A stretch of 63,998 nt of DNA, the filler included, from Dimargaris cristalligena (Eukaryota), in NCBI GenBank assembly GCA_003614675.1. It is 5 parts of 5 records of this genome, joined end to end, with 100 filler letters (N's around TTAATTAATTAA, not from the genome) between each part and the next. Parts side by side here need not be neighbours in the genome. Positions count along the whole stretch, not along the records: positions 26,134 to 39,152 come from ML003010.1; 4 more parts are not named here. One strand, 5' to 3'. This document shows positions 1 to 63,998 of this stretch, piece by piece. The translations under genes were made by a program, and so were the position numbers. The notes below the pieces were generated by a model. The model saw nothing but the letters and a program-made list of their open reading frames with translations, ran no database searches and had not been told where the DNA came from. How positions within the stretch are numbered: position 1 is the stretch's first letter; each line of letters starts with the position of its first letter.

Positions 1-312
1 TTTGTAACAAATTACACAATATTAAATGTAGCCTTGGGGTGCTGCGTTCAATGTAGGCAACATTTAACGCAACGGTTTAGAATTTTTAATGATGGGCAAA
101 TGGGAAACTAGGTGTAATAGTATTGTATAACCTGTAATATCAGTCCTATTAAATGGTACTTTTTTGTTATACAGTCAACATAGATTATCCCATATGGGAG
201 GAGGTCAAAACTATGTGGACCTGCAATCAACTCCGCTTGAACAAATGTCGTATTTCCTCGTTGTGGCTTTTTTAATTCCCTTTACTCGAACTTCACTTTC
301 CTTTACTCAGCC

Positions 313-3300
313 ATGAATCGGCGCGCCCCAGAAGGTAACGAATGATATCACTATAAATATGCCCCTCCGACCAACTTAGAGTATAAGGAGTGCGAATCCA
401 GGAACCCCATTCCATGTATGCCCTCCAGCAGGTTCATTAGCGTTGCCCATTCCCCTCCCGTTCCTCGACACTACGTTGTTTTATTTTGGATTGCACTGTA
501 TTCACATTCCTCCATCAATTGTTCTTCCATTGTTACATTACCACTATTCTTGCCTTTATCAACTCGGCCTTTCCTACACATCCTCCAACCAACCCCCCAC
601 ATCATCCCCCCCTATTCCACCCATGTCCCATGTACCTGCAGACCTTGACGATCCGTCCGACCTACGCGATGTCAAACGCCAGTACAAACGGCTCAAGTAC
701 GAGGCCACCCGCGCCAAATCCGAACTCGAACACGCCCGCCTCGGCCAGGAGAGTCGGATCCACGAGTACGAGCGACTCCAAGCCGAACAAACGGCCCGCC
801 TCGAGCGGTTAGAACGGGACCGGCGGTTTCTGTTTGAAAAGGAGCGGGAAGCTAGTGAACGGTGCGCGCGGTACGAAACGGAACTAGGAGACCTAAGGGC
901 TAATTATGAAGCGAAATTGCGGACGATTCAACAACAGGCCCATGAAAGGGTGCAGCTCCATTTGCAAAGGCAGATGCACGAGGAATCCAGTGGAGGTAGC
1001 GATAGCAATGACGACCACAAATACAACGATGATGATGAAGACGACGACGAGGGCGAGAGTTACACTAGTGAGGGTACGGGGGCCTCACGCCGCCCTCCGA
1101 AAGAACGACGAACACCCCACTCCCTACGCCTAGCCCAGGAACGGGCCCGGGGCCACGAGGCAACGATCCAGCGCCTTCAGGATCATCTGGATACACAAGC
1201 CCGCCAAACCGAACAGCTCCGCAGCACCCTGGAAACCACCATGGCCGATCTCGCCCAAACCCGCCGTGAACTTGCGGATACCCAAACTCGACTGAAGCAT
1301 CAAATTCGGCGCGAAGAACTTCTGGCTAAAGAGCGGGACGGGGATATCTCCACCGCATCTACCCTAACCGGTGGTAGCAACACGGAACCCCGCCCCCCCC
1401 AGTGGTCCGAGCAGAAAAGGCAACTCGAGGCCCAAATCCGTAGCCTTCAAAAGGCGGTGGAAGTCCAACGGTTCCACCATGAAAATTTCGAGCTGGCCCA
1501 GGAGACGCAACGTGATTTAGAACACCGACTCCAACTGCTGACTCCCCTGCGGGACCAGGTGGCCCAACTCCGGTTGGAAAATACCCAACTGCAACGGGAA
1601 CGGACGGACTGGACGGCGACTTTCCGGCAGTTACTCCGTCACGAAAATATTCCCCTCCTGCCCCTTACCCCCGGGGATGAAAACAGCGGAGTCGAACTGA
1701 AACCCTTTCCGCCCGCCGTTTCCGATGAAAATAATCCCCATCCGACGACGGCAACGTCGGCCGATTCCCTCCGGTTAGCCGCAGTTGCCACTGTGGCCCG
1801 CTTCATCGCCCAACAACGCCAAACTATCGCCAACTTACACGACGAACTGGGTCAAGTACGCGCGCAAGTGGGGGGTTCGCGGGTCGAACAGGCCGACTTG
1901 GCGGAACAGTTGGCTACCACCCAGGCTCGCTGCACCCATCTCGAACAACAGCATAGTAGGGATAAGCGGACCCTCCAGCGGTTGGAAAAACTTCGGGTGC
2001 TGGCCCACCGGGACGTGGAAAACTTACGGGAGCAAATCAAAAGTTTTCACTTGGAGGCGGAAATGATGGCGGCAGCGACAAACAACCAACCGAGCGAGAC
2101 GGAGGAGCCCACCGCTGAGCAGTCATCCGGCCAGCTACAGCAGCAGCAGCAGTTACAGCAGGTCCATCGAATTGAAGGATTAGAGCAATTGGTGCAGGAA
2201 TACCGTGAACAGGTCAATCAGTTAAACGAACAACTAGCGGCTCGCCCGGAAGTTAAACCTAACGCTAATCTGACCAACGAAACAGCTAACCCGAACCCCG
2301 CCGCGGCTGCCGAACTAGATGCCCGCGCTCAGGCCCGGGCGGCTGAATCCGAATCCGAGATGGCTGTGCTACGATCGCAGCTGGCCCGCTTGGAAAAGCA
2401 ACTAGCCGCCCAGAACTCCGAAATGGCCCTATTGGAACACAAAATCGGCCAGGGTGACTATAATCCCCGTACGACACGGATTCTCCAATTGATTGACAAT
2501 CCCACGTCGAAGGCCTACGAAATTAGGGAAGCTACCCTGCAGGCCCTACGCAAGGAAAATGCCCAACTGTTGGAACGACTGACGATGAAAGGGGGGAAGG
2601 CGACTACGGATGATCAATCATCAGTGGCTGCCGGTGCGGACCACAGCCAGGGGAGTGATAGTGGGGGGGCATTAGTGCCCCAGCAAACCGTGGATAATCT
2701 AATTTCGAGTCATGCGGATATGCAGAAACAGGTGGCCGAAAAAGATAAACGGATGGTGCGACTTAAAGAGGTAGGTATCCTTCGGTTTCTGTTCGTGTGA
2801 CCGATGATTTAATGTGGAATTTCCTCGGTTGGGCCCACGGTTGTATATATATGTATATGTATATAAATCAACTACTAATTCAGCTATTGGTAAGGCGAAG
2901 GCATTCATGATTCAGGCTCGGGCTCACAACCTTATTTCATCTTTTATTTTGAAAATCCTAACCCTCCCCTTCCTCACCTTGTTTACGCCATCCTCGTCCA
3001 CATCCGCCTCCGACTGCCATAGGTCTGGCGCGCCAAAGCCCAGGAAATCCGCGAAGCCGTTTACAGTCTTCTCGGCTACCGGGTAGATTTTCTCGAAAAC
3101 GGGCGGGTCCGCCTCGCCTCCATGTACAACGAGGCCGATGACCATTCCTTTATTTTCACGTCGAACGCACACGATTCGGGCACCTTGGAACTCAGCGGGG
3201 GCGGTAATGCCGCGTTTGTGCGAAGCCTGGACACCCTCATCCAGTACTGGGTGGTGGAACGCCGGTCTATTCCGGCTTTTCTGGCCACGGTGACCCTGGA

Positions 3301-3445
3301 ACTATTCGATAAAACGACTGCAATGATGCCGCCCGGCCACCATGCGGGTTGGCGGGGCCGTGATGAAATGAGCCGGTCGATGACGTCTAGTATGTCGTTA
3401 GCAAGTTGCAGCACTAATCCGGGACCCTCTGCTAATCTGGTATGA
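313..3445 (+). CDS. MAD1: Spindle assembly checkpoint protein Mad1 (exons ~313-334, 642-2770, 3023-3445)
   Basis: Long coiled coil; Mad2-interaction-like segment RILQLIDNP; RLK motif (RLKE|VWRAK across the intron); C-terminal RWD-type region REAVYSLLGYRVD...IPAFLATVTLELF. GT/AG sites keep the frame. The first exon is less certain. Confidence 0.9.
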
Positions 3446-4239
3446 AATAACCAACATCCACAGTGACTTTAGTAGACTTGTATGGAAATAAATATATATA
3501 TAAAAAGAGGCATGGTGAGGTAATATACGCTTATACCGCTAACGATAGGTCGGTTAGATAATAATCTGTATGGAAGTCGCAAGCTTAATAATCCCCTGAA
3601 CAAAAGAACATGAGAGAAAAGCCGCCAAGGGAGCGTATGCCCCTTCTTATTTAGTTCCATGGTGTGTAGATTGAATGACCATTGTTACGGGAAACGGAGG
3701 GGACGGGGGAATAAGAATATTAAGGACTTAACCTCAACTGGGTGGGTGATGTCCGCGTTTCCAACAAGAAATGTTTCCATGTGATGCAGCGGCAATTAAG
3801 TGGCCATTAAATAGCAGTGATAGATATATTATTCATTAGACATCAATAGGACATGGTCCCTCATTTCGTAATGATTATTTTGCTCAACTATGACAATAAT
3901 AAAATATAATTTGACAATAACCTCAAAATTGAGGTTGAAAATGAAGGGCTAATAGACTGGCAACTTTTTAAAGGTTAATATGTATGTCAGAGGAGGAAAG
4001 GTATGAGTTTAAGAAGATAGTCCAACCACCCCCTGGGTGGCAATTGATTCTGTAGCCTGGTAACGGTAAAGAAATATACATATTGTAAGAAAAAAAAAAG
4101 CAAATGATGCTAGTAAGCCAGCACAATATGTCTACAAAGCCAATCAGGAATGGTGGTTAAACAGCACACGGGGTAAGCCGTGAGGACAGATGAATAATAT
4201 ACTCTCAGTTATCTTCCGCGGTATAACGAATCGATGGGT

Positions 4240-6854
4240 TTATTTGGATCCGCCTTTTTTACGAATCGGAATCTTGATTCCTTGGTCAGCGAAACACCGT
4301 GACAAATCGGTTGAGTCTAGAGGGTTGAGGCATAAATATACCAGTATAAAACAAGTGAGAAAGGATTTTCCTACTAGACACTGCCTCCATGTGTATACTA
4401 ACGAGTTTGAAAGTACAGGGGGCAATATTTGTAATTTGTACTTTCAAGAACGAAATGGGTGGTTTAACCCTACTTAGTATAACCATGTGATACAGGTTAG
4501 TAGCATTAGATGTACCTGTCATGCCGGGGAATTTTTTGGCGGAGTATACTTCGAAAGATTCGGAGAAGACATGGCAATCAGCTGATGTATCCCGACTATT
4601 TGATCCGCTGTTAGTGTTGAAAGAAGATGAAATAGGTGAGTATACGTCATGATACAAATGAGTCAACAGTACAGGGAGCAGCTTAGTTAGCCATTGCAGT
4701 TAAATCATTGTAGCTCAAGGTGTATGAGGGTGGCCCTTAAACTAAAAATAGTCATACTGCCTAAATTTTGGTTATAATTGAAATAGCCAAGGCCCACTCT
4801 ACTCTTAGTACGCTGCTTGCCAAAGTCGGCGTTAAAACAGAGGAGAAAAAAAAGGAATATCCAGAACCATGGAACCAGTCCAGCATTGCTTAAAGTAAAG
4901 TAAGATATAATTTAAAAAAATGGGACAGTCAAAAAGATGGCTCCTATCAGAAAAATAGGTGTGGGCATATGTAGACAAACATGCCCAGTTCTGCTTACAC
5001 GGCCCACCACCTATCCGCCCTGGACAGTAGTAAAACCCCACTCCTAGAATTGCCCTCACATGGCAGATCCCCTCCCATTCAACCTTGGATTTCCCCGCAC
5101 CACCCCAGCAGACCGTGGGTAACCCAGACAACCTACACAGCATCAGAGAATGATGTAAACCAACCCTGCACCACCCACATCAAAAGGCCACTTGTTAACT
5201 TCCACCATGGAATCTAAACATGCCACCCATTTAATGTATGGATAGAAGGATTGGGAAACACCGCACGGGGGGAAGTACACACACTGGCAAGACCCAGTCT
5301 CAAACAAAGTCGGGTTCGTTACATGGCAATAGTGGAAGAGGCGATGATCCACTTTCCCTTTCCAAGCAGTTGACTAAGTAAGGAATCAGCCAACATGGGT
5401 CAACACTCCGGTAATGTATACTCCCCACCCACTGGTGCGGCGATTTGCCTTATATATCATAGACGGAACCAATAACTGGGATGGGGGCCGGATAGTGGCT
5501 GAAGGAGGTCGCGCACGGGTGGCGCGAGGGTGTGTGGGAGAGGGAGAAAGAGGTGGACTGGATATAACGACAAAAAGCGGGTTGGCCAAGTGGAAATGGA
5601 AATGAGCGGGGACTCGTTTGGGCGGCCACTTAGCTTTCCATTGTCATGGGACACGAATAAGAAACGTGTTGAAAGGGATAATCATGGGACAACTGGAGGG
5701 GGAAAATGGGACATAATGAAAATGGTCGCCGCCATGAATAGACATCCCCCATTGGTGGATGGGGAAAGGTAGTCCAATAATCCAATTGAGTCTAAATATA
5801 GCAAATAAGAACGGCCCATAAGGCAGAGAGGATGCGTATTAAAGGAAAATCACACGAATAGAGTGAACCACCTCCCTCCCCTATATATTACATCCCTCCC
5901 TGTGATTCAGCGGGGATGAGCGGCTCACTTGGTGATTATTAGAGAAAGATGACTGACAGCGTGCCAAAAAGGAAGGATCAAGGGGGGAAAAGGGCTTATA
6001 GCAGCGGTGCTGAACGGATAATTGATCATATTTCTTCACAAGACTAGCTGGTATGATTCAAGATGAGCATGGGAAAGACAAGATGGTCCTGGCTGCAAAA
6101 TAATGGCCCGCGCGTATATTAAGCCTTCGGGGAAAAAATACGTATGGTCCGAAAAAAAAGGACCGCTGAGTGGATTAGTGGCACAGCCGAGCTGACGGGT
6201 ACTCCATCCTATTTCATTCGTGCCCGCTGTCAGCGCACCCACTCTCCTTCAAGAAGCCACCCAGAATTCAGCACACCTCCCGCACGTACCAAAATTAACC
6301 ACGTATGAATAAAATCAGGTATACTATCGTCAACCGAAGTGCGGGACAGGACGTAGCAATGGTCAGTAAGGGACTTACCTAAGCAGACTGGTAAATATGA
6401 ATCGAAGCGTAAATTGGCCCTCTGTCCGTACCGCTAGGTCAGGGAAGATAAAGAAAGTGCGGCTGTGGCCGTCTAAGTCCTGTAAGAGCTGGGCGGAGGC
6501 CACGGTGGAACCCACCAAGTTCCGAGTATGGGAGGGGTCATTGAGCGAAATGACCGAGGAGCTAGGGAAGCTTGGCTGTGAAGGCACTGACGACGGGTTA
6601 ACGACCACACTGCAGTCCATGGTTTTATTATGGGACCAAATGGTGACCAGACATACAAAACTGGAAATGTCTTCGGTATCCTCCACTAAGTTGCCGTATT
6701 CATCGTAGACATCCAGACGAACCACTGGAGGGGGGTCGATGGGACGCCGGTCCTTTTCGCCGAAGCCGCACATGCGCGCCCGCACTGGGTTCTGCACAAC
6801 GTTCAGTTCATACTGACGGTCGGTCGGTGGATTGAAAGAGCCGCTCGGGTTCAT
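4240..6854 (-). CDS. Velvet-domain transcription factor, ~210-215 aa (exons 6854-6379, ~4607-4516, 4316-4240)
   Basis: Velvet motifs YELNVVQNPVRARMCGFGEKDRRPIDPPP and RNLVGS...FIFPDLAVRTEGQFTLRF. The domain is completed by VFSESFEVYSAKKFPGMT|DSTDLSRCFADQGIKIPIR in two downstream exons, with splice phases matching. The exon 2 start could alternatively be 4595. Confidence 0.88.
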
Positions 6855-9800
6855 TAGAAGCCAAAGTTAACGGAGTTAAGACACGGGTAAAGGAGTGCGA
6901 TTGAAATAGGGCTGTGGCGGGGTCAACTGGGAAGCGAAGGGGGCAATTCAGGGGGGGGTGAAGAGCGGGACCCGAGAAGCTGAACAAAATTGGCGAGTAG
7001 TGGGTGAATAGACCCCCACAATATTGTAACAAAGAAAATGAAACAGGGTCACCGAGATAAATAAAAAGGGCGAGTATACAGTTAAGGGAGAGGACGAGGG
7101 AGAGAAAATGGGAGGGAAAAGAAAAGAAAGAGACAGAGTGAAAGAAAGAGCGGGAGGTGTAGTGGAGAGGCAAACAGTCTGTTCAAAATGAACGAGCGGG
7201 CGGCATTAATATGCGGCTTGGTACTATGAACGAAGGAGAGTCTGGGTCTAAAAGGAAGCCAAGGGGCGGGGAGGGAAGTACGCTAAGAGCCCGAGGGTGG
7301 GACTTTGTAACATAAGCCGGGGCTGGTCCGTGAGCGTGCAAGTAGATGAAGGAGTTGGTGATAGGTTTCCTGTTCAGTATGTACGCGATAAAAAAACACC
7401 TAATAGAAGCCGGAAATGAACAGCACAGGGACACCCCGCCAGTCGCAATGTAATCAACCGTATTTTTAGTGGACGTAGCGTAAAAATGGGATGAACGAAA
7501 TGTAATAAATGGCCGCCACTACTGGGGGTACCACCATCACCTGACTAGAGCAGAGAAACCCAGGAAAATGTGCAAGTCTGGAGGGCACTGGCCTGCTGGG
7601 TTAAATAAAGCCAAGTCCAATACAGCGCATATATATAAACCTACTCTCTTGTATATAGTATATTCTTACAGCAAGGCAAATTTAGGTTGATTGACGAACG
7701 AGCAGGGCGTGGGGAGTTTCGAGAATCGACAGCCTGTGAAAATACCTGACTACCACTCGTGTGGATTGAGAAAAGCGGATCGATTATTTGACACTCTCAA
7801 GTAGAAAAAGGCAGGGAAACGACGTACCCAGTGAATAGAGGTTGAGCTCCGCAATCAGCGAAATTAATGGTAGACAGGCCGAAAGGTAGCAAGGAAGAAC
7901 CCAATGACAGTGGGTGAGTGTGTATGGATATGTGTGGGAGGGACGGAGGAGCACAAAAACGGCAATCCGTTAATGAAACGGAGGAGTATTGGAGTTAGGG
8001 TGAAAGAAAGAAGGAAGGTAGCCATGGCGCGGAATGAGGCCAGGTGGGGTTTATATATATACCCAAGGGCAATGCCGATGCATATAGTCAAGAGGGTTAG
8101 AGTGGTATAGCCTATATGCTGCCACTGAGGCCCCGCCATCCTCACAGCACGTGGGTGGATACTAGAGCCCTCGACCAACCAACAGAGGAGTGTTGTGTAT
8201 GAGGGCGTTATTGGTATGGCATAATAGCCGTATATAGGGCGAGGGGGAGTCCGATTGGAGAAAGTAGGTCTTTGGGTAATGGGAGGTCCCTGTTTCCGCT
8301 ACTTTGGACCCGTATATTCGCCATATTATTCAACTAGCTGAGTCCCGTGTCTCCTCTCACTCACTACACCTTGTCCTCCCCACGACCTGCCAGGCGAGTA
8401 ATTCAATGGAAAAGAGCCAGGGATCAGCCCAAGTGTATTCGTATGGATCGGAAATAGCAATACCCATCATGCTGCTTCGCTCACTAGGGGCCACAAAGGC
8501 ATCCCTGCTTAGTCTGCGGTATCCATGTGGGGTCTTGTCCTATCCTAACGACGAGTTGAGTTGGGATGGGGATAGTCTGTGGGGTGGGTCATTAACGTGG
8601 CTTGGTTATTACTTCTGTCACCCGATGACAGCGCAGGGAATGCAGTAAGGAGGGTTAATTGCAACGTGCCCAAACCCCACCATCTCCTTTTTCTCGTTGG
8701 TCCGGTCAGAAAGCCCCATATATCGATATATCTATCACTTTCCTCCAAACCGGCCCGAAGAATTGGCTGTTGATACCCCCCCCTTACATCACTTCCCATT
8801 CAAGGTTAAATAAGGGGAATTTCAGCCAGCCAGGATAGTACACTAATTTTAGACTCATCCCTGCGGCCAGTGGGGCGAAATCCCCGCACCCTGTTTTCCT
8901 AAACCCACACCCACAATCCCAGCCTTTTATCTAGGCCCACTGTACAAAATAGGAAACCCCCCCCCCCCCCCCCCAAAAAAAAAGGTGAATAAACTCTTTA
9001 GCATTTTCTTCGGACCAAGTGGAAGGTTAAACCCTTTGGCAACCGAATAAGGTAAGAGAGGGGAATGTGACCTTGAGCCAAAAGGGCGATAGGCCCAGCC
9101 AAGACCACCCGTCTAGGAAAATAGGGGGGAATAGTTGGTGGCACCGACTGAGGAGAGGTGCCTTCACTTGTCTAGCCTGTAGTACACAGACACCCACCAG
9201 TTCACAAATCAAATCTACCCGGATGGGTGATAGCCCCTCCTCACCAACAATACCCGTTCATTTATCCTCTGGTTTGATACTCCTGCCGGTTCGCCCTACT
9301 CGACTGTACATACTGATCCCTTGATGCAGCAGGTCAATGGTCATTTGGCGGGTAAAAGCGCACCAGGCCACCCCCCCCCCCCTCATGCCTACCTACCCCC
9401 CACGTCGCACCCTCGTCAGGCCCGCACCACTTTGTGGTTCAACTATATAGTCCATCGCATATGTAAACCAGCTACAAAGTATGATGTCAGAAAGCGGGGG
9501 GGGGGATATAACAATGTACCATAACTGTAGTTTAGTGTAGGTTGGTCAAAGGACCTATGTAACCGATACAATACGCCATTCCATTTTTTCTATTGGCTTA
9601 CTACGCCCTAGCTAGCCACTGGCCTTTCCCATTTGTGCGACTTGCGCGGCCCTTTCAGCCAAAACACCGTTGATCGTATCCGTCGCTATAGACAAATAGA
9701 TACAGCCGGATGAGCTGAAACACTTCATACCAAACTCTACTACACATCTCTGTGGATGAACCGGGTGATTCATGTAGGTGTAGAGAATGTAGATGGGAAG

Positions 9801-12800
9801 GGAAAAGGATATGCGGAGGTCCAATAATACGTAAGGAGTGAAACACCGTAGGTGAAATGATAATCGCAGCCGCGGATCCTTAATAATGGTATTACAATAC
9901 ATAAACAGTGTGGAGGCTTAAATTGGGTTCACCGGAGGAATGAAATCGGGTAATTCGGGATGGGGGGAAGAGGACTTTCCCAGCCGTGGGGACAGAGGAT
10001 TTCCTGAAATTTCGCTTCATCTCATCTTTCTCTCCCCCTCTTTTCTCCCTTCACATTGGAGGAAGGAGGGGGAGAGACACTCAGTAACGGCATGAAGGGC
10101 AGGGGGTTTCGAATTCTTTAGGGCATTTTGCTAACCCAGCAATCAAGGACCTTCGGCCTGGTATGGTGAATATGCCCTTTTGAACGGAAATGCAGCTTGC
10201 TTCAGTTTGGGTCCATCCATTGGTTTCATAATATTTGCCGCAATTAGACATATTTCTACTATGCAGTCTCCCCCACCCGCATGGCTTACATAGTGGCTGG
10301 GTCGGGTAGCATAGTACATGGTCGAACGCCTGCTTAGTAGCGTTGTTCGGTTCTAATGATCCCCCTGATATTGGGCCCCAGCGGGGCTACCTCGTTAATG
10401 GGCGTAAAAGGATGGCATGTTTATCCAAGGTGACTTCCATTACTCTGCGCGCACAAAAACACTGTTAAGGTCACCGGATTGGGAAGGAAGGGAGAGGACA
10501 CCTAAGTGAAGGAGATACCTAAGACAGGATATTCCAAAAGGCGTACCAACCCCCGGTTAAAAGGGGGGTAGAATTCCGAATCCTATCAGAACAACAACAC
10601 CATGTAGGGCTTTTGTCAAACCAGTATGGCGGATGGAGAGCAGGATCTAGCGTACAGGGCAGGAGACGTGGTGCCTTCCAGCTGATAGAGCCGTACCGAG
10701 GAATTTCGTGAATGACTTCCGTGTATTCAGTTTGGCGAGTTTATCTAATATCATTTGACTCCGTCCTACTTGGCCCAGTTATGTCCACACTTCTATTCGA
10801 CATGGATGCTGTATTGTGGCACTGAAATCGCCAAATGATACACCGGCCTATCTATCTCCTCCCCATTTCACCTTAAACCACACCACCAGTCCCATTAAAG
10901 AGGGCTGGTCTCAACACCGCTCACCCCGTCTTTTACCATTGGTACAGTGCCATCATTGATTAGACCCACCCCCCTATCGTATTCCGCATGAGATCCAAAG
11001 GCCAATTACGCCTCCTTTATTGAAATACAATACTCCCCGGATCACACATTTTTGCATTACAACTGCCCCAATTTTCCTGGCTATACATTTTTCCGCTTAC
11101 GATGGGTGAGGACAATCCCACCGATAAGCTATCTTTTCTATTGTTTTACACCCCCTATCTCCCACCGAACATTTGTTGTTACCATCAACGGTTCACACCA
11201 TCCATTGTTGCTAATAAAATAAAATCAAATAGCATCGATGGCCGTGTAGGTGGGAAGGCTGGACAGGACAGAGAGTTCTTAATAAAAAAAATCAACATTT
11301 TCCCTCTTTGATTTTAGGATATTGACCTAGTGTGTGAATTCAACTACGAACGTAATTCCATTATGTGTGGTATGTATCGCCCACTAACTGAAGTAGATGT
11401 TTCCTGAATCCTTCACCTCGATTTCCCCTCTTATATATATATATAATTTCATTCTAAGTTTTCCGGACTTAGCGTAGGCGGGTTAGGGACGGGCGCCTTT
11501 TCGGAAGAAGATTATCAGATGTGGCATTGTTAAGGCCAGTACACCATGCCCCATAGTGAAGAAAAATACAACATTCATTTTACCCACGCATCCATATTCG
11601 CCCTTAAACTTCCGTAGATGATATAAGGGCTGGCCTATATACCCCCTCTATTCCATACACACTTCCACCCACATATAGGCATATATACATATATATTAAG
11701 ACGAAAATGGATAAAATGGGTTGATGGAAATAACTAGATATGGATTCTATAGTGGAAGAAGTATGTTGATCAATCAACTTGTTGGGTAAAGACGTATTGT
11801 TTATACGGCCTCTAAGTAAAAACTGACTTATTATTACTCTATTTAGACCAGATTTATAAACAATCCATACACTACTAAAATCGGTATTCCTTTTTCCCAT
11901 TCGTGTATACAAATACGGCGTGATTCAGTCTGACAAAAGCCCAATGTATGTCGGTTCATATACCATGAGTAGCACAATTGAAAAAGATCCCGGGCTACAA
12001 AATAACTACAATGGTACCATTTCAAATTGCTACTTAAACCGAATTAGCCGTTGGATTAGATTATGCTCCACTGACTTGGTCGTATTGACGCCCCCTATTC
12101 ATTTGGGGGTGGTTGATGGCTGGTTCGCCGGGGCCACCCCCGAACTATATTAGGTTAGCCAAGTACTAGTGGATACGGAAAAGGGCCAATGACCTACAAA
12201 CCCTGACCCTTCACTCATGATTGACGGTCACTGAATTTCATTTTATTTTTGGATATATATCACATTGCCTTCGAATACACTTGGACTCGGCCGTGGGTAA
12301 GAATGTTTGGTCAAGTGGTAATCACTCAGGCTGGGCAACGTTTCTTTGCCACTGTTCTGGGCGGGGGGGGGAGGGGGAGTGTACACAGAGATAATCACCG
12401 ACTCAGGATTTGGATTGTCTACTTGGCACTTTGGTAGGAAACGAGGCAATCATAGTGCGCTTCCATAGACACATATACCGGGTGCTTAGGGGAAAATATA
12501 CGAATAAATACCCAGCGGGCAGCAGTGATATGGGCAGGACGAACTATGGATACACACTATCAAACAAAATGGCAGCCATGCAAGGCGTGAAAATGACCAA
12601 ATTAGATAATAGTCCAACGGACGTGAAGTGCCATGGAATGAAATATTAAATTATTATCGAAAAAAATATGTCTTTACAAGCTGGTTTGCTCTTCCAAACA
12701 TTGCGAATTATACGGGAGGGGGCCATTCTGGCTGAATAGCAAAAAAAATATATCTGAGAAGGCAAATACTACTGGTTAAATATGATGGTCCAACCAAGTT

Positions 12801-12913
12801 TCACATCTACCTACCATTTAGAATCCTATACAATCGAGTCAAATGTCACTCATATTGTGCTTTACATAACAAGTACATACAGGGAGGTGCCAGTTTGGAC
12901 TAATCTCCACGGG

Positions 12914-13013
12914 NNNNNNNNNNNNNNNNNNNNNNNNNNNNNNNNNNNNNNNNNNNNTTAATTAATTAANNNNNNNNNNNNNNNNNNNNNNNNNNNNNNN
13001 NNNNNNNNNNNNN
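12914..13013. other. Artificial contig spacer
   Basis: 100 nt of N around TTAATTAATTAA (stops in all six frames); identical to three other spacers. Confidence 0.97.
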
Positions 13014-13065
13014 TATCTTTTCAAATAAAGTTCAGTTTTCAAGGATTTGATTTCAGTTCTTTACA
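13014..13065 (+). mobile_element. 3' end of LTR-like family A, truncated by contig start, abutting a family B copy
   Basis: AAAGTTCAGTTTTCAAGGATTTGATTTCAGTTCTTTACA is also at 26276-26314 and inverted from 39083; ends in CA. Confidence 0.7.
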
Positions 13066-13770
13066 CACTTACTAGTCAGTATAAGAGGGAGTAAGTGTAT
13101 ATAGGGTTAATTAGGGGTAAACCAGGGGGTAAGAAATAAGCTAAAGAATCTAACCAGTCCTAATGGAGCCTGGTTATATATATACAGGGATACTCCAGAG
13201 GGAGGTCCCAAGGGAAGAATACTACCAAGGCTATAGTATAAGTAAATAAGCTGACCAGATAGCTATTAATATCTGGAAGACTCTGATGGTAACCAGAAGA
13301 GGCAGAGTCCAGAAGGGGAAGGGTTAGATAATTTAGGATGATCCCATAGTACCAGGGGTGACTATGGGAAGGTTAATATGGTACTATAAGGCCTAATAGG
13401 GATGGATACTAAGGTGTCTAGATTAAGGCAGATTAGATTGCAACCGGGGGAGGCATCCACCACTCATGGGCAAGAGGTCAATCCTCCCCACAGTACATGG
13501 TACTCAAGTGAGGAGGAACCAAGGACCACACCGCGACTCATCTATCCCCCACCATGGAGGAAGATAGCCCCACCCCAATGGCACAAGAACCACACCTCAT
13601 CCCAGAGGAATAATATAGGCTGCCCCGAGTGGCAGACCAGGATCCCATGTCTTTCAATAAAATAATTATTATCTACTATATTTTGTTTAGTTATTTGCCC
13701 TACTTGGCTTTAGTCATTTATACAGTTCTCTAGCCCCACTCGGCTTAATCGGTTACAAGATGGTCTGACA
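13066..13770 (+). mobile_element. Solo-LTR-like family B, 3' portion, interrupted by a family C insertion
   Basis: Aligns with 31615-32030 and ~38000-38413; ends in GGTCTGACA; almost no CpG. Confidence 0.8.
13439..13757. mobile_element. 319-bp solo-LTR-like insertion (family C) with 4-bp target-site duplication
   Basis: Termini TGCAACCG...CGGTTACA form an imperfect inverted repeat; AGAT is duplicated at 13435-13438 and 13758-13761; other family B copies are uninterrupted here. Confidence 0.8.
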
Positions 13771-14258
13771 ATAATTATAATGCTAGTAATGGTAGTAATG
13801 ATATAAATGGAATCCATCATAGTAAATATTGATAGGATAAAAATAAGCTTAACTTAGAACTGCTGAATAAGCCATAGGTGGGATATACTATCAACCATTA
13901 GCAATCAATTATGGCATGCCAGACATCGCTGCAGATTCAGGTAGGCAGATTAGGCCTTGGAACCACCACTGTGCACTATCAGCCAACCAGTGGGTATGGC
14001 CCCCTCTTTCCCACTAGGGAGAAGGCAGCCCCTTCCAACTGGGTTCATGCTCTCGACCCTTCCATCCCGCTTGAGCCACTCTCTGTTGTATTCCACTTGA
14101 TTCATTTCCATCATTCCCCCCTTAAGCCCATCTTTCATTACAATAACTACGTGTATACTTTCATCTCATATATTCTTACTCATCTCCCCCAATCCCCCCT
14201 TTATTTTCCTTACTTGCTTCCCCACCCGTTTACCGCGGAGTTCAATTACACAGTCACC

Positions 14259-16275
14259 ATGGATGTCGATAATGCCGTTGCCGAATTCCTCGAGGTTAAG
14301 CGCAAGCGAGTTCCCGCCACCCTCCAAGTCCACTACTCCGATTTCAATCGACTCTATGATCTGAAGTAGGCTACCTCTCCCCATTCACCTTGGCATTATC
14401 AAAATATGGTCGATTGAAGTAGCGGCATTGCCTCCCACATTTACCCATACTTCGATTGTCTTACTCCGAGGGCCTTTGTCCACCTCAAGATGAACCGCCC
14501 AGTCGATATCCCCGCCCCCCACTCATCCTGACTTGTCTATCCCCATTTCCCCACTATCCTCAATCTATAGGTTATGGCATCAGCTGACGCTCAAAGTCGA
14601 AGAATTCACCCGGATTCCCGAGGCCGGTCCCTACCTGATTCCCCTGTACGAGCACTTCGTGAGTGACTGGGAGAAGAAGGTCAGCCAAGTCAAGTTTGTG
14701 CTGATTGCCCTCGCTGTGGCCCGTCAATACCACGGTGAGTACATTGCATAGTACTATTTACGAACTCCGTGGCGGCGAACCAGGTAGTATATGTTAGAGG
14801 GGAGCTCGATGTCGTCATTACACCCCTCTATTAATAATGTTCATTTTACACACTATGATCTACCCATCTCCGTAAATAATTCCCATTTAGATTTCAAGCA
14901 AGCCCTGGAATTCATGGATTCGATCATGGCCAAGGTCGACACTCCGGAAACGCAGGACGCCTACGTCCTGGCCCTGATGGAAGCCGGTCATTTCCAACTT
15001 CTCTTGGGTAACCTCGAGGGGACCGCCACCGCATTGGAAAAAGGCGAAAAAATACTTGATGGGTTCAACACCGTTGACCCTGTCATCCATGCCAGCTTCT
15101 ACCGCGTCTCGGCGGACTTCAACAAGGCCAAGGCGGATTTCGGCCAGTACTATAAGAATGCCCTCCTGTACCTGGCCTGTATCACCCTGGACGATATGGC
15201 TGTTGCGGAAAAGGTCGAGCGGGCCCATGATTTGGCGCTGGCGGCCTTGCTTAGTGATAAGATTTACAACTTCGGTGATTTGGTAAGCTGGTTTTAGTTT
15301 TTTAAAAATTGTATTTTAATGCTCCAGGGCTACCGATGGGTTATACAAGTATTTCTTTTTTGCATTGAGGATTCCATCGGCGATCCAGGGTTGTTATTCG
15401 ATGGATAGGTGGCAATACTCATGTTCCTCTATATATCTCTCAAGGCTAACCTAATATAAACGCTGCCTTCATTTTTGTCTAACCAAACGTCTGACTGTGA
15501 CTTCTTGATGTACTTATCCAATGGTGACACTGGTCATCTCACCCACACGGACTTAAACCAATCCAGCTGATGCACCCCATTTTGGAGTCCCTGAAGGGAA
15601 CTGAGCACGCCTGGTTGGGCGACGCGCTCCACATTTTCAACACCGGATCCATCGCCAAATACGACGTCCTGTCGGGCAATTTCGCCAAAGAGTCCATCCT
15701 GCAGTCCCACGCAGCCTTCCTGCGCCAGAAGATCTGCCTGATGACTTTGATTGAAATCCTGTTCAAGCGTATCTCCGTTAGCCGGCGTATGACCTTCGAA
15801 GACGTGGCCAAGGAAACCCGGCTGAATATTGAGGAGGTAAGCCAGTACAACTTAGCGTACCCAGGCATGCCTTATATGATCTTATCAAAAGCCAGTTATG
15901 TTTACCTGTTGGCCCTATAATTTCTGATGATGTGTCCAATGACATTGATTGTATATTAATCACCGCTGACAAATCAACTGCCCTTCTCTTTCTTTCTATA
16001 TATTTTTCATTGTGGCCTATATTATCCTCTCACCTTGGGGTACTTTAATTCCGCTGCGGTAGGTTGAGCATCTCGTCATGAAGGCCCTATCACTCGGCCT
16101 GATAAAGGGCCATATCGACCAGGTCGACCAAGTGATTAACATCCAGTGGGTGCAGCCCCGTTACCTCGACCGGAACCAAATCCGGGAGATGGCCAACCAG
16201 CTGGCGCAGTGGGAAGACAAGGTGGGCACCATCATCTCCAGCATGGAAGCCGAGGCACCCAGTCTATTCGCTTAG
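14259..16275 (+). CDS. RPN9: 26S proteasome lid subunit Rpn9/PSMD13 (exons 14259-14365, 14571-14734, 14891-15282, 15567-15836, 16063-16275)
   Basis: KLWHQLT, YYKNALLYL, IYNFGDLLMHPIL, KICLMTLIE and VEHLVMKALSLGLIKGHIDQV..WVQPR (PCI domain); all splice phases consistent. Confidence 0.95.
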
Positions 16276-17317
16276 TGGTGGGTTGTGTGTGCTTACCCTT
16301 CCCTTCCCTTCTCTCTTCCAGCTTCAGTATTACTCCACCATTTGTCGCCCCCCCCCCCTTTCTTCGGCTCCGCTGTCTAGTTTTTATATATTTTATATAC
16401 GTACGATAAGCCGAGGGCGACCTCGAATTGGTAGGGGCCTATCTATACCCTTCTCCAGCGACTAATGAGATAGGGTGGGTATATTGCTTTGCTGAGATTA
16501 CACCTTGATTGTGGAGAATACATTGTACCCGCTGATGGGAGTTTATTATTTTTATTGGTGGTATCCTATCGCGCGGATCTTACTCTTCCCCCCCCCTCGC
16601 TTCATTGATTATCCATCATTGCTACATTATACTATATTCGCCTTGATTAAAATTGTCATTATCGAATCAGGCCACTTTGTTGTAAAATATACGTCCACTT
16701 GGGTTTCCTCGGCCACAACAGGGCAAGGGAATATTATTAGCTAACTAGCTACCCCTACCTTTGGTTTTATCGTAAAACACGAGAAAAGCTCCTTAGGAAA
16801 TATACAGGTATATCATCAAACTTTATACAGAAATTGGTTACCCAGAACTTAATCATTATGGGCGAAACATGATATATAGAACGGGTGGGTAAGTATATAA
16901 GGCTTGGAGGCGTATTGGACAGGTCCCTTATAAATCAACAGTAACGGCACCCCGCCCCGTCCTTCAAAGTATATATATATATATATATAACTCCCAGCCA
17001 ACTATTAAAAATGAATAGGGAACATATGCAAGGGGGTGTCAACGGACACCCAATTAACTGGAAGCAATGTGCTTCTAAATTCAAGGCACTGGTTGCCTCT
17101 TCCTCAGGGGAGAAAACAGCAAAGGAGACGGTGCAGATTGGGTTGGGTATATGAATAGATCTATATGGTCCCCATGTCCCCGTATTGTAAAAAAAAACAC
17201 AGAGCGCCTTATCCTTGGGGGTTTCTAATCCCCTAACCCGACGGGGATATATAATAATAATAATAATAATAAAATAAAATAAAAGGATAAAAACCTTTCG
17301 GCGGTGTCGCCCTATAG

Positions 17318-20011
17318 TTACCGCCGTTTCCATTTGGGCAGGACGAACGTCCACACACTAGCCGCTACAATCGGTACGATCCACTGTAACAAAGGACGGA
17401 CCCAGGTCCATTTGGGTCTAGGCCGGGCCAAGGTGCCCGCCGTTGTCATGGAATTCGACCGCGCCCGTTGACCACTACCACTACCACCACTAGTACTACT
17501 ATCCCTATCGGGCTCGTAAACTAGCAGGGCTTTACGGAGGAGATTGTTATTTTCTTCGGTGATGGTGACGATCCGATTTTCGAGAGCAATGATTTTAAGG
17601 GCCAGTTCTTCCTGGGTGAAGGCCCGGGCCAGGTTGGGAACATTGGCTGGTTCGCCAGCGGTAGAGGTAGTACCGGTTACGATAATAGGGGGACTAGTGG
17701 TGGTGGGTCCGTTGGTGAAAGCCGAGGTAGTTGCCATAGAGGTTGCGTGTGGTGCTGGTGCCGACGCAGGCGCAGGCGCAGGAGCTGGATTTGATGTTGA
17801 TGTTGGTGCGGGCGGTAGCAAGTCTGAGGCGGACTGGACGGGCAGGTTCGCCAGGACTTGGTTTAGTTTCTTAAAGCTACCGGGCACGGCCTTGGTAGCC
17901 ACGAATTTGGTGACACTTTTGGGAATCCAACCCTTGGGGTCGCCGTCGATAATTTGCACCACCCGGCAACGCCGGGGGGCGGTCGGAAGTGGATGGCGGG
18001 GGTGTCCATCGCCCGGGGAAGAAGTGTCATCGGAAGGAATGGGGCCGATGACTTGCCCGGCGATACCGGCTACCATGCGGACCAACCCGTCGCTCTTTTC
18101 GCGATCGGGGCAGGCGGGGTGTTCCACGCTTTTCGTTACATTAACCAGCCGACCGTCGGGCCAGGCGCGACTATGGGAGAGCACACAGGTGTCGCGGGCC
18201 GAGGTGGGCCAGATGGGCTTCATGCGAAGGTACTGGATTTTGGTATGTGTTTGAGCGGCGGCCGCGGCCGTTTCGGCGGCGTCCGGCAGTGGTTCTAAAA
18301 TTCGGGCCTCGGCGCATAGACTATCCCAGCCCGGACGGCGGAGGGCATCGGACAGCAAGTCAAACGCCGTGTACATGCTATTTTCGATATCGCCGACGAT
18401 TTTGAAGCAGTAGTCGGCCCCGATTTTCTGGTACACCTGCAGGAGGCGGGGCTGGGTTTGGTTGTAGATGATTTGCCATTGGGGGTCGTCGAGGGTCGAG
18501 TCGGCCATCTCCACGAGGCGCTGGGCCAGCTGGTCGCACTGGGTGGCGTACGCGTCGTATTTAGCGACCGACTGGGGAGGGGTTGCTTCACTTGGCTTAG
18601 CGGAGGCCGCGGCCGGTGGGGCTGGAGTAGTAGTCGTCGTCTCCTTCTTCGTTGCTACCGAGGGTTCGACCACGGGGGGCAGTAAGTGGGATTCATTCTG
18701 CTGAGGGAGACCCTCGATGATTTGGGCGACTTTCTTAAACGACTGGGGCATAGCCTTGGTCGCCACGAAGCGTACCACCGACTGGGGCAGCCAACCACCG
18801 GGGTTCCCGTCGGCGATTTGGACGACGCGACAACTCGGCTGAGTTCCGTCGGCCCCGGTGGATAGAGGGTACACAATCTGGCCGGCAATCCCGGCCGTCA
18901 TACGGACTATACCCTCTGCGGTATATTCGGGGCACTCTGGGTGGAGGACGCTTTGGGTGACGCTCATGTAGCGATGTCCTGGCAATCGACAATTGTGCGA
19001 CAGTAGGCAGACGTCCCGGGCGGCAGTTGGCCAAATGGGTTTCGTGCGTACATACTGGATCTTGGTGGTGGGTGGCGGAGCCCCGGCGGTTTCCCCCGTT
19101 GGGTTGGTGGGGTTATCGAGGTTTTCCACGACCTTGACCTGTTGACACATGTCATCCCATTCGGGGCGGCGGGTAGCGTCGGCGAGCAGGTCAAAGGCGG
19201 TTTCGGCGGTGTTATTGATGACGGCGACCATTTTAAAGCAAAAATCGGCGCCTTTCTTCTGGTACACCTGCAGGGGGGTGGGGGAGGTTTGGTTGTACAC
19301 TTCCTTCCATTCGTCGGAATTGGCAGAGGGTTCTTCGACGGTTTTCAGGAGTTCGGCGACCATCTGAGCGCAATCTTCCGTGTAGCGGTGAGGAGGGGGT
19401 ACCGGTGAGGATGAGGATGAGGTGGTCTGATTTGACTCGGTTGAGGGGTCGGCCTGGGGGGCGTCACGTTCATGGGTATCGGTATCGGCGGCGGGGGGGT
19501 CGTCGGTGGGTGGGGTGGTGGAAACTCCTTCGGGTTGAGAAATGTGACGGGAGGGTACGACCATAGTCACCGGACCCCGGGCATGATCGGTGGAGGTGAA
19601 GCTAGTCTCTTCCACCCGCTGCTGGGATAGCGAGACGTAGGTTGTGGACCCATCGGCGCTGCTACTCTTTAGAGTGGCCAGACCAAACATATCGTAGAGT
19701 ACTTTGATAAGGGCCGGGATGGCCACCACGAATATCAGGTGGACCAGGGTGAAGTGGATATTGTCCATGGGGTACATGAGTAGCGTCGAGTAGAGGGAGT
19801 AAATGGGCGGTAGAATGCCCATGAGAAAGGCGACTTGGGTGACGCCGGTGGTGATGTCGTCGTGGGTGACCTCGGACAATCGCCGTACATCGACAGCTTC
19901 GGTAACTCGAGTGGTACGGACGGCGGTGTCGGCCTCCCCCATCAGGTCGGTGGACGAAGCCTGGGCAGCGGTTGGCCGATTGTTGGGAATGGACGGGTCA
20001 GTAGAGGGCAT
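17318..20011 (-). CDS. Membrane-anchored protein with two tandem START/SRPBCC lipid-binding domains (~897 aa from ATG 20011)
   Basis: Two related repeats: AFDLLAD..RRPEWD / KPIWPTAARD / IADGNPGGWLPQSVV and AFDLLSD..RRPGWD / KPIWPTSARD / IIDGDPKGWIPKSVT. Two N-terminal hydrophobic helices and one C-terminal one. An acceptor near 20054 suggests an upstream exon. Confidence 0.8.
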   Translation of the reverse strand: MPSTDPSIPNNRPTAAQASSTDLMGEADTAVRTTRVTEAVDVRRLSEVTHDDITTGVTQVAFLMGILPPIYSLYSTLLMYPMDNIHFTLVHLIFVVAIPALIKVLYDMFGLATLKSSSADGSTTYVSLSQQRVEETSFTSTDHARGPVTMVVPSRHISQPEGVSTTPPTDDPPAADTDTHERDAPQADPSTESNQTTSSSSSPVPPPHRYTEDCAQMVAELLKTVEEPSANSDEWKEVYNQTSPTPLQVYQKKGADFCFKMVAVINNTAETAFDLLADATRRPEWDDMCQQVKVVENLDNPTNPTGETAGAPPPTTKIQYVRTKPIWPTAARDVCLLSHNCRLPGHRYMSVTQSVLHPECPEYTAEGIVRMTAGIAGQIVYPLSTGADGTQPSCRVVQIADGNPGGWLPQSVVRFVATKAMPQSFKKVAQIIEGLPQQNESHLLPPVVEPSVATKKETTTTTPAPPAAASAKPSEATPPQSVAKYDAYATQCDQLAQRLVEMADSTLDDPQWQIIYNQTQPRLLQVYQKIGADYCFKIVGDIENSMYTAFDLLSDALRRPGWDSLCAEARILEPLPDAAETAAAAAQTHTKIQYLRMKPIWPTSARDTCVLSHSRAWPDGRLVNVTKSVEHPACPDREKSDGLVRMVAGIAGQVIGPIPSDDTSSPGDGHPRHPLPTAPRRCRVVQIIDGDPKGWIPKSVTKFVATKAVPGSFKKLNQVLANLPVQSASDLLPPAPTSTSNPAPAPAPASAPAPHATSMATTSAFTNGPTTTSPPIIVTGTTSTAGEPANVPNLARAFTQEELALKIIALENRIVTITEENNNLLRKALLVYEPDRDSSTSGGSGSGQRARSNSMTTAGTLARPRPKWTWVRPLLQWIVPIVAASVWTFVLPKWKRR

Positions 20012-21558
20012 GGCGCCGTAATGAGAGGAGTTGGGACAGAATTGGACCGTCACCTGGAATGCGAATAGAAATAGATAAAGAGCGAATGGGAAAGGGAAAA
20101 GGGATAGAGTAAGAGGGAGAGAGACCCCAGGGCTTTCAGACCGAATCAGAAGGGATAAAAGGGGCAGGACTGAGGGGCCAATAAGTAATGGGACAAGAAC
20201 CGGAATAAGGAAGGTTCGGGAGGAGCTGTCGAAAGGCAAAGGATAGAAGGCGTAGAGGAATGGATGGTTTATTGACTGTGATTAGTATTATATTATATTC
20301 GCGGGTAATAACTGCTGCTATCCACAATACGCAACCCGCCAAGCGCAATTTGACCAGTAAGAGAGTGTGTGTATACAGAGAGGATGGGTCCCAGAAATTA
20401 GCCGAAGGCGCCCAAAGATTTTGAATGTATGTAAATTGGCAATTGATTGTTTCGTATTTGGTGTGGTGTATGTATGGAGAGAAAATGGGCAATCCTGGAG
20501 TGTGTTGCTGCTGATATCACTGAGCCAACTGTATGGTGCGGTGCGAGCCAACGGGGGAGAGCGGGCAACAAATGGAAGCATCCATGCACTCACTGTATAC
20601 TGACGCTGACGCTATGGTGAAGAGAGCCCCATTAAAGGAAAACAGGCTCCCTTGGGATTGCCGACATGGACCCAGCCATTCAATCCTCCGACTTTGGATT
20701 TTGGCTCATGGGTCATTGAGGGAAGGGCGCGCTCAGCAAGGCATGGAGTGTATATTTGCACTTGCTCATCAAATATCAACAACCTGTCCCAGAGTACAGC
20801 GGGGATATATATCCAGCAAACGGGCTACCGTATTTAAAAGACCCTGTTGCGGTTTGGGCTGGCATGTGTTTGGGATCCATCTTTATCACATGTGAAAACA
20901 CCCGGCGTCCAAGGAGTGGTGGATCTATCGGGAAGCAACGGCAAGCCTGGCCGGATCTACAGGGGGCCAAGGTCGGCTGATATCAAAGAAGCCGCTTCTT
21001 ATACGGCGCCATCGCGGAGCAGCGCAAGTCGAGCCATATCCCAGGGTCAATCCATTAAAGAGAGTGATGTATATATACAACAGTAGTGGTGTTGGTCCTA
21101 ATGCCCGGTTGGCTGAAGCACATTTTGATGATGACACCCATGGGCAGTAGTGGTTAGTTTCTCGGAGGGCAGTCACACACCATCAATGACTCCAACGTTA
21201 ATTCCCCAAGATATCGCGACTTTATTATTGTTGAATATTGCCTCTATACAAGCCATATCCGTCTACTTGCTACTGTCCCTTGCAGGTGAGCTGCAATGCC
21301 AGTCAAAGGGAGAAGAGGTGAGGTGAGATACACCAAGCATTCTAGTGTACCATCATTACCAGCATGTGATCGATCCTCTCCTCCTCTACCCACCACCACC
21401 AGTCCCGTGGGTTTTTTGAGGCAGCCCTGCTTAATGTAGCATGGCACCATTAGGGCCGAGCAATACTGCCAATTGGGAAACACGCCTCCCAACCGACCGC
21501 TATTGCTCCTCTCGCCAACTAAATACTGTAATTATTACTATACGTCGCAGCTGCTGGG

Positions 21559-23045
21559 CTAACCCAGTGGGATGTCGAAATACCGGTTTCCAATCCGGCA
21601 CTTCACACTCTCAGCTCTAAACACAAACCCGCTTTGGGGCTGGGCCGCTTCGCTGAGCAATTCTGTTTCGAATCCCCCGGGCTTCGAGGACCCACCACTG
21701 TTTCCCTTCAGGGTCTGAATCAAACCGTCGTCAATGGCCGTTGGGTCATTCACGGATGCCACACTAATGTGAAACCGGGGTTCGTCGTAGTAAGCGGGTT
21801 GGCGGAAAGCACGCATGACTGGGTCCACCCTCGTCCTAACCAGGTGTTCCAAATCGGCGTGCCCCAGTCCCACTTCTAAAATGAGGAACGAGCGGGTTTG
21901 CTCATCGTTGACCAAATAATCAATCGCATTGAAACTGAAATCGAAGGCGAAGGTAGACATCTGGGGTTGAAGAAGGCGGCGGAGGTGGGTGACGAACGGT
22001 TCGATTTGGAAGACTTTGAGAAAGGCCGGCCGGCAGAGGCTAATGTGATACGATGGAGGAGGTGATGGCGGGCTCGGATTGTCTGGTCGGTTGGTTGGTG
22101 GGGGAAGTGAATTGGTTACCAAGGGACCCTGGGCCTGTAGTTGAGCCTGGCTGACTAATCGTTCTATAAAATCGGCACAGTTGTCGTCGGGTTGGACTAG
22201 TGTAGGGCAGTAGGGAGCAAAGCAATAGGGGGGATCACCATAAATCAAACGGACAGATGAAGATGGCTATCATTCTCATAAACACAGTTATTGGAGAACC
22301 TTGGCCATCATTTGGACATGGATAGCTGCTTCGTGGCAAGAAATGGGAATGTGAGAGGGGTTACCTTCAATATAGACATGCGTGGCCCAGTTGCCTTCGA
22401 CATGGGGGGTGGTTCGCACTCGGTCCTGGTGGTCAGCGGGGTTGTCTCGTCGAGCGCCTAAGCTTAGGGTAAAGCAAATTCCGTTGGCATTAGTGGGCAG
22501 TGTAACTAAATTCTGACTGTAGCTATACTAGATTGGAATCACTCTATTCCCCAATGTATGATTTAATCAGGCTCCCGTTCTCTCATTGATTTATAAGCAA
22601 ATTATCCGCCCATTTCAATTATTAGCTTAGCCGTTCTATAAATAGATTAGAAAACCTACGTTTATCGGGGAACAAAGCCAGGAATGTGGAGGGCAATGCG
22701 ACAGGTAGTCCAAATCTAGACAAAAGCAGGTGGGGTTTTACAACAAAGCAATGTCTTCGGACTGGGCAGATTATTAAGTGGGGGTTTGGTTATTATATTA
22801 CTATCCAAATCCAAATATAGTATGCCCGACAACAGCACGGGTGTAGCCCGCTACTAGTCCATAGTCGGGGACTAGCTGGTACATACGTACTTTCTTTTTT
22901 CACCTACTGGTGTCTTGGACTGACAGTCTGAGGTCACGGTGTTGGGTAACCGGCTGCTACAGGGGCTTGATCGACCTATCTGCTCTTCTATATCAATATC
23001 AGCATCTGAAGAGCTACTACTGGAGTAATTGACTAGAGACGCCAT
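21559..23045 (-). CDS. USB1: U6 snRNA 3'-phosphodiesterase Usb1/Mpn1 (4 exons; last ~22196-21559)
   Basis: Starts MASLVNYSSS; has HQDRVRTTPHVEGNWATHVYI; two HxS motifs (YHISL, FHISV); ends VKCRIGNRYFDIPL. Confidence 0.9.
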
Positions 23046-23925
23046 CTGCCCTTCCGGTCTACGCCTGCGAGAATAAGAAGAATAATACGGTGAAGGTGGA
23101 AGGGTGGGGAAGAATAGGCCTATCGGATAATTTTCGAGAAATAAAATAATCCGAACCTCCGTCGGGAATGGGGGCGCACCTCACTTCACAATAGTAGCGA
23201 ATGTGTGCTAAAAGGCAAGAAGGGGGCGGTTGGACTTGGAAGACGAAATGTGGGAGAAAAACACCTAGCGGATTGGTTGCCGATGATTCGTCCGAGGTAT
23301 ACTAACTATTATACAGAACTCGAACAGCATTGGCTCTGCGAACCGTGAATTAGGCGAAATTGAACACAGTTGCATGAAGCCAAAGAAAGGAATACCCTCC
23401 GTTGCCATTTATAAGCAAACGGGATTCTCCCCTTCTCCCCTTAGCCTTCAAGTTCCTTTACGCAGCCGATTCCCAAAGGTTATAGGTCCAGCCGTTTAAG
23501 TCTTCTGGGGGAGTCAGTTTCATTCAGTTCTCATCGGCCAAGTTCCTCTTAACGCAGCTAACTTCCGTGGGTCCAGTTTCTCAGGGCTACCACACCTAGC
23601 GTCCCTCCTCCCCCTTCTTCTTCCTTCTTCTAACTAGACCTGCCCCTGGCTTATCTATCAGTTCACATTACCTTTGCATTGGCAGTGGCAACCCTTTCCA
23701 CCTTCTATCCCATTACCTTTCTGCGCTTGTACAATACAAACATAACCCCCCTACCTTTATCTTGTTAGTCCCCGGTTCAGTAGCCCAGTTCGCCTCGTAC
23801 TCCGCATCTCGAACCTTCTACCTGCCCTAGTCATCTTCCCCAATTCCCTCAACCTCGAACCATACCGCCTCAACCGCATCTTCTCCCACACCCCCCCCCC
23901 TTCCCCTCGAAATCCACAACTCACC

Positions 23926-26033
23926 ATGATTGTTCGCATTCGGACCAGCGAGGGAATGTTTCGCCTCGATGTAGGTTCCGATTGTACCATCGACCAATTG
24001 CGGGCTGAACTCCGCTCCTACCTACCTCGTCTTAGCCCCGCCGCCGCTGCTTCCGTCCAGTTCTTCCAAGACGCCGGCTACCAACGACCCGTACAGGCCC
24101 CGGCCCACCGGTCCTTGGGCCTGAAACACGGTGACCTCATTTTCACCCGTTTACCCGAAGGCATTACCTTGGACGACAGCTCACCTTCTTCTTCCGTGGC
24201 CTTACCGTCAAGTTCGGCCGCGGTAGCGGGGCCATCCTCTTCAACCCGTAGGGCCCCCACCCAATCCGCTAGCCAACCGTCGACATCGACAGCGGCAACA
24301 GCATCCCCGGCTAAAACGAAGGCGAAGCCATTGGCCTCGGTCTCCTCTTCGAATCAGGAACCTGCGGTGGTGGAGGATGCCGTGGATACCTACCTCGAGC
24401 AGCAGTCTGGTCTTATCGAGCGGAAACGGGACGATCGGTTCTGCAACCATAGTAGCCGGGCCATGTGCGACTACTGCATGCCTATAGAGCCCTTTGATCC
24501 CAACTACCTGGCTGAACATGCTATCAAGTACCTGTCCTTCCATAGCTATCTACGCCAACAAACCGCCTCGTCCCGGGTTGCCACTACTAAAGGGAGTAGT
24601 AACAGTGCTGGAAAGGCCAATTCGAAAGCTGCGGCGGCCCCTGGAGGGATGGGGGTAACCGTATCCACCCACCCGCCCCGCGGGGCCGACCAAATGCGCG
24701 ATGGCAAACGCATTATCCCGCCACCATTGGAGGAACCGAGCTACCGGGTCAAAGTCCCGTGTCCCGCGGGCCACCCCAGCTGGCCCGCCAGTATCTGCAC
24801 TAAATGCCAACCGGGAACCATCACTCTCCAGCGACAGACCTTCCGGATGGTTGACCACGTGTGTTTCGCCCACTCCGACCTGGTCGACCGCTTCATCCAG
24901 TACTGGCGGCAAACGGGCACCCAGCGCTTCGGCTATCTCTATGGCCGTTACGAGCCCTATACCAAAGTACCGCTGGGGATCCAGGCGGTAGTGGAAGCCA
25001 TCTACGAGCCCCCCCAGGAAACCGCCGGCGATGGACTGAAGGTCGACATGGAGTGGCCTGGCCTGGCGCGCATCGACGAACTAGCCCGGAGCTGCGACGG
25101 TCCGGGTGGCCTGCAACTCGTGGGTATGATTTTCACCGACCTGGTGGACGATGGGAAGGGCACCGGCCAGGTCGTCTGTAAACGCCACCTTGATACCTAT
25201 TTCCTATCATCTCTCGAGTGCATTTTCTCGGCTGAGATGCAGCGGCGTCACCCCAACCCCTGCAAATGGTCCACCTCGGGCCATTTTGGCAGTAAATTCG
25301 TGACTGTGGTCGTCTCCGGTAACGCCGAACGCAACATCGACTTGGCGGCGTACCAAATGTCGACCACCGCCATGGCCCTGAGTGAAGCCGACGTGGTGGA
25401 ACCCACGTACGACCCCAGTCTCGTGCGCGTCAAACCCGCGGAGGCTCACCAGCGGTACGTGCCCGACATTATGTACAAGTACAAAAACGAGTACAATACG
25501 GTGGTGTCCAAAAATGCGAAACCCGTGTTCCCCGTCGAGTACCTCATTACTACCTTAACCCACGGGTTTCCGGATCAACCGGCCCCCCGTTTTGTGACCC
25601 CCGAGCCTTTCCCAATCGTCAACCGGGGTGCACTGCAAACGGTGCCGGAACCGAATGCCCCCAACGGGGCGGCGGCGGCTTTGGCCCGGCACTTGTTCCC
25701 GGCTGACCGGTCCGCCAACTCTAAGCGGGCGGTGCCATCCTTTAGCTCCCACCTTTTCTCCGGGGCGGCCCCCTTGGCTATCGAACGGTTGTCGGACTTC
25801 CACCTCCTTAGCTATATTGCCCAAACCAATTTGTTGACCGACACTGACTTGGCCCAGTTGGCCCAACTCGCCACTACCACGCCATCATCCACTCAGCGTG
25901 CTACTCTCATCGCCCAACTCGAGCAATCCCCCAGCTGGCTAAGTTTCTGCCGGATTCTCCAAGATGCTGCCCCTAGCGCTAGCAACCGTGGACACGGGTC
26001 TGGGTCAGGCTCAAACTCGGGCCCGGGATCGGG
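23926..26033 (+). CDS. NPL4: Cdc48 cofactor Npl4, 3' end truncated by contig end
   Basis: Ubiquitin-like N-terminus, zf-NPL4 (CNHSSRAMCDYC; HPSWPASICTKCQP), QRFGYLYGRY, EAIYEPPQ, GSKFVTVVVSG, PVEYL, SDFHLL. Confidence 0.95.
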
Positions 26034-26133
26034 NNNNNNNNNNNNNNNNNNNNNNNNNNNNNNNNNNNNNNNNNNNNTTAATTAATTAANNNNNNNNNNN
26101 NNNNNNNNNNNNNNNNNNNNNNNNNNNNNNNNN
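26034..26133. other. Artificial contig spacer
   Basis: N-run with TTAATTAATTAA. Confidence 0.97.
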
Positions 26134-26314
26134 ACCTTCTCTCCCTTTCTCTATTATTTATCTATCTTTTCATTTAGGCTTCCCCTTTCAAGTATAAATA
26201 CTCCCCCTTGCTGCCACCTTTTGGAACAGTAAGCCTATCATCACTTTTCCCTTCTTATCATCTATTTTTTTGAGTAAAGTTCAGTTTTCAAGGATTTGAT
26301 TTCAGTTCTTTACA
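26134..26314 (+). mobile_element. 3' part of LTR-like family A abutting an inverted family B copy
   Basis: TATAAATA near 26193; same terminal ...GTTCTTTACA as 13065; immediately followed by inverted family B sequence. Confidence 0.7.
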
Positions 26315-26697
26315 TAGAGTCTTCCAGATGCAAGCCCCCTGGTTGAGGCCCTGACCCTTGCCTCTTCTTTAGTCATCCCATTACTCTTAAGGACCCCTCA
26401 TTATGAGCAGTCCCCACATATAAATAACTGGGCCCCTCTGGGACTGGTTCAGTTCCTTAGCTTATTTCTTACCCCCATAGTTTACCCCAATAGACTCATT
26501 ATATGCTCACCCATTGTACCAACCAGTAAGTGTGCCCATTACATATCCCTTGCATTAGCCTGCACTCCTCCTTTATTGGTTAGTACTGATCCCTCCCTAA
26601 TGCTAGTAGCCTGCTTGGCTGAGCCTAAGCCCCACCTACCATTAGAAGCCTATCCCCAGGACTCTTGATGGACTAAGAGTGGTTAACCCAGGTGACA
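26315..26697 (-). mobile_element. Solo-LTR-like family B, 5' portion, inverted
   Basis: Reverse strand begins TGTCACCTGGGTTAACCACTCTTAGTCCATCAAGAG, matching the starts at 31449 and 36940. Confidence 0.8.
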
Positions 26698-29128
26698 ACC
26701 AATAAACCCAGTTTTAATATAAATTATTTATTTGGCATTATCTCTATTGACTGATTGAAAAACAGTCATCACAATGCCTCTCTGGCCAGTAGGGCTAAAG
26801 ACAAAGATAAAGACCAATGATTACATGCTGGTCATGTACTATAGGAATGTTGGATTAAGGTACTTCCTGGTATACTGGATGAATGGCTGACCTTAAAAAT
26901 CAAGCTATTTTATTAACATTTTATATCATTTATTATAGACCTATAAGGCCTGAGCTCAGGATTCAATATGCCTAGTACAAATGGTTGAGGATAATCACAA
27001 TGGTGCCAATTAAACCAACAATGTATTCATGGGATTATATATCCAAAGAGTTGCCTGCAAGAAGATTATATAGCTTCCAGAGGTAAAATGCTGTTGGACT
27101 CCAGCCTCAACCTACAAGACTAGAGGAAGCAAGCTGGAGTGGGTTACTTCTATTTCAACATGGTCTACAGACATGTAAATTATTTACCTGCCGGTATCTG
27201 AGAAAATGCTTACCGAGTTAGAAGGGGCTGTTCTTGATACTAATGCCACCATGTTGATTGAACTGGTAGGGCGGGGGAATGGGCATCACGCGAATAAATT
27301 TGATGAATCATCAGGATCTTTTGCGCAAATTACTTATAAAATTCAGCAATTAATGACTAAAATTATAGCTATGAAACGCATACAGAAATCAGCAATATAC
27401 TCCGAAGGATATTTTGTTGAAACCCCTGATGAATGATTCAATTTACCAATAACCTATATTTGTCCACAGTGATCCATATTGAGCTGCCCAGCTGGATATG
27501 ACCTCGGAGAACCCCAAATAAGTTCATCGGAAAATATCATAGATTAAAAATCGGAATATTTACTGAGAAGCGGTGGACTCAAAACTGTCAACGGGGGGGG
27601 GGGTCCATTCGGCTAATTATATATGAGCAGCAAAAGCCGCCTATGAAACTACATGCACAACAAAATAAAGGGCGATTTGGGGATACGAATAATTTAGCCA
27701 GTCAATACAGCTACTTTAACAGCCAATTACTGGGAATGTCCAACCGCCTATAGGTGGAGGCGACTAATGTACCGCTGGCTGGCACCTCAAGTGTTACATT
27801 ATTAGGATGCCTAGTATAGCAACCATGTGCGGTTTCTTCCACCATACGGCGAATCAACCCAAGTGTCTATATCATAATTAGGTCGAAGGTGCGTATAGAA
27901 AAATCTATACAAACAAAACCGATGTTTGTTGATTCCCCTGCGATTAGTGCGGCCGTAAATTGACAGCCGCCCACCTGTTCTTAAAATTGCAGACTGCCAC
28001 TAATTGTAAGTCCGGGATCCGAAAAAAGGAATATTTAACAATACAACCCCAGTTCACGCGCAGCTGTGCTGTGAGGATAGGCGGTGGAATATTGCCACTC
28101 GCGCTACGAATGCCTGAAGATCTTTCATTAGCCGTATCGAACATTGAACGGTTATTCCAAGCATGGTTTCACAATAGTGGTATGTCTCGCTAAGCCTGCT
28201 CTTTAGAAAGTAAGATGGATGTAATAAGTAAATGTAGTATGTAAGACCATAAGCCCTTCTCTGTGCACCACCGTTGGGTGGTCACAGAGTAGCCAAAATG
28301 ACCAGTGATGAAGGGGCTTAACCAACGGAAACCTCGACGGCATTTTGGATGAATTTGTGAGGGCGAAATACTTGCCTACCGTCAAAGAAAAGGGACGATG
28401 GTCAACTTTTGATCAACACTTACAGTTAAAAATTGACAAGATCCAAAGCTATGAATGGGCCATCAAAAGTATAACTTTGCTGGTTGGGAATTCTAGTTTA
28501 GCAACGCAAGATGGAGCCAATATTCTATCGAATAATTCATTTGGGATATGTCTTATACAGTCCATCGCTTGGTACGGTAGCCGTTAGTAGTCAGCCCACA
28601 CAACCAAGCAAAGGTAAACCAACTGGATATTAGCCCAAACTGTCCCATTTCCAAAGTATTACCTCCCCCAACCCCCCCGTTTTCCAACTCTGTTGCGATA
28701 CAGTCGTATTTTGCCATTTTGTGCAACAATTTAGGCTTATCTGAATGAGTTTGTATCCCCTCCCCCAACTCCACTCTACGGAGGGGATTTCCAAGTGCTA
28801 TTTCCACCCATCCACTCGACTTTCTATTAGTCAAATACAGGCGACAGACCGACCTCCCATTAGACATGTCTGCAATTGGGAGCCCACCATGCCCAGACAA
28901 TTGATATACCTCATCCATCTTTGACCCAATACTAATTATATATAAATATATATATCACCCCTCGGCCCTTGGCCCCTAATTGGCATATACTTTCGCTGTG
29001 ATTTTACCCGTTTCGATATTCTTCATATTTTTTTCGCCTAAAGGGTCATCGTTTTCGGCACTCCTTGTCTGAATAGCTAAATTGTCTACACAGCCCCATT
29101 CCCCGCCGACTTACCCTCCACTTTTACA

Positions 29129-31029
29129 ATGAAATTTCCTTTACTTTATCTAGGGACCGCTATTTTTCTAGTAGTTTATAGCCAAGGGCACCCTGCTGGT
29201 ACGAACCACCTGTGGAAACTGTTAGAGCGCTGTAGCTTGAAAAGTAGGAAACAAACGTCATATTCTTCGAATATTGACTGCACCTATAATGATGATCCGC
29301 AGGCTATCCCAACCAAGCTCAAAAGACTTGTCGGACGTTTGAAACCGAAGGGGTCCAAACGTGAAGCGCCCAAGGCCGCATCAGAAGAAAAACAGGACCT
29401 ATCGTCAGTGGGGGCCAAGGTCACACCCGAACCGAGCCTACACGAGTCGATATCAGTTGGTGAAGTGGACTCGCAGTCGACCAAACCTAAAGACTACATA
29501 AGCAACATCCCCACCGAATTACAATTCTGTATTATGAATTATCTTACAATCGAGGAACAGGCTAGGTATACTAGCTTGTCGCGTAATCTACGGCCACTGT
29601 TCCAGGAGACTCTTAACAACTTAAGAAAAAAGGTAAGTAGAAAACATTTTATATCGGGGGTTGATTGGTGGCTCAGCTTCTGATATAAGTGACTACTGTA
29701 TCCCCCTCCCTACTCAGCTAGATTTATTCACTGTTTGTCGTAAATTGACCAGTGTCTGGCTATATTGTCAATAAGACCTGTGTATTCCCGCCTAAGTCAC
29801 TATAATTAATTTTGGCCAGTGATGCATAAATCTATTATTTACTTATACATCTTGTTGATAATATCCGGTATACTTATTGCCCTCATTAGATCAAACCCGT
29901 ATTAGACGGCATTAATGAGCGAGTGGGTTCAACTCCAGGAAAACCATTACAAGGTCCCAACCAATACTCCCAGGCCCTGCGCACGCCTTTGCTGACTAGT
30001 ATGGCCTTTTTTATCTATCAGAAGGTGTCGCAAACCGAACCCAATGATTCTGGCCACCCTGGGAATAACCTTGATTGGGTGGATTATTCTAAACTCAGCG
30101 AACGTCAACGTATACTCGCATTCCCATTCGTCGAAGGGCTTTATGCTGCATCAGCTATCTCGTGGGGCCGTGCCATGGCCAACCTGCTAGCCGGTGAGTA
30201 TCTTAAAGAACAGGGCACTTGGGCAATATCCGCCGGAACTGAAGCGCAGGCGAATCAGATTAGGGGTTATAATCGCTCTAGCCGTTACCCCCTCGAGAAT
30301 GAAATTGTCATTGCTACCGTTATCAATTCCATGCTTTTAGCCGTTGGGCAGGCGTTTCGCCGCGGGGACTACGACACCATCGATACTGCTTTAGCAGCTT
30401 TTTGGGAAGCCACCTCGTCGGTCCCTAGACCAGACCTAAGCAATATCCGGTATAGAAATGTCAAAAACCACGTCCATCACTCCCTGTGCCGATTCTTGGT
30501 GTACCTTTCGGTTCAGACCGGCGACTCTAATATTCACAGCCGCTATATAGATTTTTTGAACAAATTCCACTCGAGTGCGTCGGGCCAGAGTCGATCCGTA
30601 AATAGCATACTGTTCTTTAATACTTCTGGAGAGTGGACGGAGGACCAGCAAGAGCTTGCGGATTTCAGGGAGGATTCCAACCCAAGCGAAGATACATTGT
30701 TTTCCCTCGAAACCATCTACCCTACCAATTTTCTTAATTTTTACAACCATGAAACTATCCTCGTACGCGTCGACTCCGCGTCCTGGTCTACTACCGAGTT
30801 AGGAAAAATGCCGAAGTATACTTTGCCCATAGATTCCTCCTCCGACAATTTTTTTTACCTATTTTTGCATAATGTTAAGTTGGGTGGTGAACCTCTAGAC
30901 CACGACAACATGATCGGCCTATCTTGGATGCAAGAAGCTTTAGAGAACACACCCACTAACTTTATTCCGTCACTTGAGAGTATCCACCGGCCCATTACAT
31001 TACCTGATTCCACCCACTGGTCCGATTAG
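29129..31029 (+). CDS. Secreted F-box-like protein, copy 1 (exons 29129-29632, 29890-31029; ~547 aa)
   Basis: Signal-peptide-like MKFPLLYLGTAIFLVVYSQG|HP; F-box-like ISNIPTELQFCIMNYLTIEEQARYTSLSRNLRPL; phase-0 GTAAGT...CATTAG intron joins in frame to the 29923 ORF. Confidence 0.75.
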
Positions 31030-31448
31030 TTAACCAGATTATTATTTATCATGCTGATTTCCACATGGGCAATGGCAGTAACCCAGGTTCTAATATTTGT
31101 TAGAAATATAGATTAGATGGTAAACACAAGTGCCTTTGGATAAAACTAAAATGATTTAGAGAAGAGAGAAAGAACCATGAGGGGCAAGGCTAGATGCCCG
31201 TAGTTGGTTTTATTGAGTTGGATAATAGCAGTAATAATGATTAGGACAAAGTCCTGGGTATAGTATGATATAGTAATGGCTAGAATATAGTCCTGAGTAT
31301 AGGATGAGCTAATTATAGAGATGGAATTAGTGGGATGGGGAAAATGAATTTCTAATAATATTTTGGACAGACCAATAGGCTAATAACAATTTTTCAATAT
31401 CTGTTTGACTCTATGATTATCATAAAATACATTTTCCTATCTTCTGTG

Positions 31449-32030
31449 TATTGCCTGGGTTAACCACTCTTAGTCTGTCAAGAGACTCAGGGATAGGCTT
31501 CTAATAGTAGGTAGGGCTTAGGCTTGGCCAAGTAAGCTACTAGCATTAGGTATGGGGTATGGTACTAACTAATAAAGGCTAAAGTAGGGATATATAAGGG
31601 ATATTCAGCAGACATACTTACTAATCAGTGTAAGGGGGAGTGAGTATATATAGAGTTTATTAGGGGTAAACTAAGGGGTAGGAATAAGCTGGGGAATCTA
31701 ACCAGTCCTAATGGGGCCTGATTATATATACATAGGGACAACTCCAGAGGGAGGTCTTAAGGGAAGGCTACTACTAAGACTAAGGTATAGACAAATAGGC
31801 TGACTAAATGGTCACTGGTACCTGGAAGACTCTGATGGTAATCAGAAGAATCTTTGGATCAGTACTTAAGTGATTAATATAAAGAGTTGGAGTCCAGAAG
31901 GGGAAGGGTTATGATATAGGGTGATCCTATAGTACCAGGGGTGACTATAGGAAGGTTAATATAGTACTTTAAGGCCTTATATAGTCAGATACTAAGCCAA
32001 CCAGATTAAGATGGATTAGATAGTCTAATA
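31449..32030 (+). mobile_element. Uninterrupted 582-bp solo-LTR-like family B copy, heavily transition-mutated
   Basis: Termini TATTGCC...GTCTAATA are mutated forms of TGTC(A/G)CC...GTCTGACA seen in other copies; no matching TSD. Confidence 0.8.
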
Positions 32031-33758
32031 AGCTGAAAGACACAAAAAAGAAATCAGTAATATGCCCTGAAGGATATTTCATTAACACCCCTGATGAAGA
32101 ATTCGATTTAGCCAATTACCTATATTAGTCTGCAGTACTCCATATTGGGCTGCTAACCTGTAAATAAACTCAGAAAAACTGGGGTAAGTGAGTCAAAAGG
32201 AATCCTAGAGTCAAAATCGGATTGTTGAATAAGAAGTATTAGATTCAAAAATACCATTTTTTTTCATTTGGCTAATTATTTACGAATAGCAAAAACCGCC
32301 TGCGAAAATATATGCATAGCAAAATAAAGGGCGATTTGGGGTTAGTAATTATTTAGCTGGTGAATTCAGCAACCCTTGCTACCAGCCACTGGTATTGTTA
32401 CACTGCCTATTGTTGGAGATGGTCATTGTGCCGTAGACCGGTACTTCAAATATCATGTTGTTAGGATGTTTTATGTAACCACCGTGTAGAGCTTCCTCAG
32501 ACATGCGGATTAACCATACAATAACATATCCTATAATTCTGCGAAGTGGCGTATGGAAAAACCCTTTGGCAAAAATATATCAATCGGCAAGTCCCCTGTT
32601 GTTAGTGTGATTGGAAATCAGCGAGCGGCTTACCTGCCCAAAATAAGCTAGACTGCCACCAATTGAAAGGGAGGGATTTGAAAAAAAAATATTCAACCAC
32701 ACAACCTTAACGTTCACGTAGCACTATAGTGGGAATAGGCGGTGAAATATCGATAACCACGCTACGAATGATTCACTGTCTCTCATTAGCGGAATCGAAT
32801 ATTGGACCGTTATTCCGAGCCTAGTTTCACAGTGGTAATATGCCTCGCTATGCCTGCTCTTGAGAATAATTAAACATAATACTGTAGTATGCTTGACCAT
32901 CACCCCGTCTCTGTGTCCTACCGCTGGGTGGTCACAAGGTAGCAAAAATGGCCACTCGAGAGGGAGCACGGCCAATAGAAACTCTACCTGCATCGTAAAG
33001 GGTCGGGTGGGACTGTAGCAATTACCTGCCGTTGAAGAGAAAAGGCAATGGTCAACATGTGCCGGATTTATACAGTTAATACTGATGATTGGAGGCAGAG
33101 GAAGAGTAAAAAAAAGTATGCTTTGGCGAATGGGGAATGCTAGCTTAGGGTTACAGAGTGACACTGTCATTCCATCGCATAAATTGTTTAGGGCGTTTTT
33201 TATCGAATCTATCGCATAGTATGGTAGCCGTTGATAGTCAACCCACGCTTCTAAGCTAAGTTAAAACAGCTGTATAATGGCCCGAACTTCCCTAAATCCA
33301 AAGGACCCCTTTCCTCCATTTGTCCACTGTGTTACGATGTGGCCATATGTTTTCCATTTTGCGTAACTATTTTAGTTTTATTCGCATTGGCCCGTATCTC
33401 CTCCCCCAACTCCACTCTACGAATAGTATCCCTGAGTACCATTTTCACACGAAAGTCCGGCTTTTTTTTATCCGAATACACACAGCAGACCGACCTCCCT
33501 CTAGATATACCTGCTTCTGAGAGCCCGCCAAATCTAGTCGATTGATATGCCCCACTTATCTTTGAACCAAAGCGACTATAAATACCCACCTTCCGGCCAT
33601 TAGTCCCAAACCGGCACATATTTTGGTTGTGATAATACCGCTCTTTTACGTTTCATTTTTTCCCGCCTAATTGGGTCTTCATTTTCGATATCCCGTATCT
33701 CAATTGCAACATTGTCTGCAAACTCCCGTTACCCGCTAGCTCAGCCATTTAAATCTCA

Positions 33759-35725
33759 ATGAAACTTTTCGCTCTTCATCTTAGGGAAGTCGGCACTGGG
33801 GTCGCCATCTTTTTGGTGGCCTATAGCCATGGGCACCCTGCCAGCACAGGTCGCATTCGTAAACTGTTAGGGCGTTTTGGATTGACAAGTGAAGAACAGA
33901 CTCCCCAAGCTCCGCGTGTTCACTACACCTACAATGATGTTCCGCTGGCTACACCATCTAAGCTCAAAAGGATTATTGGACGATTAAACCCGAAAAAATC
34001 CCGTAGTAAAGCGCCCATGTCTGCACCAGTAGAAATGCAGGACCTATCGTCACTGGTGGCCAAGGACACACCCGAACCTAGCCTGCAGGAATTGTCACTA
34101 TGTGGTGAAGTGGAATCGCAGTTGACCATATCGAAAGATTACATATGCAATATGCCCGCCGAATTACAGTTTTGTATTATGAACTATCTTACAATCGAGG
34201 AACAGGCTAGGTATACTGGCTTGTCGTGTAAATTACGGCCACTGTTCCTGGAGACTCTTAACAATATGAGAAAAAATGTAAGTTTGAAACATTTCATTTC
34301 AGCATTTAATACATTTCTCAGCTCCCGACAATAGTGACCAATCTACTCCCTCACCTAGATTAGCATTGCCAGTGTTTCTCGTAAATGGACTATTGTATGA
34401 CCACATTCCGAAATCGATTAATCGATTCCCGCCCTAGCCAACACATCTAATTCTAAAGTGCGTTGCTTATATGTCCATTACCCATCAATCTCACTGACAA
34501 TGTCCGCGAAACTTGCTGGCCCCATTAGATCAAATCCGTATTGGGCGATATTAACCAGCGTGCAGGATCAACTCTGAGCGACTCGATCGAAGATTCACGC
34601 CAGTATTTCCGGGTCCTCCGCACACCCTTACAGACTAGCCTGGCTTTTTTCACCAAGCAGAATATACTGGACTTTGAACCCAATGACTCTGGCAACATTG
34701 CTGATGGATTGGTTTGGGTGGATTATTCCAAGCTCGGCGAAACTCAACGTTTATTGGAATTCCCGTTCGTCGAAGGGCTTTGTGTCGGAAATTCTAAGTC
34801 ATGGGGGCGTGCCATGGCCAACCTGCTAAGCGGCGATTATCCTCAAGTATTAGGCACTTGGGCTACCCAATCCGGAACCGATGTACAGAAGAAAATGATT
34901 ACAGCTTACTTTGATGACCACGCTAATGTTTCTGATGACGTTATTGCCATCCCAGCCATAGTGAATTCCATGTTTCTGGCCGTTGGGCAGGCATTTCGTC
35001 GCAGGGACTACAGTGTCATTGATTCAGCTTTAGCAGCTTTTTTGGAAACTGTCACGCCAGCTCAGGGGCCAGTCGTAAGGAGCGCTCGTTATTTTATGGT
35101 CAGAATTGAAGTACATTACCGTCTACACGTATTCTTGACATACTTAGCGACCCAGACTGGTAATGAAAAAAATCGTCTACGCTATGTGGATGCTTTAAAC
35201 AAATTATCCGTTGCATTTTCCAAACAAGAGCGCACCATAATGGAATTACAGGGTGTCGAAGCCGTTGTGGATTGGGCTCAGGACCAACCAGAGCCCACAG
35301 ATTTGGAGGCGATTCCCCACCCACCGACGGAAACATTAGAACGACTCGAAATAATCTACCCTACAAACTTCCTTAACTTTCTAAACCCCAAAACCATACT
35401 TGTACGTGTCGACTCCGTGGCCTGGTCTACTGCTGAGCTAGGGGAACTCCGGGAGTATGGGACATCTGTATCTGTTTCATCAGATAACCGGTTCTACCAA
35501 AAGTTGGATGATATTTGGGAGCCCTCGGCCCATTTGGCCAGAGCTCACAACGAGCTATCTTGGTTGCAGGAAGCTATGGACGCCACGGCTGATAATGCAA
35601 TTCAATTTCCGGAGTATGAGCCTACCAACTTAGCCAACCGTCTAAATGCCCGGCATGCTGATCTTCAGTCCAGCAATATTAATAACTTTGGTAATAGTTT
35701 TATAGATGATATCAATGGGCTCTAG
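33759..35725 (+). CDS. Secreted F-box-like protein, copy 2 (exons 33759-34277, 34529-35725; ~571 aa)
   Basis: Hydrophobic leader ...GVAIFLVAYSHG|HP; ICNMPAELQFCIMNYLTIEEQARYTGLSCKLRPL; same intron position; shares WVDYSKL, SWGRAMANLL, AVGQAFRR and IYPTNFLNF with copy 1. Confidence 0.75.
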
Positions 35726-36939
35726 TATCTTATTTCCGACTTTTAAAAGCGATACTAATTGTATTCAAAGACGTACCGTAGTCTATACAACCACTCTCTC
35801 TCCTTTCCGCCCCGTGTCTGGCACCCAATTTTTTTCTGACCTTCCTTAGCCCATATTTTCAGACTCCTAGTCATTTTTTTTTACAATATTAGCCCAAATT
35901 GCGAATTGATTTATTGGGAAGCTCATGGTTCACCGAGAAAAAGTATTATTGGTGACGAGTTTTAAAACTTTATCATTTACATTCATATCACTACCCCCCC
36001 CCCGCCAATAGATTGATTGCAGCGAATCAATTATTTGATAATCCGGCCCACTCTACTCTTTTAGTATAGTACCTATCAATAAAATTAGTCACAATGTAAG
36101 CCATGTATTTGACATTACTTCTATTATACAATTGAACTAAAGTCACCGCATTGCCTCTTTGACTAGCAGGGCTGAAGACTAAGGGCAATGTCTATATTCT
36201 AGCCAAGTTATATAGAAACACTGGATTAAGGTGTTTTCTATTATGCTAATTCACCGGCTGGTCTTGAAAATCAAGCTATTTAATTCACATTTTCCCTAAT
36301 TATATATAGACCTACAATGTCTAGGTTCGTGATCTAATGTTCCTAGCTCAAGTGGTTGAGGATCTTGCCGATGGTGCGGATCAAATCAACAACATCTTCA
36401 TGGAATTATATATCCAAAGAGTTGACTGAAGGAAAATTATAATAGCTTCTAGAGGTATATCCCTGAATATGAAGTTATTTTAAAACATACCTAGATGGCA
36501 GTCACAGTAGAATACTACTGCTGAACTTCAGCCCCAAGCTACAAGACTAGGGGAAGCGAGTTAGAGTGGGTTTCCTCTATTTCTACATGGTCTACGGACT
36601 TGTAAACTATCTCCCTACCAATATCTGATGAATTGTGGGCCAAGTTAGAAGTGTATATTCTTGATATGGACGCCACTGTGTTTGTTGAGTAGGAGGGGTA
36701 GGAAAATGACCATCTCCCAAACAACATTGATTAATAATTGGTATCTTTTGTACAAATTTATTATAAAATTTGACAATGAGTTCCCTAAAATATAGACAAA
36801 ATACATAATGAGAAATCATTGATATACCTTAAAGAATACATCTTAGATATCTTCAATTAAGGATAATATATAGTGAGTTGCCTACATTAGCCCATAGTAC
36901 TCTGCAATGGGCCACTAACCTAGAACTGGGCTTAGAGAA

Positions 36940-38413
36940 TATTGCCTTGGTTAACCACTCTTAATCCATCAAGAGTCCTGAGGATAGGCTTCTAATAGTA
37001 GGTAGGGCTTAGGCTTAGCTAAGTGGGCTGCTAGAGTTAGGTACAGGCATGGTGTTGGGTCAGTGGTTTGAGGCCCCTCCCTTCTGGGACTAAGGCTGGG
37101 GTTGGACCCCTTGTCCTCCCTGGGGTTGGTAGGGTCAGTGGACATCAGGTTTAGAGGGCTCAAGGTGCCTGGGTGAAACATGGAGAACTCGGGAAATGGT
37201 CCTTTGGCTAATCGGATCAGCTTGGAGCTGTTATCAGAGGTTGAACTGGGGTATGGTGCAAAATGCTCCACACAAAATGATCCTAAACTCCCGTCATCAG
37301 AGTTAGGTGCTGGGGGAGCCACAGTGGCTACATACTGAAAATAAGATAATAAAATTAAGAAAAATGAAAAATTGACTTCCAGTTGAAGTCCTTGGCTGAT
37401 GCTGGGTAACACACTGGGTGAAGTTTAAAATAGATATTTATTCCAAATAATAAAAACTTATCTCAGAGTTAACTTGCTGTTTTAAGGGCCGGCTGGGGGA
37501 ACTATATATATGCAAATTGATACTATGAACTTAGAGCTATACTACTACTTTAAGACATCATTCTCAGATGGACTGATAACTATAAAACCACAAAGGGAAA
37601 AACTGGTTGGGTCTTCAAGTTTGAATACTGTGCAAAAGGGAAAGAAAAGATATATGGGAAAATGGAAGATAAAAATGCCTTGAATCTGCCGGGGCATTTT
37701 TTGAAAGTCGATTATGGAAGAAAAGAATATGGGAAACAGAAGACAAAATTGCCTCGGATCTACCAGGGTGTTCTTGAAGGTAGGATACGGAAGACTTTGA
37801 TGTCACTCACTTGTCCCAGTGTGAGTGCTGTTCACAGCAAAGGCATAACTATGGATCAGGAATATGCAGGCATCATGGGGTGGGGTATGACAACTAGTTA
37901 GTCTAATGGAAAGGGAAAATCATCCTGACCCTTGGCAGTACACATGGTACTAACTAGTAAAGGCTAAGTACAGGTATAAGCAAGGGATATACAGTAGGTA
38001 TACTTACTAGTCAGTAGGGGGAGTGAGTGTATATAGAGTTTATTAGATAAGCAAGGGGTAAGAATAAGCTGAGGAATTAAATTAGTCCCAATGGGGCCCA
38101 GTTATATATATATGGGGGACAACTCCAGAGGGAGGTCCCAAGGGAAGGATACTACTAAGACTAAGGTATAGGTAACTAGGCCAACTGGGTAGCTGCTAGT
38201 ATCTGGAAGACTCTGATGGTAACCAGAAGAGTCTTCAGATTAGCACTTGAGTAATTAGTTTAAAGAGGCGGAGTCCAGAAGGGGAGGGGTTATATGATAT
38301 AGGGTGATCCCATAGTACCAGAGGTGACTATGGGAAGGTTAATATGCTACTATAAGGCCTAATAGGGATAGATACTAAGGTGTCCAGATTAAGGAGGATT
38401 AGATGGTCTGACA
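36940..38413 (+). mobile_element. Family B solo-LTR-like copy interrupted by an 890-bp insertion
   Basis: Starts TATTGCCTTGGTTAACCACTC, ends AGATGGTCTGACA; flanks do not form a TSD. Confidence 0.8.
37053..37942. mobile_element. 890-bp TG...CA insertion (family D) with 5-bp TSD CATGG
   Basis: CATGG at 37048-37052 and 37943-37947; the empty site (TATGG-TACTAACT) is in the 31449 copy. Confidence 0.75.
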
Positions 38414-38797
38414 CTGGTGACCCAGATTAGTAATCTTGAAATCCATGGATACTATATAGATATTATCAATATAAGATACATTGATACAATAGGAAAACTC
38501 CTGGCAAAAGATAATCTACATCATATTAAAAATATTGTGGGTTGGACTTTACCTTAGCTAAAAGTCATGGACTCAGTGGTGATTTCTAGACCATCTGAAG
38601 AAAGATTAAAATTACTTGATACAACTCTCTACTTTATAAACTTTCTTAACTTTGTTTACCCCAAAACCACCCTTGTACATTTAGATTATGCATCCTGGTC
38701 CACCACTGAGTTGGGACAACTCCCCCAGTATAAGTCATCTGTACCTGCATGCCTCAACTTTAAATTTTACTCAAGATTGTTAAAAATGACTACCTGA
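38414..38797 (+). pseudogene. 3' remnant of a third secreted F-box-like paralog
   Basis: INFLNFVYPKTTLVHLDYASWSTTELGQLPQY matches copies 1 and 2 (TNFLNF..ETILVRVDSASWSTTELGKMPKY); 5' part absent; stops upstream. Confidence 0.8.
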
Positions 38798-39082
38798 TTA
38801 AGACCAGTAATTTCTCATGACAATACTATTCTGGAATAGATAAATAAAATAATTAGAAAGAAAGAAGCACAAATAGAAGTTAAGACTTGAAATGAGATTT
38901 TTTAGGTAGATTTCACATCAATTAGAGACTGTTATGTATGGAATGTATGGGGGGAAATAAATCCAAACTCAGGATGAGGTTGTTCTCCAGCAATAGGTTA
39001 TATAGTTTGCAAGTAGGAGTGCCTCAATCTGTGATTAGATAAACTAGAAATAATATTATAGAGAATATTAGGTGAGCCCACT

Positions 39083-39152
39083 TGTAAAGAACTGAACTCA
39101 AATCCTTGAAAACTGAACTTTATTTGAAAAGATAGATAATAAAAGGGAAAGG
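39083..39152 (-). mobile_element. 3' end of LTR-like family A, inverted, at contig end
   Basis: TGTAAAGAACTGAACTCAAATCCTTGAAAACTGAACTTTATTTGAAAAGATA is a near-exact reverse complement of 13014-13065. Confidence 0.7.
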
Positions 39153-39252
39153 NNNNNNNNNNNNNNNNNNNNNNNNNNNNNNNNNNNNNNNNNNNNTTAA
39201 TTAATTAANNNNNNNNNNNNNNNNNNNNNNNNNNNNNNNNNNNNNNNNNNNN
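39153..39252. other. Artificial contig spacer
   Basis: N-run with TTAATTAATTAA. Confidence 0.97.
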
Positions 39253-39730
39253 GGCCCCATCTAATGGATTTTTCGTTATACAGCTTGGATGAACTTCTCC
39301 CATATGTTTGATGAGACGCGGGTATGGCAGGACTAAAATAACTAATATATTTAACTTCGTGTATACATACTATTGAAAACGTTGTACAGGTGTTAAATTT
39401 CAACATTATGTAGTTTCATTGCGGGTACTTGGCGGCCCATTTTGGAATTGGCCATTGGTGTTTTGGTTAATTAGGGAAGAGGCGCCTTTATCCGACCCAC
39501 ACAGCCAGCACACCCTTGGAAGACTGGAATGGACTCAAGTAGGTATAATAGAAGCGGCTTTGCAAAGGTAGGGCCGGGTCAATGATATGGGTGAAATTCG
39601 GCCCAGCTATATAAGGGTTTACATTATATGTGTATGGGAAAATATATGGGAAATGTATTTTTAACTAGTAATATTGGCCGAATCTAATGGATTTTTTGTT
39701 ATACAGCTTAGATGAACTTCTCCCATATGA
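39253..39730. repeat. Repeat family E: ~55-bp direct repeat (39253-39306 and 39676-39729); inverted homolog at ~63136-63255
   Basis: ATCTAATGGATTTTT(C/T)GTTATACAGCTT(G/A)GATGAACTTCTCCCATATG occurs twice, with a diverged reverse complement from 63136. Confidence 0.7.
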
Positions 39731-40563
39731 TATCACTAGTTAGAGACAACGAGGGGGGAGGAGGTATTGGTTTCTCATATAGCCTGTTTTAGAGTGACCA
39801 TTCTATCGTAGCTGGGAATCCATTTAATTTCTGCAGCCACCGCACCGGTTCGGCGGAAAAGATGGAGTGACCAGAGAACCTTATTGAGAATACTGTGAGT
39901 AAGGGACGTGCACATTTTGTATTCGCAGGGCGTTGTCTATTCATACAAACCTCACCGCCGGGGTGATGATGATAATGGTACAGGGGAGTCTATCTTTGAA
40001 CAGTCACCCTCCGCTTCGGTTAAACTGACAATCTAATGTCATGGTGGGGGGAGGAGCTCTTTATCTCTCTAGTGTCATTTGCGGGGGTGTATTAAACAAA
40101 GCAATGGTCCCTAGAACAGTATTATTTTATTACAGATGTGCATACCACAGGAAAAGGATGCTGAGAAGCGGCGCAATCAACGGGTTGATGGTCAGTCTAA
40201 CCCCGAGTAAGAGGGCTGGGGGGGGAGGGGTTTAGATGGAAGGGCGGAGATAATGATTAAATCGAAGGTATATTTGAAAGGGAGGTTAAATTGATGATGG
40301 ATTAGGGGGGATATGGAATGCCGAGGCAATACCAACCCCGCGTGAAACTACTCGAGGGAGCAGTAGGGGCATAGTGGGGGGGGGATTGGAAGCGGCGACC
40401 AAGCTCTGCCTAACTAACTAACGACTATAGCTAATATAGTATAGAATAATATAATATAATATAATATTAGTATTGTTATAGGGAGGGAGGGGTTTTCGTT
40501 TGTTTTGTTTCATTTTTTGGGAAAACAGGCATCAATAAGCAATTAGAGTCGCGCTTTAGGGAG

Positions 40564-41343
40564 TCATTTCTGGGCCAGGAGCTTTTCAATGTCGGCACCG
40601 ATGGACTCGGGACTGGTGTTGGACCAGAACCGGTTGACGACCTTGCCCTCCTGGTCAACCAGGAACTTCTCGAAGTTCCACTTGACGCGACCAATGAAGC
40701 CAAAGGTCTTGGGGCCGTGGTCCTTCAAATAAGCGTAGACGGGCGACTCGTTATCACCGTTGACATCGATCTTTTCCATGATGGGGAAGGTGACCTGGTA
40801 GGTCAGGGAGCAGAAGTTGGCGATTTCGTCAGCGTTGCCGGGTTCCTGACCCCCGAACTGGTTGCAGGGGAAGCCCAGGATGACCACGTTCTGGTTCTGG
40901 TACTTCTGCCAGAGTTCCTCGAGGCCCTTGTATTGGTTAGTGAAACCGCACTTGGAGGCGACATTGACGATGAGCACGACCTTGCCCTTGAGCTGGCTGA
41001 AGTCGTATTCCTGGCCGTCCAGTTTCTTGGCCTTGAGATCGTAGAAGGAGGCGGCAGTCATGTTAGTAGTGGTGGAGGAGAAGGGTCGGCGGGGTGCGGC
41101 TGAGAAGGAGGAGGGGATGGCGGTGGTGCGGAGGCAGCGAAGGAACTGGGAGGAGGTGGTTAGAGGCTGCTGAAAGGCGGACCGGAGAGGAAGCACGGTC
41201 AAGCAGGGGCGGATGGAAGCGAGTGGGGCGAGAATGGTGACGGCTGAAGAGGGGAAAAGCCAGAGAAGGGGAAGAGTAAAGGCAATTGCGAATATGAGTA
41301 CGAGTAGAGGGCGAGTGAAGAACGAAGAAGGAGAAGCAGCCAT
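40564..41343 (-). CDS. Cys-type glutathione/thioredoxin peroxidase (Gpx/Hyr1 family); core starts at ATG 41061, with a 94-codon in-frame extension
   Basis: NVASKCGFT (TGC = Cys), GFPCNQFGGQEPG, KWNFEKFLV. Confidence 0.95.
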   Translation of the reverse strand: MAASPSSFFTRPLLVLIFAIAFTLPLLWLFPSSAVTILAPLASIRPCLTVLPLRSAFQQPLTTSSQFLRCLRTTAIPSSFSAAPRRPFSSTTTNMTAASFYDLKAKKLDGQEYDFSQLKGKVVLIVNVASKCGFTNQYKGLEELWQKYQNQNVVILGFPCNQFGGQEPGNADEIANFCSLTYQVTFPIMEKIDVNGDNESPVYAYLKDHGPKTFGFIGRVKWNFEKFLVDQEGKVVNRFWSNTSPESIGADIEKLLAQK

Positions 41344-42779
41344 TTTTATATTTATAGCAGGTCTCTGAATAAGTGAAACATAGCCATAGCCATAGCCGTA
41401 GTAGAGTAGAGTAGTGGGGAGGAAGACTGGCTGGTACTAGAAGTGAGTGAGTTACTTCTTACTTACTCACTCATGCCCCTATACCCTGGCCTCGTACCAC
41501 CACCACGCCTATTAGTCATTCCGTGGGAGATGGTAATGATGATGACGGGGGGTGGTCGACCGCCGATATGGACCCTTCTTGGCACCACACTGTATAGAAC
41601 ACCTCTCAGGAAACGGGCCAATCAGAGCAATCCGAATCACCCAAGGCCAGGGTGGCCCCCACCCGAACTGAAAGCCCTGGCTTAGTAATAGTAATACTCG
41701 TATTAAAATCACCCGCACATCCATATATCCCAGCCCAGCCCAACTTAGAACGCCGATAGTATGGTGCCAATCGCCGACTGAGCTGGTCGGCCCGTTTCGT
41801 CGGGGGTCTGCCAATCCAGCCCTAGTTGGCATATGAAAACCCTTGCTAATCGCAATTATCAGATTTGCCCGTATTCCTCGTAATTCGCCATGTCGCTGAC
41901 CAACCCTCCCTCCCCCCTCCTGGAAAATAGAGAACCGCTACGGCGGCATGCAGGTGTTTCGCCTACACAACCCCAGCCCTCCCTACCACCAAGCGGTCGC
42001 ATCGGCATCGAAGTATAGTCTCTTCCTTCCCGATGCTGGCCATTAGATCAGATGGGTGTAGCATTTACTGACCACCATCACCACCACAGCTATGGCGGTT
42101 ATCAAATGGATTAGGAATATCGTTGCCGAAAAGGATAGGTGCACATGTAGATGGGAGTTGGCCTTGTCAACCTACTATACCATACCATTCTATACTATAT
42201 AGACTATATAGCCTTCGACTTAAGAAACGGGCTTTGGAGGCTATGTTGGGAAGCTTCTGTGCCACGCTGCAGGAGGCATATATCCCCCCATCACATCCCG
42301 GCACTGACTTTGGTTCTCCGTGGTGTGGTCACTATTTCTCAACGCTCCCCCAGCCGGTCCTTGGCCAAACGAGTGTTGCCGTGACTATAGATGGTGAATA
42401 TCGGTGACCAAAGTTGTTTATTGATTCGTTACCAAAGCGAAATCTGGTTGTCCTAATGGTGAGGTTTCCCCAAAATAATAGTAAAAATCCCGCCCTAATA
42501 GTATTGATATCGGTGCCCCCCAAGTCAGCCAGCGCTAATAGAGGTGGCTTAATACGGTCTAGACCCAGTCACACGCATCAGCAAAGGGGACGGTTACCTC
42601 GACTCGCATTAATACCGCAGGGTTTCCCAAATAAACGAAATCCCCATCCTAGATGCCCCAAACCGACGAGGGATTTCCCCTTGGGAATGAATGAATAAAT
42701 AATGATGATGGGGGGGGGGGGCCTTCCCGCTCATGTATGGGACTATTTAACGACGCCGCTAGGATCTCAGAGCGGCCGA

Positions 42780-43479
42780 TTATATAAGCCGCGCACCGTA
42801 GCGAATGGCCATGATCAAACTGGGCGTGGTAATGCATAGAAGGGAGGTAACCCGGCGTAGGAGTGATTAGAGTCAATAATATCCGGTGGGGGGTATGGCA
42901 TGATGTCGCAGGGAAAAAGATTAAGGGTATGGGATCCTCCTCCAAAAACATCGGAATAGTATAGTAGGCCGCATAATCGGATATTCTTTACCTCAAACCA
43001 GATACCAGCCCGGCGGGCATAAATTTGCCGCTATTGTAGAAGCGCGAGCCTATTAGGATCAGGAGCATGATACTAACGCCTGGAGACATGGAGAAGATAG
43101 GGCCGATATATATATATATATTTAATAATAGGATCAGTGGAATGGTTCGGTTGAAATTGGACTTACCCCAGCGAAGGCAGAGAAATTTATGGATCTCCTC
43201 AGTACGCCCCCTCCGGAGGCAGCGACTTGTGCGTGTTAAGCGGGCAGTGTTGAATATATATATATATATATATGCCTATTTGAAGCCACTCAGCTCCGCA
43301 AACTTACCGAAGGCCAAGTGTACGTTGGCGGGGTTGTCGCTCGCGCGCTTAGCCGCCAGGGCCATCAGACCACCGAATGTAACGCCGGACGCCAGCGAGG
43401 CCATGCTGCCGGCCTTCAGAAAGCCCACTAGACCACCAATGGCAATCAGACCAGAGTAAACGAAGCCGGGGTAATCCAT
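42780..43479 (-). CDS. TMEM14-family small membrane protein (exons 43479-43308, 43079-42992, 42819-42780)
   Basis: YSGLIAIGGLVGFLKAGSMASLASG; exon 2 gives RFYNSGKFMPAGLV; splice phases consistent. Confidence 0.9.
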
Positions 43480-44407
43480 GTCGGTAGGGTTTTAGTGGAG
43501 GGGGAGGTCGAGGAGGGTGGACGTATAAGTAATGCTAATAAAAAGAGGTCAATGGAAAAATAAGCAGTAACGTATGACTTAATTGCAGAGCGGATGGAGT
43601 AAGGTATAGAGAGGGTATAGGAAGAGAGAGATACAGGGGTAAATAAAAGGAGGCGGAAAACTCCGGGTGACTGGGAGATGAGCCGCCCGCGGGCGAGTTT
43701 ACCCGAGTCTTCTCTCTCACTCGATACAAAGGGAAACCTACCTATTACCTATTGTATACCACCATCCACGCCATTCTTCTACTCACTTCAGCTGGTTGGT
43801 TGGTTTGCTGACTGCAATCCCAGCAGTCTTGCCGTCTCCCTCACACATGCAGCTTCTATTTGGAGGAGGGGGACTGTTTATTATAACACCTACCTATGCC
43901 ACCATTATTCCCTATGCAATTCAATTCTATTCTATCGGCCACAGAGGCCACCGCTTCTGCAACAGCAATGGAGGGGTATGTATATATATTGATGGTTCAA
44001 CTACAACTACAAGTTAATACTTCTATACGATTTCATAATAAGTGAGAGAGAAAGAGGGGCAAGAAAAATAAACTGAACGAATAGGTGGGGGAGGGTTTGT
44101 TGGTTTTGTTTTGTTTTAAAAAAAAGGCATCCAAATCAGATGTATAAAAGAAGGCAAGGAGTGGGCTTCGGTTTCGTTCAGGAATGGGATCCGACAATAT
44201 CCCTGGGTGAGACCGAACGACAACGGGTTGTTGGCGAGGAAGAGACACAGTGGTGTGGTTGGAAAAGCACCAAAGGCAATCCACCCTCTTGGATCCTTTT
44301 ATTTTGACGAAGGACACCGCGTGCGGGGTTGACACCCAAGCGCGAATAGAAGGCTAGTATAGTTAGTTAGTAGTAACCTGGTGGGGCTTGGGTCTGGTTA
44401 ATGAACG

Positions 44408-44583
44408 TTAGGCCGTGAGTGTCCGGATACGGCGGGGGCTCATGCCCGATGGGTCGCAGCAGGTCCAACTCGTCCCTCTTAAAGCCCCCTTGGGGATCTT
44501 TCTCAGATTTAATGGACTAAGCGAACCGGGAGGGGGAGATTTCGGCAGAGTGTATGGAAATAAAAGGCAATGTAGTATAATGA

Positions 44584-44616
<33 letters not shown>

Positions 44617-45175
44617 CAGTATTACACAGTTAGTAAAGAGGTCAAAGTAAACCAGTGTGTGACGACGAAGGGAGGGGGGCGTTTAAAGTAGACCCTCTGA
44701 AGAACAGGACTTCGATTATTAAGTAGATAGATCCCTCCTCCTCCTTCTCTTATCCCCCCACTCACTGCCCGCTAAATCGGATCAGAATGGAATTTTATAA
44801 ACAAGCCAGGCACATAGACAAATCTTCTTATATTCTTACCTCGCGGTACCGGTGCAGGTACATTTTCAGCGCCTCGGCGTAGTTTTCGAAGCCCAGGGAC
44901 TGCATGGCCCACAGGATATCCTCGCCGTTGATGGTTTTACGCTTTTCCTGCTGGCAACGATCGCTGGCTTCGCTTGTTATGAAGGAGATAAACTCGGACA
45001 CGCATTCCTGGACCGTTTCCTTGGCCTCCTTGGCGATTTTGGCATTGTCGGGCAGGGCGCGTTTCATAATGCGGGCCACGTTGGCAATAGGCAGGAAGCG
45101 ATCTTGTTCCTTGACATCATCGTAGTCCTCCATGCCGTGGGCGTGGGAAGCGGCAGTGGGAGAATCGTTCGACAT
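44408..45175 (-). CDS. HAP3: CCAAT-binding factor subunit Hap3/NF-YB (exons 45175-44840, 44516-44408)
   Basis: [16 protein letters not shown]...[46 protein letters not shown] histone fold. Confidence 0.95.
44585..44615. repeat. (GTA)n microsatellite in the HAP3 intron
   Basis: About 10 tandem GTA units. Confidence 0.9.
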
Positions 45176-45488
45176 GGTGAGTAGGAGGGGGGTTGTGTGA
45201 TTCGAGACTAATAAAGCGGTTTTTTTTTTTTAGTTTAACAGCACGCAAAAGATAAAAGGGACAAACGAGGTTAGAATTACAAGGAACGGGCAATGGGCCG
45301 GAAAAAGGGAAAGAAGGGAGAAGGTATACAAACACGGTGAACGAAGAATATACGAATATATTAGAAGATGCACAAAAGAAGGAAAAGAATACCAAAAGGA
45401 ATGGGTGGGTCGAGAGATGGGGTGGAAGGCAAAAGCAGGCTTATTAGCCAGGGGAACGGTGTATTCTATATATTATACCCGGTAGGTA

Positions 45489-45491
<3 letters not shown>

Positions 45492-45521
<30 letters not shown>
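45492..45521. repeat. (AT)n microsatellite
   Basis: About 15 AT units upstream of HAP3. Confidence 0.9.
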
Positions 45522-45524
<3 letters not shown>

Positions 45525-48122
45525 TTCGTTTATGTAAGGCGTGTCTTCTGTACCAGAGTAGGCAGATAGATATACAAGCTTGGCAAAAAGAGACCCAACC
45601 GATAGGTAAACCAATTAAAGTAAAGAAGAGAAGAGAAATAGCCTAGTTATACAACCTGGGCATCAATATAAAAGGAGGAAGGGAGAGGGAGGGGGGGTGT
45701 CTCTTTGGCCAAGTTATAATGATGTCTTTTATAAATAACCGGGAGAGAGAGAAGAAGAGGAGGTATTTTTGGTCATGCCGGATGGACGGGGACTCCTCAC
45801 ATGACACAATAAATATATACTACGATATAATAATAATCTATTTCCTCCCTTCTAATAATAAAACAGTCAGCGAAAACTGCTATAATAATAACCAACTAAC
45901 CACATTATAAATAATATATAGTATTTTACGCGGTGCTGCTTACCAAATCGAGGAGTGTTCTATGATGATTGTGGACTGCAACAGGCAGATACGATGAACG
46001 AGCTCAAGTCAAATAATAAATAGAAAGAGATAAATATGATGGGGTTTTGCAACGAAAAAAGGGCCTTTTTGGGATAACCAAAAAAAGCACCAGTGAATGA
46101 GAAGAAAAGGAGAGAAAGAGGCTAGCAGGATTGGAGAGCGATCAAAAGTCTTTGAGAAGCTCTGTTTCCAGCGCTAGTTTATTATTAGACTACACCTACC
46201 ATAATACATCTAGAGACGAAAGTGGGTTATATAGGGTTTCTACTGGATAAAATAGTCTAAGCCAGTAGTAGTAGTGGTGGTATACTCTCACTCATATTGC
46301 TCCTTGATAGATATCACTTTAGGAAAAGGCGCTGCGCCCAACAAGCCACACTAGCAGAAGGAGAGAGAGCTACCACCATTAATAATCATCGGATGATATA
46401 TGTGGCGCGGCTATTCGTAAGGGCTGTGTGTGTACTACTTACTCTATTGCTGATGTACAGCAGTAGAGTAAGTAAGTATATTTATTATAAGTGGCACAGG
46501 GCTCGGCGAAGTCACCATACAATTGCGGTTCCGAAACATCCCCGCCGCCATTGATCATTGCGTACGCCGCGCGAGACAATAGGCTGACTAAAGCAATCCA
46601 TAGAAAAAACACCGCGCTCACCTACTTAACGCCACCCCCCTTTTCCTCCCCTCCCTTCCTTAGCATATGGCAGAGATCCCTTTTATCCCATTGTTAAGTT
46701 ATTCTTCTTCTTCCCTGCCTACTTTTCCCCCAAGCAACAATCCATAATCATATTATTACCGGATTTGCCTTAACCTCGGCAGCGTCTTGGAATCTTAGGG
46801 GGGGGGGCAATCATACCAGTATAGTGTATGAAATCCACCCCATATGGCGGGCGGTAAATGACCACCGCACCGCCACTAACTAGATAAGGGGCCAATGGCA
46901 CATGTAGATTAGCAGGCACCATCAGCACACACACGCACACACACACAACAACCGTTGCTTCGATCCTTTCCTAAACGGATTGAATTTATCCGCCTTTTCC
47001 CCTCTTTTTCACCCTCTATATTATATATTATTGGATAGGTTTGGGAGAAGAGGAGAAATGTGTATATGGGATAATGGAATGTAAATAATGACTACTAGTC
47101 CACTCAAGAATATCTCCGTATAAGCCTGACAGTGACGTTGTTTTGTATTTTTAGCCATGAAGAGTAGTAGTAGTGGTGGACTGTACTGACGGCTTCTAGA
47201 ACAATATACACCGTTTTATCCCCCTCTTACAACACTGACTGACTTCCCCCCACTGAGGTGTAAATAGGGGAGGATGAATGTAAAGAGGATCTCGTTTAGT
47301 ATTATTATTGACACTGTTAACGTATTTTTATGTTTTGGAGCACTTTACTCCCTCTCCACCCATTTTCACTATTAATATATACCCTCCTAAAAGATATTCC
47401 ACCCCTATCCGCCGAACCAACTGGCTGATGCGTTGAAGTACCCAATGGCAATCGACAGAGTTAAGAGGAGGAAGAGCCCGCCTGAAAGCAATCATAGGGC
47501 ACCCCCAGTATCATTTCTTCCCCCATCTTTACGCCAATGAAATTCGTTGAGGCGTAAAGTAGCTAGCTGCTTGTGGGCTGAATAACATACCCCCTCATTC
47601 CCCCCACCTATTCATTTATATATTTGCTTGGTCTCCGGGTATACCGCCCCTTATAGATAGTATATAATATAATCGACCAATCAAGGCTCAATTAGCTATA
47701 GACCGCTGTTATATATGTATATATATATATATCATTGAAATGTATAATCTAATATACAATACGCCAAAGGGAAGGGTGCCCAAAGTGAAAGACTGCGAAA
47801 CGAGGTGAGAGAGGGGGGAGGGTATAAAAGACGAATTTATAAACAACATCAGCAAATATACCCTTATAAACCGGCGCATCAAAATACCCAAATTGTAAAC
47901 TATATGGCGTAAAGATACACCACGACAAACTCGGTTAATTTCACTTTGCCATGGCAGGCCAAAGCGGCCACCATAATCACCCAAAGTATGTCGAGGTCAC
48001 TTTTATCAAGAAATGCAAGGTATAACAGATATATAGTGGACCTCCTCCATCTTCTCCTCAATCAACCCGTCTTACTCATATAATACAGCGACGTCTTCGG
48101 TACGACCAAATCCCCCGTTTTT

Positions 48123-50673
48123 TTACAGGGGCGATGTTTCATGCATGGGGACCGAGCGACCGTCAATGTCAATCAAGTCCCACTTTTCTTCGTCCTCCCG
48201 TTCGTAGAAGTCCACATCATCATCACAGAATTTTAGTTCACGCAGGTAAGTGTTGACCTTGGCGTACACCGTGGTGTCACGGTTGTAGAGTTTCAGCACT
48301 CTACGCACCACCTCATAAAAATCGTAGTCCATGGTTGTCGGTGGTGGATAGGTAGTGTGCGAACTAGAGCCATCCGTAGTTTGGGAGGTATATAGAAAAC
48401 ATTAATAATTATGGTAAATACTGGGGGTTATTACTCCAGATTTTTCGCATTTCAGTTAATCTAGCCTAGCTATGACCCCCCCCCCATTCATTCATTCATT
48501 TTCTTGGAAATTTAATTGATTAGTTGGTAGTGCTTCAACTGATCCGTCATCTCCCAGATATAGAACAGCCGAGGGGAAGTATCTTCCTCTGATTGACCGC
48601 CAACGAAACGGATCATCAACCCCCCCCCCATGAACTTACCTAGGCCCCTCTGTGACGAGGTTCAGGCACGCTTTCCGAATATTAGTGGCGGACTGGGTGA
48701 TGCTGTCCAGGGGAATGTCGACGGCCTGGATATAGCACACGTAGAGAATGTCAAACGACATCATAGACAGTCCGATAATAAATCGCTCCAGATTATAATC
48801 GGTCAGGTAGAGGGGTACCTCCCTATAGCATAATATACCGTGGATAGACAACAAGACAGTGGATGAGACTCTACATTAGTCGATAAATAATATACATGCC
48901 AAATCAAAGACGGCCAGGTTGGGCAAAAAACAAGAGTGGGAACACTCTACAAAAACAATTACGGCTTACCTCTCGTTGCTATGGGTCCAGTTGGGATAAA
49001 TCACAGTATCGGCCCCTTTCAAGTTGAATCGGAAGGGCAGGGTCACACCCAAATAGTTTTCCATGACCCTAAGCAGGTGCAACACGCTCCCTACGCACGC
49101 ATTAATGTAGTCGGCCGGGAATTCTGCAGACGCGAGCATAGCACGGGGAAAATATAGGACAAGGAAGTCGGATCGTCCGGTTTACATAATCGATTAGTAC
49201 TCTGGCAACCACGGAAATTAGGGAGAGTGGATTTGGTGAGGCAGTAGGGGAGATCCCCGATAAATCAATCTCGTATATATAAACTTACTGTGCCATTCGT
49301 CGGTGGAGGGCCAAATCAACCCACCAATATGGGCCACATGACTATCCTCGGTCACCTGAAACGGTGAAGACGTCCGGACGTGGATGAGTTTGAGGTCGAA
49401 GATGAACAGCAGCTCCGAAGCCAGTAACTTCTGGGCCTTGTGGAGCCGCCGGTCAGTGATATTCAGCCGGCTTAGTAAATGCTGGAGGCTTCCGGCGGTG
49501 GCGGATTGCGGACTGAGGCCATCCAAGGTCTTATAATCCACGGCCCCTCCTTTATTAGGAGGAATCCCGTTCGGCGGCGGCAGCAATGTGGACCCGGGGG
49601 TGGTGGTGGTGGTAGCTACGGCAATGGTAGTAGTAGACAAACTGGTGACAGTACTTGTCGTGGAGGCCGAGGAAGTGCGTCGCCGATGTTCAATAGGAGC
49701 AACACTTGGGGGTGGGGATGGCAGTACCGAGTGTGATGAGGTAGTGGTAGTGTCTTTCCCGGACGACACCGATGGGGATAAAGGAGGCACCCCCAGAGAG
49801 CTACCGGTCCTTTGTTGCCATTTATTGGCAATATCACCAAATGAGTTCTTCGCGGCCTGGAGCCGGGCCCGGCGGGCCTGGAACCGTTTACGCCGCTCCA
49901 TGAGAGTGGTTTGGCCTGGTCGTGGTGGTGGAACATTACATTACATGAGCGGGGGTAAAATATAGGAGGGAGATGGTATTTAGCGGGCCAATATAGTATA
50001 TACGAGGCATATCCCGCTCATGGAAGCTGGCGATGCCTTGGGGGTGGGGGGGGGGGGCTTTGAGAATGAGAGGCTACCAAACTACCTGGCATAATTGTAG
50101 GTGGCACTACAATCATAATAAAACAGGCTCAACCCAATAGCTTACTTTGATGAATCACTTTGCGCAGTCGGGCCAGCTCCGCTTCCTGCTGATTATTTCG
50201 CCGGTCCAAATGCTGGAGTTCGACGGCTTTGCGGCTGTGCTGGAGGGGCCCGGCATTTAGCAATGAAGTGACCGCTCGAATGGCCGTCTTCTTCTTCTTA
50301 TTGATGCGGGACAGCGATTTCTTATGGTCGGCGAGCCTATGCGTAGTGGAAGTTGGCATCATCAATCGACAGTATGTAAAAGACAAACGGGTTAGCTAAC
50401 CGTATGAGTATGGAATGCGACCCTTTATACCCCGGACAGGCGGTGTCAAATTGGGTTATACGGGTAAAAACATACTGTAGCACGTATTACTACTATCCTC
50501 CACTGCTTGCCAGTAGGGTTCTTCCAACTCGACCACCGCCAGGTGAATTGCCAGGGATAGTCGAGCGAATAGAGGGACATACAATAAGGCATACGAGCTT
50601 GGACTTACTTCTCTTCGAGACAGTCGGGACAATAGAACCGGGTGTAAACCAGGCGGCAGTTGGAGCATTCCAT
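48123..50673 (-). CDS. Atg14/UVRAG(Vps38)-like PI3K complex subunit, multi-exon
   Basis: N-terminal CxxC...CxxC (MECSNCR..FYCPDC); coiled coil; VAHIGGLIWP; HLLRVMENYLGVTLPF; PLYL..NLERFIIGLSMMSFDILYVC. Exon limits only approximate. Confidence 0.7.
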
Positions 50674-51894
50674 TCGTAGCGAGGGTGTATTCGGGCAGAG
50701 GGTTACGTGTGTATGAATAATGTGGATATGCGTGTGAATAAGCCAATATGCGAAAGGGATAGTAAAGGGAAATGGTAGAAATGGGAAGGACTTGGGGGTG
50801 ATGGGTTGTAGTAGGATAGGGTAAGGTATAGTGGAGCGGAGCAATGGAGGGTGAGGTAAGGCTAGACAGTAGACTAGTGCGGTATGCCAATAATAAGTTA
50901 GAGGGTTAGCCAAAACGATAGTGATATAAAGGCGGAGGAATATTGCAGTAGAACATAAGGAAGGGGGAAAGGACAGGACCCCCCGCCCGCGTTCCCGCTG
51001 ACCTGGTTTATATGGTGAAGCCTTCTTTAGGCCCCCCGGCCCGAGTAAAAGCCCCTTCCTTTGGTGGAGGTTATCCGTTGTTTCCTCCCGCCTTTAATGC
51101 CATTTGAACACTGCGGTCGATGACTTATCTCACCCAAAAGTAAAGTAAGGCATTCAATGGGATATCTCATTGTTACAGTAGGGCGTGAATGGGTCTGTAG
51201 TATCCTTTACTAGCGTAATCTAGGTAGTTAATAGTTGGAAAAGGGTGTCCGTGTTTTCCAAAGGCGGGGAGACGCTTCCACCCATTATTTGCCCCCCATA
51301 CACTACAGCTTGCCCCTCCTAATGGTGCCCGTAGCTCAGCTGACGATTCTTACCACATTTCCCTCTTACTATATATAACTAACTGTACCGTCCATTAGTC
51401 AATTAACAACGTCTACTGGGTTTCGGGTAAACTCCAGTGCCCCTTTTACCTATTATTGTGACCCATTATTATACCTAGTGAGGGTGGATCGCTACGATAA
51501 GTCAGGTGGCATACTCACCACATCACAGCCAGTTAAACAACCTTTAATAAGCCGACGATAACAGGTGCCAAGCATGGGATGGGGTCACGTATTTATTTCA
51601 ACTATCCAGAGACCCCTTACACGAATATTAATTTACTGTTGGTTTGGTTTGGGCATGTGCCCCACCCCCCCCTTCATAGAACACACACATCATTCAGCAA
51701 CGGCGGGCCGCCCGAACGAAAACCACCCCAGCAGTAACAACAACCATGAACAAGGCAAGCCACATTAAAACAAAAAAATTATAATCTGGGATTAGCCTGT
51801 TATTAATAAATACTTGGACTATACAGAGAGAGCGAGAGTCGCCCCCCTACCGGGGACAATAACCAGTCGACGACGACGGCAACGACGGGGTTTT

Positions 51895-52074
51895 TTACCT
51901 CCCGGCCCGCTGCTGGTCAGTCATTAACGCCTCAGCCTCCGCTTCAATTTCGGCGATAAGCCGATTCATTTCCAGGGTATGGTTCTCCATGGTGCAGGAG
52001 AGGTCCTTTAGGTCACCAAGGGTGTTGGCAATGGGCTCTATGATGCCCTGACGAACTGAAATTTGGTATTGTTC
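51895..52074 (-). CDS. Probable 3' exon of an unidentified helical protein truncated by contig end
   Basis: CTTAG acceptor then a 60-codon frame EQYQISVRQGIIEPIANTLGDLKDL...EMNRLIAEIEAEAEALM; no family recognised. Confidence 0.4.
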   Translation of the reverse strand, partial: EQYQISVRQGIIEPIANTLGDLKDLSCTMENHTLEMNRLIAEIEAEAEALMTDQQRAGR

Positions 52075-52245
52075 CTAAGTGGGCAGCCCGTCCATCGCGA
52101 TCACATAAAGCCGGCGTTTCAAATAGAGTTGGTATTAGTTAGGGTATCCATCGGTTTATAAATATCGACAATGTCTGAGCCATCCTGCCATATAAAGCCA
52201 CGCCCCATTCGGCTACGGCACTGTTGTTCGTATACCGCGACCATA

Positions 52246-52345
52246 NNNNNNNNNNNNNNNNNNNNNNNNNNNNNNNNNNNNNNNNNNNNTTAATTAATTA
52301 ANNNNNNNNNNNNNNNNNNNNNNNNNNNNNNNNNNNNNNNNNNNN
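52246..52345. other. Artificial contig spacer
   Basis: N-run with TTAATTAATTAA. Confidence 0.97.
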
Positions 52346-52745
52346 ACTCCCGGGTAATCGTTGAGACAGTGGGCCTATATGTGGCTACTCTGTTACGTCC
52401 AGAGAATACAACTACCGGGCGTTAGACCTGCAACCGTGACAATCCCGCAATGTCAATCCCATGGACCATGAATTGTCTTGGTATCCATTTGTAGACTTGA
52501 AAATGCTCCACCGTTGCTTATTCCATCTTTGCTATACAATCCTTCCGCAGAGTGCTAGTGTCTACCCATCCCCGCATTCTAACCGTTTTCCTGTTGACAC
52601 CCCGTTTCCGTACATTCCTTCCAAATGGTAGACCTCCAGCCTTCTCACCAGTTAGCCCACCCATCCACCATACTATTACCCATTCGACTCTATTCCCAAG
52701 TGCATATACTGTGCGTGATTATTTCCTGTTGAAAGAAAATGTATT
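52346..52745 (+). repeat. Left arm of a long inverted repeat
   Basis: First 55 nt are the exact reverse complement of 63944-63998; similarity continues ~400 nt inward. Confidence 0.9.
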
Positions 52746-55467
52746 GTCTACGCTTTTGTTATTTTCAGTCCTTCAGTGCGCCAATACTGTGGTCTCATTA
52801 ATCATTGGTGAACTATTCGCAACTAAAATACATTCGATAGATTGAAACTTGGCTTGGCTAGTTCAAACTCAGGCATCCGGAACTAACTATTCCTACAAAA
52901 ACAATACCGCTGTTATTAAGCGAACTAATGAAATGCCTCTTTGCCGTTTTTAGGGATCTATTCTCTCTAGTTTTTTGACCATCTATAGTATCTAATGTAC
53001 CTTTTTCAGGTGGGCTGTACATCGACTTGCTTTTATTGGAAATGCAATGAAATAGGGGCTCTATGTGGCCTGTTGACAGTTGCTGGTTGTCATTAACCAC
53101 CTTGACTACGACTAGTGGACCAGACGCCTGGAGAACCGTTTTAGCTGAACCATGAAAACATTTCGAGCCGCTTAAGAGTGCGGTTTCCCCACGCCTCCTA
53201 CTATTTAGGTATCGGATTAATATAGCCCCACAATGATAAACCAGAGCGTCAGGTCGAATTTTTATCTAGTAAATCTTATATGCCATGCACAAGCTTTCGG
53301 ACACGGCGCTTTAAATGTGTTACAGTGATGTTGAGCTTTGCCCATTACACTGTTATACTACTCAAACGGATACATTTAGTCCCTAAATGCCTTTGATTTC
53401 TCCGTTACACCTCAAGCACAGCCACTCCATTCGTTGGCAGCATTTTGGGGCCCGCCCTGTCCATGCTGGTTAACTTATAGCCGTTGAGCATGGTGTTGTT
53501 CACACTTGATAATTGGGCCGTGTGGTCTTTCATGTGGCCCAATGGTTAACGAGTTCAGCCAGCGAAACGGGCACTTCGGCTCAACCACGACCGATTCCGA
53601 ATTCATTAATGAATCGAGGGCGCTGCATCCCTCCGTGGGGTTTTTTACACCCCTTTTGACTTGCCCCCCTCTCATTATTTTCGCTGCTTGACCGTCCATA
53701 ACCAATTTATTTTAATTTTGGGTGTTTGAAACAGCCGGTCCTTGTCACTCAGTGTCTTTATTTACAATACGGGTTAGCCAAAATCCAAAAAAAACAAACA
53801 TTTTACCTGTCTCCATAATAAATTGATAATGAAATTGTGGTTACTTCTTCCCTTTACTTTAGGTGAAACTGCCCTGAGGTATATACATGGTTTTTATTTC
53901 AGCTACATAACAATATACCCGTTTGACGGGAATGAATATGGAGGTTAAATATATATTTCCCACCTTCTCCCCTTTTTACATTACATCCAAAGTCCTATAC
54001 GGGCGTGTTAGCCTATACTCTGATGTATATTTTTTACCACTTTTCTTTTAAAAAACAAATTATGAGTTTCGGTTTATATATTTGCGTAAGCATACCCATT
54101 CGCTTCAATTGCCGATAAACCATTATTATGCCTGATTTTAAATTCGAATTTATGTATTTATGAGTGTGTCTTTCTAACGCATCTTGTATACCAGCAAACG
54201 AATGGTCCGTATGTCTTACAGTAGGAGAAAATATGAGGATAATATAAAAATACAACATTACCACTTCATTCCTTCTGACTGTTCCTATTTTTTTTTTGAA
54301 AGTAGGGCATTTGGTCTTAATCGCATGGTCGAATAGTCTACGTCATCTTTAACTATAGGAGACAGCTAAAGATAGCTTGGTTATAATTTTTTATTTTCAA
54401 GTCATCCCAGCCAAGTGTAATGGTATTACACCGATTTGATCTACGGTTCAGCGACGCACTTTTGGTGTATAGAAAGGTGGGGGTTGGGTAGACTCAGAAA
54501 ATATGGGTTTTTCCGACGGTTTAGTTCATTGCCTAGGGGACAGCGCAAGGCGTGCGGAAAAAAAGTTGCTAAAAGTAGAATTCTGTAAAACTCCTTCGGT
54601 ACAACGTACCACCACTGCTGCCTATGTAAGGGCGATAATAATAGAGGGGGGGCGAGGCCACCAATGCCCATTGCTTAACTATGCCCTTTCCACCCCCCCT
54701 ACCTATTTGAGCCTATACGAAGACTGTGCGACGAGGCCAGCTGGGCAGTAGAGCGAGGGATGCGAAAGGGGAGGGGCGGCACAGGGAACTTGTAAGGCTA
54801 CTGCTAAAGCGAGATGGTTAGTACGACCACGTTAATGTGTAACCCCTCTGTGGCCCTCCCTGTTCCACGCCCGGGCCTTCGTCCGACGACCCACAGGAAC
54901 GAATAAGTTAGGCGAAGGCGTATGCCAATTTTCGACGGTTTCACTGCGTTACGGCTTGGCACGGAGGGGAAAGGGGTACATAGTATCGCTCGCCAATCGA
55001 TTGGAAGGCAGAGAGCGGAGCAGTCGCTGGCTGTAGCACAATCGGTACCCTTCTCTTTCTCCTCCTTTCCCCTCGATGCTGCACTCCTCTCCTGCGGCTT
55101 AAGATTTGACGACTATCACTCGCTGTCCGCCGCAACACAGGTACAACCCTTCCCCAGCGTTGTCTCTCGTTCGTACGGCGTATTATAAAAGGGACTGTGT
55201 GCGGCCCTTTGGTCACCATCTCATACTTCGATAACTTGTCATCCGCACTTCCCCCCTCCTCTCTCCCTTAGTTTCCTTTCCCCTCACCCCTGCTTAGTGG
55301 CACATTACTGCCATCAACTGATTTTTTATCGGTACTGACATTACAATCCACTAAACTATACTTTTAGTACCGACTCTTTGATTTGTATTGAACCCCCCCC
55401 CTTCTACATCGTAATACACCATATTTAACCAACAATTTACATATTCTCTTACACACAGCCAATAACC

Positions 55468-56580
55468 ATGAGGATTGCTCTACCCATCTGTCATATTTTT
55501 ATGACAGCGGTTGTTTTAGCTAGCGTCGCCGCGGATACCCCGCCAACCTCCGACGACCCACAACTATCTTTAGTGCCCTTTAGCTTGTGGTCCGGTCAAG
55601 AAAATGAATACCTCACCACCGCTGACACTAGCAGTTCGCGACAAGGTCTTGGTCTTAGCAGCATCAGTCCCATCCCTGTAGGTGACTACCGAAACAAGAA
55701 ACAGGACAACGAGCTTTCCCAATTCAATCCCAACCAGGATTGCGAAGAGAAACACTATGACTTCAGCGACCCCAAAGATCTCGATGCCTTCCGCATTGAA
55801 AGCTGTGCGCAAAACGTGCGGGTGGAGGACGGGTCTTTGGCCATGGATATCACCCCCGAGTGTAAAGCCGCGACCATTGGTTACCGAGTGCTTATGAGCG
55901 AAGGTCGGGTCACCGCTCGCATGCGCGCGCCCAACATGAACGGCACCGTCACCTGCATGATTATGATGGGTACACACATTCAGGATGAAATCGATATCGA
56001 AATTGTGGGGTCCAGTCTCGGGGTCGTCCAAACCATGCTTTGGAGCAACGGGGAACGCATTCCCGGCTACGAGCGCTCCCAAAATGACCAGGTCCCCCAT
56101 AGCGACGCGTCCCGGGGCTTTATTGAATTCGCCATCGAATTTACCCACGAGTACATCGCCTGGTTCATGAACGGGGAACTGATTCGAGTGATTCGCAAGG
56201 ACCAGATTTTGGTGCTCCCCACGTTCGCTAATGAACTGAAATTCGGACTGTGGGACGGAAGTGACTTCGGTTTCTGGGCCGGCACCGTGGACTACAGCGT
56301 GACCCCCAAATTTACGGCGTACGTCGATTCCATGACGGTGAAGCCCTTTGGGGAATGTGGCGTGCGAACGGACGAACAGTACATAAGCCAGAAGAAGAAC
56401 CCCGTCAAGTACGAAGGGCCACTGTTTGAAATGAAGGGACCGATACCCGCTATCAACCGGAATGAAGACTACCACACCCCAGCCTCATCATCATCCTCCT
56501 CCTCGCGGATGACGGGTTGGTTTTTACCCTTGACCCTGTCCTTAGGCCTGGCCGCTTGGTTATCGAGTGGACGTCACTGA
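55468..56580 (+). CDS. Secreted, probably GPI-anchored glycoside hydrolase family 16 protein (Crh/Utr2-like)
   Basis: Signal peptide; catalytic DEIDIE motif; GLWDG..WAG; Ser-rich linker and hydrophobic C-terminal tail; intronless. Confidence 0.88.
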   Translation: MRIALPICHIFMTAVVLASVAADTPPTSDDPQLSLVPFSLWSGQENEYLTTADTSSSRQGLGLSSISPIPVGDYRNKKQDNELSQFNPNQDCEEKHYDFSDPKDLDAFRIESCAQNVRVEDGSLAMDITPECKAATIGYRVLMSEGRVTARMRAPNMNGTVTCMIMMGTHIQDEIDIEIVGSSLGVVQTMLWSNGERIPGYERSQNDQVPHSDASRGFIEFAIEFTHEYIAWFMNGELIRVIRKDQILVLPTFANELKFGLWDGSDFGFWAGTVDYSVTPKFTAYVDSMTVKPFGECGVRTDEQYISQKKNPVKYEGPLFEMKGPIPAINRNEDYHTPASSSSSSSRMTGWFLPLTLSLGLAAWLSSGRH

Positions 56581-57028
56581 TTGTTAGTTTTAAGTTTACT
56601 CCCTGTTTTTATTGTCATGCTTCTGCAACTCCCTGTTACTCGGGCATGCTCTGTTCCATGATGTTCGTTCAGAAACATACACGATCATTATTACTAGTTT
56701 TACTTCGCTTGCTTATGTTTTTTTGACATGGGCATAATCCGCCCAATGTAGATACACGCTTACTTATATTCGATAACCCCCCCTCCACCCCTTTGTAGGC
56801 GTCCTGTAAATATAACAAAATGCCCTATATAAATACGTTTACATATAATAGAAGGCCGAACACTCGGAATGTGAATTTCAGTCACATCCATGTGGATAAA
56901 GAGATTATAGATATGCCAGTACTAAAGCACACCTAGTGGGATTTATAAATCAGCAAAACGGTCGCTTGAAGTGCAGCTGAACCAAGTAGAGGGGCGCGCC
57001 AACAAAGAGCGAGGCATAATAGCAGTAG

Positions 57029-58581
57029 CTAATAGTAAAGCTTAATGAGTTCATCACTCACCCCCGAGGGTGTCAGGACCCCCAAGTCCGTGATTAGAAG
57101 TGTGATAAACGACGGTGGCGTGCAATCCACCCACGGGTTTGTCTTGGCCAGGCCCAAGGCAGCCCCGTCCAGCTACATTGAGTTGGCATCGGACAAGGAA
57201 GGCGAAGGGGAAGCGTCGGACTGTGGCGAATCGAACGGTAGGATCTGAGCCGTATGCATGGGTAAATCAAACTGGTTAAGGGGGAACAACGGGCACAGGT
57301 TTGTGGCTTTCCGCCACAGCGTAGAAGGGTTTGCGGGCGGCTTTTGCAATGGTGGAAATCTGGTAGGAACCGATTTGGTTAATGAGGCTATCATTTTCCA
57401 CCACCCCTTCGACACCCACGAGGTCAAAATCCGTAACTTACATTATGTAACCAACGGTAAAGTTGAGGACGACTGTACAGGGAATGTCGGCATGGCTTAA
57501 ATGGACGGCGGTACGGTAATCGCTGTTGATAGGTCGGGCTTCGGTCATGTAAACGCGGGACTACGAATATACCAAAATGGTCTGTGGTTTAGTGGGTAGA
57601 CCGGCGAGGTAGAGAAACACGAATGTACGAGTGGTTAATAGTTAGTATTGTATATTATAATCACACCGGCAATGTAGGATAAAATAGTTTGGATTGAACC
57701 AGGTCAGAAGTATTGCCAGGGAGCCCTTTAGTTTTCGTCGTTGACCAGTTCTGATTGAATGGTCCGGTATATAGACTAGAATAATTGGGTTGCTGACCGA
57801 GTCATCGCGGATGAAAGGTTTACCTAATTCGGCGATACTTTCGCGGCACGAGGCAGCTTTCTCGACAAACTTAGTGCCCAGGTTGATGAGGTTTTGGTGG
57901 CATTCCTCCACATTGGCATCAGTCATACGGGTTACGGCTTGTATTGTTACGTTTGGTCGAGGTGGACTAGTATTTAAGGGAGCCGAGTAGGGCATGAGGT
58001 TTTTTAAGATATATATGATTATTTTATTAGAACATAAAGAACCCATGTTATGACGAGTTAACCCTTATTTTATACTCTGGGCACGTTAGTATTGATGGTA
58101 AGTCTTGTAACTGTTCGCTCCCCGCTTGGCGGTGCACTCTCACTGAGGGAGTCAGGAGACCCCTCTGGTTCAGGAGGACTGATTCCCTCTAATGGTTGCA
58201 GTATGAACAAATACTACCCAACGACCAGGGGAACGGGGTTCCGGGCGGATGATTTGAGGACCTGGGCGATATCCTGGGCCATTACTACAAACTCGGAGGT
58301 AGTTGAGGCTGTAGGTTCGACCAGGTTGGGCGGGAATGATGATAGATGGTATAAAGAACGAGTCTAATGGTGGATTAGCAAGTGTTTGGGATGGTGAAGA
58401 GGGGTATTCAAGAGCCTCGGAGAGTGACTTCAAAGGTAACTTTATAGCCGACTGGGACGCAGTCGGTACACGCTGTGGCTCCTGGTACTCAGAAAAGGAG
58501 GATTGGGCATATTTAACCTACCTTGCGACCGATGAATAAATTCTACCAGGGACTGCACTGCGGCCACGGGCATAGACATAC
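57029..58581 (-). pseudogene. GCN3: Disrupted translation initiation factor eIF2B alpha subunit copy
   Basis: Exons read [98 protein letters not shown] (frameshift) [44 protein letters not shown]. Confidence 0.85.
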
Positions 58582-59567
58582 CTTGTTTATGTGGATAAAG
58601 GTTGGGGATATAGGCAGATGAATCCAATGAAATACTGGTATACACACAAAAGCTTTAGACTGGGTCCATTATGTCGATTGTACTGCCAGTAGACGACGTC
58701 GGCGAACTGGGACGCGTGCAGGGAAAATCAACGTCGAGGGGTCTATGTGACATTGTTCCCATACCGGGATAGCTAGCGTTGACGTCGCTGTTGGAAAAAG
58801 AGCGGGGTAGCTTCTTGGGCCATGTCGAATAGGTAATGCTATTGGATTGTCTCGGAGTATAAAGAACTGGTCTATTTCACAAAGTCCGTAAGTGAATGCG
58901 AAACTGAGCCTCAATAAAAATAGAGCGGTGGTTATAAATGGGCACCAATGCTGGAAGTCGAGCTGTTTCATTAGGTCCCTATTCGTTCCACAGTCTTGCC
59001 AAGCCCTTCCTATCTGTAAGTAACCTGGCTGTCAATATTGAACCGAGTTCCTGGGTGACTGTTCTGTACCGATTGCCTTTTTGACCACGATACGGAGGTC
59101 ACGTGCCGTAGAAGATATGGCAAAGGACTCTAGGTCAGTGAGGAAGGGGGCCAAAGTAGCGATAGCTTCAGATGTGAATTTTCCATACTGATTGTAACTG
59201 TGGTCCAATTAGGAGGAATTCAGCTCCGCAGGCTGCTTTATAGGTCAGTCAGTTGCCTAGCCTCTTCTTCACCTATCCTGCTATTTCATTGTTGTGGGCC
59301 CTGTGGGTTGTTGTACAACAGTCTCATTCCCTTTCCTTTCCTTTTCTTGAATTCTTTTAACCTACTACTATCCCGTAAAGCTGTTGTTGTGGGGCTCCTT
59401 TCACATGCCCCCAGTCCCATTTGTCCGCTGACAGTGCTATTCCAGCCAACCCCTTTTAGGACCAGTTTGAAAGGCGACTGCTGCGGCTTTACCTGATAAC
59501 GACAACACTTAAAGACCTTCCCTCACTTCATAGAAACAACTCGTAAATTGGGTCTGTAAAAGTCACC

Positions 59568-62500
59568 ATGTCGCATACTGAGTCAGGCCGATCGTCTCAC
59601 AGGTAATACGGTTTTCATTCATGACTTATGCTGGTTTCTAATAATTACCCGTTTCTAACCACCTGGTCTTTCGGGCAACCAAATAGCCAAACTATTTTAA
59701 TTGCTTTAGTATGCTAACGCTAGAACATACCCCTATTAATCCACATCTATGACCACTGGTTCTACAGGAAGCGAAAGGCAGGCGACTATTCATATGAAGA
59801 TGGGGGCGATTCAGGGTCCGATGCCGATTTTAGCCCTCAAGGTATCGGAGTGCGGAAAAGTAAATGTAAGAACTAGGGGTCACTACTGTACATTATCGAC
59901 TTAACTATTAAAGACAATTGCACTGCTTCCGAACTCTATCAGGACGATTGAATGATGGCTCTCTAGTGAGTTGACTATCTATTCTATTGACGACCTTAGT
60001 TTCTGCTTTTCCATTGAAATATCTTGTATGACTACTAAAATCCCTTAGCCAGCGATTATCGGAAGCCGGACGACGGCGATGAATTCTTTGGCGGCGATTG
60101 TACCCAGAACGCTTCATCAGCCCCCGTCTCACGGATGGGATCCGATCTTGCCAGGTAACGATAAACAGCTTCTAACATCTATCTCTTTTTTCCTCTCGTT
60201 ATTTGAGTAATTCGCAAAATTATGGGTTTGTACCACCAGCGAAGGATTGCCATGTGCTAAAGCTACTCAGCTTTCACCCACCTTAGTTTTGCTGGCTCTA
60301 ACTACAATTTTACGGCCCATTTCATTCACTATCATGATAAACTGCTAATGTAACTGCCGCAGCAGGCGAAATCGATCCCGTCGCTCTCGAAAACAGGAGG
60401 ATGATGACTTGGAACTGGCTATTCGGCTATCGTTGATCGAGGCGGAAAAGTCACATGATCCCCAGACAGCCGCTGCATCGGACCAGCCCGGTGCCCGCCA
60501 GACCACACCTCCTTCTGCACTGGCACCCGTCACTGCTGCACCTTTTGAAACCGACCAGGCTACTAGGACTCCTCCCATCGCCCTTCCTGGAAATATGGGA
60601 GTCAGCTTTACCCGAAGAAATAATACCCCGCACTCACCTGTTCCATTTGAAACCCCCCATTCGCTCAAACCACATGCACCAACTAGTACCTCCCAGTTCG
60701 TTTCTTTTAACCAAGCTCGGCAACTCGCTCTTTCTAACTTTACCTCGGACACCTCTATTTCTTTAAACGCTGGCAGTGTTGCCTCCTCCTCAAGTACTGG
60801 CCGGCCCGAAGGCCATTCCAATTTACACCCGGACAGTCCACCTACTCATTTGTCCATTCCACTTTCACCACCGCCGCGACTTTCTCAGTCCATTGCCGAT
60901 ACCGAGGTTGACCCTTTTCCCATTTCCCCAGCCGAAAGTTCGTCTAGCTCTACCAATAGTATCGCCAACCTTCTCAACCCCGTGCCCCCGGCCTCACCCA
61001 CCATGCCTACTCGACGAACCCGGTCCAATTCCCGTACCACCGAAGCTTCGGAAGCTCCGGCACCCTCTACCTCTGATACAACTACCATTATGGTGCCTTC
61101 TAACCCCACCATCTCCGACCACGAGCCCACCACCCCAGTGCGGCGAGCCCGTTCCACTCGCAAGGCTGCGCAAAAGCCACCCAAATATACGTTCGATGAA
61201 CCGCCGGCCAACAAATACGCTGCCAAGGATGAGGATAGGGAGAGTAGTGACGACTTCGAGAGTTTCCCCAGCTCCGGGAGGGCGATTCGTAAAGCGAAAA
61301 CGACTAAAACGGCCAACTCCCCGGCAAATCAATCACGGACCACAAAGGCGGCGGCAACTGAGAAACCGGGCCCAGCCTCAGTAAAGGCTAGACGAGTTGT
61401 TGCTGCTGCGGCGGCAGAGTCCATAACCCCGCTTCGTTCCAGACGTCACGTGATTTTGCCACCGTCCGGGCTCCACGATAATTCCGATAGTGATCTTACC
61501 GATCTTCCTGACTCGGACACACTCGATGAACAGACACCTCGGCCCAGCAGAACGAAATCGCAGCCTCCCAACACGTCCCAGGTTGATAATCCATTCAATC
61601 ATACAAGCCCCTCGACTGATCAGAATCCCCCAGCATTGGCCCAGATTCGCTCCTCTGCTAGCCACCAACCGGCCAAATTAAATGGGCAGCCTATATCTGG
61701 GGATGAAAACGATGAAGGGAGTGCTGTCGACCTTGATCTTGGTGATGATGATACAGATGATGAAGAAGATGGCGAAGGCTGTGAGGAGGAAAACGAAGCC
61801 ACTGACAGTGACAATGAAGATGAATTTATGGAACCATCTACTAAAAAAACTTCTAGTAAATCGACTGCTGCTCCAAAAGGCAAAGTATCAGTTAAGCGGA
61901 AACCCTCAGTAGCTTCCATAACACCCACTGCTGTGTCAGTTCACAAGAAACTAGTAACTCGACCATCAACTCCTTCAACTACTGAGCTCCTCCGGAACAA
62001 GGTAAGCTATGCCCAGCCTCCCCCTCGTCAACTGGACTGCTGTTTCGGATTTCTAACAATACTGACATGACCTCCCCCCACTACTCTAGTGCATCCCCAT
62101 ATTTCATATGTATCCCGTCTAATGACTTCGTAAACTGTACCATGTTCACTGTTATTAATCGGTTGGCCGCCTTCCTAGTCTAATGGGTCAGGTAAGTATA
62201 TGCCCTATTAAATAGCCATGGGGAAGCCCTAATCAATATAGCGGCCAATGGCCTCGGTTTTCCTCAATGGGTAGTCACATCTAACCACTTTTACGTTTTC
62301 CGTCTTCTGCGCAACCCTCCCCTCTGCTCAACAGCACTATCGCCGAAAACGGGTTTATTGCGACGCACTGTTTCCAAGCCTCGTAAGTAACTGTCCATCA
62401 TTTACTTACATCATTTCATACAGTTTTCCAGGCTGCTACAGAGTGTGATACTGGATATGCTTCGAAGGGGGCTGGAAACATAATATCCATTTCAATATTT

Positions 62501-62686
62501 CGTCAGTATACATGTTTCCTTCTAATCACACTTTCCAACCTTCAATCTATTGAAATGCTAATTGCCGGAATAGAATCAACTATACCGCTGGCTTCCCTCA
62601 ATTTACCAGGCACCCCAGTAAGGCGAGTAGGGTTGTCACGACGTCGACCGGGTGGTCCCAAATTACACGCATACTTAAAAGAATAG
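59568..62686 (+). CDS. Disordered UIM-containing protein with C-terminal RAD51AP1-like motif (7 exons: from 59568, ~59768, ~60049, ~60363-62001, 13-nt microexon ~62180, ~62336, 62610-62686)
   Basis: UIM-like EDDDLELAIRLSLIE; acidic/basic low-complexity body; last exon RTPVRRVGLSRRRPGGPKLHAYL; splice phases chain consistently. Confidence 0.65.
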
Positions 62687-63135
62687 TGGAACCATCAGAA
62701 TAACAAGCAACCCATACATATTCCCTTATATTTTGAAATAAATTAGTATGAAATAATCAGATATAGCATATATACGCTCCCTTCTGGGTTAGAGAAAGAT
62801 TGATTTGAACAATCATTAACTATAATTTAAATAGATTCTGTAGTTAAGAGAAGTAAAGGTAAAACTGTGGCCACATATAATATATTGCAACTATATTAGT
62901 TAATATAATTAACCGCTCCAGTCAAAATGGTTCTGCCTATTTAATCTCAAAAAAAAAAAAAAAAAGTGGCTAAATGACCATAAGTAGTGGCGTAATGGGC
63001 AATATTTAAAGGATATTTGGCCTAACAGGCCAGCTCCTTGCTATGTAGAAGTATAGGTAAGAGAGGTATATGGTAAAATATGAAGTATTGGAGAAATGTG
63101 CGATGTATCATTGTATATGAAAAAAAATAACCCGA

Positions 63136-63255
63136 TATGGGAGTAGTTCAACAAGGCTGTATAACGAAAAATCCATTTGATGAGGCAAGTACTACTGGTT
63201 GAAAATAAACATCCCACCAATTTTCCCATACACATATCGGTTTAACCCTTATACA
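63136..63255 (-). repeat. Inverted copy of repeat family E
   Basis: GCTGTATAACGAAAAATCCATT, TTTTCCCATACACATAT and AACCCTTATA are reverse complements of blocks in 39253-39730. Confidence 0.65.
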
Positions 63256-63599
63256 ACCAAACTGAACTTTACCCATATCTAGATTCATCTCTGTTAAGCC
63301 AAACTAGACTTGTCCTTCAGTAAAAAGAAGCGACCGTCGAGATGCCCCATAGAACCATTACTTTACAGCATATTTAAGAAGGAAGGCACAATAATGTAGG
63401 GCTGGTCCTATAATACCATAGTCCAACATATATCAGGGAATCTGGAAGGAATAAAAAACATATAGTCCAAAGCATTAAATATTGTTTTGGCGACATATTT
63501 GATACCAAAGTTACCAGTATCGTAGCTAGGATTAACTTACCAATGGCTAATGTAAGAATGGTACCATTACAATGAAGGACCGGTGGATACAGCTGTGAA

Positions 63600-63998
63600 G
63601 GCATTTATTTTTAATCCAACATGAATTAACGTACACAGTTTTCAAGCTAATAGACAGAAATGAATAGAAAATTGTATGGTGGTTGAATGGGCTCGCCAGT
63701 GACAGGGGTAGTAGCCTACCATTTGGAAGGAATGTTAAGAAGTAGACTGATAATGGGAAAACGTCTAGAAGGCAGGAATGGGTAGACACTGGCACTCTGC
63801 CGAAGGATTGTATAGCAAAGATGGAATAAGCAACGGTGGAGCATTGCCAAGGCTATAAATTAATAAGGCACACCATGGTCCATCGGACTGGGCATACGGG
63901 ATTGGCATGGGTGTACGTCCAATGCCTGGTAGTCATATAATTAGGACGTAACAGAGTAGCCACATATAGGCCCACTGTCTCAACGATTACCCGGGAGT
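63600..63998 (-). repeat. Right arm of the long inverted repeat
   Basis: Reverse complement of 52346-52745; includes the near-identical block GGATTGTATAGCAAAGATGGAATAAGCAACGGTGGAGCATT. Confidence 0.9.

Follow-up and report, generated by a model that had tools for sequence, protein, structure and literature searches.

The genome of Dimargaris cristalligena encodes a small family of proteins that we interpret as candidate secreted F-box effectors, with a probability of roughly 0.45. Two intact two-exon paralogs of this family, copy 1 (29129-31029) and copy 2 (33759-35725), lie on the plus strand of a 13-kb contig, according to our reading of ORFs and splice sites. Coordinates refer to the window, the whole stretch of 63,998 nucleotides (filler included) that was analysed. 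The layout described in the original prediction, a leader followed by a basic linker, an F-box-like motif, an intron and a long C-terminal domain, is present in both paralogs, with the following parts.

26134..39152, no strand: family-bearing contig, 13,019 bp, with N44-TTAATTAATTAA-N44 spacers on either side in the window
29129-29632, plus strand: copy 1 exon 1, ATG at 29129, 168 codons, phase 0
29129..29188, plus strand: copy 1 leader, residues 1-20, with M-K, 16 uncharged residues and S-Q-G before H-P
29189..29488, plus strand: copy 1 basic, low-confidence linker, residues 21-120, dN/dS 0.65
29489..29632, plus strand: copy 1 F-box-like motif, residues 121-168, reaching up to the end of exon 1
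29633..29889, plus strand: copy 1 intron, 257 nt, GTAAGT donor at 29633, TAG end, AG acceptor at 29888-29889
29890..31029, plus strand: copy 1 exon 2, coding to 31026 plus stop, 379 codons, helical domain
33759-34277, plus strand: copy 2 exon 1, ATG at 33759, 173 codons
33759..33833, plus strand: copy 2 leader, residues 1-25, with S-H-G before H-P
34134..34277, plus strand: copy 2 F-box-like motif, residues 126-173
34278..34528, plus strand: copy 2 intron, 251 nt, GTAAGT donor at 34278, acceptor at 34527-34528
34529..35725, plus strand: copy 2 exon 2, coding to 35722 plus stop, 398 codons, helical domain

The spliced products of copies 1 and 2 are 547 and 571 aa long, respectively, and in both copies the chosen ATG is the first one downstream of an in-frame stop. 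The N-terminus of copy 2 is identical with that of public model P0002, and the splice junction of copy 1 (RKK followed by IKPV) is the same as in public model P0001. For copy 2, the public JGI model has a 78-nt mini-exon (34303-34380) after a 25-nt intron, instead of the 251-nt intron. The public models of copy 1, from JGI and from a second assembly, are one identical 412-aa sequence that starts at an internal Met and does not include the leader, which counts against a reading as secreted F-box effectors.

A profile search of 1,835,955,588 representative proteins gave five matches at E<=0.001, four of them from D. cristalligena: the two window genes, P0003/P0006 (4e-35) and P0004 (1e-12). The family comprises four intact genes and one relic, and its real relatives beyond the window pair number two, both from D. 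cristalligena; judged by this search, it is a small family confined to that species. P0004 retains the leader, the linker and the helical domain, and is the one member of the four in which no F-box core is recognisable. The C-terminal domain, which the original prediction could not assign, is all-helical in the predicted model of copy 1 exon 2 (pLDDT 51.7); a fold search with it returned no specific fold match, and copy 1 exon 2 matches no Pfam family.

Two further features of the contig bear on the history of the pair.

27384..29128, plus strand: upstream flank of copy 1, co-duplicated with the gene and pairing with 32049-33758 at about 65-66% identity
38414..38830, plus strand: remains of a degraded third copy, which align with the conserved C-terminal portion of the helical domain

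The third-copy fragment was detected by tblastn (34% identity over 139 aa, E=3e-14), and an ORF within it (38558-38794) is 44% identical to residues 258-326 of copy 2. Along with this fragment, the contig holds dispersed non-coding repeats, and no TE protein domain was found on the 13 kb that carry the genes. The window joins several contigs end to end, and the apparent housekeeping neighbours are on other contigs. The ‘TE-rich island’ in which the original prediction had placed the genes is not borne out by these observations.

Protein identity between the two copies is 64% in exon 1 (101/159) and 47% in exon 2 (170/361). Nei-Gojobori dN/dS is 0.20 for the leader, 0.65 for the linker, 0.26 for the F-box and 0.44 for exon 2; the whole-gene value of 0.46 does not demonstrate positive selection. 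Over residues 1-119, non-synonymous differences occur at 67 of 272 sites and synonymous ones at 34 of 85 (Fisher p=0.0085), and by this measure leader and linker are under purifying selection. Exon 1 has a sole indel of 15 nt, while in the upstream flank 14 of the 16 indel runs have a length not divisible by 3. When neutral drift was simulated at half the flank divergence, exon 2 was stop-free in 3 of 5000 copies. Both genes are, on these comparisons, held open by selection. It is highly improbable that they are non-functional or mis-modelled ORFs, decaying as duplicates on a repeat-rich contig: although a look for RNA runs came back empty, the third copy has already decayed and the DNA identity of exon 2 is no higher than that of the flanks, ORFs of 547 and 571 codons are intact, none of the segments tested reaches a dN/dS of 1, the exon 1 indel is in frame, neutral simulations almost never leave exon 2 open, and the same architecture recurs in distant paralogs at other places in the genome.

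The original prediction had set a conserved adaptor against a variable domain, and this contrast is present in the alignments. The F-box-like stretch has 39/47 residues in common between the copies, counted on the exon 1 protein alignment, and its dN of 0.095 is far below the 0.465 of exon 2, which encodes the C-terminal domain; the latter value is similar to the non-coding divergence of 0.446-0.542. However, dS is lower in exon 1 (0.50) than in exon 2 (1.06), and gene conversion could therefore account for some of the contrast. In its overall build, with a conserved F-box and a variable domain in an expanded paralog family, the family resembles translocated F-box mimic effectors such as SSGP-71, RipG/GALA and AnkB, the variable domain being an unassigned helical one rather than of the LRR or ANK type.

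The predicted motif, here in the form I-x-N-[IM]-P-x-E-L-Q-F-C-I-M-N-Y-L ... L-S-x-x-L-R, is found in both copies. The core pattern [LI]-P-x-E-[LI] ... I/L ... L occurs in copy 1, copy 2 and P0006, a distant paralog that retains [LIM]-P-x-E-L ... I-M ... L, and the columns that do not vary in the alignment include P, E, L, Q, I, M and L. The F-box profile PF00646 matches the 54-aa segment of copy 1 with E=0.00095, but at 19.4 bits it stays below the cut-off of 20.5. Isolated segments were matched by PF00646 in two of three cases at E<=10, and by PF12937 in one of three (13.3 bits versus 24.3). When whole exon 1 was scanned against Pfam, an F-box match was obtained for one of the two copies and none for copy 2; among the full-length proteins, none of three gave an F-box profile match in the Pfam scan. 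PRANC, a truncated viral F-box model, matches the same segment weakly in copy 1 and P0006 (E 0.022-0.24). F-box, PRANC and F-box-like, which we take to be members of the F-box clan, are the only Pfam families that match anywhere in these proteins, all on this segment. P0002 and P0006 are labelled ‘F-box domain-containing’ in UniRef. Of the 11 PDB sequences that a profile built from the three F-box segments matched at E<=10, none is an F-box protein. In the AlphaFold model of P0002, three short helices are predicted in the F-box region (134-141, 146-152 and 160-176), at low confidence (pLDDT 33-47). By sequence, the F-box assignment is borderline, and we call the motif ‘F-box-like’.

The 54-aa segment of copy 1 was docked on Skp1 with a score of 0.71 (runs 0.71, 0.71 and 0.84), compared with 0.01 for the best of three controls; of the solved complexes, 51 of 78 reach the mark used, as do 2 of 108 mismatched pairs. 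The runs share at least 80% of their contacts, with a partner pLDDT of at least 77, and the contacts connect Skp1 residues 78-160, in the C-terminal half, with residues 5-51 of the F-box segment. The Skp1 in these models is a fungal-type stand-in from a metagenome contig, not the host’s Skp1. The motif of copy 1 docks in a controlled model, a result that speaks of likeness to solved F-box/Skp1 complexes and not of binding. Because F-box and Skp1 are a textbook pair, the pass may reflect the model’s memory of such complexes. The Dimargaris proteins resemble ordinary fungal F-box proteins in the [LI]-P-x-E-[LI] ... I ... L motif, in the three predicted short helices and in the modelled placement of the segment against the C-terminal half of Skp1, but differ from them in a motif score under the curated cut-off.

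The sub-threshold score and the lack of a match among the PDB sequences would also be expected if these were secreted or cell-surface proteins whose helices only resemble an F-box, or are left over from one, and no longer bind Skp1, with the helical domain acting extracellularly or in the secretory pathway. The architecture of P0004, which has leader, linker and helical domain and no motif, suggests that export and the helical domain form the core of the family. Nevertheless, we consider this explanation rather unlikely, given that no other part of the window genes is as conserved as the F-box stretch, that the core pattern is kept in P0006, and that the segment docks on Skp1 at 0.71 with all three controls at or below 0.01.

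All four family members start with one or two basic residues and 13-18 uncharged residues, followed by [ST]-x-G and then x-P. A cleavable ER signal peptide has a basic n-region, an h-region of about 7-15 residues and small residues at positions -3 and -1. The signal-peptide layout (n/h/c) that had been predicted for the leader was found in 4/4 members, by a rule-of-thumb script and not a trained predictor, with an n-region net charge of +1 or +2, S or T at -3 and G at -1. Flanking charges in three of the four members favour translocation of the C-terminal side, so that the leader, whether cleaved or uncleaved, would place the F-box outside the cytosol. Since the C-terminal domains are only 23-28% identical among the members, the leader has been conserved while the proteins diverged deeply. 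The equivalent of the linker in copy 2 has a pLDDT of 22-44 in the predicted model, and we know of no translocation motif for this lineage.

F-box proteins of the ordinary kind reside in the cytosol or nucleus and, to our knowledge, do not have a signal peptide; organelle-anchored F-box proteins exist as well. The family could consist of endogenous F-box proteins, in which the hydrophobic stretch is a membrane anchor that is not cleaved off, or a signal that is weak or goes unused, and which serve as organelle-tethered SCF adaptors on the cytosolic face, with the parasite’s own Skp1. The docking model is compatible with such a role, because Skp1 is conserved and the parasite’s Skp1 would fit equally well, and the charge balance of copy 2 is ambiguous (+2 on the N-terminal side, including the free amino terminus, versus +3 after the stretch). 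We nonetheless regard an endogenous role as unlikely. An uncharged stretch of only 13-18 residues is short for a membrane span, the small-x-G and x-P that follow it in 4/4 members are the pattern of a signal-peptidase site, no basic residues come directly after it, and the charges favour a cytosolic N-terminus in 3/4. Moreover, fast evolution in a one-species family is unusual for housekeeping SCF adaptors.

In favour of the reading as secreted F-box effectors, D. cristalligena is, as had been proposed, a parasite, described as a biotrophic mycoparasite of other fungi (PMC6784888). We hypothesize that the N-terminal leader would direct ER entry and be cut after [ST]-x-G, and that the protein may be released at the interface with the host Mucorales hypha and reach the host cytosol or nucleus. 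There, the F-box-like three-helix motif would dock on the host's Skp1, at its conserved C-terminal half, as in the in-silico model, and the fast-evolving helical domain could bring host proteins to the SCF ubiquitin ligase of the host, or simply titrate Skp1. The genes were duplicated in tandem and their C-terminal domains then diverged rapidly, which may have diversified the targets. That a haustorial mycoparasite exports lineage-specific F-box adaptors to the hyphae of its fungal host, with a new, fast-evolving helical substrate-recognition domain joining the host SCF ubiquitin ligase, is a tentative proposal, possible but with the odds against it.

If true, a ubiquitin-ligase-mimic effector would be described for the first time in an interaction between two fungi. 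It would also be a rare case in which the Skp1 proteins of parasite and host are so alike that secretory routing must spare the parasite’s own. Should the proteins be exported and bind host Skp1, fungal-fungal parasitism would be added to the settings of the SCF-hijack strategy, which is known from bacteria, poxviruses and a gall midge, and the helical domain would offer a concrete handle on host targets. With four genes and standard assays, the effector idea is directly testable. Almost no effectors of fungus-on-fungus parasites are known to us. In the searchable literature, no effector for which any mechanism is proposed was found for the early-diverging Zoopagomycota and no paper contained both ‘Dimargaris cristalligena’ and ‘F-box’; the genome paper of D. 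cristalligena has 0 occurrences of ‘secreted’, ‘effector’, ‘F-box’ and ‘ubiquitin’.

Eukaryotic precedents that the original prediction had missed are SSGP-71 of the Hessian fly (Mayetiola destructor) and an arbuscular-mycorrhizal candidate. The SSGP-71 proteins reportedly carry signal peptides and form a large, expanded family (Zhao et al. 2015). According to PMC4617103, the family interacts with host Skp proteins and some members have no F-box. Like the Dimargaris family, SSGP-71 belongs to a eukaryotic parasite and combines an N-terminal F-box with a variable target-binding domain. It differs in having C-terminal LRRs rather than a helical domain without a known family, and a plant rather than a fungus as host; moreover, host-Skp interaction data exist for SSGP-71, whereas the Dimargaris family has a docking model only. 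The other precedent, Rhizophagus clarus NLS_30765, is listed in PMC4746824 as a 542-aa protein of the predicted effector repertoire, with an F-box-like match (PF12937, 2.8e-07) and no other homology. On that description it is, like the Dimargaris proteins, a fungal candidate effector of similar size with an F-box-like motif, and likewise only a prediction; in contrast to them, it comes from another phylum and a plant symbiont and has a clear Pfam F-box match. A sequence relation between NLS_30765 and the Dimargaris family was not found.

Agrobacterium VirF is an F-box adaptor delivered into another organism’s cell. The same holds for Legionella AnkB, which uses the SCF ligase (PMC2790608), and Ralstonia RipG7 binds Arabidopsis SKP1-like proteins (PMC4617103). 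RipG/GALA, AnkB and VirF follow the logic proposed here for the Dimargaris family, in that a host SCF ligase is used, but they are bacterial, lack a Sec-type signal peptide, are injected by type III/IV systems, and have LRR or ankyrin target-binding domains. Poxvirus ankyrin/PRANC proteins are made inside the host cell and carry a C-terminal F-box behind ankyrin repeats (PMC9414399). Their link to the Dimargaris family is the weak Pfam PRANC match of copy 1 and P0006; they differ from it in the C-terminal position of the F-box and in being made inside the host cell.

The two paralogs occupy exactly the coordinates of the original prediction (29129..35725), as judged by our reading of open reading frames (ORFs) and splice sites. 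They share one exon/intron structure, and the start of each is the first ATG past an in-frame stop:

29129-29632, plus strand: copy 1, exon 1 (ATG at 29129; 168 codons), ending at a GTAAGT donor
29890-31026, plus strand: copy 1, exon 2 (379 codons) plus stop, after an intron of 257 nt
33759-34277, plus strand: copy 2, exon 1 (ATG at 33759; 173 codons), ending at a GTAAGT donor
34529-35722, plus strand: copy 2, exon 2 (398 codons) plus stop, after an intron of 251 nt

The encoded proteins are 64% identical in exon 1 and 47% identical in exon 2, and 39 of the 47 residues of the F-box-like stretch are the same (our own count on the exon 1 alignment). Both are listed as D. cristalligena hypothetical proteins in public databases, with models that look imperfect. 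The public model of copy 1, P0001 (412 aa; RKP34960 / KAJ1976968), has the same splice junction as ours, and starts at an internal Met in the F-box-like motif, residue 137 of our model (29129-29536 omitted). It thereby loses the first F-box helix together with leader and linker. The model of copy 2, P0002 (597 aa; RKP34961; UniRef name 'F-box domain-containing protein'), has the N-terminus of our model. In this JGI model a 25-nt intron is followed by an extra 26-aa (78-nt) mini-exon at 34303-34380 (together 34278-34380). The insert is missing from copy 1 and from the D. cristalligena paralog P0006, and we think that the 25-nt intron is too short.

The evidence indicates that the ORFs are real genes, leader included. 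Between copies 1 and 2, dN/dS is 0.46 overall, with values of 0.20 for the leader, 0.65 for the linker, 0.26 for the F-box and 0.44 for exon 2. Over residues 1-119, non-synonymous differences are found at 67 of 272 sites, against 34 of 85 for synonymous ones (p=0.0085). Exon 1 contains a single indel, of 15 nt; of the 16 indel runs counted in the upstream flank, 14 are frame-breaking. That the ORFs are junk is highly improbable. The dN of exon 2 (0.465) is indeed close to the non-coding divergence of flank and intron (0.446 and 0.542), yet more than 370 exon 2 codons are open in both copies, and a neutral simulation at half the flank distance left only 3 of 5000 sequences stop-free. The helical domain is thus maintained as protein despite very fast sequence change. 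Such an open but fast-changing domain fits proteins in conflict, a pattern that does not in itself prove positive selection. At synonymous sites, exon 1 has diverged about half as much as exon 2 (dS 0.50 against 1.06), a hint of gene conversion affecting the 5' part or of parts of unequal age; such conversion may add to the contrast between 'conserved F-box' and 'variable tail'.

All four members of the family start with the same type of leader, and a K/R-rich linker comes next. In the leader, 1-2 basic residues precede an uncharged stretch of 13-18 residues and a small-x-G motif, which reads S-Q-G/H-P, S-H-G/H-P, S-Q-G/Q-P or T-S-G/N-P (slash, predicted cleavage). The helical domains of paralogs sharing this leader are only 23-28% identical, and conservation of the leader despite this divergence is our chief reason to regard it as functional and not as a hydrophobic start that arose by chance. 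By a charge-balance heuristic, the flanking charges favour translocation of the C-terminal side in three of the four members, which would place the F-box outside the cytosol even with an uncleaved leader. This speaks against an endogenous adaptor anchored to an organelle, an alternative that we consider unlikely and on which the charge balance of the remaining member, copy 2, is ambiguous. Kex2-type KR sites are found in both window copies; read from the alignments, they are not conserved in P0006 or in a further paralog, P0004. A GH16 glycoside hydrolase ORF on another contig (55429-56580, plus strand), which served as internal comparison for the leader heuristics, has a clear signal-peptide-like start.

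Assignment of the F-box by sequence is borderline. With the PF00646 profile, exon 1 of copy 1 reaches 17.8 bits and its segment taken alone 19.4 bits; the profile matches two of three isolated segments and none of the three full-length proteins. The only other families that Pfam reports anywhere in these proteins, PRANC and F-box-like, fall on those residues too. All these matches are to the F-box clan, and the best PF00646 score stays below the cut-off of 20.5. P0006 has an F-box-like core (L-P-P-E-L-Q-x-I-I-M), and no core is recognisable in P0004 by Pfam or by eye. A phmmer search of the PDB with exon 1 gave nothing relevant, and a three-segment F-box profile retrieved designed MID1sc helices alone (E 1e-5), with no chain of an F-box protein among its matches.

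Because the sequence evidence is borderline and the AlphaFold models are too poor, we modelled docking on Skp1. The stand-in was a complete 160-aa fungal-type ORF from a metagenome contig (L114:114-593), located through a short degenerate pattern that captures a conserved Skp1 motif and confirmed as Skp1 by Pfam (PF01466 6.9e-31, PF03931 8.7e-24). The 54-aa segment of copy 1 docked on it with a score of 0.71 (runs 0.71, 0.71 and 0.84), and the controls reached 0.01, 0.00 and 0.00; 51 of 78 solved complexes attain the docking mark, as do 2 of 108 mismatched pairs. Between runs, at least 80% of contacts agree, with a partner pLDDT of at least 77. Contacts involve Skp1 residues 78-160 and segment residues 5-51, and are tightest at the C-I-M-N-Y-L helix. 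The contacted Skp1 residues are the seat of F-boxes in solved SCF structures. Since F-box and Skp1 are a textbook pair, the docking result, which agrees with the Skp1 adaptor role originally proposed, shows likeness to an F-box as the model sees it and not binding. With its odds raised by docking, the copy 1 segment is quite probably a genuine divergent F-box. An exported protein with F-box-like helices that have lost Skp1 binding is an alternative that we regard as unlikely.

The C-terminal domain is almost entirely helical in predictions and belongs to no Pfam family. AlphaFold2 models from four-sequence alignments were poor (mean pLDDT 42.5 for P0002; 51.7 with a pTM of 0.57 for copy 1 exon 2). 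Foldseek found no PDB match at E<=0.001, and its top rows, designed helical repeats and armadillo proteins, are generic, in agreement with the earlier statement that the domain could not be assigned. The best Z-scores of a wide VIA-align search, 8.3 for a designed nanocage and 8.0 for the Cep104 TOG domain, are background for helical models. The ESM Atlas gave no usable match for copy 1 exon 2; for P0006 neither its best feature score (0.76, TPR_27 on 25% of a plant cluster) nor its best structural TM (<=0.34) was informative. As modelled, the domain looks like a generic alpha-solenoid, a common shape of substrate-binding parts in ligase adaptors.

The family is confined to one mycoparasite species among 1.84 billion representatives; a check of taxonomic range was called for with the original prediction. 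A word-indexed protein search matched only the two window proteins (2 among 2,967 candidates), and such searches with the F-box region returned family members only. A HMMER profile search of the representatives gave five proteins at E<=0.001: the two window proteins, P0003 (4e-35), P0004 (1e-12) and P0005 from Styela clava. P0003 is a shorter model of P0006 (615 aa; RKP33722; UniRef 'F-box domain-containing'); P0004 (922 aa; RKP37297) and P0006 are both from D. cristalligena. We rejected the Styela clava protein (E=3e-8) as a chance match driven by repeats, seven repeated stretches falling on profile positions 259-316.

D. cristalligena forms haustoria in Mucorales. Its genome paper (PMC6784888) calls the species a biotrophic mycoparasite. 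We hypothesize, with a probability of about 0.45, that the window proteins are candidate secreted F-box effectors, from export to target choice. The leader would direct entry into the ER and be cleaved; the protein would be released at the host interface and taken up into the host cytosol, where it would recruit host Skp1/SCF, with the helical domain choosing the targets. This reading draws on the coding constraint on the leader, the restriction to one mycoparasite, the leader and linker shared throughout the family, the F-box-clan similarity, the docking model, the fast-evolving helical domain and the tandem duplication with its relic. The observation underlying the original prediction was thus confirmed, and its interpretation as secreted F-box effectors is partly supported, as a hypothesis.

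Hijacking of SCF is an established strategy, used by Ralstonia RipG/GALA (PMC4617103), Legionella AnkB (PMC2790608) and poxvirus ankyrin/PRANC proteins (PMC9414399). The Hessian fly SSGP-71 proteins combine an F-box with LRRs and interact with host Skp, and some members lack the F-box (PMC4617103); in Rhizophagus clarus, one of the predicted effector candidates carries an F-box-like domain (PMC4746824). In contrast to the LRR or ankyrin F-box effectors of known systems, the Dimargaris family has an unassigned helical domain. If the effector reading is correct, the novelty would lie in the phylum, in a fungus as host and in this helical domain standing where other systems have LRR or ankyrin repeats. 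We found no literature pairing Dimargaris cristalligena with F-box. The terms F-box and ubiquitin are absent from the genome paper (PMC6784888), a 2026 mycoparasite effector paper and a zygomycete secretome paper, the supplements of which may list the proteins as predicted secreted.

The duplicated segment measures ~4.6 kb and takes in ~1.7 kb of flank upstream of the gene; the DNA of 27384-30408 is 68% identical to that of 32049-35047. Broken down by part, identity between the copies is highest in exon 1 (0.74), followed by the upstream flank (0.65), and is 0.60 in both the intron and exon 2. The upstream flanks (27384-29128 and 32049-33758) are 65-66% identical, on par with coding DNA, and their minus-strand ORFs (28556-28954, 33335-33652, 32727-33260) have no Pfam match. 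The surroundings comprise:

12914-13013, 26034-26133, 39153-39252 and 52246-52345: spacers (N44-TTAATTAATTAA-N44) between separate contigs of ~13 kb
26134-39152: contig with both genes (13,019 bp, identical to the recorded length of the contig bearing P0001 and P0002), between the second and third spacers
38414-38830, plus strand: decayed piece of a third copy, with a match limited to the conserved C-terminal portion of the helical domain
31559-32026, 37944-38409 and 13063-13438: repeat, the last copy on a neighbouring contig
26700-27400 with 36077-36827: repeat (broader listing 26410-27400, 36077-36827 and 36921-37043)
26247-26314 and 39083-39150: inverted copies of a repeat at the contig ends

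Since contigs are joined at the spacers, gene neighbourhood across them is not real, and ORFs reaching a spacer are cut by contig ends (e.g. NPL4 at 23746-26085). The housekeeping ORFs (MAD, START, HVSL, NPL4, glutathione peroxidase, GH16) lie on other contigs and are therefore uninformative for the genomic context of the family, which is accompanied on its own contig only by dispersed non-coding repeats of 72-87% identity. Twenty ORFs were scanned without finding a TE protein domain: 10 long ones across the window, which are housekeeping genes or unassigned, and 10 further ones, nine intergenic on the gene-bearing contig and one on a neighbouring contig. 'Repeat-rich' is thus a fair description, and the 'TE-rich island' proposed as an effector compartment gained no support from these scans. 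No tRNA genes were found, nor any tRNA-like part in the dispersed repeats. The inverted repeat copies at both contig ends suggest that the assembly broke in repeats. The relic at 38414-38830 sits right behind a copy of the repeat at 31559-32026.
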